Shown in pieces: positions 1 through 37,014 of a DNA stretch of 37,014 nt. The translations under genes and the position numbers were made by a program. Source of the stretch: an uncultured Candidatus Saccharibacteria bacterium (lineage in GTDB: Bacteria > Patescibacteriota > Saccharimonadia > Saccharimonadales > UBA10212). The stretch covers positions 1 through 37,014 of the forward strand of contig CAYWQH010000004.1 of assembly GCA_964460855.1 (NCBI GenBank). The letters are read 5' to 3'. The notes beneath the pieces were generated by a model, which was given only the letters and a program-made list of their open reading frames with translations, did not search any database and was not told the origin of the DNA. How positions within the stretch are numbered: the stretch's first letter is position 1; the number at the start of each line of letters is the position of its first letter.

Positions 1-573
1 GGCGGCAACACCATTGCTATAAATATTGCGCTGCCGAAAATTAAAAAGCCGGCCATCGATTATAAGAAACATCGAAAATACGGTATTTACGCTGCGGCTG
101 CCATAGTCGTGCTGCTTATAAGCTGGACCGGCATCCAGCAATTCTCGAATAAACCAAAAGGCGCTGCCAACTTAGCCGGCGACGCCAAGCCGGCGTTCAA
201 GCCATTAGTGCCTAAAGCCGACACTAAAAACCAGCAGCAACTCAACGAAAACTACGATTCGAACCGCCAGCTGCTGGCCTATAAAGACGCCATAGCCGGC
301 GCCGATTTAGTAGTCAGCCAACAGCCTTTGCCCGACGACTTCAAACATAATGACGGCGCCCTTAAAAGCGCTGCCGACTCCATAGGCGCCAAAGAAAAAG
401 AAGACACCAATAAGGGCGACCTATACATTTCGACCAACAAGCGGACTAATCAGCAGGTCGCGATGTTTAAGACTAATGATTTATTGGTTTTTGTGCGCAC
501 CAGCAAAGTACTCGACCCCTATTACTGGGTTAAATATATTAATGAGCTAAAACTCGGCCAAAGCGCCAATTAA
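1..573 (+). CDS. Membrane-anchored hypothetical protein, 5'-truncated by the window edge; paralogue of 1498..2025
   Basis: Frame 1 is open from base 1 (GGNTIAINIALPKIKKPAIDYKKHRKYGIYAAAAIVVLLISW...) to TAA at 573. A basic patch precedes a hydrophobic helix. The C-terminal part aligns by eye with 1498..2025. Confidence 0.75.
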   Translation, partial: GGNTIAINIALPKIKKPAIDYKKHRKYGIYAAAAIVVLLISWTGIQQFSNKPKGAANLAGDAKPAFKPLVPKADTKNQQQLNENYDSNRQLLAYKDAIAGADLVVSQQPLPDDFKHNDGALKSAADSIGAKEKEDTNKGDLYISTNKRTNQQVAMFKTNDLLVFVRTSKVLDPYYWVKYINELKLGQSAN

Positions 574-578
574 AACGC

Positions 579-607
579 TTGCGGCTATTTGGTAAGCATG
601 GTATTTT
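579..607 (+). promoter_or_regulatory. Putative sigma70-type promoter for 662..1486
   Basis: TTGCGG-17 nt-TATTTT, with TG at the extended -10 position. Confidence 0.4.
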
Positions 608-661
608 ATAGTTAGCTTTAACCGGGTAAGGTGAGCAAATAAAAAACCAAAGAAAAACATT

Positions 662-1486
662 ATGGAACCAAACGCTTATTACGTTTCGCCGGATATTAAT
701 TCCAGGCTGAGGCCTGCACCCCAGGCGCCGCCGCCGCAACAGCGGTATTACTCCAGGCAGGATATTAACCAGCAGGCTTACCGGCCAGCCGACAGGTCGC
801 TGCCGGCAAACTTTACGCCGGCCCCTGTTCCAGTATATGAACAGCCATTTAGGGCAGCTGCCAGCCAGCCGCCCGCCGCCGCAGCGACTGCGCAACCCCA
901 GCAGATTAGCCAGCCCGCACCCCAGCCGCAGGCGCCAAGCCCGCTACCCCCGGCTGCCCAGCAAATTTACGAACCCGCGGCAGTCCAACCAGCCTACCAA
1001 CAGCCCAGCCAGCCGGTAGTCCAGCAAGCGCCCAGCCAGCCTGTTTACGAGCAACCTCCGGCCCAGAATTATTACCAGCCGCCGCCCAGCCAGCAAACTT
1101 ACCAATATTACGACGCCGGCCCCCAACCGGCCCCCTATCAAGATACATTCGAAGAGCAGTTTTTACCGGAGCAGCAGCTGCAACCCAGGCCTAAATCCAA
1201 ACTTAAATTTGCCAAAGTACTGGCACTGGTCATTACCATACCGTTTGTAGTTTTAGGCACCGCAGGCTGGGCTTACGCGGCTTATAAATTCGTTAACAAA
1301 GGCAACCAGGCATCGGCCGCCCAAGAAACCCAATCTACCCAGCAAGCTCCAACAAGCAGCAGCTCAGCGCCTACCACCCAGGCACCTACCGGCCAGGCCG
1401 GTAATTCTGAAAGTAATCCAAATAATACTAGTACCGGCCAAGCCGTAAATGACAGCGGCCAAAGCAGCGCGCCGGCCATACAGTAG
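662..1486 (+). CDS. Pro/Gln-rich single-pass membrane protein
   Basis: 274 aa. Long P/Q/Y/A low-complexity N-terminus, basic stretch KSKLK, one TM helix (VLALVITIPFVVLGTAGWAYAAY), then an S/T/Q/N-rich tail. Confidence 0.75.
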   Translation: MEPNAYYVSPDINSRLRPAPQAPPPQQRYYSRQDINQQAYRPADRSLPANFTPAPVPVYEQPFRAAASQPPAAAATAQPQQISQPAPQPQAPSPLPPAAQQIYEPAAVQPAYQQPSQPVVQQAPSQPVYEQPPAQNYYQPPPSQQTYQYYDAGPQPAPYQDTFEEQFLPEQQLQPRPKSKLKFAKVLALVITIPFVVLGTAGWAYAAYKFVNKGNQASAAQETQSTQQAPTSSSSAPTTQAPTGQAGNSESNPNNTSTGQAVNDSGQSSAPAIQ

Positions 1487-1497
1487 CAGGGTAAGCA

Positions 1498-2025
1498 ATG
1501 GACAATCCGCCAAAGACCCCTAAAAATCCCAAATGGCTAAAGCCATTTATATTAGTGCTGGTAATCATCGGCTTATTGTTAGGCGGCTATGCCGCTTCGC
1601 ACCAATCGGCCGCCAAACTTACAGCGGTAAATAAAGCCGGCCTCAATAAACTGGGCTTTAACCCGGTAAAAGCCGACGGCACCGTTTTATCTATTGATGA
1701 CAATTCCAGCCTCGACATCAAACAGCTCGAAAACGAAGCCCGCAACTACCAGCAAGACATAGGCAGTGTCAGGGTTAATATTACAAAAATGCCGCTGCCG
1801 CCCACATTCCAAACCGACATGGATGCTTTCACCAAATACGCCGCCGGGCACGGTGCCACCGAACCGCTCAAAGTAAAATCGGGCGACGGCTTTGCCAAAC
1901 CGCAAAGCCTGTATGCCGGCGGGCAATTTGATGTAATCCGGACTTCGCGTTCATTGATCATGGCCCAGGCCACCCAAACTGTTAGTGACAGCACCTGGCA
2001 GCAATTCCTGGACAACCTCAACTAG
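1498..2025 (+). CDS. Membrane-anchored hypothetical protein
   Basis: 175 aa with N-terminal TM helix (FILVLVIIGLLLGGY); similar to 1..573. Confidence 0.75.
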   Translation: MDNPPKTPKNPKWLKPFILVLVIIGLLLGGYAASHQSAAKLTAVNKAGLNKLGFNPVKADGTVLSIDDNSSLDIKQLENEARNYQQDIGSVRVNITKMPLPPTFQTDMDAFTKYAAGHGATEPLKVKSGDGFAKPQSLYAGGQFDVIRTSRSLIMAQATQTVSDSTWQQFLDNLN

Positions 2026-2087
2026 CATTAGCCTAAACAGCCTAAAGATGTTATGCTTAGCTAAACCGGATACGGGGTTAAACAAAG

Positions 2088-2846
2088 ATGACTAAAAAAA
2101 CTATAGCGGTGTTAAACCAAAAGGGCGGGGTAGGCAAAACTACTACCGTTATTAACCTGGCGGCCTATTTGGCAAAAAACGGCCGGCGGGTGCTGGTTTG
2201 CGACCTCGACCCCCAGGGCAATAGTACTAGCGGCCTGGGCCTGGATAAGCAGGCGCTGGATGCCACCCTATACGATGTATTATTTGGCCGCGCCGAAGCG
2301 GCCGATGTTATTAAAGAAGTTTCCGGACTCAACATTAAAGTTTTACCAGCCAATGCCCAATTAGCCTCTTCAGAAGTGGAACTGGTTGCAGTGGCTAACC
2401 GCGAACAACAACTCAAAAAAATCCTGGCCAAGCTGGAATACGATTACATATTAATAGATTGCCCGCCGTCGCTTGGTTTACTTTCGGTAAACGCCCTGTG
2501 CGCCGCCGACGACCTGCTTATACCGGTGCAAACAGAATATTATGCCCTGGAGGGCTTAAGCCAATTGCTCAGCGTTATGCAGCAAGTCCGCCAGGCGCTT
2601 AACCCCGACTTAAATTTGCTTGGCATAGTACTGACCATGTACGACAAACGAACATCATTGTCCGACCAAGTCAGGGACGAAGTTAAAAAACATTTTGGCG
2701 CCAAAGTATTCGAAACCGTCATTCCGCGCAATGTCCGGCTTGCGGAAGCGCCGAGTTTCGGTAAAACTATACTTGAGCACGATAAATGGAGCAAAGGCGC
2801 CCGGGCATACAAGGCGCTGTCCAAAGAGTTAGAGAAGAGGGTATAA
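2088..2846 (+). CDS. parA: Chromosome partitioning ATPase ParA/Soj
   Basis: Deviant Walker A NQKGGVGKTT, DLDPQGN, IDCPPSLG, IPRNVRLAEAPSFG. Confidence 0.96.
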   Translation: MTKKTIAVLNQKGGVGKTTTVINLAAYLAKNGRRVLVCDLDPQGNSTSGLGLDKQALDATLYDVLFGRAEAADVIKEVSGLNIKVLPANAQLASSEVELVAVANREQQLKKILAKLEYDYILIDCPPSLGLLSVNALCAADDLLIPVQTEYYALEGLSQLLSVMQQVRQALNPDLNLLGIVLTMYDKRTSLSDQVRDEVKKHFGAKVFETVIPRNVRLAEAPSFGKTILEHDKWSKGARAYKALSKELEKRV

Positions 2847-3695
2847 ATGGCAAAAGGTTTAGGCAAAGGTTTCGACATATTAATCCCGACCAACCTCGAT
2901 AAATCGATTATCGAAGAAGACCACCACCGCGTCCAAAAAATATTAATTTCTGATGTCGTTCCCAACAAGCAGCAGCCGCGTACCGAGTTCGACCAGCAAG
3001 CAATGGAAGAGCTCAGTTCCTCCGTTAAACGGCACGGCGTGCTGCAGCCAATTATTGTGGTCCGCCACGGCGACAAGTATAAAATCGTAGCCGGCGAGCG
3101 GCGCTGGCGGGCGGCTAAAATGGCCGACCACAGCCATATACCGGCCATTGTGCGGTCGCTGGAAGAATTGGAAGCCCTGGAGCTGTCGTTAATCGAAAAC
3201 ATCCAGCGCGAAGATTTAACGCCTATGGACCAGGCTATGACCATCTACCGGCTGCAGCAGCAGCTGAACATGGCAATCGAAGACATCGCCGCCAAACTGG
3301 GCAAAGCCCCAAGTACACTTGGTAATGTGGTGCGTTTGCTGCAACTGCCCGAAGTAGCCAAGCTGGCGCTAAACCAAGGCAAAATCAGCGAAGGCCACGC
3401 CCGGGCCATATTAGCCTTGCGCGACCAGCCGGCTAACCAGGAAATTTTGCTGCAGGAAATTTTAAAAAACAAATGGACGGTCCGCCAAGCCGAACAGTAC
3501 GTAGTGGCACTGCGCAAAGGCGCCGGCCGCGGCGTAAAAAAGGCCATGGCCGCCCAAACGCCGTTTACCAAAGAGTTCGGCAAGTCGCTGGGAACCAGCG
3601 TTACGCTGCGCCGCAAAGCTAAAGGCGGCGAAATAGTTATAACTTACAAGAACGATTCCGAGCTCAAAAGATTAGAAAAGAAACTTAAAAGCTAA
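2847..3695 (+). CDS. parB: Chromosome partitioning protein ParB/Spo0J
   Basis: QPR, GVLQPI, AGERRWRA arginine patch, LIENIQREDL, HTH, ISEGHARAIL; directly follows parA. Confidence 0.96.
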   Translation: MAKGLGKGFDILIPTNLDKSIIEEDHHRVQKILISDVVPNKQQPRTEFDQQAMEELSSSVKRHGVLQPIIVVRHGDKYKIVAGERRWRAAKMADHSHIPAIVRSLEELEALELSLIENIQREDLTPMDQAMTIYRLQQQLNMAIEDIAAKLGKAPSTLGNVVRLLQLPEVAKLALNQGKISEGHARAILALRDQPANQEILLQEILKNKWTVRQAEQYVVALRKGAGRGVKKAMAAQTPFTKEFGKSLGTSVTLRRKAKGGEIVITYKNDSELKRLEKKLKS

Positions 3696-4369
3696 AAGTT
3701 TTCAGCTTTGCTAAGCGGCAATACGCGCAGCTGGAGTTTGCCTACAATAGCATTGGCATCTATCGGACCAAAAAACCGCGAGTCGGCGGAGTTAGTGCGG
3801 TTATCGCCCATTACGAATACCTGGCCCGGCGCCACGGTTACGCCGTTAGACGAAGATTCGCCGGGGGTCGTTGGCTGGCTAATGGTATAGCTGCCTTGTT
3901 TGTCGGGGTCAAAGCCGTTGGGGTGGTCTTTGTTATAAACGAATACAGTACTATCTTTAATTACCACCCGGTCGCCGGGCAGGCCGATTACCCGCTTAAT
4001 TAACTGCTTTTCCTGGTTGCCGTTAGCGTCAAACAGGCCCTGTTTGTCAAAAATAATTATATCGCCGCGGTGGGGTATATACTCCCGCTTGGTAATTTTG
4101 GCCCAGGTGCGCGGGAATTTATTAACTATCAGACGGTCGTTATTTTGCAGGGTAGTTTCCATGCTCTGGCCGTCTACCTGGTAGCTTTGGAAACAAAAAG
4201 CCGTAATTGAGATGGCGATAATCGGCGCCAGCAAAAATAATAAAACCGTCGAAATAACCGACTTTAATCCGCTGTGGTCGTGTTCTTCTTTGGGCGGTGT
4301 GTAAGCGGGCGGGGCGGGATAATTATGCAAAGCCGGAGGTACCGACCCGGCCGGTGGTTCTTCATTCAT
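3692..4369 (-). CDS. lepB: Signal peptidase I
   Basis: TM helix then VDGQSMETTL (catalytic Ser), LIKRVIGLPGD (catalytic Lys), MGDNRTNSADSRFFG. Confidence 0.95.
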   Translation of the reverse strand: MNEEPPAGSVPPALHNYPAPPAYTPPKEEHDHSGLKSVISTVLLFLLAPIIAISITAFCFQSYQVDGQSMETTLQNNDRLIVNKFPRTWAKITKREYIPHRGDIIIFDKQGLFDANGNQEKQLIKRVIGLPGDRVVIKDSTVFVYNKDHPNGFDPDKQGSYTISQPTTPGESSSNGVTVAPGQVFVMGDNRTNSADSRFFGPIDANAIVGKLQLRVLPLSKAENF

Positions 4370-4459
4370 ACCTCAAACATTATACGTTTGCCAATTGAAT
4401 TATGCACACGCTTTTTGGCTTTCAAAGTGCTAGCGTAATGCTATACTTGGAGCTACGGC

Positions 4460-6124
4460 ATGGATAATTTTAGGAAATTCCAACAGCCGAAGAAACCAAA
4501 TAATTCTTCGGTAGACGGTTTAATGCCAAGCGCCGGCGGGCAGCTTAAACCAAAAGCGGCACCGCCATTAAGCTACACCGACAAACCTGCACCAACAGCC
4601 GGCCAGATGAGCGAATTTAAGCGCCCGGACGGCTTTCATCCCGCCCAGCAGACAACCCTGGAGGCTACACCAAATCCGGCAGCTGAGATTGCCGGCAGCG
4701 AAGCATTTTCGCGGTACCGCAATTTAAGCCCCCAGGGCCCGGCCGCCCAAGAAGCAGCCGCCAAACCCAAAAAGCAGAAACGGTCGCTTGGCAAGATATT
4801 TAAAAGGGTCGGCTTTGGCATGGCCATATTGGTTTTGGCTACCGGCCTGTATTTTGGCGTTAAGGTTTATTTTGCCGGCAAGAATATTTTGAAAGGCGGC
4901 GCCAGCGCGCCGGCGCTGGCTAAAACCGTAGACATCTCTAAGCTTAACGGCGAAGGCGACGGCCGGGTAAATATTTTGCTGCTTGGCAAAGGCGGCGACA
5001 ACCACCCCGGCGGCCAGCTTACCGACACCATGTTGCTGCTAAGCATCGACCCGATTCAAAAAGAAGCGGCCATCGTAAGCATCCCGCGCGACTTATACGT
5101 TAAAATTGCCGGCACCAGTTCTTATATGAAGCTTAATGCCGCTTATGCCATGGGCAAGGAAAATTCCCGCAGCAAAGATCCCAACCAGCAGGAGGCCGAC
5201 GGCGTAAATAAACTTTACGATACGCTTTCGCCGATACTCGGCATCCCGATCCACTATTATGTAATGTTTGACTTTACGGCTTACAAAAATGTAGTTGATA
5301 CTGTCGGCGGCGTCGATGTCCATTTGGATAATGCCATATACGACCCGAACTTCGACTGGCAATATGGCCACAATGCCCTCAAGCTGCCAGCCGGCAACAA
5401 CCACCTTAACGGTACCCAGGCTTTGCTGCTGGGCCGCTCGCGCGGAGCCCACGGCGGCTACGGCGTAGCTACTGACTTCGACCGCAACAGCAACCAGCGC
5501 AAAATGTTAATTTCACTCAAGGGCAAAATTATGAGTGCCGGCACTTACAGCAACCCGGTTAAAGTTAACCAGATTATTACCCAGTTGGGTTCGCACGTAC
5601 ATACCAGCTTCGGCTCGCTGGAAGAGCTTAAGCGGCTGCAGCAAATAATGGCCACCATCCCTTCTTCTAACATCACATCTTTGGATTTTGTTACTCCGCC
5701 GCACGCCTTCTTAACTACCGGCAATATCGCCGGCCAAAGCGTGGTACTGCCCAAAGCCGGGCAGGGTAATTATCACGAATTGCAATCCTTCGTGCGTAAC
5801 ACCTTAAAAGACAGCTTCTTAAAGCAAGAAAGCGCCACCGTGGCCGTATATAATGCCACCTCCAAAGCCGGGTTGGCCGCCAGCAAAGCCGACGACCTGC
5901 GCAGCTACGGCTACATCGTTACTACGGTGGCTAACGCTCCCGACAAGGGCATCACCAAAACCGTGGTGGTAGACCTCAGCAAAGGCCAAAAGAAATACAC
6001 TAAGCACTACCTCGAACAACGCTATAAAACCACAGCCGTAACGACTATCCCAGACGCCAAAATCACTCCAGGCAACGTCGATTTTGTTATAATTCTGGGG
6101 CAAGACGTTGCCGGCTCACCATGA
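4460..6124 (+). CDS. LCP (LytR-CpsA-Psr) family protein with C-terminal LytR_C domain
   Basis: TM helix, NILLLG, TDTMLLL, SIPRDLYV, KLNAAY, DFDRNSNQR; C-terminal VAVYNATSKAGLA...DFVIILGQD. Confidence 0.92.
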   Translation: MDNFRKFQQPKKPNNSSVDGLMPSAGGQLKPKAAPPLSYTDKPAPTAGQMSEFKRPDGFHPAQQTTLEATPNPAAEIAGSEAFSRYRNLSPQGPAAQEAAAKPKKQKRSLGKIFKRVGFGMAILVLATGLYFGVKVYFAGKNILKGGASAPALAKTVDISKLNGEGDGRVNILLLGKGGDNHPGGQLTDTMLLLSIDPIQKEAAIVSIPRDLYVKIAGTSSYMKLNAAYAMGKENSRSKDPNQQEADGVNKLYDTLSPILGIPIHYYVMFDFTAYKNVVDTVGGVDVHLDNAIYDPNFDWQYGHNALKLPAGNNHLNGTQALLLGRSRGAHGGYGVATDFDRNSNQRKMLISLKGKIMSAGTYSNPVKVNQIITQLGSHVHTSFGSLEELKRLQQIMATIPSSNITSLDFVTPPHAFLTTGNIAGQSVVLPKAGQGNYHELQSFVRNTLKDSFLKQESATVAVYNATSKAGLAASKADDLRSYGYIVTTVANAPDKGITKTVVVDLSKGQKKYTKHYLEQRYKTTAVTTIPDAKITPGNVDFVIILGQDVAGSP

Positions 6125-6870
6125 AACGACTCTCCTCCAGCATTAAGCCGACTAAAGGCTTTTCACACTTACTGCATATATTGCTAAATATTCTGCTGCC
6201 ATTAGCGGTTTATATTTTGGTGCGTATCGATTTCGTATCGCTGGCTATTGCGCTGGTACTGCTTAGCAAATGGCGGATGTTTGCCGTGCGGCCGCGCTAC
6301 TGGCTGATTAATATCCTGGCTAACGGCGTGGATATATTAGTTGGCGTATCTATCGTGCTATTTATGGCCAATACCACAACTTTATGGTGGCAGGTTTTCT
6401 GGGCGGTAGGCTACGGGCTGTGGCTGGTTTTGTTAAAACCGCGCAGCGACGTGCTTTCAGTTTCTTCTCAGGCCATGGTGGCACAATTGCTAGGGTTATC
6501 AGCCCTGTACGTTAAATTCGGCAATGTCCCGCTGGCGGTCTTAGTGGCCGGCACGTGGGGTATAAGCTACGTCGTCGCCCGGCACTTTTTTGCCAGTTTC
6601 GACGAAATCCATACTACTTTATTCGCCCACGTTTGGGCGTACTTTTCGGCCAGCCTGGCATTTATACTGGGGCATTGGCTGATATTTTACGGGGTAGTAG
6701 CGCAGATTATGGTGATCTTAACTGTCATTGGTTACACGGTTGCGGCCCTTTATTATTTGGAGGCCACTAACCGCTTAACAGACGACATAAAAAGGTACCT
6801 GATCGCTATTATGGGCCTGATCCTTCTTATTATTATTACGCTGTCCAAATGGTCAGTAAAAATCGTCTAA
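6121..6870 (+). CDS. Multi-pass membrane protein of unknown function
   Basis: 249 aa with about 8-9 hydrophobic segments; ATGA overlap with the LCP gene. Confidence 0.8.
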   Translation: MKRLSSSIKPTKGFSHLLHILLNILLPLAVYILVRIDFVSLAIALVLLSKWRMFAVRPRYWLINILANGVDILVGVSIVLFMANTTTLWWQVFWAVGYGLWLVLLKPRSDVLSVSSQAMVAQLLGLSALYVKFGNVPLAVLVAGTWGISYVVARHFFASFDEIHTTLFAHVWAYFSASLAFILGHWLIFYGVVAQIMVILTVIGYTVAALYYLEATNRLTDDIKRYLIAIMGLILLIIITLSKWSVKIV

Positions 6871-6884
6871 AAATAGGGGTAAAA

Positions 6885-8144
6885 ATGACAAGTAATTCCA
6901 ACGTTCCCGGCAAAAAGCCATCGCTTCCAAGCATGCCCAGCATGCCTAAAATTCCGCTAGACCGGATAAAATCCAGTGTTGGCAGTAAAATCGCTTTATT
7001 ATTATTGGCCTGTTTGAGCCTGGGCTTTTTTGGCGGCTGGCTGGGGGCTAAAGCCAACACTAACTCTGCCAGCAGCTTAAATACGGCTGCCAAACAACAG
7101 GTGGTTTCCAGCGAAAGCAACCTCATTTCGAGCATAGCTCAAGACGTCGGCCAAAGCGTAGTTAGCATTAACGTTAAGAGCCAGGGGCTCAGCCAGGATA
7201 ATTTCTTTGGCTTTAGCCAGCCGGTCGAACAGCAAAGTGCCGGAACCGGCTTTATCGTCAGCGCCGACGGCGTGATAGTTACCAACCGCCACGTCGTACC
7301 CCAAGGCACCACTAGCGTTACGGTCACTATGTCCGACGGCACGCAATTATCTAATGTTACGGTTATTGGGCGTACCAACGAAAGTGATACCTTGGACGTA
7401 GCCTTCTTAAAAATCAATGATACCAAAGGTAAAAAACTGGTGCCCGTAACTTTGGGCGATTCCACTAAAACCCAAGTTGGCGAGCGGGTTGTAGCAATTG
7501 GCAATGCCCTTGGCCAGTTCCAAAATACCGTAACGTCGGGCATAATTTCGGGCTATGGCCGAAACATAACGGCCGGTGATTCCGGCGGCAGCGACACCGA
7601 AAACCTGACTAATTTGTTCCAAACGGACGCTTCGATTAACCAAGGCAATTCCGGCGGCCCGCTAGTTAATATGAGCGGGCAGGTTATCGGCATGAATACG
7701 GCCGTTGCTGGCGGCGGCGCCCAAAACATCGGTTTCGCCATACCAATGAATGATATAAAAGGCTTAATCCAAACTGTACTTAGCAAAGGCAAGCTAGAAA
7801 AACCATACCTTGGCGTGCGCTACGTTAGTATTACTAACGACTTCGCTTACCAGTACAACTTAAGCGTCAAAAACGGCGCCTACATATTGCCGTCTACCAG
7901 CGGCCAGCCTTCGATCGTGCCGGGCAGCCCGGCCGAAAAAGCCGGCTTGCAAGAAAAAGACATCATTACCAAAGTTAACGGTACTCCCATCGACGATAAA
8001 ACCACGCTAAGCAGCGCCCTCAGCCAATATAAAGTGGGTGACACCGTAACCTTAACTGTTATACGCGACGGCAAAGAGCAGGAAATAAAAGTTACGCTTG
8101 AGGCGCAGCCGCCGGATAGCGCAACGCCACCGACGCAACAATAA
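6885..8144 (+). CDS. htrA: HtrA/DegP-family serine protease (trypsin domain + PDZ)
   Basis: AGTGFIV, TNRHVV, DVAFLK, QTDASINQGNSGGPL, PDZ (GSPAEKAGL). Start placed at ATG 6885 after AGGGGT. Confidence 0.93.
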   Translation: MTSNSNVPGKKPSLPSMPSMPKIPLDRIKSSVGSKIALLLLACLSLGFFGGWLGAKANTNSASSLNTAAKQQVVSSESNLISSIAQDVGQSVVSINVKSQGLSQDNFFGFSQPVEQQSAGTGFIVSADGVIVTNRHVVPQGTTSVTVTMSDGTQLSNVTVIGRTNESDTLDVAFLKINDTKGKKLVPVTLGDSTKTQVGERVVAIGNALGQFQNTVTSGIISGYGRNITAGDSGGSDTENLTNLFQTDASINQGNSGGPLVNMSGQVIGMNTAVAGGGAQNIGFAIPMNDIKGLIQTVLSKGKLEKPYLGVRYVSITNDFAYQYNLSVKNGAYILPSTSGQPSIVPGSPAEKAGLQEKDIITKVNGTPIDDKTTLSSALSQYKVGDTVTLTVIRDGKEQEIKVTLEAQPPDSATPPTQQ

Positions 8145-8147
8145 AAG

Positions 8148-8978
8148 TTACTGGCGATTGAATACTTGGATGAAGTCTTGCGATTGAACCAGTTCATAGC
8201 TGGCTGCCCGGGCTATTTTGGCCAGCTCTTCGTGCTGGGGCGGCAGGGCTTCGGTAAAAATAAGCAGCGGCTTAATTTCTAAAGACTTAGTTTGGCTGAA
8301 TAATTTACGGTATAAGTCCAGGCCATCGGGTCCGCCGAAAATGGCGATGCGCGGCTCCTGGGCAGCTGCCTCGTTTATTTGCCAGCGGTCCGGCACGTAG
8401 GGCAGGTTAGCTAAAATTGTAGTTCGATGTTCGATGTTCGATGTCTGCAGTGGCTCAAGCATGTCGCCTTGAAGTAATTCTATTTCGGCGTTGTAGGTCT
8501 TGGCGTTTTTTCGGGTGACTGCGAGGCATTTTGGATCAATGTCGGTAGCTATAACTTTGGCACCGGGCAGCTCCAGTTTGGCAGTAATTGCCAATGCACC
8601 ACTGCCGGCGCCGATATCTATTATTAGATGTTCGATCTTCGATGTTTGATGCTCGAGTTGTTTCATTAAAAGATCGATTATCGTTTCACTCTCCGGCCGC
8701 GGCTCCAAAACCCGCTTATCTATATAAAAATCGCGGCTATAAAACTCGGTTTTACCCCGTATGTAAGCCAGCGGTTCATGCTTAACCCGCCGGATTATCT
8801 GGCCATTTAACTTCTTAAGCTGTACTTGCTTGATATCCATTTCCGGGTGGGCCAGCAGTTTGGCCCGGTCGACTTTAAGTGTGTCTTCTAAAAGAATCAG
8901 GCAATCAAGCTGGGCGCTGCCAATACCGGCGGCTTTTAATTTTTCGGTATTTTGCTTAATCCATTTGCCGGCGTTCAA
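8148..8978 (-). CDS. prmC: Release factor glutamine methyltransferase PrmC/HemK
   Basis: [27 protein letters not shown] motif, ANLPY, GGPDGLD; coupled to prfA. Confidence 0.94.
8422..8444. repeat. Heptamer tandem repeat (GTTCGAT)x3 inside prmC
   Basis: gttcgat gttcgat gttcgat gt. Confidence 0.85.
8624..8657. repeat. Degenerate heptamer array (TTCGATG consensus, about 5 units) inside prmC
   Basis: ttagatg ttcgatc ttcgatg tttgatg ctcgag. Confidence 0.7.
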
Positions 8979-10021
8979 GTTTCGTCCTTGAGAAGCTGGC
9001 GGTCGAACTCCTGGAGTTTTTCCATAATGTCGTCGATGTCGCCGTCCAGGGCACCAGGCAGGTTAGACCGCGAATAGCCAATGCGGTGGTCGGTTATGCG
9101 GTCTTGCGGGTAGTTATAGGTGCGTATTTTTTCGGAGCGGTCGCCGCTGCCGATTAATTTTTTACGGGCATCGCTAAGCTGCTTTTGCTCGTCTTCGATT
9201 TTCATTTGCAGCAAGCGCGCCCGCAGCACGCCCATGGCCTTGTCTTTATTTTTTATCTGGCTTTTTTCGTCCTGGTTGGCCACTACTAAACCGGTGGGCA
9301 GGTGGGTGATACGCACCGCCGAGTCGGTTGTATTTACGCTTTGGCCGCCGTGGCCGCTGGCGCGGTAAACGTCTATTCTTAAATCTGCGGGGTTAATATC
9401 GACGTCGCTTTCTTCGGCTTCCGGCAGTATAGCTACGGTAACAGTGCTGGTATGGATACGGCCGCTGCTTTCGGTTACAGGTATGCGCTGCACCCGGTGC
9501 ACGCCGGCCTCAAATTTAAGCAGTTTATAGAGGTTTTCACCGCGCACCATAAACACGATTTCTTTAAAGCCGCCGGCCTCCGACGGGCTTTGGCTGATTA
9601 GTTCGGCTTTGTAACCGTGGCGTTCGCACCAGCGGTTATACATCCGGTACAGTTCGCCGGCAAACAGTGACGCTTCGTCACCGCCGGCTGCCGCCCTAAT
9701 CTCAACAACGGCATCACGCTCGTCGTTAGGGTCTTTGGGCGTTAATAATTCCTGCAAGCGGGCGTCTAATTCTTCATAGTTAGATTGCAAGTCGGCGGCA
9801 ATATCTTTCCATTCGGCGTTTTCGGCGGCCAATTCTTTGGCTTCCTTAATGTCGGCCTGTAATTGTTGCCGTTGGTCCAGCAGCCCGGTTACTTCGGTTA
9901 AAAAACTCAGCCTTTTGGAAATTTTGGGATATTCGGCCGAACCATAAATAGCAGGGTCGCCGTTTAAGCGCTCTTCGATTTCCTTTTTTTCCTGGCGGTA
10001 GGCATGTTCGGAGTTGCTCAT
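8975..10021 (-). CDS. prfA: Peptide chain release factor 1
   Basis: [22 protein letters not shown] (PxT RF1 motif), GGQ motif [20 protein letters not shown]. Confidence 0.97.
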
Positions 10022-10042
10022 GATGTTTTCTTAAGTATATAT

Positions 10043-10074
10043 AAAAACCGCCTATTGCCCGAAGGCGTTAGCGG
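10043..10074 (-). terminator. Intrinsic terminator downstream of rpmE2
   Basis: Minus strand CCGCtaacGCC-TTCG-GGCaatagGCGG followed by TTTTT. Confidence 0.6.
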
Positions 10075-10092
10075 CCAAATAGTTTTATTCAG

Positions 10093-10464
10093 TTATTCTT
10101 CTGCGGGTTTGTCGGCTGGAGCGGTGGCGTTCTTGTCGCCGACTTTTTGGGCGGCCGGCTTTTTAGCCTTGGGTGAGCTTTTCTTTTGGGCGGCTTGTTG
10201 GCGGGCTTGCTGGGCGGCTTCGCCGGCTTGGCGGCGGGCTTTGAATTTATCGACGCGGCCTTCGATATCAACCAGTTTTTCCTGGCCGGTAAAGAAGGGG
10301 TGTGAGCTGCTGGAGATGTGGACTTTAACCAAAGGATATTCTACGCCATCGAGCTTGATGGTTTCGTCGGTAACGGCCGTGGAGCGGGTCAGGTAAGTAG
10401 TGTTATCGTTCAGGTCCTGAAATACGACCGGTCGGTAATTTTTAGGGTGGAGATCCTTTTTCAT
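10093..10464 (-). CDS. rpmE2: 50S ribosomal protein L31 type B (Zn-free) with low-complexity C-terminal extension
   Basis: [17 protein letters not shown]...[27 protein letters not shown]; no Cys. Start at ATG 10464 after AAAGGA. Confidence 0.94.
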
Positions 10465-10582
10465 ATTATCCTTTTGAAAATACCCGGACATTATATCCGT
10501 TAATCAGTGTTGGGTCAAGGAGTTATGGGCTTTAACGGACCAGGAAATTGGCTTTGGATGCGGGCGTAAAACACTACTAGAA

Positions 10583-10611
10583 TTTACAAATAACTAATAA
10601 TATTATAAAAT
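10583..10611 (+). promoter_or_regulatory. Putative sigma70 promoter for the high-GC gene
   Basis: TTTACA-17 nt-TAAAAT in an AT-rich patch; AAGGAG SD just upstream of the start. Confidence 0.55.
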
Positions 10612-10637
10612 ATGTCGGTTGTCCACCACTGTAAGGA

Positions 10638-11435
10638 GTGGAGATGGGATCTAAGCGTATCGTAGTTATTTCTGCGCTCGCGGCTGCCCTCAGCGCCGGC
10701 ATCGTGACCCAGTTCACATCCGGCGGCAAGGATGGCCAGCCGGTACAGCGGTCATCCGCCAGTATCACCGCCATCAACAACACCACACTGGACCAGGAGG
10801 CGGTCCAGAATATCGACGGCCTAATCGTGCCTCCGCGACCCGAAATGATCGGCGGCGGTAGGTTCACCGTCGGTGATGACACCGAGCACGCGGCCATCAA
10901 CAAGGCCGTACTCAACGTCCGCAACCTGCGGACCTGGCAGCTGTGTGCTGCCGAGCTAGCCGCCGAGGCGAGAGTCAACCTAGCCATCGCCAAGGATGAT
11001 GTGCGGTTTAAGCTCGACCGGCCGCACAAGCCGCTTACGGCGGCGCAGCTCATGTCGCTCACCAGCGACGAGACCCACACCGCCGCGGTTCTGCGGCAGG
11101 CGGCGGAGCTGGCTCGACAAGCCGGTATCGCCTGCGTGCCGAAGGACCGATCGCAGCTCGCCGGCGGCCGTTACGTAACCATGACGGCCAAGGATGGTAA
11201 GGGCAACAAGGTACGCTTCAGGGACACGGACTTCGCAGTGATGCGCTTTCTGCTCCCTGTCGAGTACGCCGTCCTTGCCAAGGATTGCCCGGCCAAGGAA
11301 ATGAAAGACGCCCGGGAAGCCAAGCTGCAGCCGATCGAAAGCGACTGGTCAGAGCGCCAAAAGGCGCATGCCATCTCGCTATCATTGGCTGGCGCCAGGA
11401 TGCTGCGCGCCGCCGGCGTGGCCTGCCAGCAGTAA
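10638..11435 (+). CDS. Secreted or membrane-anchored hypothetical protein with atypical high GC and an internal duplication
   Basis: 265 aa (start may be ATG 10644). Signal-like KRIVVISALAAALSAGIV, strongly GC3-biased codons, own promoter and downstream hairpin. Confidence 0.75.
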   Translation: MEMGSKRIVVISALAAALSAGIVTQFTSGGKDGQPVQRSSASITAINNTTLDQEAVQNIDGLIVPPRPEMIGGGRFTVGDDTEHAAINKAVLNVRNLRTWQLCAAELAAEARVNLAIAKDDVRFKLDRPHKPLTAAQLMSLTSDETHTAAVLRQAAELARQAGIACVPKDRSQLAGGRYVTMTAKDGKGNKVRFRDTDFAVMRFLLPVEYAVLAKDCPAKEMKDAREAKLQPIESDWSERQKAHAISLSLAGARMLRAAGVACQQ

Positions 11436-11466
11436 CGAGGCCCGTCGGACCACACGCCTCCACATA

Positions 11467-11494
11467 CCCGTCCGCCCCTTCGGGGGCGGGCGGG
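11467..11494 (+). terminator. Strong GC hairpin with cUUCGg tetraloop and no U-tract, after the high-GC gene
   Basis: CCCGTCCGCCCC-TTCG-GGGGCGGGCGGG; 12-bp stem with one G-U pair. Confidence 0.65.
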
Positions 11495-11517
11495 GGACCC
11501 AATTATCAACATATCCG

Positions 11518-11546
11518 TTGCAATTCTTCGCTAACAGGGGTAAAAT
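11518..11546 (+). promoter_or_regulatory. rpsB operon promoter
   Basis: TTGCAA-17 nt-TAAAAT. Confidence 0.65.
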
Positions 11547-11580
11547 ACTTTGGTTACTAATTAAACAGTTTTGGTAATTT

Positions 11581-11643
11581 AAATCCTGTTGTCCGATACC
11601 GTGTAGGTCCGGCCGGCTAAGCCGAAACGAAGTGAAAGGATTA
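11581..11643 (+). promoter_or_regulatory. Putative structured rpsB 5' leader
   Basis: AATCCT...AGGATT closing stem covers the AAAGGA SD-like sequence; inner CGGC-TAA-GCCG hairpin. Confidence 0.4.
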
Positions 11644-11651
11644 ACACTACT

Positions 11652-12470
11652 ATGTCTAAAGTAGACGTAGATATTAAGCAATTGTTAGAAGCCGGCGCGC
11701 ATTTTGGCCACAAAACCAGCCGCTGGCACCCCAAAATGGCGCCTTACATCCACAGCAAACGCAATGGCAGCCATATTATTGACTTGACCAAAACGGTAGT
11801 CCATTTGCAAAAAGCTTTGGATTTTGCCGAGCAAACCGCCGCGTCGGGCAAGCAGATCTTAATGGTCAGCACCAAGCGCCAGGCCCAGGATTTAGTAAAG
11901 CAGCTGGCAATCGATACCGGCATGCCATATGTTACCGAGCGCTGGCTGGGCGGAATGCTCACTAACCGCAACACCATTGGCGGCCGCATCAAACATCTTA
12001 AAGACCTGGAAGAGCGGATGGCCAGCGGCGAATTGGCCGCTAAATACAGCAAGCTCGAAGTCCAGCGTTACGCTGAAGAAATCGAAGAAATGAACTTTTT
12101 ATACGGCGGCATCAAAGAGATGCAGGCTAAGCTCGGCGCTATATTGGTTATAGACATCGTGGCCGACGACAACGCCGTAAAAGAAGCCCGCAAACTTAAA
12201 GTGCCAATAATTGCGTTAGTCGATACCAACGCCGACCCAACTATGATTGACTACCCGGTGCCTTGTAATGACGATGCTATAAAAACTATAAACCTGATAA
12301 TTGGCTATTTTAAACAAGCGGTAGAAAGCGGTTTGGCTAAAGCCAAGTCCGCGACGCCGGTTGCCGATAAAACCGAAAAACCCGCCAAAGCCGAAAAACC
12401 GGCCGCCGAAGAAGCCGCCAAACCAAAGAAAACCGAAGCCGCAGTAGCGGCAACTGCAAAGGAAAAATAA
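11652..12470 (+). CDS. rpsB: 30S ribosomal protein S2
   Basis: LLEAGAHFGH, WHPKMAPYI, RWLGGMLTN, VDTNADP, NDDA; K/A/E/P-rich tail. Confidence 0.98.
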   Translation: MSKVDVDIKQLLEAGAHFGHKTSRWHPKMAPYIHSKRNGSHIIDLTKTVVHLQKALDFAEQTAASGKQILMVSTKRQAQDLVKQLAIDTGMPYVTERWLGGMLTNRNTIGGRIKHLKDLEERMASGELAAKYSKLEVQRYAEEIEEMNFLYGGIKEMQAKLGAILVIDIVADDNAVKEARKLKVPIIALVDTNADPTMIDYPVPCNDDAIKTINLIIGYFKQAVESGLAKAKSATPVADKTEKPAKAEKPAAEEAAKPKKTEAAVAATAKEK

Positions 12471-12471
12471 G

Positions 12472-13071
12472 ATGGCTGATATTTCTCTAGACGAAGTAAA
12501 AAGGCTGCGCGAGCTAACCGGCGTTGGTATTACCGACGCTAAGAAAGCTTTGGAAGAAAGCGGTGGTGACTTCGACAAAGCCCTGGCCGCCATGCGCAAA
12601 AAGGGCCTTACCAAGGCCGAAAAACGCGGCGAGCGCGAAGCCCGCAGCGGTGTAGTTTACACCTATAACCACGACAACCGCATTGGAGTCGTAGTAGAAG
12701 TAAACTGCGAAACCGATTTTGTGGCCCGTAACGAATTATTTACCGACATGGTTAAAGACTTGACGCTGCATATCGCCGCCAGCGCGCCGCTATATGTCAG
12801 CTCCGGCCAAATCCCAGAAGACGAACGCCAAAAAGTGGCCAACGAATTCACCGAAAAAGCCAAATCCGAAGGCAAGCCCGAAAAGATGGTGCCGCAAATT
12901 GTCGAAGGTATGCTTAAAAAGCATTTTGCCGAACGATGCCTGCTAGAGCAGCCATTCGTTAAGAACCCCGATATTACAGTAGGTGAATTCGTAAAAGAAA
13001 ACATCGCCAAGCTCGGCGAAAACATTATCGTCCGCCGGTTTATACGATTAGCACTTGGCGAAGTCGAATAA
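12472..13071 (+). CDS. tsf: Elongation factor Ts (short form)
   Basis: VKRLRELTGVG, EVNCETDFVARN, LLEQPFVKNP. Confidence 0.97.
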   Translation: MADISLDEVKRLRELTGVGITDAKKALEESGGDFDKALAAMRKKGLTKAEKRGEREARSGVVYTYNHDNRIGVVVEVNCETDFVARNELFTDMVKDLTLHIAASAPLYVSSGQIPEDERQKVANEFTEKAKSEGKPEKMVPQIVEGMLKKHFAERCLLEQPFVKNPDITVGEFVKENIAKLGENIIVRRFIRLALGEVE

Positions 13072-13088
13072 TACATAAATAACTTAAA

Positions 13089-13721
13089 ATGTCTGACCAG
13101 GATATTTTCAACACCTACGCTAAATCCGAATTAGCCGGTAATTCTAATCCGGCAGATTTTGTTTTGGCCAGATACGAGCCATTCGAAATTAATGACCAAT
13201 CGGCGGCGTCAAACGGCGTGTTGTTCGCAGCGAATAGAGCGCTAGAGTCTGCAACCCAAAGTGCGGATCGTGCCGTTAAAGAAACTGTTGCTCTGGCCGA
13301 AGGCGCTAACGAGAACCGTTCAGATCCCGGGGATCGTCAAAAAATATTCGACGAGGCGGTAAGCGCGGCGGCCGTAGTTGAAGTGGCTAAGGCCCAATCC
13401 GAAGTTGCCGCAGCAATACTCAAAAGGCGACGGAATTTAGGACGGCGGGCTGCTATATTTACAACTGTAGTAGGTATTTCTATCGGCACCGGGCTCGCAG
13501 AGTTAGCCGACGAGGTTTACCAGGACGCCCGACAAGCTGAAATACAAGCTTCGGCGGGATATATAGAAAGTCCTATATTGCCGGACAGCAACGTTAACCG
13601 CGTGGTAGCAGACTCCGCCGGAGCGCTCCTTGGCGGTATTTTGGGGGCTGCAATCGGTTTAAGTCTAGTGCCGGATTCCGCCCAGCGCATGGCGCGCATA
13701 CTTGTCCGGCGCAAAAAATAA
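13089..13721 (+). CDS. Hypothetical membrane protein (two C-terminal TM helices) in the usual pyrH position
   Basis: 210 aa; hydrophobic Gly-rich segments AAIFTTVVGISIGTGL and GALLGGILGAAIGLSLV; no kinase motifs. Confidence 0.65.
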   Translation: MSDQDIFNTYAKSELAGNSNPADFVLARYEPFEINDQSAASNGVLFAANRALESATQSADRAVKETVALAEGANENRSDPGDRQKIFDEAVSAAAVVEVAKAQSEVAAAILKRRRNLGRRAAIFTTVVGISIGTGLAELADEVYQDARQAEIQASAGYIESPILPDSNVNRVVADSAGALLGGILGAAIGLSLVPDSAQRMARILVRRKK

Positions 13722-13778
13722 AAATACTGCCTGCAGATAATTTGATCTACAATATATACAACTAAGCGCGAGGTAGTT

Positions 13779-14342
13779 ATGCAGCCCAACCAACTTATCG
13801 ACCAGGCCAAAACAAAAATGGACGCGGCTGTCAGCCGGTTTAGCGATGACCTTAAAAAACTGCGTACCGGCCGGGCCAGCGGCGGTATGTTGGACGGTGT
13901 AAAAGTTGAAGCTTACGGCACATCCATGCCGCTTAACCAAGTTGGTAATGTAATTGCCCCCGAGCCGCAATTAATCCAGATTACGCCTTTTGACCCGGCC
14001 AATCTGCAGGCAATTTCCAATGCCATTCGCGACGACCAATCACTGGGCTTGAACCCAGTAGACGATGGCCGGGTAGTACGCATCCAGGTACCGCCGCTTA
14101 CTACAGAACGTCGCCAGCAGATTGTCAAACAACTAAACGAAAAACTCGAAGATTGCATGATCGGCCTGCGCCAGGCCCGCCAAGACGCTATGAAGCACGG
14201 CGACCAAGCCAAAAAAGACAAAGATTGGGGCGACGACGACCACCACCGTTTCGAAAAACAAATCGACGATTTAATGGCCAGCCACAAAACCCAGGTCGAG
14301 CAGTTAGCTAAGGCTAAAGAGCAAGACGTCATGACCGTATGA
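13779..14342 (+). CDS. frr: Ribosome recycling factor
   Basis: LRTGRAS, VEAYG, PPLTTERRQ. Confidence 0.97.
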   Translation: MQPNQLIDQAKTKMDAAVSRFSDDLKKLRTGRASGGMLDGVKVEAYGTSMPLNQVGNVIAPEPQLIQITPFDPANLQAISNAIRDDQSLGLNPVDDGRVVRIQVPPLTTERRQQIVKQLNEKLEDCMIGLRQARQDAMKHGDQAKKDKDWGDDDHHRFEKQIDDLMASHKTQVEQLAKAKEQDVMTV

Positions 14343-15025
14343 GCCTGCCCAAGCACGTTGGCATAATCTTAGACGGCAACCGCCGCTGGGCAAAACAGCA
14401 CGGCCTCAAAACTTTAAAGGGCCACGAAAAAGGCGCCGAACAGTTTATAGATATAACTAATTATGCGTACGAATTGGGTATCGAGTTCGTCACCGCCTTT
14501 ATCTTTTCGACCGAAAACTGGCAGCGGGCCCAAGAAGAAGTAAGCTACTTAATGTCATTGTTCGTAAAAATCCTGGATATACAGCTTAAAGCATTCCAAG
14601 AAAAACAGGCCCGGTTAGTAGTGCTGGGAAATTATGACGGCGTGGACCCTAAAGTACGCCGGATATTCGAGAAGGCCGAAGCCGAAACGGCTAATAATAA
14701 GCGGGGAACGATCTGCCTGTGCTTTAATTATGGCGGCCGCCAGGAAATTATCGACGCTATCCATAAATTCTCCGGCGCCGCTAACAATCCCGGCAGCTTA
14801 ACAGCCGACAACTTTAACCAATACCTGTATGGCGGCCCTCAAATACCGGACGTTGATTTTATTATTAGGACCTCCGGCGAGCAGCGGCTTAGCGGCTTTA
14901 TGCTGTGGCGGGCGGCCTATGCCGAACTGTACTTTAGCGAAAAACTATGGCCCGATTTTGGCCGCCCGGATTTTGATGCCGCCCTTGCCGAATTTGCCGC
15001 CAGGCAACGCCGGTTCGGGAAATAG
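14339..15025 (+). CDS. uppS: Isoprenyl transferase (undecaprenyl diphosphate synthase)
   Basis: HVGIILDGNRRWA, FSTENWQR, NYGGRQEI, IRTSGEQRLSGFMLW. Confidence 0.96.
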   Translation: MSLPKHVGIILDGNRRWAKQHGLKTLKGHEKGAEQFIDITNYAYELGIEFVTAFIFSTENWQRAQEEVSYLMSLFVKILDIQLKAFQEKQARLVVLGNYDGVDPKVRRIFEKAEAETANNKRGTICLCFNYGGRQEIIDAIHKFSGAANNPGSLTADNFNQYLYGGPQIPDVDFIIRTSGEQRLSGFMLWRAAYAELYFSEKLWPDFGRPDFDAALAEFAARQRRFGK

Positions 15026-15067
15026 CTTAAGCTGTTTCTAAGCTAAGCGCGTGATAAAATACTTGTG

Positions 15068-16246
15068 ATGCAATATATCTTATCGGTCAGCGGGCTAATA
15101 CTATTTATTTGCCTGATTCTGGTACACGAATGGGGCCACTACATAGCTGCCCGGCGCAACGGCGTAGACGTCGAAGAGTACGGCTTGGGCTTTCCGCCGC
15201 GGGCGTGGGGTAAAAAGCTTAAAAGCGGCATGGTGCTGAGTATTAACTGGCTGCCGCTGGGCGGCTTTGTAAAACTTAAAGGCGAACACGACTCCGACCG
15301 GCGCAAAGGCAGTTTTGGCGCGGCCAGTTTGCCGGCCAAGATTAGGATTATGTCTGCCGGCGTTACACTTAACCTGCTGGTCGGTATACTTATGCTGATC
15401 TTATTAGCCTTAACCGGCATGCCTAAAGCCATAGACAATCAGTTTACGGTTGTTGGTAATATGAATGTTACCCGCCAAGAAACCTGGGTAGGCTACATCG
15501 ACAAAAATTCTCCCGCCCAAAAAGCCGGCGTAAAATTTAAAGACCAAATCACCCAAATTACCTGCTTAACCTGCCAGCCGGCCAGCACAACGGATATTAA
15601 AACGGCGGACCAGTTGAGGGCTGCCACAAAAAGCTATGCCGGCCAAACTGTTAAAGTAAGTTTAATCCGCGATAAACAGCCCCTGGAAGTTACCACACAG
15701 CTAAATTCCAAGCAGGACGTAGAAGCCAGCATCAAAGCCAAAAACCAAAAAGGTTACTTCGGCGTCGCCCCCGTCGAACTCGAACAACGCCGCTATACTT
15801 GGGCGGCCCCGGTGGTCGCCATCGGCTTTACCGGGCAATTGGCAAAATTAACCATCCAAGGCCTGGGCAGCGCGGTAAGTGGTTTGGGTAAAACTATCGC
15901 CGGGCTGGCAACGGCAAACACTACAGCCAGGCAAAAAGGCCAAGCCCAGGCTACGGCCCAAACCGGCGGTATAGTAGCAATAGTAAATATTATCTGGTCA
16001 ACGGGTTCGCTTGGCACCAGCTATATGCTTATGATAATTGCCGTGCTGTCGCTGACTTTAGCGCTGATGAATATCCTGCCCATACCGGCGCTGGACGGAG
16101 GGCGGATATTTGTAACTTTGCTGTTCGCGGCGATGCGCAAACCACTGACTAGGGCCACGGAGGATAGGATCCACGGAACCGGTATGGCAGTTCTGCTATC
16201 TTTGTTCCTGCTAATAACTATTGTCGATGTCCGGCGATTCTATTAA
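15068..16246 (+). CDS. rseP: RIP metalloprotease RseP (M50) with PDZ domain
   Basis: HEWGH, PLGGFVKL, PDZ (SPAQKAG), NILPIPALDGG. Start at ATG 15068 or GTG 15065. Confidence 0.93.
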   Translation: MQYILSVSGLILFICLILVHEWGHYIAARRNGVDVEEYGLGFPPRAWGKKLKSGMVLSINWLPLGGFVKLKGEHDSDRRKGSFGAASLPAKIRIMSAGVTLNLLVGILMLILLALTGMPKAIDNQFTVVGNMNVTRQETWVGYIDKNSPAQKAGVKFKDQITQITCLTCQPASTTDIKTADQLRAATKSYAGQTVKVSLIRDKQPLEVTTQLNSKQDVEASIKAKNQKGYFGVAPVELEQRRYTWAAPVVAIGFTGQLAKLTIQGLGSAVSGLGKTIAGLATANTTARQKGQAQATAQTGGIVAIVNIIWSTGSLGTSYMLMIIAVLSLTLALMNILPIPALDGGRIFVTLLFAAMRKPLTRATEDRIHGTGMAVLLSLFLLITIVDVRRFY

Positions 16247-16991
16247 GAAATATCCCGACCTGGCCTTTGGGGCCATAATAATTATTTCTACCTTGCTGAT
16301 TTATCTGCTGTCGCAATTCGCGGCGGTAATTTTAGTGGGCCTTGGCATAGTGGCCAGCGGCCAGCCGGCAGATAAACTGTCGGGCTATTTTGACAAATCA
16401 GCAGTGGGCCAGGCCTTTATCATCCTGTTAACCGAAGCCGGCGTAATTTTACTGGTATGGCTGGCGCTGCGTTACCGCAAGCGGGCGCTGAGTACCATCG
16501 GCCTGATCAAACCGCGTTTAGTTGACCTTAAATTCGGCCTTATCGGAATCGGCATCTACTACGCCAGCCTATTTATAGTACTGCCGGCTGTTTATTGGCT
16601 GGTGCCGAGTATTAATAGCGACCAAAAACAGGATATCGGCTTTAACAATATCCATGGCCCGGCGGCCTTGACGATAGCGTTTATAAGTTTGGTTATCCTG
16701 CCGCCCATAGGCGAAGAAATTCTGGCCCGCGGCTACCTTTATAGCGGCCTGCGCGAAAGGTTTAAGATTATACCGGCCGCCATCGTTACCAGTTTGATGT
16801 TTGGCGCTGCCCACCTGGAGTTTGGCAGCGGCAATCCATTGCTGTGGTCGGCCGCCTTAAATACGCTGCTACTGTCTTTCGTGTTAGTCGGCGTCCGCGA
16901 AAAATCCGGCAGTATTTGGCCCGGTTCGCTGGTGCATGCCGGCAATAACCTGGTGGCTTTTTTTGTAATATTCCATGCGGCCATCGGCTAA
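16227..16991 (+). CDS. CPBP/Abi (CAAX-type) intramembrane metalloprotease
   Basis: PIGEEILARG, FGAAH, VHAGNN motifs; multiple TM helices. Confidence 0.9.
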   Translation: MSGDSIKKYPDLAFGAIIIISTLLIYLLSQFAAVILVGLGIVASGQPADKLSGYFDKSAVGQAFIILLTEAGVILLVWLALRYRKRALSTIGLIKPRLVDLKFGLIGIGIYYASLFIVLPAVYWLVPSINSDQKQDIGFNNIHGPAALTIAFISLVILPPIGEEILARGYLYSGLRERFKIIPAAIVTSLMFGAAHLEFGSGNPLLWSAALNTLLLSFVLVGVREKSGSIWPGSLVHAGNNLVAFFVIFHAAIG

Positions 16992-17010
16992 TGCCATATA
17001 CTATTAAGCA

Positions 17011-18261
17011 ATGAGACGATCCCAGCTATTTACCAAAACCCGCAAACAAATCCCGGCAGATGAAGTAAGCCGTAACGCCCAGCTGTTAACCAAAGCCGGT
17101 TACATCCACAAAGAACTGGCCGGCGCCTATACATTTTTGCCGCTCGGACTTAAAGTTCTTAAAAATATCGAGAATATCGTGCGCCAAGAAATGGACGCAG
17201 TTGGCGGCCAGGAAGTGCGGATGACAGTACTTCAAGAACCGCATTTATGGAAAGAAACCGGCCGCTGGGATGACGCAAAAGTAGATATCTGGTTCAAAAC
17301 CCATTTGCGCTCCGGCGGCGAGCTGGGTTTGGCTCCAACCCACGAAGAACCGCTAACTAACATCTTAAAAAGCGATGTCAGCTCTTATAAGGACCTGCCG
17401 CAACTTATATACCAAATCCAAACTAAATTCCGCAACGAACTGCGGGCTAAAAGCGGCATTATGCGCGGCCGCGAATTTTTAATGAAAGACATGTACAGCT
17501 TTACCCGCAACCAAGCCGAGCACGACGAGCTTTATGAAAAAATCAAACAAGCTTATTACAAAGTTTTTGACCGCTTAGGCATTGGCGATAAAACCTTTTT
17601 AACATTTGCCAGCGGCGGCATGTTTACTAAATACAGCCACGAGTTCCAGACTTTAACACCAGCCGGCGAAGACCAGATATATTTAAGCCGCGATAAAAAG
17701 ATGGCCGTCAACCAAGAAGTAATGGAAGACCAGGTGCTGGCCGATTTAGGTTTAGACCGAAATTCGCTGGAAGAAGTTCAGGCCGCCGAAGTTGGTAATA
17801 TATTTAGCCTTGGAACCAAATTTTCCGACGCCTTGGGCTTGCATTTTCCGGATGAGCACGGCCAGCAACAACCGGTAATCATGGGTTGTTACGGGATTGG
17901 CATTAGCCGCAGCATGGGCGTTATCGCCGAGCTGTTAAGCGACGACAAAGGCCTGGTGTGGCCGGATTCTGTCGCCCCTTACCGCGTATACTTGTGCCGG
18001 TTGGGTGGCAGCCCGGAAGTAATGGAAGCCGGCGATAAGCTTTACCGGCAATTGACAGACGCCGGAATTTCGGTAATATATGATGACCGAGACGTCCGGG
18101 CGGGCGAAATGTTCGCCGATGCCGACCTGATGGGCATACCCCAGCGGGTAGTAATAAGCGACCGGTCGCTGCAAAGCGGCCAGGCCGAGTTAAAACCCCG
18201 GATATCGGACGAAACCCGGCTTATACCGACAGATTCCGTAACCAGCACACTAGGAAATTAA
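17011..18261 (+). CDS. proS: Proline--tRNA ligase, short form lacking the INS editing domain
   Basis: LAPTHEE, YQIQTKFRNELR, GREFLMKDMYSF, EVGNIF, MGCYGIG, FADADLMGIP; 416 aa. Confidence 0.95.
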   Translation: MRRSQLFTKTRKQIPADEVSRNAQLLTKAGYIHKELAGAYTFLPLGLKVLKNIENIVRQEMDAVGGQEVRMTVLQEPHLWKETGRWDDAKVDIWFKTHLRSGGELGLAPTHEEPLTNILKSDVSSYKDLPQLIYQIQTKFRNELRAKSGIMRGREFLMKDMYSFTRNQAEHDELYEKIKQAYYKVFDRLGIGDKTFLTFASGGMFTKYSHEFQTLTPAGEDQIYLSRDKKMAVNQEVMEDQVLADLGLDRNSLEEVQAAEVGNIFSLGTKFSDALGLHFPDEHGQQQPVIMGCYGIGISRSMGVIAELLSDDKGLVWPDSVAPYRVYLCRLGGSPEVMEAGDKLYRQLTDAGISVIYDDRDVRAGEMFADADLMGIPQRVVISDRSLQSGQAELKPRISDETRLIPTDSVTSTLGN

Positions 18262-18330
18262 CTAGCTGGCTGGTATAATCCCCGAAACATCTTAGCCTTA
18301 GGGATGGAGAGAAAGGATTCCTGAGATAAT

Positions 18331-18792
18331 ATGAGAAAACAATTCCACTTAACCCAAGATGGAATAGACCAGCTGACTTCTGAACATAAAGCGCTGGTAT
18401 CTCAACGCGGCCCGTTGGCCGAGCGGATCAAACAAGCCCGCGAACTGGGCGATTTAAGCGAGAACGCCGAATACCAAACAGCCCGCGAAGAACAAAACCG
18501 CCTCGAAAACCGGATTGCCGACATTGAGCATATTTTGCAAAACGTCGAACTTATTAAAAAACCTAAATCCGGCGGCAAGGTTTCGCTAGGTTCCAGTGTA
18601 GTTTTAAAAAGCGCCAAAGGCCAAACCAAGAACTTTATTATTACCGGTACGGTCGAGGCTGACCCGCTAAACGGAAAAATCAGCGACGAATCACCAATCG
18701 GCAAAGCGCTGCTTGGCAAAAAAGTCGGGGATGACGTAGAAATTAAAACCCCGGCCGACACTACCAAATATACAATTTCGAACATCTCTTAA
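18331..18792 (+). CDS. greA: Transcription elongation factor GreA
   Basis: GDLSENAEY, EADP, ISDESPIGKALLG; TGG-TATAAT promoter at about 18270-18278. Confidence 0.96.
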   Translation: MRKQFHLTQDGIDQLTSEHKALVSQRGPLAERIKQARELGDLSENAEYQTAREEQNRLENRIADIEHILQNVELIKKPKSGGKVSLGSSVVLKSAKGQTKNFIITGTVEADPLNGKISDESPIGKALLGKKVGDDVEIKTPADTTKYTISNIS

Positions 18793-18816
18793 GTTAAGCT
18801 AAACTAGGAAGTAATT

Positions 18817-20349
18817 ATGCAATGGCTTAACCGTGTAGCCGATGAGTTAATGCGGCGCACTCCCGACGGGGAGATTATTATAAGCTCCGGCGTATCGCCG
18901 TCGGGCATGTACCATATGGGGCATTTGCGCGAGCTGCTTATTTCGGATGCCGTCCGGGTTGAGCTGGTCCGCCGCGGCCGCCAGGCCCGCCATATAAATA
19001 TCGTCGATAACATGGATGTTTTCCGTAAAGTCCCGGTAAATGTGCCGGCCGATTTTGAGCAGTACCTGGGGCGGCCACTGTGCGATATCCCGGCGCCCGA
19101 TGGCTCGGACATGTCGTACGCCGAATATTTTCTTACCAGCTTCAAAAGGGCCGCCGAAATTCTCGGCTGCGAGCTGGATATTTGGTACAGCCACGAACAT
19201 TACCGCAGCGGCTATTTCGTACCGGCTATCGAACGTTCGCTGGAGCGGCTGGACACGGTACGCGACGTGCTGCAATCGGTTTCCGGCCGAAAACTGGACA
19301 ATACCTGGTCGCCAATCCAAGTTTTAGAAGACGGCCGGTTGAAAAACCGCACCTTCGTTTCGCTAAACCACGAAACAAAAGAAATTACTTATACGGATAA
19401 AGACGGCCGGCAGCAAGTAACCGGTTATGCTAACGGGCAGGTGAAACTGGATTGGCGCATTGACTGGCCGGCGCGCTGGTGGTTGTTGCCGGTACACTGT
19501 GAGCCATTCGGCCGCGACCACGCCACCAAAGGCGGCAGTTATGATACCGGAGAAGCTTTAATGGCCAAAGTTTTTGAAGCGCCGGCGCCGCTGCCGGTTA
19601 AATATGACGACATTAAACGCACCGGAGACACCCAAAAAATGAGCGCTAGCAAGGGCACTGGCATTGAAATTGGCGAAGCCGCCCAGGTTCTGCCGCCAGA
19701 AGTCGTACGTTACTTTATTTTGCGCAGCGACCCGGCCAAACAGTTGTATTTTGACGAGGGTGAAGGGGCAATCAGGCTAATCGACGATTTCGCGGCCCTG
19801 GCCAGCAAAACCGACCGTAGCGACGGCGAGCAGCAGCTTTATGAGCTTTGCACACATGGAATTAATGAAACTACCGTCAGCGCCGTGCCGTATTCCCACT
19901 TAGTAGCAAATTACCAGGCTGCCTTGAAAAACACCGACGCCACGATTGCCGGATTGGCCCGCAGCGAATACAAGGTTGTCGCCGAAAAGCAGCGCGGCAC
20001 CATTGTTAAAGAACTGGCTTTTATTGACCGCTGGCTGGAAAAATGGGCACCGGAAGAAGTAAAATTCGATCTTAGGCAGTCAGCCGATAAAGCTGATTTT
20101 AGTGAACAGCAAGTAGAATGGTTCGGTGAATTGGCCGCCCTTATCGCCGATGCCCCTGATGATGCCGATGGCGAATGGTTCCACAAGGCGCTATACACTT
20201 TGAAAGAAAAGCACAACCTGGAACCCAAAGACATTTTTAGCCCGTTATACCGTTTGCTGATAAATAAAGATTCCGGGCCGCGGGCCGGCTGGTTTTTGCA
20301 GATGCTGCCGCGCGACTGGCTGTTGGCCCGATTGCGGTTTGAAAGCTAA
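18817..20349 (+). CDS. lysS: Lysine--tRNA ligase, class I
   Basis: SGVSPSGMYHMGH (HIGH), KLDWRIDWPARW, EPFGRDH, KMSASKG (KMSKS), SGPRAGWF. Confidence 0.94.
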   Translation: MQWLNRVADELMRRTPDGEIIISSGVSPSGMYHMGHLRELLISDAVRVELVRRGRQARHINIVDNMDVFRKVPVNVPADFEQYLGRPLCDIPAPDGSDMSYAEYFLTSFKRAAEILGCELDIWYSHEHYRSGYFVPAIERSLERLDTVRDVLQSVSGRKLDNTWSPIQVLEDGRLKNRTFVSLNHETKEITYTDKDGRQQVTGYANGQVKLDWRIDWPARWWLLPVHCEPFGRDHATKGGSYDTGEALMAKVFEAPAPLPVKYDDIKRTGDTQKMSASKGTGIEIGEAAQVLPPEVVRYFILRSDPAKQLYFDEGEGAIRLIDDFAALASKTDRSDGEQQLYELCTHGINETTVSAVPYSHLVANYQAALKNTDATIAGLARSEYKVVAEKQRGTIVKELAFIDRWLEKWAPEEVKFDLRQSADKADFSEQQVEWFGELAALIADAPDDADGEWFHKALYTLKEKHNLEPKDIFSPLYRLLINKDSGPRAGWFLQMLPRDWLLARLRFES

Positions 20350-20935
20350 AAAGGATTTCTTAGGCCTTAGCTCATTGCAAGTTGCGCCAATGCTGCTAGG
20401 TTGGGTTATCGAACGGCAGTTTCCCGGCGCCACAGTGCAGTTAAAAATAGTCGAAACTGAGGCCTACCACCAGGACGACCCGGCCAGCCATAGTTACCGG
20501 GGCCAAACAAAACGAACAGCTCCGATGTTCAAATCCGCCGGCCATATTTATGTTTATTTCACCTATGGCAGGCACTATTGCATAAATATTGTGACAGGGC
20601 CGGCCGGGCAGGGCGAAGCCGTGTTATTGCGGGCCGCCGAACCGTTGAACGGAATACGGTTAATACGCCAAAACCGGCAGACGGCAAAGGGCGATATACA
20701 ATTAACTAACGGGCCGGGCAAATTAGCCCAAGCGCTAGGTATCACCAATGCTAATATGTCCGGGAAATTGCTTGGAAACGACACTTTTATTTTGCGTCCC
20801 CCAGATAAGCAATTGAAAAAATCGGATATTGTAATTACTACAAGAGTTGGCATTTCCAAGGCGGCTAAAAAGCCTTGGCGCTTTTATATAGCCGGCAACC
20901 CGTATGTTTCGCCGCCCAAATTACGGCTGAAGTAA
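20339..20935 (+). CDS. mpg: DNA-3-methyladenine glycosylase (AAG/MPG family)
   Basis: IVETEAY, DPASH, YVYFTYG, AVLLRA, NGPGKL, RVGIS, PWRFY; TTG start. Confidence 0.93.
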   Translation: MKAKKDFLGLSSLQVAPMLLGWVIERQFPGATVQLKIVETEAYHQDDPASHSYRGQTKRTAPMFKSAGHIYVYFTYGRHYCINIVTGPAGQGEAVLLRAAEPLNGIRLIRQNRQTAKGDIQLTNGPGKLAQALGITNANMSGKLLGNDTFILRPPDKQLKKSDIVITTRVGISKAAKKPWRFYIAGNPYVSPPKLRLK

Positions 20936-22545
20936 CTGTCGTGCGAAATGTAAATTACCGCGCCGTGGTAATTAGCCAGGGCATTTTCTAACTCTTCGAT
21001 GCTTGGCAGGTCCAGGTGGTTAGTTGGTTCATCCAGTACCAGCAAATTCGGGCTGCCGGCCAGCATCCTAATTAATTGCAAGCGCGCTTTCTGGCCCCCG
21101 CTTAAATTGCTTACCATCTTGTCGGCATCGGCAATCGGGTCAAATAAATAATCACCCATTTTTTGCATAATTAATTGCCGGTTTATTGGCGCGCCGGCTT
21201 GCCTAAAAATTTGTTCGACAGCGTCATACAGCGATAAATTTAACAAATCACTGGACACTTCTTGTTCATAAAAGGCTAAACGAAGTTCCCGGCCTGGTTC
21301 AATCCGGCCGCTAATTAAAGTACCAGCTTTTTTGCCGGCTACGGCGGCCATTATTGTCCGTACCAAGGTAGTTTTACCGGCGCCGTTGCGCCCGACGATG
21401 TGGAAGCGGTCGCCGTGTTTTAGGTTAAAACTAACCGGTTCGAATAACGGCTGGCCGTTATAACCGACTTGGACATTTTCGACGGTCAAAATAACCGAAG
21501 ACCGCTCGTCTAATTTAGCTCCGGTTAAGCGGATATTTTTAGCTTTATGTTTTTGGTAGCTGCTGGTTAATTTGGGATTAAGGGCCGCAGCCGACTCCTG
21601 GTCGATCCAAAAGCTGGGCTTCGGGTTAGCCGCTTCAACCGCTTTAAGCTGCTTGGACAGGCGGTTTTCCATTACTACGAATGGGTTCTTTTGGTCGGCC
21701 GTACCGCTCCAGCTCGGCTTTTTAGCCCGGGCCGATTCAATCTGTTTTTTGAGGTTTTTAATAGTATTTTGGGCGATCTCGTAATTTTGCAGGGCGTCAG
21801 TGGTTTTACGGGTGTTTTGGGCCAAATAGTCATCATAATTACCGCGGTATTCAAAAGTTCTTAAATCTTTAATTTCAATAATTTTATCGACGGCCTTCAA
21901 AACGTCGCGGTCGTGGCTGATAACCAGGCAGGCGTGCGGGGCGGCTTCCAGCCAATCTATAAAAGCCCGTTTGGCTACAAAATCCATGTGGTTGGTCGGC
22001 TCGTCAATCAGGGCCAGGTCGGGCTCGCTAAACTGTACCCTCACTAAATCCACGAACCTTTTTTGGCCGCCGCTTAGCTGCTTCATCGGCAAGTTAATTT
22101 TTTGCTCATCAAGCTGGTACTTGCCCAGCGCGCCGGTTAATTTATTTTCAATGTTGTAATAATCCAGTTCGCCAAAGCGATTAAGCGCGTCGCTGTACCG
22201 GCTGATCAGATGCATTTTATCGCCCATTTTTTCGGGGTATGTATTAATAATTTTTTTCAGCTCCTGGTACTCAGGTAACTGGCCCAAGATATATTCGATA
22301 GCTGTTTGGCCGGCCAAATCCAGGTGCTCCTGTTCGGTACTGACAATTCGCACCCGGCGGTTAACTTCAATTTCGCCGTCAAATTCACTGTCAGCTCCAG
22401 TCAGGCTGCGAAACAATGTAGTTTTGCCGACGCCGTTACGGCCGATCAGGCCGATTTTATCGCCGGCATGGATTTTAAGAACCAGGTCTTTAAATAATTC
22501 CTGGTTGCCGATAATTTTATGGGTGATTTTAGCTTGCAGCAGCAT
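20884..22545 (-). CDS. ABC-F family ATP-binding protein (ribosome-associated)
   Basis: Two ABC cassettes (GRNGVGKT, LSGGQ, DEPTNH; GRNGAGKT, LSGGQ, DEPTNHLD) and no TM segments. Start at ATG 22545 or GTG 22551. Confidence 0.92.
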   Translation of the reverse strand: MLLQAKITHKIIGNQELFKDLVLKIHAGDKIGLIGRNGVGKTTLFRSLTGADSEFDGEIEVNRRVRIVSTEQEHLDLAGQTAIEYILGQLPEYQELKKIINTYPEKMGDKMHLISRYSDALNRFGELDYYNIENKLTGALGKYQLDEQKINLPMKQLSGGQKRFVDLVRVQFSEPDLALIDEPTNHMDFVAKRAFIDWLEAAPHACLVISHDRDVLKAVDKIIEIKDLRTFEYRGNYDDYLAQNTRKTTDALQNYEIAQNTIKNLKKQIESARAKKPSWSGTADQKNPFVVMENRLSKQLKAVEAANPKPSFWIDQESAAALNPKLTSSYQKHKAKNIRLTGAKLDERSSVILTVENVQVGYNGQPLFEPVSFNLKHGDRFHIVGRNGAGKTTLVRTIMAAVAGKKAGTLISGRIEPGRELRLAFYEQEVSSDLLNLSLYDAVEQIFRQAGAPINRQLIMQKMGDYLFDPIADADKMVSNLSGGQKARLQLIRMLAGSPNLLVLDEPTNHLDLPSIEELENALANYHGAVIYISHDSYFSRNLGGETYGLPAI

Positions 22546-22592
22546 AACCACACTATGTTAACACCGATGATTAAACAGTTATAATAATAAGT

Positions 22593-23081
22593 ATGAATAA
22601 TACAGCTATCTTTGCAGCAGGATGTTTTTGGGGTGTGCAGTTTTATTTTGACCAAGTGCCAGGAGTTGTAAATACAGAAGTAGGCTACATTGGAGGCCAT
22701 ACCGAAAACCCCACATACGAGCAGGTATGCTCGCACACTACCGGCCACGCCGAAGCGACTAAAATCGAATTCGACCCGGAGAAAATAACTTACGAAACTT
22801 TATTAAAACAATTTTTCCGGATGCACGACCCGACGCAACTTAACCGCCAGGGCCCGGATGTTGGCGACAGTTACCGCTCGGCGATATTTTATTTGGACGA
22901 CAACCAAAAAGACGAAGCCCAAAAAATTATTGGTGGGCTTAATAAATCCGAGTTCAACGGCAAAATAGTTACAAGTTTAGAAAAAGCCGGCACATTTTGG
23001 CCGGCCGAAGATTACCACCAAAAGTTTACTGAGAAAACAGGCAGGGGAATGTGCCATATTCCATATGCGGCCGTTTCGTAG
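22593..23081 (+). CDS. msrA: Peptide methionine sulfoxide reductase MsrA
   Basis: GCFWG, TGHAE, HDPTQLNRQGPDVG, YRSAI, AEDYHQ, C-terminal CH. Confidence 0.96.
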   Translation: MNNTAIFAAGCFWGVQFYFDQVPGVVNTEVGYIGGHTENPTYEQVCSHTTGHAEATKIEFDPEKITYETLLKQFFRMHDPTQLNRQGPDVGDSYRSAIFYLDDNQKDEAQKIIGGLNKSEFNGKIVTSLEKAGTFWPAEDYHQKFTEKTGRGMCHIPYAAVS

Positions 23082-23115
23082 TTTTTTAGTGTTTTAAGCT
23101 ATACAATTAATACCA

Positions 23116-24897
23116 ATGAGCAACCTCAAACGGCGGGTTTCTTTGTCGCTTGTATGGCTGGTTATACTTGCCGGCGTATTCGCGCTTTGGCCGGCAAAAC
23201 ATACCTCAGCCGATGTAAATGATTTTGAAATTAATAGTTTTGACGCTACATATGATTTAGATAAATCCAACCCGCACGGCCATATGAAGGTCGAAGAAAA
23301 AATCCAGGTCGATTTCCATGATTTTAACCACGGCATTTTAAGGGCCATTCCGGAAACTTATAAAGGCCACTCGCTACACGTGAAAGTTCAATCAGTAAAA
23401 GATATGGACGGCGCGGAGCGGCCATACACGACATATACTTCCAGCCAAAATCTGGTCTTAAAAATCGGCGATCCCAATAATACCGTTACCGGCCATAATT
23501 TTTATGATATTTCGTATTCGTTGGACGGACCGATAACTTTTTATAGTGACCACGACGAACTGTTTTGGGATATTAATGGCGACCAATGGGGCCAAACCGC
23601 CGCAGAAGTTAAAGCGACTTTTAATATCGCCGATAAGATAACTTTAAAAACTGATAATGGTTATACTCCGCGTTGTTATACCGGCAGCTTTGGCTCCACT
23701 GCCGTAAACTGCACGGTTAATTACGAAAACCCCAATCTCATTAACGCCGCCACCACCCAGCCGTTGAACAGCCATGAAACATTATCGGTAGTATTGGCTT
23801 TTCCGGCCGGCACTTTCGCCAAATATACGCTGCTTGATAAGTTATTGGACGACAAAATAGGCCTTGTGCTAATCGCCGCGGTGATTTTGGCTTTTATAGT
23901 TGCCTTCAGGACATGGTGGCGATATGGCAAAGATTTTAAGGGCCGGGGAGTGGTAGTTCCGGAATATGAGCCGCCTAAAAATTTTGACCCGCCGCGGGCC
24001 GGGACTTTATGGGATTACAACTTTGACGGCAAAGATTTAACGGCCTCGATAATAAATATGGCGATTAACGGCTATATTCAAATCGTCGAATCAACCGAAA
24101 AGAAACGATTGCGCCGGGATACCGAAAAAACCATCCTGGTTTTAAAAAAGAATAACTTCGAAGGCTTAAGCCAATACGAAGTAATGATTATGAACGCGCT
24201 GTTTCCGGGCCAAGAATTAGGCGCAACAAAAGAGTTAGGCAAGAATTCATCAAAATTAGCCGATATATTATCGAAAATAAACAAGGGCCTGGACGATGAT
24301 TTATCAAATGACGGTTATTTTGACGGCAACCCGCGGAAAACCCGTTTTCTGACTATCGTATTACCGATGACAGCTACGCTCTTAATTACCTGGTTTTCAT
24401 TTAAACACTGGCATTACTTTGTAGGAATTATCGGTTTGGCAGCTTTGGTGGCGATGGGATTTTTAGCCGCTAAAATGCCGCGCCGGACTAAACTGGGACA
24501 AGATACGCTGGACCAGCTCAAAGGCCTGAAGCTATACATAGAGACCGCCGAGAAGGACCGCATTAAAATGATGCAAAGCCCTAACGCGCCGTATGCCGCC
24601 AATGCCTCCGAGCCGACCAGGACGGTAAATTTATTCGAAAAATTACTGCCCTACGCCATTATTTTCGGCGTCGAAAAACAGTGGGCCGAGCAGTTTAAAG
24701 ATATATATACACAACCGCCCGATTGGTATCAGGGAAATTGGAGCGCATTTAATACCGGCGTCCTGGTCAGCCATTTAAACAGCAGCTCGCAAGCTTTAAA
24801 CGCGTCGTTTGCCGCGCCCAGCAGCAGCGGCGGCTCAGGATTTGGCGGCGGCGGTGCTGGCGGCGGTGGCGGGGGCGGCGGCGGGGGCGGCTGGTGA
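23116..24897 (+). CDS. DUF2207-family membrane protein
   Basis: Signal peptide, HGILRAIP, ELFWDING, EYEPP, FEKLLPYAIIFGVEKQW, Gly-rich tail ending GGGW. Confidence 0.9.
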   Translation: MSNLKRRVSLSLVWLVILAGVFALWPAKHTSADVNDFEINSFDATYDLDKSNPHGHMKVEEKIQVDFHDFNHGILRAIPETYKGHSLHVKVQSVKDMDGAERPYTTYTSSQNLVLKIGDPNNTVTGHNFYDISYSLDGPITFYSDHDELFWDINGDQWGQTAAEVKATFNIADKITLKTDNGYTPRCYTGSFGSTAVNCTVNYENPNLINAATTQPLNSHETLSVVLAFPAGTFAKYTLLDKLLDDKIGLVLIAAVILAFIVAFRTWWRYGKDFKGRGVVVPEYEPPKNFDPPRAGTLWDYNFDGKDLTASIINMAINGYIQIVESTEKKRLRRDTEKTILVLKKNNFEGLSQYEVMIMNALFPGQELGATKELGKNSSKLADILSKINKGLDDDLSNDGYFDGNPRKTRFLTIVLPMTATLLITWFSFKHWHYFVGIIGLAALVAMGFLAAKMPRRTKLGQDTLDQLKGLKLYIETAEKDRIKMMQSPNAPYAANASEPTRTVNLFEKLLPYAIIFGVEKQWAEQFKDIYTQPPDWYQGNWSAFNTGVLVSHLNSSSQALNASFAAPSSSGGSGFGGGGAGGGGGGGGGGGW

Positions 24898-25067
24898 CCA
24901 AACACTCGCACCGGACTGCAATAATCCGGCGTAGCCGGGATTTATTGCAGCCCTTTTGGCGAATCGCTGCGTTGCCGGCTCCAGTACTCCCTTAACGTAC
25001 CATAGCGTACGTTGCGGTCCGTGCTTCGCCAGCGCCTTGCGCTTCATCCAAATGCGAGCGTTTGGCC
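24896..25067 (-). mobile_element. Palindromic non-autonomous element (MITE-like, RPE-1-like core) with a nested hairpin
   Basis: Terminal inverted repeats CCAAACACTCGCA (24898-24910) and TGCGAGCGTTTGG (25053-25065). Central AACGTAC-N6-GTACGTT palindrome. Minus-strand core AAGGCG...ACCGCAACGTAC...GTACGT...AGTAC...CAACGCAG. Confidence 0.65.
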
Positions 25068-25126
25068 CGTCTGCCACTATATGCCGCCCCCTAAATTGTT
25101 AATGGCTAGTAGTACAATATTAATAT

Positions 25127-26554
25127 ATGGAATCTTTGGGGCAGCCTTGGGCAATAGTTGACATTGAAACTAACGGCCTGAGCCATTTTAGCGGCAAAGT
25201 AATAGAAATTGGCGTCATCAGGGTAGAAGGCAATCGGATTGTCGATGAATTCCAGAGCCTGGTAAATCCCGGCGGGCCGTTGCCCCAGTTTATTAGTAAC
25301 TTAACCGGCATTTCTACTGAAGAAGTCCTGGCAGCGCCGGATTTTGAATCGGTCGAGCCGCGGCTCAGCCAGATTATGGATGGCGCTTTGATGGTAGCCC
25401 ACAACGCCCGCTTCGATTACTCGTTTATTAAGCAGGAATATGCCCGTCTGGGCCAGGCGTTTAAGCCTAAATTAATGTGTACGGTCCGTCTGTCTAAGAA
25501 GTTAAACCCGCAACACCGCCGCCATGGTTTAGAACACATAATTAACAGATATAACTTAGAACTTCCGAGCCGCCACCGGGCCTATGACGACGCTCTGGCT
25601 GTCTGGAAATTTATCGAGTTGATGCAAAACGAATTCACCCCGGATGTATTCTCCGCCGCCGTAAAATCGCAATTTAAGCGACAGGCTTTGCCTTCGCATT
25701 TAAGTGACGGACAGATAGACGGCCTGCCGGACAGCCCCGGTGTTTATATTTTTGAAGACGAAGCCGGCAAGCCGATTTATATCGGCAAAAGCGTAAACAT
25801 AAAAAAACGGGTGCTGTCGCACTTTACCGCCGACCAGTCCGAAGAAAAAGAATTAAAAATGTCGCAGTTGGTGCGTAACATATCGGCCATTTCTACTAAC
25901 GGCGAACTGGAAGCTTTGCTGTTGGAAAACCAAATGGTTAAAGAACTATCTCCGGTTTATAACCGCAAGTTGCGTAATTTACGGCAAATGACAGTTGCCG
26001 TAAAAAACATGGACGACGCCGGCTACCTCAAAATAAACTTTTTGGAAAAGGCCGAAATTGACCCGTCCGAAACCGGCGATTTGCTGGGCATATTCCGCAG
26101 CCGACGCCAAGCTGCCAGCCGTTTGGAAGACCTGGCCAAAACATTTGAACTTTGCCCGCGTTTGTTGGGGCTGCAAGCCGGCAAGGGCCGGTGTTTTTGG
26201 TCACAGCTGGGGCGCTGCCGGGGAGCTTGTGGCGGACTGGAGCCGGCCGAAGTGTATAACCGCCGCCTGCTTATTGCTTTTGATAGTTCGCGGGTAAGGC
26301 AATGGCCTTACCGGTCGCCGATTTTAGTCAAAGAATTTAACGGCGAGCAGAACAGCTCGGCCGTGATTATCGACCAGTGGTGCATCGTTGCCCAATTAAA
26401 ACAAGAGGCTTACGGCGAGGTTACTGCCCAACCCGTTAAAAGGCGCTTCGACCTGGATATTTACCGGATTTTACAGTCATTTTTAAGCAAGCCGGCTGCT
26501 TCGGCGGTAATTACGCCCATTACTAACCGCCAGCTGCAATCACTTTTAGGCTAA
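25127..26554 (+). CDS. DEDDh (DnaQ-like) exonuclease fused to a UvrC/Cho-like GIY-YIG endonuclease
   Basis: VDIETNG, AHNARFD, HRAYDDA; PGVYIF...IYIGKS...RVLSHF, E..ALLLE, PVYN; Cys cluster C...C-x6-C-x3-C. Confidence 0.9.
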   Translation: MESLGQPWAIVDIETNGLSHFSGKVIEIGVIRVEGNRIVDEFQSLVNPGGPLPQFISNLTGISTEEVLAAPDFESVEPRLSQIMDGALMVAHNARFDYSFIKQEYARLGQAFKPKLMCTVRLSKKLNPQHRRHGLEHIINRYNLELPSRHRAYDDALAVWKFIELMQNEFTPDVFSAAVKSQFKRQALPSHLSDGQIDGLPDSPGVYIFEDEAGKPIYIGKSVNIKKRVLSHFTADQSEEKELKMSQLVRNISAISTNGELEALLLENQMVKELSPVYNRKLRNLRQMTVAVKNMDDAGYLKINFLEKAEIDPSETGDLLGIFRSRRQAASRLEDLAKTFELCPRLLGLQAGKGRCFWSQLGRCRGACGGLEPAEVYNRRLLIAFDSSRVRQWPYRSPILVKEFNGEQNSSAVIIDQWCIVAQLKQEAYGEVTAQPVKRRFDLDIYRILQSFLSKPAASAVITPITNRQLQSLLG

Positions 26555-26568
26555 AGCGGTATAAATAT

Positions 26569-26602
26569 TCTCAGAAACTTCTCAGTAATTAGCTGGTAAA
26601 AT
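26569..26602 (+). promoter_or_regulatory. OmpR-type direct repeat TCTCAG-N5-TCTCAG plus extended -10 (autoregulatory promoter)
   Basis: TCTCAG aaact TCTCAG (26569-26585), then TGG-TAAAAT (26597-26602), 6 nt before the response regulator ATG. Confidence 0.75.
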
Positions 26603-26608
26603 TAATTT

Positions 26609-27292
26609 ATGAGGATATTAATTGTCGAAGACGAGCAAAAAATTGCCCGGGCCCTAAAACGCGGCCTGGAACACGAGTCTTTTGCGGTCGACCTGGAGTT
26701 CGACGGCGACAGCGGGCTGGCCGCCGCCCGCTATGAACCCTACGATTTGATTATTCTGGACCGCATGCTGCCCGGCGGTTACGACGGCCTGCAAATTGCC
26801 GCCGAACTGCGCAAAGATAAAAAGAAAGTGCCGATATTAATGCTGACTGCCAAAGATGCCGTAAACAGCCGGGTAGAAGGCCTTAATGCCGGCGCCGACG
26901 ATTACCTGGTAAAGCCTTTCGCTTTTGAAGAGCTGCTGGCCAGGATTAGGGCCTTGCTGCGGCGGCCGCACGACCACCAAAATAACGTTCTTACCTATAG
27001 TGACCTGCAAATAGATACTCTAAGCCGCCGGGTAACCCGCGGCGGCAAGCCAATCAACCTAACCTTAAAAGAGTATTCTTTGCTGGAATATATGGCGCGT
27101 AACGCCGAAGTGGTCCTTAGCAAACAACAAATAATCGAACATGTCTGGAACTTCGACGCCGACGTATTGCCCAACACCGTAGAAGTTTACATGGGCTATT
27201 TACGGGCCAAAATAGAGCGGCCGTTTAAAGGCGAGCCGGCCTTGTTGCAAACCAAACGCGGCTTTGGCTACACTTTGAGCCGAGAAAACTGA
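26609..27292 (+). CDS. OmpR/PhoB-family response regulator
   Basis: ILIVEDE, ILDRMLP, LMLTAKD, GADDYLVKPF, winged helix (NTVEVY...RGFGY). Confidence 0.96.
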   Translation: MRILIVEDEQKIARALKRGLEHESFAVDLEFDGDSGLAAARYEPYDLIILDRMLPGGYDGLQIAAELRKDKKKVPILMLTAKDAVNSRVEGLNAGADDYLVKPFAFEELLARIRALLRRPHDHQNNVLTYSDLQIDTLSRRVTRGGKPINLTLKEYSLLEYMARNAEVVLSKQQIIEHVWNFDADVLPNTVEVYMGYLRAKIERPFKGEPALLQTKRGFGYTLSREN

Positions 27293-27299
27293 ATAGCCG

Positions 27300-28325
27300 A
27301 TGAATATGTTCCGCCAGGCCGTCCGCAGCCTGACTATTAAATACCTGGCGGTAATAATGGTTTTGAGCCTGGTATTCAGCTTTAGCCTTTACCAGGTGGC
27401 CAAACGCGAAATTACCGATGGGTTGCAAGCCCAATATTCCGACCTTTACCGCCGGGGAATAGCTTTTAGGCAGCTGCCGGCAGACTTCCAGTATGTACTG
27501 CAGTCCGAAATAGACAGCCGCGACGACCGGGTACGCACTAACTTGATATTTTTTAACATGGCCGTGTTTGTGGGCGGACTGGTTGTGAGCTATTTGCTGG
27601 CCCGCGAAACATTGGAGCCTATCGAAAAAGCCGTGGAGGCCCAAAACCGGTTTACGGCCGATGCCAGCCACGAGTTGCGCACGCCGCTAACTTCCATGCG
27701 AACCGAAATTGAAGTCGCCCTGCGGGCCGGCAAATTAACGGCCGCCGAAGCCAAGCAGCTGCTGGAAAGTAATCTCGAAGAAGTAACCCACCTGGAAAGT
27801 TTAGTTAACGGCTTGTTAACGCTATCACGGATGCCCAGCGGCGAAGTATCCGGTACTTTTAAAAAAGTGGACGTGCGTAAAATTGTAAATGCCGCCGCCG
27901 AAAAATTTAAACAAGCTTCAGCCGAGCGGAATATTCCGCTGGCGGTAACTTCCGGGCCCGCAGCATACTCAAGCGGTGATGCCACCAGCTTGCAACAACT
28001 TTTTACCATACTCATCGACAACGCTTTTAAATACAGCCCCGATAAATCCCGTATAGATATTTCAATAAGTGTAGAAACCAAAAAAGTAACGGTGAAAGTT
28101 ACAGACCAGGGCATAGGCATTAAAGCCACCGATATTCCGCATGTTTTTGAAAGGTTTTTCCGGGCGGACAACAGCCGCAGTAAAGTATCTGCCAGCGGCT
28201 ACGGCTTAGGCCTGTCTATTGCACGGCAAATCGCCGATCTTCATAAAGGTTCCGTGCAAGTCGATAGCCAATACGACAAAGGCTCGACTTTTACTGTTAC
28301 TTTGCCGGCGTTTGCCAAATCTTAA
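27300..28325 (+). CDS. Sensor histidine kinase with two TM helices and a short extracytoplasmic loop
   Basis: ADASHELRTPL (H box), LIDNAFKY, DQGIGI, FERFFR, GYGLGLSI. Confidence 0.95.
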   Translation: MNMFRQAVRSLTIKYLAVIMVLSLVFSFSLYQVAKREITDGLQAQYSDLYRRGIAFRQLPADFQYVLQSEIDSRDDRVRTNLIFFNMAVFVGGLVVSYLLARETLEPIEKAVEAQNRFTADASHELRTPLTSMRTEIEVALRAGKLTAAEAKQLLESNLEEVTHLESLVNGLLTLSRMPSGEVSGTFKKVDVRKIVNAAAEKFKQASAERNIPLAVTSGPAAYSSGDATSLQQLFTILIDNAFKYSPDKSRIDISISVETKKVTVKVTDQGIGIKATDIPHVFERFFRADNSRSKVSASGYGLGLSIARQIADLHKGSVQVDSQYDKGSTFTVTLPAFAKS

Positions 28326-28353
28326 GCAATCTCTCAGTTGAGTAGCCCAGAAT
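28321..28353 (+). promoter_or_regulatory. Second candidate response-regulator box, before the ABC permease
   Basis: CTTAAG caatc TCTCAG (28321-28337), then CAGAAT 10 nt downstream. Confidence 0.55.
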
Positions 28354-28374
28354 TCACCAATAAAGGTTTTATAA

Positions 28375-29787
28375 ATGAATAGCTTAAGCCGGGGATTCCG
28401 AAACGCTTTCCGAAATTACATCCGCACTGTATCAATTGTTTTAATATTAGGCCTCAGTGTTGGCATGGCACTATCAATGCTGGTTGCCCGGCATGCCGTC
28501 CAGACTAAAATTGAAAACGTAAAGAGTTCAATCGGCAATACGATAAGTATCTCACCAGCCGGCGTCCAGGGTTTCCAGGGCGGAGGCGACTTACTAACCA
28601 CCGACCAATTATTGGCCATCAAAAATATAAGCCACGTCCAAGCGGTGCGCGAAACGTTAAATGACCGCTTGACAACCGATAATACCAACCTGGTTTCGGC
28701 CATCGAAGCCGGTTCATTTGGCCGCCGCCAAGCAGGTAATTCGGGAGTTGGTTTCCAGGCCCCGCGTTTTATGACCCAAGACAATAATGGCGGTACAGTT
28801 ACACGGACTTTTACGCCGCCGGTTTTAGTTACAGGTACGGACACTGTAGCTGATAATTCAGTGTTTGGCGGCGACAGCATAAAGCTGACTGCCGGCGCCA
28901 TGTTTGACCCGGCAACTACCGATTATGTCGCCGTCGTAGGCAAAGATTTAGCATCCAAAAATAATTTAAGCGCCGGCTCAACCTATACGGCATACGGCCA
29001 GACGGTAAAAGTAGTTGGCATATATGATGCTGGAAATACTTTTGCCAATGCCAACGCGGTAATGCCGCTGGCCGCGCTCCAAAAATTATCCAGCCAGGAT
29101 AAACAAGTGAATAACGCGACTGTCACGGTTGATTCGATAGACAATATCGACGCGGTCACCTCCACTATAAAAAGCAACTTAGGTGATAAAGCCGATGTTA
29201 CAAACAACCAGGAAAACGCCAAGCAAACCGTCCAGCCTTTACAGAATGTTAAATCAATATCTACATATAGTTTATTCGGCGCGATAATCGCCGGCGCCAT
29301 CATTTTGCTGATGACAATGGTAATGATTGTCCGCGAGCGCCGCCGGGAAATCGGCGTCATGAAAGCGATTGGCGCCACCAATTATAAAACAGTCACCCAA
29401 TTTGTGGCCGAAGCCGTTACTTTAACCGGACTAAGCTTAGCGGTGGGGTTGATTATCGGTATTGCGGCCGCCCAGCCTGTAACCCGGACGTTGGTAAATA
29501 ATTCGGCGGATAGTAGCTCAAATGCTGCTAACGCTACATTCCAGCGTGGGGCCGGTCCGGTAACTTTCGGGGCGGGCCAGGGGCCCAGGTTTGTGGCCGG
29601 CGGCCGCGGACTACGAGGGTTCGGCAATAATAACGTCAATAATATCCGCAACGTAAAAGCATCAATCAGCCCGGCGATAGTGGCATACGGAATTGGAGTG
29701 GCCTTATTAATCGCGGTTATAGGCAGCGCCGTGCCGGCCTATATTATCGGCAAAATCCGCCCGGCAGAAGTATTGAGGGCCGAATAA
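28375..29787 (+). CDS. MacB/FtsX-family ABC transporter permease
   Basis: TM1, large extracytoplasmic domain, ERRREIGVMKAIGA, QFVAEA, PAEVLRAE. Confidence 0.92.
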   Translation: MNSLSRGFRNAFRNYIRTVSIVLILGLSVGMALSMLVARHAVQTKIENVKSSIGNTISISPAGVQGFQGGGDLLTTDQLLAIKNISHVQAVRETLNDRLTTDNTNLVSAIEAGSFGRRQAGNSGVGFQAPRFMTQDNNGGTVTRTFTPPVLVTGTDTVADNSVFGGDSIKLTAGAMFDPATTDYVAVVGKDLASKNNLSAGSTYTAYGQTVKVVGIYDAGNTFANANAVMPLAALQKLSSQDKQVNNATVTVDSIDNIDAVTSTIKSNLGDKADVTNNQENAKQTVQPLQNVKSISTYSLFGAIIAGAIILLMTMVMIVRERRREIGVMKAIGATNYKTVTQFVAEAVTLTGLSLAVGLIIGIAAAQPVTRTLVNNSADSSSNAANATFQRGAGPVTFGAGQGPRFVAGGRGLRGFGNNNVNNIRNVKASISPAIVAYGIGVALLIAVIGSAVPAYIIGKIRPAEVLRAE

Positions 29788-30452
29788 TGATCGAAGTAAA
29801 ACATTTGAGTAAAACTTTTAAGTCGGGTGATAATGACATATCGGCTGTGAATAATATATCGTTCAAAGTTAAGACCGGCCAGTTCGCCAGTATTGTCGGC
29901 AAAAGCGGCAGCGGTAAAAGCACGCTGCTAAGTTTGCTTGGCGCGTTAGATACGCCGACAAAAGGCTCTATAGTAGTTGATGGCCAGGATGTCAGCCAGT
30001 TGAACGCCGGCAGTTTAACCGGCTACCGCAATAAATCGATCGGTTTTGTCTTTCAAAGTTATAACCTGATTCCTAACCTGACTGCGTTGGAAAATGTCAT
30101 GCTGCCGATGGAATTCGCCAAAATGCCTGTAAAGCAGCGCAAAGCCCGGGCGGCAGAGTTGTTAAACCAGGTCGGTATCACTGCCGATAAGCAGTCACGG
30201 CGGCCAGGCCGGTTGTCGGGCGGCGAACAACAGCGGGTGGCTATAGCCCGGGCCCTGGCTAACCAGCCCAAACTTATTCTGGCCGACGAGCCAACCGGCA
30301 ACCTCGACAGCCAGACAGGTAAAATGATCTTCAATTTATTGCATGACCTGGCCAAGGCCCAAAAAACGACGATTATCGCCGTTACCCATGATTCATCAAT
30401 TGCCGGCAAAACAGATGTTACTTACAAATTATCTGACGGCAAACTGGTCTAA
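29787..30452 (+). CDS. ABC transporter ATP-binding protein (LolD/MacB type)
   Basis: [46 protein letters not shown]. Confidence 0.95.
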
Positions 30453-31195
30453 GCTTTAGCCGACAGGAAATTATCAAAACCTGGAGTCGCTAAAGCCTCA
30501 GTTTCATTAAGCATGGCGTAGCCTTCGTAGCCGGGAAATTTCCGTAATAAGGCGATGCCTTTATCGCCGCCCATCGCAAAAACAGCCGTTGCTAGCGCGT
30601 CGGCAGTCGTTATATCTGGCCCGATAACCGTTGCGCTTAACATAGGTGAAAGGCGGCCGTGAGGGTTATAAATATGCCGGCCGCGCTCATACTCACCAGA
30701 AGTCGCGATAGCGCAATCTTTTAGCTCGACAACTTTAGCATATTTTGCCGGTTGGGGCGGAAATTTTATGCCAACCCGCCAATATTCGCCTTTGTCGTTT
30801 GTACCGCGGGCGGTTATATCACCGCCGGCTTCAATATAATAATTTTCTGCGCTGCCGGCACTCAATATCGCGGCGGCTTTGGCGATAGACCAGCCTTTTA
30901 CTATGCCGGAGGGGTCGAGGCGCCCATTTCGCTGCGGGTCAAAATAACCCTGCGTACTTTCTTTAAATTTGTCGCTGAGTTTAAGCACGCCGCGAACTTC
31001 GGGCGACAACCCTTCATAGCTTAACTCGCCGCTATTAAGCCGGCTGATTTCACTATCGGGTTTATACGTGCTGAATAATTGGTCGACCTGCCGGAACCAT
31101 TCAAAGCAATTATTCACGAGTTTGGTGTGGCCAGGAAGGCTACCGGCAACCGAAATAGTTACAGGCATACCCATAATTAATTGGGTTTGGGTCAT
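30449..31195 (-). CDS. apbE: FAD:protein FMN transferase (ApbE family), short form without a signal peptide
   Basis: IMG, FSTYKPDSEISRLN, DPSGIVKGW, EAGGD, IATSGEYERGRHIYNP, ADALATA. Confidence 0.92.
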   Translation of the reverse strand: MTQTQLIMGMPVTISVAGSLPGHTKLVNNCFEWFRQVDQLFSTYKPDSEISRLNSGELSYEGLSPEVRGVLKLSDKFKESTQGYFDPQRNGRLDPSGIVKGWSIAKAAAILSAGSAENYYIEAGGDITARGTNDKGEYWRVGIKFPPQPAKYAKVVELKDCAIATSGEYERGRHIYNPHGRLSPMLSATVIGPDITTADALATAVFAMGGDKGIALLRKFPGYEGYAMLNETEALATPGFDNFLSAKA

Positions 31196-31689
31196 GTACT
31201 GGTAGTGGTTTGGTTACTGGCCGAAGATTTGGCGGCCTGGCTTAGTGCTGTTTGCAGTGACTGGACATAACCTTCGCTGGTACTGGTGGCGCCGCTGACA
31301 ATATCAACATTGGCACTTTGGGCCGAAATGGTTTCGCTCTTTAAAATTGGCTCAGCTATAGCCGATAGGCGGTAGCTGCGGTTAGCCTCTGACGGCATAC
31401 TTAAAAAACTGATGTCGCTAATTTTGCCGCCGCTGATGGTAGCTTTAACTTGCACGATACCGAAATGCACATCTACGGCCTGGCCTGTATAGCTGCCGTC
31501 TGATAAGTTGGCCGTCGAACTATTGCCGGCAGATACATTGCCAGTCGGGTTTGTTGTGCCGCCGCTATTATTGGACGGTTGCAATAAACTGGTTGCCGGC
31601 GTATCCGCCCCGGGCGACTGTTGCTTAACCAGCGCCGCCGCTATAACGACTATTGCGATGGCGAATATACCGATAATAGTTTTCTTCAT
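31192..31689 (-). CDS. Membrane-anchored FMN-binding (flavinylated) protein
   Basis: N-terminal TM helix, S/N/T/G linker, DGSYTG...FGIVQVKATISGGKI, flavinylation motif VDIVSGATSTS. Start at ATG 31689. Confidence 0.92.
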   Translation of the reverse strand: MKKTIIGIFAIAIVVIAAALVKQQSPGADTPATSLLQPSNNSGGTTNPTGNVSAGNSSTANLSDGSYTGQAVDVHFGIVQVKATISGGKISDISFLSMPSEANRSYRLSAIAEPILKSETISAQSANVDIVSGATSTSEGYVQSLQTALSQAAKSSASNQTTTST

Positions 31690-31698
31690 AGTGATAAT

Positions 31699-31731
31699 AG
31701 AATAATAACCCAATCTGAATTTTTGCTGAGC
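31699..31731 (-). promoter_or_regulatory. Third candidate response-regulator box, before the FMN-binding/apbE operon
   Basis: Minus strand GCTCAG caaaa ATTCAG (31731-31715), then TATTCT 10 nt downstream. Confidence 0.55.
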
Positions 31732-31760
31732 GCCAAAGGCCCCCTGCTACAATTGGATAG

Positions 31761-32144
31761 ATGTTTACTATCAGCAATCATGAATTTGAGGAAATTGTCG
31801 GCCAGGCTATAGCTAGTATAAAAGAACCCTATAGCCGTTACCTGCAAAACGTGGCTTTTATTGTCGAGGACGAGCCATCGGCCGATCAGCGCCGTAAACT
31901 AGGTTTGCATTGCAACCAAACGTTATTTGGCTTGTACGAAGGCGTGCCGCTGCCGGCCCGTAACGGCACAACCAAAATTTTACCCGACAAAATAACAGTA
32001 TTTAAGTTACCAATAGAATCGGTAAGCTCTAATTTAGACGATATAAAAGAGCAGGTCAGGCACACAATTTGGCACGAAGTGGCCCATTATTACGGGCTCG
32101 ACCACGACCGTATACACCAACTGGAACGGCCCCGGCAAGCGTGA
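31761..32144 (+). CDS. Zincin-like metallopeptidase family protein (Zincin_1/DUF1025)
   Basis: NVAFIVEDEP, LFGLYEGVPL, PDKITVF, HEVAHYYG. Confidence 0.9.
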   Translation: MFTISNHEFEEIVGQAIASIKEPYSRYLQNVAFIVEDEPSADQRRKLGLHCNQTLFGLYEGVPLPARNGTTKILPDKITVFKLPIESVSSNLDDIKEQVRHTIWHEVAHYYGLDHDRIHQLERPRQA

Positions 32145-32211
32145 AATATTTAATAGCTAAGCCAAAACGAAACGGTATATTATAGCCTCACTAATTAATG
32201 GAGGTTAAAAA

Positions 32212-32364
32212 ATGCTTTTAACTGTCGCTGTAATCTTAGGCATTCTGTGGCTTCTGGGCTGGCTTGGCAATATCGGCGGTAACCTGATTCATATCGTACT
32301 TGTAGTGGCATTAATAGTCCTGGTCTACGACCTGCTGGTTGGCCGCCGCCGGGCTTCGTTGTAA
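32212..32364 (+). CDS. Small lmo0937-family (DUF5670-like) membrane protein, 50 aa; absent from the ORF track
   Basis: Own translation: MLLTVAVILGILWLLGWLGNIGGNLIHIVLVVALIVLVYDLLVGRRRASL; strong GGAGG SD. Confidence 0.85.
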   Translation: MLLTVAVILGILWLLGWLGNIGGNLIHIVLVVALIVLVYDLLVGRRRASL

Positions 32365-32371
32365 AGAACCG

Positions 32372-32605
32372 TTAGCTTTGTTCGGCGCGGACTTGTTTAT
32401 CGCGGGCCCTGTCTAGCTCTTCTTTTTTCCGGTTAACTTCAGCTTGCGCATCCTCTATCTTTCTTTGTTGGTCTTCTGCCTGGGCTCGCTTCTGCTCGGC
32501 TATTCTTATTTTTTCGTCAGCTTTATGACTCATTTCGTGGCGGATATGTTCCGCTTCCGCCATGTGCATCTGGGCTTGTCTTAGAAGTTCTTCGGGGCTT
32601 GGCAT
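32372..32605 (-). CDS. Small coiled-coil hypothetical protein
   Basis: 77 aa, E/Q/K/R/A-rich helical sequence; AGGAG SD upstream. Confidence 0.65.
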   Translation of the reverse strand: MPSPEELLRQAQMHMAEAEHIRHEMSHKADEKIRIAEQKRAQAEDQQRKIEDAQAEVNRKKEELDRARDKQVRAEQS

Positions 32606-32730
32606 ATCAAATCTCCTGTTAATTCATTATGGGACTTTACCAAATCCGCATAGTATTACGTAGTTAAATACTTAACTTACAGCCGCTGCGGTTTATTTCA
32701 GAATATAGTCATTAATAACTGAGGTTGCCT

Positions 32731-33174
32731 ATGTCTAGCTCTACCCACTGGTTCGATACTTTAGAAAAACCATCTTGGACCCCCGAAGAATTAAGCATCA
32801 GGTTGGTCTGGCACATTTTTTACCCGTTGCTGTACCTGGTTAATATAGGGGTAATTTACCATATGTTTTTTGGCGATTTTGGCTGGCGCCAAGCTGTACC
32901 ATTCTGGATAAATTTGCTTGTCACGCTTTCATTCATGCCGATACTGAACCGCTTCAGGAGTTTATGGCTGTCTTTATTTAACTTGATGTTGGTTTGGATT
33001 AGCATAATAGACTGTTTGGTAATCATCCATCCTTACAGCCAGATGATGTTCCTGGCTTACGAAGTTTACTTTATGTGGGCTACCGCCCTTGGCTTCTTAT
33101 TGTTCAAACTGGCCTGGCTAAACAGCCGCCCGGAATACGAAATAAAAATCGAGCGCCCCAAATTCGGCCAATAG
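32731..33174 (+). CDS. tspO: TspO/MBR-family tryptophan-rich sensory protein (divergent)
   Basis: WFDTLEKPSWTP, VWHIFY, about 5 TM helices, YFMW..A..L...LAWLN. ATG at 32731 after GAGG. Confidence 0.8.
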   Translation: MSSSTHWFDTLEKPSWTPEELSIRLVWHIFYPLLYLVNIGVIYHMFFGDFGWRQAVPFWINLLVTLSFMPILNRFRSLWLSLFNLMLVWISIIDCLVIIHPYSQMMFLAYEVYFMWATALGFLLFKLAWLNSRPEYEIKIERPKFGQ

Positions 33175-33213
33175 TTAGCCGCAGGCAGAGCCAAGCCGCG
33201 GTAGTATTTGGAA

Positions 33214-33242
33214 TTGCCAGCTCTGGCCGCTTGCATTACACT
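33214..33242 (+). promoter_or_regulatory. Promoter for the heliorhodopsin-like gene (probably leaderless)
   Basis: TTGCCA-17 nt-TACACT-7 nt-ATG (33250). Confidence 0.6.
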
Positions 33243-33249
33243 TGTATCA

Positions 33250-34077
33250 ATGACTAAAAAGGTGACCAAAACCATGAAAAAGGCTAAAAGGGGTGGCAAA
33301 TTGTCTATGGAGATGCTGCGCCGGGTCAACCTGGTTATGGCCTTGTTGCTGTTCGTAGAAGCGGTCGTACTTTTAATCATGCGCCACAATAACAGCGGAT
33401 TGCAGCCTATTTCCGGCCACTTCCTGGCAATCGATAAACTGGCTAGTAATAGCGCCGGCCATAATGTTTGGGTACCGGCCAGCAAGCACCTTTTTGACCT
33501 GAATATCGCTTACGTAATCGTAGCCTTTTTATTAATCAGCGCTTTAATAAGGGTCTTGATAGGCACCGTATGGCGTAAAAAATACGAAGCTGAGCTAAAT
33601 AACAAAGTAGGGCGGGCGCGCTGGCTGGAATTTGCGACGGCAGGTGGATTGTTGCTGTTAACGGTAGCCATGCTTACAGGTGTTTTGGACTTGGCAAGCT
33701 TAACTATGCTGTTTGTGATTAACCTGGCTGTTTGCATACTTGGCTTGGTTTGGGAATTTGCCCGGCCGGCAATCAACCCGGCTGGCCGCTGGGTGCCCTG
33801 GCTTGGAGTTGTATTAATCCTTACCCCCTGGCTGGTTTTAGGCAAATACTTATTTGATGCCATCCTTTATGGCGACGGACTGGCGCGTTATGTTTATGTT
33901 CTTGTAGCCAGCGTTTTTGTGCTGTTCTTATTGTTTGCCGCCAACGAATTTATGATGCGCCGCGGCCGGGGCCGGTGGGGCAACTATGTGTTCGGCGAAC
34001 TGATGTTTATTATTTTGAGTTTTGTAACATTAACGGCCGTAGCCTGGCAGGTGTTTGCCGGTATCTTAAAGGCTTAA
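33250..34077 (+). CDS. Heliorhodopsin (HeR) homologue lacking the retinal-binding lysine
   Basis: 7 TM helices; basic N-terminus plus LRRVNL; LFDLNIAY..AFLLISAL; RWLEF (HeR RWxEY); LTG..D; PW; YVY; GRWGNYVFGE..FIILSFVTLTAVAWQVFAG, versus HeR GE..YI.LSLVAKSxLAWQVFAG. Confidence 0.88.
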   Translation: MTKKVTKTMKKAKRGGKLSMEMLRRVNLVMALLLFVEAVVLLIMRHNNSGLQPISGHFLAIDKLASNSAGHNVWVPASKHLFDLNIAYVIVAFLLISALIRVLIGTVWRKKYEAELNNKVGRARWLEFATAGGLLLLTVAMLTGVLDLASLTMLFVINLAVCILGLVWEFARPAINPAGRWVPWLGVVLILTPWLVLGKYLFDAILYGDGLARYVYVLVASVFVLFLLFAANEFMMRRGRGRWGNYVFGELMFIILSFVTLTAVAWQVFAGILKA

Positions 34078-34082
34078 GCTAA

Positions 34083-34163
34083 ATGAGCGTCAAAACATTG
34101 GCGCCCATCATAGCGGTTGTCTTCGCGCTAATTGCCGCCGTGGCGGTAGTTTTAGCCCACTAG
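34083..34163 (+). CDS. Putative 26-aa single-TM micropeptide; absent from the ORF track
   Basis: Own translation: MSVKTLAPIIAVVFALIAAVAVVLAH. Fills the gap, 5 nt after the HeR stop and 8 nt before the next ATG. Confidence 0.5.
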   Translation: MSVKTLAPIIAVVFALIAAVAVVLAH

Positions 34164-34171
34164 TTTTTAAA

Positions 34172-35446
34172 ATGCCAGGTTTATACCGTTTAAAAATAGA
34201 TAAGTTGGTATTGGGCGGCCAGGGTATAGCGACTGACGCTGACGGCCGCAAAGTATTTGTTTGGAACGCTTTGCCGGGTGAAACGGTCGAAGCAAGTATT
34301 ATTAAGCGCAAGCGCGGCTACGCCGACGCGGTTGCCGAAAATATTATTACTGCCAGCGAGTTGCGGGCCGGCGCCAAAGAGCCCGAATATTTATCTACCA
34401 GCCCCTGGCAAATATTAAAATTCAGTGCCGAAAATGAATTTAAACGGCAGTTAGCCTTGGACGCCATGGCTGCCGCCAAAGTGACATTGCCCGAAGCCGG
34501 GCAGGTAATTACCGACCTTAAAGAGTGGCATTACCGAAACAAAATGGAATATTCTTTTTGGGGTGACGACCGTGGATTGCACCTAGCGCTTCATAAACGG
34601 GGCAGCCACACCAAACAGATAGTAACCGGCAGCCGGTTAGCGCTAGACGCCGTAAATGCCGCCGCCCAAGCGGTATGTGCCGAGCTACAGATACAAAACG
34701 CGCAAAAAAATATGAACATCCGGGCCGGAAATTTGAAAACAATAGTTGTTCGCTCCAGCCAAAATGGCTCAGCGGCGGCCAGCTTGTTCGTCAAACAGCC
34801 TGATTTTCCCCAAATTAACCTGCCGGCCGGTGTAAATGGCCTCAAAGTATATTTTTCTGACCCGCGCAGCCCGGCCTCGGTCAGAACTAACTTGATTTAT
34901 GAATTGGGCAGCTGCGATTTACAAGACCAGTTACTAGGGAAGAATTTCAGCTATAGCTGCGACTCGTTTTTCCAGGTAAATATACCGGTGTACGGGCTGG
35001 CGCTTAAGCGAATTAAGGAATTTGCTGGGGGCCATCTATTAGATATGTATGCCGGAGTCGGCTCCATCGGATTAAGTATGGGCGCCGATCAACTAAAATT
35101 GGTGGAACTGGATGCCGAATCGGCAGGCTATGCCGCCGCTAACGCTAAAGCAATATTGCCGGGCGCCGAAGTCATTAAGGCATCGGCTGAGAAGGCGTTG
35201 GATAAAATCGCCAAGGATACGACGATAATATTTGACCCGCCCCGGGCCGGCTTGCACCGCAAAGTAATCAGTAAGTTATTAGAAATTTTACCGCCCCGCC
35301 TGGTATATCTGAGTTGCAACCCGGCTACCCAGGCCCGCGACCTGGCATTGCTTTCTGCGGCATACAAGGTAGATTTTTTTGAGGTTTATAATTTTTTTCC
35401 TAAAACGCCGCATATCGAAACGTTAGCGGTTCTTAACCTTATTTGA
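34172..35446 (+). CDS. TRAM-domain RNA m5U methyltransferase (RlmD/TrmA family)
   Basis: TRAM (GGQG...VFVWNALPGE), YRNKMEY, SFFQVN, DMYAGVG, DPPRAG, YLSCNPAT.ARD, FFPKTPHIE. Confidence 0.92.
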   Translation: MPGLYRLKIDKLVLGGQGIATDADGRKVFVWNALPGETVEASIIKRKRGYADAVAENIITASELRAGAKEPEYLSTSPWQILKFSAENEFKRQLALDAMAAAKVTLPEAGQVITDLKEWHYRNKMEYSFWGDDRGLHLALHKRGSHTKQIVTGSRLALDAVNAAAQAVCAELQIQNAQKNMNIRAGNLKTIVVRSSQNGSAAASLFVKQPDFPQINLPAGVNGLKVYFSDPRSPASVRTNLIYELGSCDLQDQLLGKNFSYSCDSFFQVNIPVYGLALKRIKEFAGGHLLDMYAGVGSIGLSMGADQLKLVELDAESAGYAAANAKAILPGAEVIKASAEKALDKIAKDTTIIFDPPRAGLHRKVISKLLEILPPRLVYLSCNPATQARDLALLSAAYKVDFFEVYNFFPKTPHIETLAVLNLI

Positions 35447-35459
35447 GACAATTTAAATT

Positions 35460-36176
35460 ATGAAGCTGCACCGGTTTTATGTTGGCGGCCTGCACGATAA
35501 GCGGGGGGCATTGCGCCTGGAGCACCACGTTTGGGTGCACGACAAAGAACTGCTTAACCAATGGCTAAAAGTTTTAAGGCTGCGCATCGGCGACCAAATC
35601 GTATTATTTACCGGCCCCGAAGACGAGAGGCTTTATAAAGTCGGGTTAATCGAACCGGCTACTGTCGGGCTGGATCTGGTAACCCAGCTGGAGCCGCAGC
35701 GGCCAAAACGCGAAATATATTTATTCTGGTCGCTATTAAAAAAAGACAACAACGACCATATTTTACAAAAAGCAACCGAGCTGGGAGCCAGCCATTTTAT
35801 ACCTTTGCTGGCCGAGCGAACGGCAAAAACTGGTTTTGACAGTATGCGCGCCACCCGAATTGTAATCGAAGCCGCCGAACAGTGCGGCCGTTCAGATATC
35901 CCGGCCGTGCGCGATCCGATAACCCCGCAAACCGCCGTTCAAGAATATTCCGATAAAATAAATTTGGTTGTATGCGACCAAAACACCGAAGATAAAAATA
36001 TTCCAAATGGTATGGCCAATAAACCGCTGGGCCTGCTGATCGGCCCGGAAGGCGGCTGGAGCGAAGACGAGAAAGAATTATTCCAAAAGCACGGCTTGCC
36101 CCATATAAATATCGGCCAGTTTACGCTGCGGGCCGAAACGGCAGCCGTAACGGCCATTAGCCAACTGATACAATAA
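35460..36176 (+). CDS. rsmE: 16S rRNA m3U1498 methyltransferase RsmE
   Basis: KVLRL, LQKATELG, EAAEQCGR, IGPEGGWS, LRAETAA. Confidence 0.95.
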   Translation: MKLHRFYVGGLHDKRGALRLEHHVWVHDKELLNQWLKVLRLRIGDQIVLFTGPEDERLYKVGLIEPATVGLDLVTQLEPQRPKREIYLFWSLLKKDNNDHILQKATELGASHFIPLLAERTAKTGFDSMRATRIVIEAAEQCGRSDIPAVRDPITPQTAVQEYSDKINLVVCDQNTEDKNIPNGMANKPLGLLIGPEGGWSEDEKELFQKHGLPHINIGQFTLRAETAAVTAISQLIQ

Positions 36177-36180
36177 AGCC

Positions 36181-36999
36181 ATGTCAGACTATTGGCGGGA
36201 GCGCAGCCAACCTTACAAACCGGGGCAAACAACGGCCTTTAAACTAAGCCGCAGCAAAATAGAATTATTCACCCAGTGCCCGCGCTGCTTTTGGCTGGAC
36301 ATCCGCCTCAAGATAAAGCGGCCGGACGGCCCGCCATTCCAAATTAACAAGGCGGTTGATGAATTATTAAAGAAAGAATTCGACGGCTACCGCGCCCAGG
36401 GCCAACCCCACCCCCTAATGGTTGACCACCAAATAGAGGCCTTGCCTTATAACCACGCCGAACTGGAAAAATGGCGCCATAATTTTACCGGTGTTGCTAC
36501 TTTGCACGAACCAACGAATTTACATTTGTTCGGCGCCGTAGATGATATTTGGGTTAACGATGCCGGCCAATTGCACGTCGTTGACTACAAAGCCACGGCT
36601 AAAAACAATGAAGTCAGTTTGGACGCCGATTGGCAGATAATGTATAAGCGGCAAGTTGAAGTTTACCAGTGGCTGCTGCGCCAAAACGGTTTTGACGTCA
36701 GCGACACGGCTTACTTTGTTTACACCAATGGGCGGCTGGACCTGGACGGCTTCTATGACAGGGTAGAATTCCGCACAAAAGTTATAGCTTACGAAGGTGA
36801 TTGCAGCTGGGTAGAACCTACTGTATTAGATATGAAAGCCTGCATGGACGGCGACATGCCCAAAACCGGCACGGCGGCCATGGGCGGCCCCTGCGAATAT
36901 TGCTCCTATGCCGAAGCCCGCACCCGCCTGACGCTTAGCGAACCTAAAACCTACGAGCTGTTGCATGCCCGCCAAAAGAAAGCCAAGCCGGCAATTTGA
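36181..36999 (+). CDS. PD-(D/E)XK nuclease family protein (RecB/AddB/Cas4-like fold)
   Basis: LSRSKI...CPRCFW, GAVDD...VVDYKAT, QVEVYQWLL, CEYC. Confidence 0.85.
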   Translation: MSDYWRERSQPYKPGQTTAFKLSRSKIELFTQCPRCFWLDIRLKIKRPDGPPFQINKAVDELLKKEFDGYRAQGQPHPLMVDHQIEALPYNHAELEKWRHNFTGVATLHEPTNLHLFGAVDDIWVNDAGQLHVVDYKATAKNNEVSLDADWQIMYKRQVEVYQWLLRQNGFDVSDTAYFVYTNGRLDLDGFYDRVEFRTKVIAYEGDCSWVEPTVLDMKACMDGDMPKTGTAAMGGPCEYCSYAEARTRLTLSEPKTYELLHARQKKAKPAI

Positions 37000-37014
37000 G
37001 GTTATAATAAATGC

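What the first reader, a model, noticed from the sequence alone, without database searches (positions are those of the whole stretch)
33250..34077. Heliorhodopsin homologue that has lost the Schiff-base lysine and both conserved histidines
Seen: clear HeR signatures throughout, but TM7 reads LSFVT-L-TAVAWQVFAG where HeRs have LSLVA-K-SxLAWQVFAG. The codon is TTA (34030-34032), two changes from AAA, so a simple sequencing error is unlikely. The TM1 His position reads L (ALLLF) and the TM2 His position reads R (ALIRV). The TM3 RWxE counterion motif is kept, the ORF is intact and it has a good promoter. Established: HeRs bind retinal covalently through the TM7 Lys. Inference: a retinal-independent or non-covalent-ligand HeR repurposed as a chemo/redox sensor, lipid or retinoid carrier, or dimer partner that modulates a canonical HeR.
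Basis: partly seen in the sequence, partly recalled or inferred. Interest (0 to 1): 0.85.

Follow-up and report, generated by a model that had tools for sequence, protein, structure and literature searches.

The report
Heliorhodopsin relative without retinal-binding lysine
A tiny soil bacterium of the Saccharibacteria carries, as its only rhodopsin-type gene, an intact heliorhodopsin look-alike that cannot bind retinal in the usual way, and it is one of many such lysine-less copies, which suggests that this protein family also has a job that does not need light.

Summary
Window 33250-34077 (+) encodes a 275-aa, full-length heliorhodopsin (HeR) family protein (Pfam 1.1e-50; AF2 pLDDT 94; TM-score 0.90 to TaHeR). 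It has Leu (TTA, 34030-34032) at the Schiff-base Lys, Leu at the TM1 His and Arg at the TM2 His, and it keeps RWxE. Contigs from four soil runs of one study give identical sequence, so it is not an error.

It is not a singleton. 93 of its 162 nearest database relatives also lack the Lys, with 15 different replacement residues. The genome is a ~1 Mb Candidatus Saccharibacteria MAG with no other rhodopsin and no phytoene synthase. In its family, canonical and Lys-less genes occupy the same Zincin-HeR-PD-(D/E)XK slot. One Lys-less species pair has dN/dS 0.05-0.07, like canonical pairs.

The Lys-less proteins keep the cytoplasmic polar cavity (R124/E250, N27, Y112, E169, Y246), the W266/Q267 surface and the dimer residues, while retinal contacts degenerate. 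Where Glu127 is kept, Arg usually sits at the TM2-His site.

My reading is a chromophore-free HeR scaffold in which Arg101 replaces the protonated Schiff base as partner of Glu127. The "partner of a canonical HeR" idea is rejected. I found no paper describing Lys-less HeRs; type-1 "Rh-noK" opsins are the known analogue.

The parts
33250..34077 (+). CDS of the Lys-less heliorhodopsin-family protein (275 aa plus stop). Other possible starts are TTG 33208, ATG 33274 (used by the Logan gene call P0165) and ATG 33307 (used by the database representative P0002).
   Evidence: AF2 model with 7 TM helices and an AB beta-hairpin, pLDDT 94.3; Foldseek 6is6 TMt 0.90
34030..34032 (+). TTA = Leu261, at the position of the retinal Schiff-base Lys (TaHeR K238, 48C12 K241)
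   Evidence: identical in contigs of 4 of 4 runs
33550..33552 (+). AGG = Arg101, at the TM2 His position (48C12 H80, TaHeR H82). Proposed new counter-charge for Glu127.
   Evidence: the position lines the Schiff-base cavity according to passages of PMC9385722
33349..33351 (+). CTG = Leu34, at the TM1 His position (H23)
33619..33630 (+). R124-W125-L126-E127, the retained RWxE motif. E127 is the former Schiff-base counterion. R124 is the partner of E250.
33997..33999 (+). GAA = Glu250 (48C12 E230, TaHeR E227). With R124 it forms the second ionic pair of the cytoplasmic cavity. It is kept in 91% of Lys-less relatives.
33844..33846 (+). AAA = Lys199, the only Lys inside a predicted TM helix (TM5). 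It aligns to 48C12 I178, is not conserved in relatives, and is predicted at the homodimer interface.
33214..33242 (+). Sigma-70-like promoter match TTGCCA-17-TACACT, 9 of 12. A weak consensus match only.

Best explanation
The gene encodes an intact, selectively maintained member of the heliorhodopsin family that has become a chromophore-free (or at least not covalently retinal-bound) 7-TM membrane protein.

It belongs to a fast-evolving HeR subfamily centred on Candidatus Saccharibacteria. In that subfamily the Schiff-base Lys has been lost many times.

In this copy the buried counterion Glu127 is kept. Its lost partner, the protonated Schiff base, is replaced by Arg101 at the TM2-His position lining the same cavity (inferred). 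The second ionic pair of the cytoplasmic cavity (R124/E250), the polar cavity residues (N27, Y112, E169, Y246), the lipid-facing W266/Q267 cluster and the dimer residues (D147, Y200) are all retained.

The protein therefore most likely works without light, as a dimeric HeR scaffold locked in one charge-balanced state. It would do whatever light-independent membrane or partner-binding job HeRs perform in these ~1 Mb genomes.

Shown: homology, fold, missing Lys, absence of other rhodopsins, many Lys-less relatives, and purifying selection in one related pair.

Inferred: the Arg-Glu pairing, the dimer, the lack of any chromophore, and the light-independent role.
For: Family and fold:
- Pfam 1.1e-50 full length and NCBIfam 1e-48.
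- AF2 pLDDT 94.3, pTM 0.89, with 7 helices and an AB beta-hairpin.
- Foldseek top 10 hits are all HeR structures; 6is6 has TMt 0.90 and rmsd 1.9 A.

Lys absent:
- Alignments agree.
- The sequence is identical in other assemblies.

No other rhodopsin and no route to retinal found in the own genome (96.5% complete):
- 1 HeR match and 0 matches to PF01036. That search does ring in 4 of 201 genomes of the order.
- 0 matches to SQS_PSY, where the control rings in 8 of 14 genomes.

Not alone:
- 93 of 162 nearest relatives lack Lys, with 15 different residues in its place.
- At least 10 of 201 sampled genomes of the order carry a Lys-less copy, and in each it is the genome's only HeR-family match.
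- In the window's family there are 6 Lys-less and 5 canonical copies. Where flanks were recognised, copies of both kinds sit in the same Zincin-HeR-PD-(D/E)XK slot: 6 Lys-less copies and 2 of the 5 canonical ones.

Selection:
- The Lys-less pair L045/L046 has dN 0.10, dS 1.5-1.9 and dN/dS 0.053-0.066.
- Canonical pairs give 0.03-0.045 and a Lys-keeping pair of the same subfamily gives 0.082.

What the 103 Lys-less rows keep:
- R124 95%, W125 95%, Y112 93%, W266 92%, E250 91%, D147 86%, N27 84%, E169 84%, W194 83%.
- The former retinal/Schiff-base contacts are degenerate: E127 27%, S131 25%, S257 35%.

Charge compensation:
- Among Lys-less rows, all 15 with Arg at position 101 keep Glu127.
- 16 of 17 with Arg or Lys there keep an acid, against 17 of 87 without. 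The 177-row set gives 16 of 17 against 17 of 90.
- Arg at that site occurs in 15 Lys-less rows and 1 Lys row.
- Passages of PMC9385722 state that the HeR cavity is capped by the RSBH+/Glu and Arg/Glu pairs, with His23 and His82 lining it.

Dimer:
- Homodimer model score 0.75 against 0.00 for the best of 3 controls. The mark was reached by 20 of 30 proteins solved as pairs of one chain and by 1 of 23 solved as single chains. My own alignment was used, so these counts hold only roughly.
- The runs agree in at least 81% of contacts and partner pLDDT is at least 81.
- HeR dimers are solved, so the pass may come from memory of those structures.
Against: - There is no direct measure of selection on this lineage. 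The nearest relative is only 41-44% identical and the terminal branch is long, 0.99 changes per site.
- Some otherwise well-kept cavity residues are changed here: N101 (48C12 numbering) to G121, where Gly occurs in 1% of Lys-less rows; Y108 to F128; S111 to A131.
- The Arg101-Glu127 association is not significant once relatedness is controlled. The 84-row tree gives 6 independent pairs, about 4.4 in the same direction and 0 opposite, median p 0.125. The 177-row tree gives 3 pairs on well-supported branches, n.s..
- The raw link between Lys and an acid at position 127 disappears in independent pairs.
- I could not read model coordinates, so no Arg-Glu distance was measured.
- Several retinal-pocket walls are still present (F93, W125, N158, W194, F226), so a non-covalent ligand is not excluded.
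- No expression data were obtained.
- The retinal contacts are also degenerate in Lys-keeping members of the subfamily, so their decay is not specific to Lys loss.
Confidence: 0.6

Rival explanations
1. The protein is still a photoreceptor or ligand carrier. Retinal, or another hydrophobic chromophore such as a carotenoid or retinoid taken from the host, sits non-covalently in the preserved aromatic pocket, and the protein still responds to light or shuttles the ligand.
For: Pocket-wall residues are retained in the window protein: F93 (F72), W125 (W105), N158 (N138), W194 (W173), P193 (P172) and F226 (F206), mapped by hand. S112/S113 have become G132/G133, which would enlarge the pocket. The abstract and passages of PMC9296517 report that Saccharibacteria lack blh and take up external retinal for their type-1 rhodopsins. 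The bioRxiv preprint 2025.11.27.691015 reports, in the passages I read, a carotenoid-binding site in 91.3% of HeRs.
Against: Position 261 holds 15 different residues across the Lys-less relatives, so no specific attachment chemistry is conserved there. Across Lys-less rows the Schiff-base and retinal contacts are the least conserved of the sites tabulated (E127 27%, S257 35%, F226 39%, M161-equivalent 16%). Arg cannot form a Schiff base. No phytoene synthase was found in the genome.
Confidence: 0.15
2. The gene is a decaying relic. After Lys was lost it became functionless in this lineage and is drifting towards deletion.
For: The terminal branch is long, 0.99 changes per site. In the window's family every HeR pair that includes a Lys-less member is 26-50% identical, while the flanking Zincin gene is 54-69% identical and the canonical K-K pair is 60.9%. 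HeR was not found in 13 of 23 family members with this query, so loss does happen. A rare substitution, G121, sits at a well-kept site.
Against: The reading frame of 275 codons is intact at about 40% identity to any relative. The score is 172.7 bits against the Pfam cut-off of 26.7. The family-wide invariant residues are kept (R124, W125, D147, E169, E250, W266). The fold is predicted with pLDDT 94. The sequence is identical in four soil samples of one study. A related Lys-less pair has dN/dS 0.05-0.07. All 107 HeR ORFs recovered from 106 loci (the window's own locus twice) were scored as ORFs against the profile.
Confidence: 0.1
3. The protein is a regulatory subunit that forms heterodimers with a canonical, retinal-binding HeR or other rhodopsin of the same cell. 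This was one of the first reader's options.
For: HeRs are dimers. The dimer residues D147 and Y200 are kept and a homodimer is modelled. Some genomes of the order do hold two or three HeR-family genes (for example G072, G121, G156).
Against: The window's genome (96.5% complete) has exactly 1 HeR-family match and 0 type-1 matches. All 10 Lys-less carriers among the 201 sampled genomes have a single HeR-family match and no PF01036 match over the cut-off.
Confidence: 0.02
4. The missing Lys is a sequencing or assembly error, or a chimeric contig.
For: None was found.
Against: The Leu codon is two substitutions from AAA. The same protein comes from a separate Logan assembly. Contigs of 4 of 4 runs show 0 differences over the gene. 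His to Leu, His to Arg and many other coordinated changes are spread over the whole protein.
Confidence: 0.01

Closest known systems
Canonical heliorhodopsins (HeR 48C12, PDB 6su3; TaHeR, PDB 6is6)
   Same: Same Pfam and NCBIfam family. Same predicted fold including the long AB beta-hairpin. It shares the RWxE motif, the R/E pair of the cytoplasmic cavity, the W246/Q247-equivalent surface cluster, and the dimer residues with a modelled dimer.
   Different: Leu replaces the Schiff-base Lys. Leu and Arg replace the two cavity His residues. S111, S112 and S113 have become A, G and G, and N101 has become G. It cannot make the covalent retinal pigment that defines a rhodopsin.
Type-1 opsin homologues without the retinal Lys ('Rh-noK', 'blind' opsins; Becker et al. 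2016, PMC4915679, search listing and abstract only; Yamauchi et al. 2019, seen only as cited in passages of PMC7714340)
   Same: A rhodopsin-fold protein family in which the Lys has been lost in many lineages while the genes stay intact. The passage in PMC7714340 says about 600 of 5,558 microbial rhodopsin genes 'including HeRs' are Rh-noK.
   Different: The described cases are type-1 (bacteriorhodopsin-like) proteins with the opposite membrane orientation. Some Rh-noK genes sit in operons with proteorhodopsin and retinal-synthesis genes. The present gene is the only rhodopsin-type gene in its genome. I found no paper that describes Lys-less members of the HeR family.
Fungal opsin-related proteins (yeast ORPs), as described in a passage of PMC7714340
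   Same: Lys-less rhodopsin homologues with light-independent roles. [quoted passage not shown] They are a precedent for a chromophore-free job on this scaffold.
   Different: They are eukaryotic, of type-1 lineage, and have no sequence relationship closer than the superfamily. No functional link was tested here.
Second, Lys-keeping HeR paralogue group of Saccharimonadales (loci L048-L071)
   Same: Same order and the same chromosomal slot upstream of RumA/RsmE/PD-(D/E)XK. It is also highly diverged from canonical HeRs (Pfam below 135 bits) and also lacks both His residues.
   Different: It keeps the Lys in 24 of 25 rows. It has Pro or Ser at the TM2-His site and a TM7 tail ...AFAVILIVGL instead of AWQVFAG. 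The window protein keeps AWQVFAG and lacks Lys.

Membership tests
Heliorhodopsin family (Pfam PF18761 / NCBIfam NF038020), as a homology family | Significant full-length match to the family profile, above the curated cut-off | tested here: met
   PF18761 at 172.7 bits against 26.7, positions 1-242 of 242. NF038020 at 166 bits against 100.
Heliorhodopsin family, as a homology family | Seven-TM fold with a long beta-hairpin between TM1 and TM2, superposable on solved HeRs | tested here: met
   AF2 model with helices 20-44, 86-105, 122-142, 148-174, 182-207, 213-238 and 246-273 and strands 51-61 and 74-85. Foldseek 6is6 TMt 0.90 and 6su3 0.87. Type-1 rhodopsins score TMt 0.74 or less with rmsd above 4 A.
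Heliorhodopsin family, as a homology family | Inverted topology (N-terminus in the cytoplasm) | tested here: inconclusive
   Only indirect evidence. The N-terminal tail is rich in Lys and Arg (MTKKVTKTMKKAKRGGK), which fits the positive-inside rule described for 48C12 in a passage of PMC7049168. No topology predictor was run.
Heliorhodopsin as a retinal protein (rhodopsin in the strict sense) | Lys in TM7 that forms the retinal Schiff base (SxxxK) | tested here: not met
   The motif is S257-F-V-T-L261. The only TM Lys, K199, is modelled at the dimer interface.
Heliorhodopsin as a retinal protein | Glu counterion in TM3 (RWxE) | tested here: met
   R124-W125-L126-E127.
Heliorhodopsin as a retinal protein | The two His residues lining the Schiff-base cavity (H23 and H80 of 48C12) | tested here: not met
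   Leu34 and Arg101. All 50 canonical rows have both His residues, but that is how the canonical class was defined.
Heliorhodopsin as a retinal protein | Binds retinal and forms a visible pigment with a photocycle | not testable with these tools
   Needs expression and spectroscopy.
Lys-less opsin homologues ('Rh-noK' class, a descriptive class rather than a clade) | Clear rhodopsin-superfamily homologue that is intact and lacks the Schiff-base Lys | tested here: met
Lys-less opsin homologues ('Rh-noK' class) | Belongs to the type-1 (PF01036) lineage in which the class was described | tested here: not met
   No PF01036 match among the Pfam hits of the protein at E up to 1. Its family is PF18761.

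The most novel reading that the evidence does not exclude
In Saccharibacteria the heliorhodopsin scaffold has an essential-like core function that needs neither retinal nor light. Candidates are a membrane or lipid-handling role such as lipid scrambling, or constitutive regulation of a cytoplasmic partner through the conserved polar cavity. Retinal would be only an optional regulatory add-on.

On this reading the Lys-less forms, locked by an Arg-Glu pair that mimics the dark-state Schiff base-counterion pair, are natural 'constitutive' versions. They would let the long-unknown function of HeRs be studied without light.
Probability: 0.2. Interest if true: 0.85.

Novelty: new variant of a known kind. 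Interest (0 to 1): 0.62.

Why it matters
What heliorhodopsins do is still unsettled. The papers I read propose sensing, regulation of glutamine synthetase (abstract of PMC9529153), oxidative-stress roles in CPR bacteria (PMC9166423) or carotenoid antennae.

A large set of natural HeR homologues has lost the chromophore Lys yet stays intact. One pair is under purifying selection. In the carriers found, the Lys-less copy is the only rhodopsin-type gene of a ~1 Mb genome. Together these facts argue that part of the family's function does not depend on light or retinal, and they supply ready-made natural 'dark' variants for experiments.

There is also a practical consequence. NCBIfam's equivalog model scores this protein at 166 bits against a cut-off of 100. 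Genome annotation will therefore call it 'heliorhodopsin HeR', and surveys that count HeR genes as light sensors in Saccharibacteria will over-count. A published CPR survey checked the SxxxK motif as part of its screen (passage of PMC9166423). I could not see its Table S15, which may list such cases.

The Arg-for-Schiff-base charge swap, if confirmed, would be a neat example of how a buried counterion is neutralised after chromophore loss.

Tried and rejected
TspO link. The upstream gene (32725-33174) is a TspO/MBR family protein (4.7e-14), which suggested a tetrapyrrole or photo-oxidative module. No TspO homologue lies beside the HeR gene in any of 184 other loci, so I dropped it as a functional partner.

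Expression. The look-up of sequencing runs listed no RNA holder, so nothing can be said about expression.

Population variation. I hoped to get pN/pS from other samples, but the contigs are identical, so no estimate was possible.

Blh/BCD (PF15461). There was no match in the genome, but the control rang in none of 14 genomes, so this blank is not evidence.

Pocket geometry. The structure tool returns no coordinates, and none are laid in /data. The Arg101-Glu127 distance and pocket volume could not be measured.

Single-origin test. Holding all 17 Arg101 rows as one clade costs 95 lnL units, p-AU 0.038. This is a marginal rejection. The group was defined by a residue whose column was left in the alignment. 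The test ran on a quick tree with long branches.

Counts of Lys gain or loss. The minimum is 44 changes on a FastTree of 232 rows, 40 on an LG+G4 quick tree of 177 rows and 16 on the PMSF quick tree of 84 rows. 35 of that tree's 79 inner branches are unsupported. These figures say 'many times' but are not exact. The Lys column was dropped only for the FastTree.

Duplicate rows. Four genome ORFs are identical to database representatives, or, for the last two pairs, were judged the same only from matching key residues and sister position in the tree (L036 = P0037, L035 = P0109, L034 = P0021, L043 = P0130). They were counted twice, and removed.

Rows dropped. P0002 (the window's own cluster) was left out of all counts. 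Proteins shorter than 230 aa were left out of the trees.

Coverage of the order sample. Of 188 Pfam matches in 201 genomes, I read key residues for 71 ORFs besides the window's own (72 profile hits): those in the 30 best loci and in the 40 loci fetched from the 212-105 bit range. '10 of 201 genomes' is therefore a lower bound.

Literature. Searches found no description of Lys-less HeRs. Yamauchi et al. 2019 is not held. Supplementary tables could not be opened, notably Table S15 of PMC9166423.
Full report
1. THE OBSERVATION

The window holds an intact ORF on the + strand, 33208/33250-34077. From ATG 33250 it gives a 275-aa protein, P0001.
- It matches Pfam Heliorhodopsin (PF18761) over the whole profile, 1.1e-50 and 172.7 bits against a cut-off of 26.7.
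- It matches NCBIfam's HeR equivalog model, 1e-48 and 166 bits against 100.

Against solved structures the best matches are TaHeR (6is6, 1.7e-30) and 48C12 (6su3, 4.1e-24). The printed alignments place:
- Leu261 under the Schiff-base Lys (TaHeR K238, 48C12 K241);
- Leu34 under the TM1 His;
- Arg101 under the TM2 His;
- R124-W125-L126-E127 under RWxE.

The codons read directly are TTA (34030-34032), CTG (33349-33351), AGG (33550-33552) and CGC TGG CTG GAA (33619-33630).

The 'good promoter' is only a 9-of-12 consensus match (33214-33242). The region holds 5 such matches where shuffles give 2.5 +/- 1.5.

2. NOT AN ERROR

- A protein called on a separate Logan assembly (P0165) is identical over 267 of 267 residues.
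- Contigs of 4 of 4 soil-metagenome runs of one study lie on 33100-34200 with 0 differences.
- Two of these runs may be the source of the window. The other two (X3, X4) cover the Leu codon.

3. FOLD

With a 104-row alignment, AlphaFold2 gives mean pLDDT 94.3 and pTM 0.89. The model has seven helices and a long beta-hairpin between TM1 and TM2.

The ten best Foldseek matches in the PDB are all heliorhodopsins (6is6 TMt 0.90, rmsd 1.9 A; 6su3 0.87). Type-1 rhodopsins follow far behind.

4. THE GENOME

The window is contig 4 of a 975,715-bp, 13-contig assembly, 96.5% complete. Its kin in the GTDB genome set carry titles such as Candidatus Saccharibacteria or Saccharimonadales.
- The genome has one HeR-family match.
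- It has no type-1 rhodopsin. The same search finds type-1 genes over the cut-off in 4 of 201 genomes of the order.
- It has no phytoene or squalene synthase; the control rings in 8 of 14 genomes.
- A Blh search was blank, but so was its control.

Neighbouring genes:
- ApbE and an FMN-binding protein on the minus strand;
- a Zincin-like peptidase;
- a 77-aa ORF;
- TspO/MBR directly upstream;
- downstream, a RumA-type U5 methyltransferase, an RsmE-type methyltransferase and a PD-(D/E)XK nuclease.

5. NOT A SINGLETON

I aligned P0001 with the 14 relatives from the 90%-cluster search and the 148 further representatives from the exhaustive 50%-cluster search. That search reported 1,307 hits at E up to 0.001, of which the best 150 were returned.

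Of these 162 relatives, 67 have Lys at the Schiff-base column, 2 have a gap and 93 have something else. The replacements are A, Q, T, V, S, L, Y, N, I, M, G, E, R, P and H. The sample is biased, because these are the nearest neighbours of a Lys-less query and fast-evolving groups split into more 50% clusters.

An unbiased look comes from the order:
- PF18761 matches 160 of 201 sampled genomes of the window's order.
- The scores fall into three groups: a canonical group (about 240-343 bits), a middle group (135-212 bits, where the window sits at 172.6) and a low group.
- I read key residues in the 30 best loci and in 40 fetched loci.
- All 30 best are H/H/RWxE/S/K.
- The low group keeps Lys but has Pro or Ser at the TM2-His site and a different TM7 tail (AFAVILIVGL).
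- The middle group keeps AWQVFAG and is mixed: 10 of 15, counting the window, lack Lys.
- So at least 10 of 201 genomes carry a Lys-less HeR. In all 10 it is the only HeR-family match, and none has a type-1 match over the cut-off.

Across one genome per GTDB species, the best 80 of 586 relatives found with a TM7 pattern give 81 ORF rows: 75 with Lys, 5 without, and one 77-aa fragment that does not reach the site. Four of the five are Candidatus Saccharibacteria MAGs and one is a MAG labelled Candidatus Binatia. All Actinomycetota, Chloroflexota and archaeal hits keep Lys.

6. SAME CHROMOSOMAL SLOT, MUCH FASTER CHANGE

The HeR-family gene sits just upstream of RumA, RsmE or PD-(D/E)XK genes in many genomes of the order, whatever its type.

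In the window's own family, 10 of 23 sampled genomes match P0001:
- five are canonical (G003, G073, G307, G318, G329);
- five lack Lys (G149 S, G176 T, G261 Q, G360 A, G395 V);
- with the window (L) that makes six Lys-less copies.

Eight of these eleven, including canonical G073 and G329, show the order Zincin-HeR-(RumA/RsmE)-PD-(D/E)XK.

Across those eight, the identities are:
- the flanking Zincin protein is 54-69% identical in every pair;
- the canonical HeR pair is 60.9% identical;
- every pair with a Lys-less member is 26-50% identical;
- within one genus, G176 (Thr) against G329 (Lys) gives Zincin 68.8% and HeR 37.6%.

Either the gene changed very fast after Lys loss, or old paralogues or alleles replaced each other at this slot. 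I cannot tell which.

The trees give the same picture of a poorly resolved bush.
- The minimum number of Lys/non-Lys changes is 44 (232 rows, FastTree), 40 (177 rows) or 16 (84 rows, PMSF quick tree).
- In the 84-row tree the window falls in a supported (SH-aLRT 96) group of 10 rows. Nine of them lack Lys and six have Arg101.

7. SELECTION

Only one Lys-less pair is close enough for dN/dS. L045/L046 are two species of one genus, both with Val at the Lys site and both Arg101/Glu127.
- This pair gives dN 0.10, dS 1.5-1.9 and dN/dS 0.053 (NG86) to 0.066 (ML).
- Canonical pairs give 0.03-0.045.
- A Lys-keeping pair of the same subfamily gives 0.082.

For the window's own branch no close relative exists; the best is 41-44% identical. 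Selection on it is therefore inferred only from the intact frame, the kept invariant residues and the confident fold.

8. WHAT IS KEPT AND WHAT IS LOST

Using the residue names in passages of PMC7049168 and the alignment, I mapped 48C12 positions to the window (48C12 residue first, window residue second).
- Kept: F72/F93, S76/S97, Y92/Y112, R104/R124, W105/W125, E107/E127, D127/D147, N138/N158, E149/E169, P172/P193, W173/W194, Y179/Y200, S201/S221, F206/F226, Y226/Y246, E230/E250, S237/S257, W246/W266, Q247/Q267.
- Changed: H23/L34, H80/R101, N101/G121, Y108/F128, S111/A131, S112/G132, S113/G133, M115/L135, M141/V161, I142/C162, N207/L227, Q213/E233, Q216/M236, K241/L261.

Over 103 Lys-less rows the best-kept sites are:
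- the cytoplasmic polar cavity and its Arg/Glu pair (R124 95%, E250 91%, Y112 93%, N27 84%, N at 121 81%);
- the E169/Y246 region (84%, 79%);
- the W266/Q267 surface cluster (92%, 81%);
- the dimer residues (D147 86%, Y200 76%).

The Schiff-base and retinal contacts are poorly kept: E127 27%, Ser at 131 25%, S257 35%, F226 39%. The same contacts are also loose in the 53 Lys-keeping rows of this subfamily. In those rows the TM1-His site reads Y 40%, F 34% or L 19%, so the lost TM1 His is a subfamily trait.

9. THE ARG-GLU IDEA

Passages of PMC9385722 state that the Schiff-base cavity of TaHeR and 48C12 is capped by two ionic pairs, RSBH+/Glu and Arg/Glu, with His23 and His82 lining it. Without Lys, the first pair loses its cation.

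Among Lys-less rows:
- all 15 with Arg at the TM2-His site keep Glu127;
- 16 of 17 with Arg or Lys there keep an acid, against 17 of 87 without (Fisher 6e-9, not corrected for relatedness);
- Arg at this site is found in 15 Lys-less rows and one Lys row.

With relatedness controlled the signal has the right sign but is under-powered. The 84-row tree gives 6 independent pairs, on average 4.4 in the same direction, 0 opposite and 1.6 unchanged, median p 0.125. The 177-row tree gives 3 pairs. Forcing all 17 Arg101 rows into one clade costs 95 lnL units (p-AU 0.038), which hints at more than one origin.

I therefore propose, as an inference, two routes after Lys loss: drop the counterion as well, or keep it and add Arg. 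The window took the second route. The raw link between Lys and an acid at 127 (111 of 127 against 33 of 104) does not survive independent-pair analysis.

10. NO HIDDEN LYS; DIMER

The only Lys inside a predicted TM helix is K199.
- It aligns to I178 of 48C12.
- It is not shared by relatives.
- In a homodimer model it touches residues 148-149 of the other copy.

The dimer model scores 0.75 against 0.00 for the best of 3 controls. The mark was reached by 20 of 30 proteins solved as pairs of one chain and by 1 of 23 solved as single chains. My own alignment was used, so these counts hold only roughly. The runs agree in at least 81% of contacts and partner pLDDT is at least 81. HeR dimers are solved, so the pass may reflect likeness to them. 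The interface (AB hairpin, TM4, TM5) includes D147 and Y200.

11. READING

Most likely (0.6) this is a chromophore-free HeR scaffold kept for a light-independent role, with Arg101 standing in for the protonated Schiff base.

Rivals:
- a non-covalent ligand or chromophore in the partly preserved pocket (0.15);
- a decaying relic in this particular lineage (0.1);
- a partner of a canonical HeR (0.02), contradicted by the gene inventory;
- an error (0.01).

12. NOVELTY

Lys-less type-1 opsins are known (PMC4915679, listing and abstract). A passage of PMC7714340 cites Yamauchi et al. 2019 for about 600 Rh-noK among 5,558 genes 'including HeRs', and mentions yeast ORPs.

Seven full-text searches and passages of the main HeR surveys found no description of Lys-less heliorhodopsins. 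The surveys read were PMC7049168, PMC8612252, PMC9166423 and bioRxiv 2025.11.27.691015. The CPR survey checked SxxxK and lists motifs in a Table S15 that I could not open. Yamauchi et al. 2019 is not held.

I therefore file this as a new variant of a known kind, not as categorically new.

13. LIMITS

- No coordinates, no expression data and no close relative of the window gene were available.
- The trees are of very divergent sequences, and many forks are unsupported.
- Counts include four duplicate rows unless stated otherwise.
- The order-level count is a lower bound.

Noticed in passing
window 32725-33174 (+): A TspO/MBR family gene (Pfam 4.7e-14, profile positions 19-145 of 145, TTG start) lies 75 nt upstream of the HeR-like gene. 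No TspO homologue is next to the HeR gene in any of 184 other loci examined, so the adjacency is peculiar to this genome.
   Followed up: partly
loci L048-L071 (for example L048 2926-3705, L062 2797-3741): A second, very divergent HeR paralogue group in the same order. It keeps Lys, has Pro or Ser at the TM2-His site, and has the TM7 tail ...AFAVILIVGL instead of AWQVFAG. Pfam scores are below 135 bits. It often sits directly upstream of RumA/RsmE/PD-(D/E)XK. I did not find it described in the papers read.
   Followed up: partly
L028 1456-2259 and 2319-3239 (G156): A canonical HeR and a member of the second paralogue group lie in tandem, 59 nt apart, followed by RumA. The second copy has Arg at the Schiff-base position.
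   Followed up: no
order-level scan: HeR-family genes are found in 160 of 201 sampled genomes of this order of ~0.6-1.5 Mb genomes, and type-1 rhodopsins in only 4 of 201. This is a very high retention for a supposed light sensor in such reduced genomes.
   Followed up: partly
L035 (G176) and L104 (G329), same genus: Two species of one genus carry a Lys-less (Thr) gene and a canonical (Lys) gene in the same Zincin-adjacent slot. The genes are 37.6% identical while the adjacent Zincin proteins are 68.8% identical. This means either extreme acceleration or replacement at the locus.
   Followed up: partly
L140 2980-3780: A Lys-less (Gln) HeR homologue lies on a 35-kb contig of a MAG labelled Candidatus Binatia. 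It is the only Lys-less hit outside Saccharibacteria among the 80 best GTDB loci. It could be a binning error or a gene transfer.
   Followed up: no
L040 2998-3825 (G181); protein P0018: Two Lys-less relatives have Lys, not Arg, at the TM2-His site lining the cavity. Whether that Lys could reach a retinal aldehyde was not examined.
   Followed up: no
window 33255-33334 (run X2, record 3): A 241-nt, low-depth contig matches the 5' end of the gene with 9 differences in 80 nt and then diverges. It is probably a related strain or species in the same soil sample.
   Followed up: no
window 30449-31713 (-): An ApbE flavin transferase gene and an FMN-binding-domain gene overlap by 4 nt. The same pair lies next to the canonical HeR of G003 (L032).
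   Followed up: no
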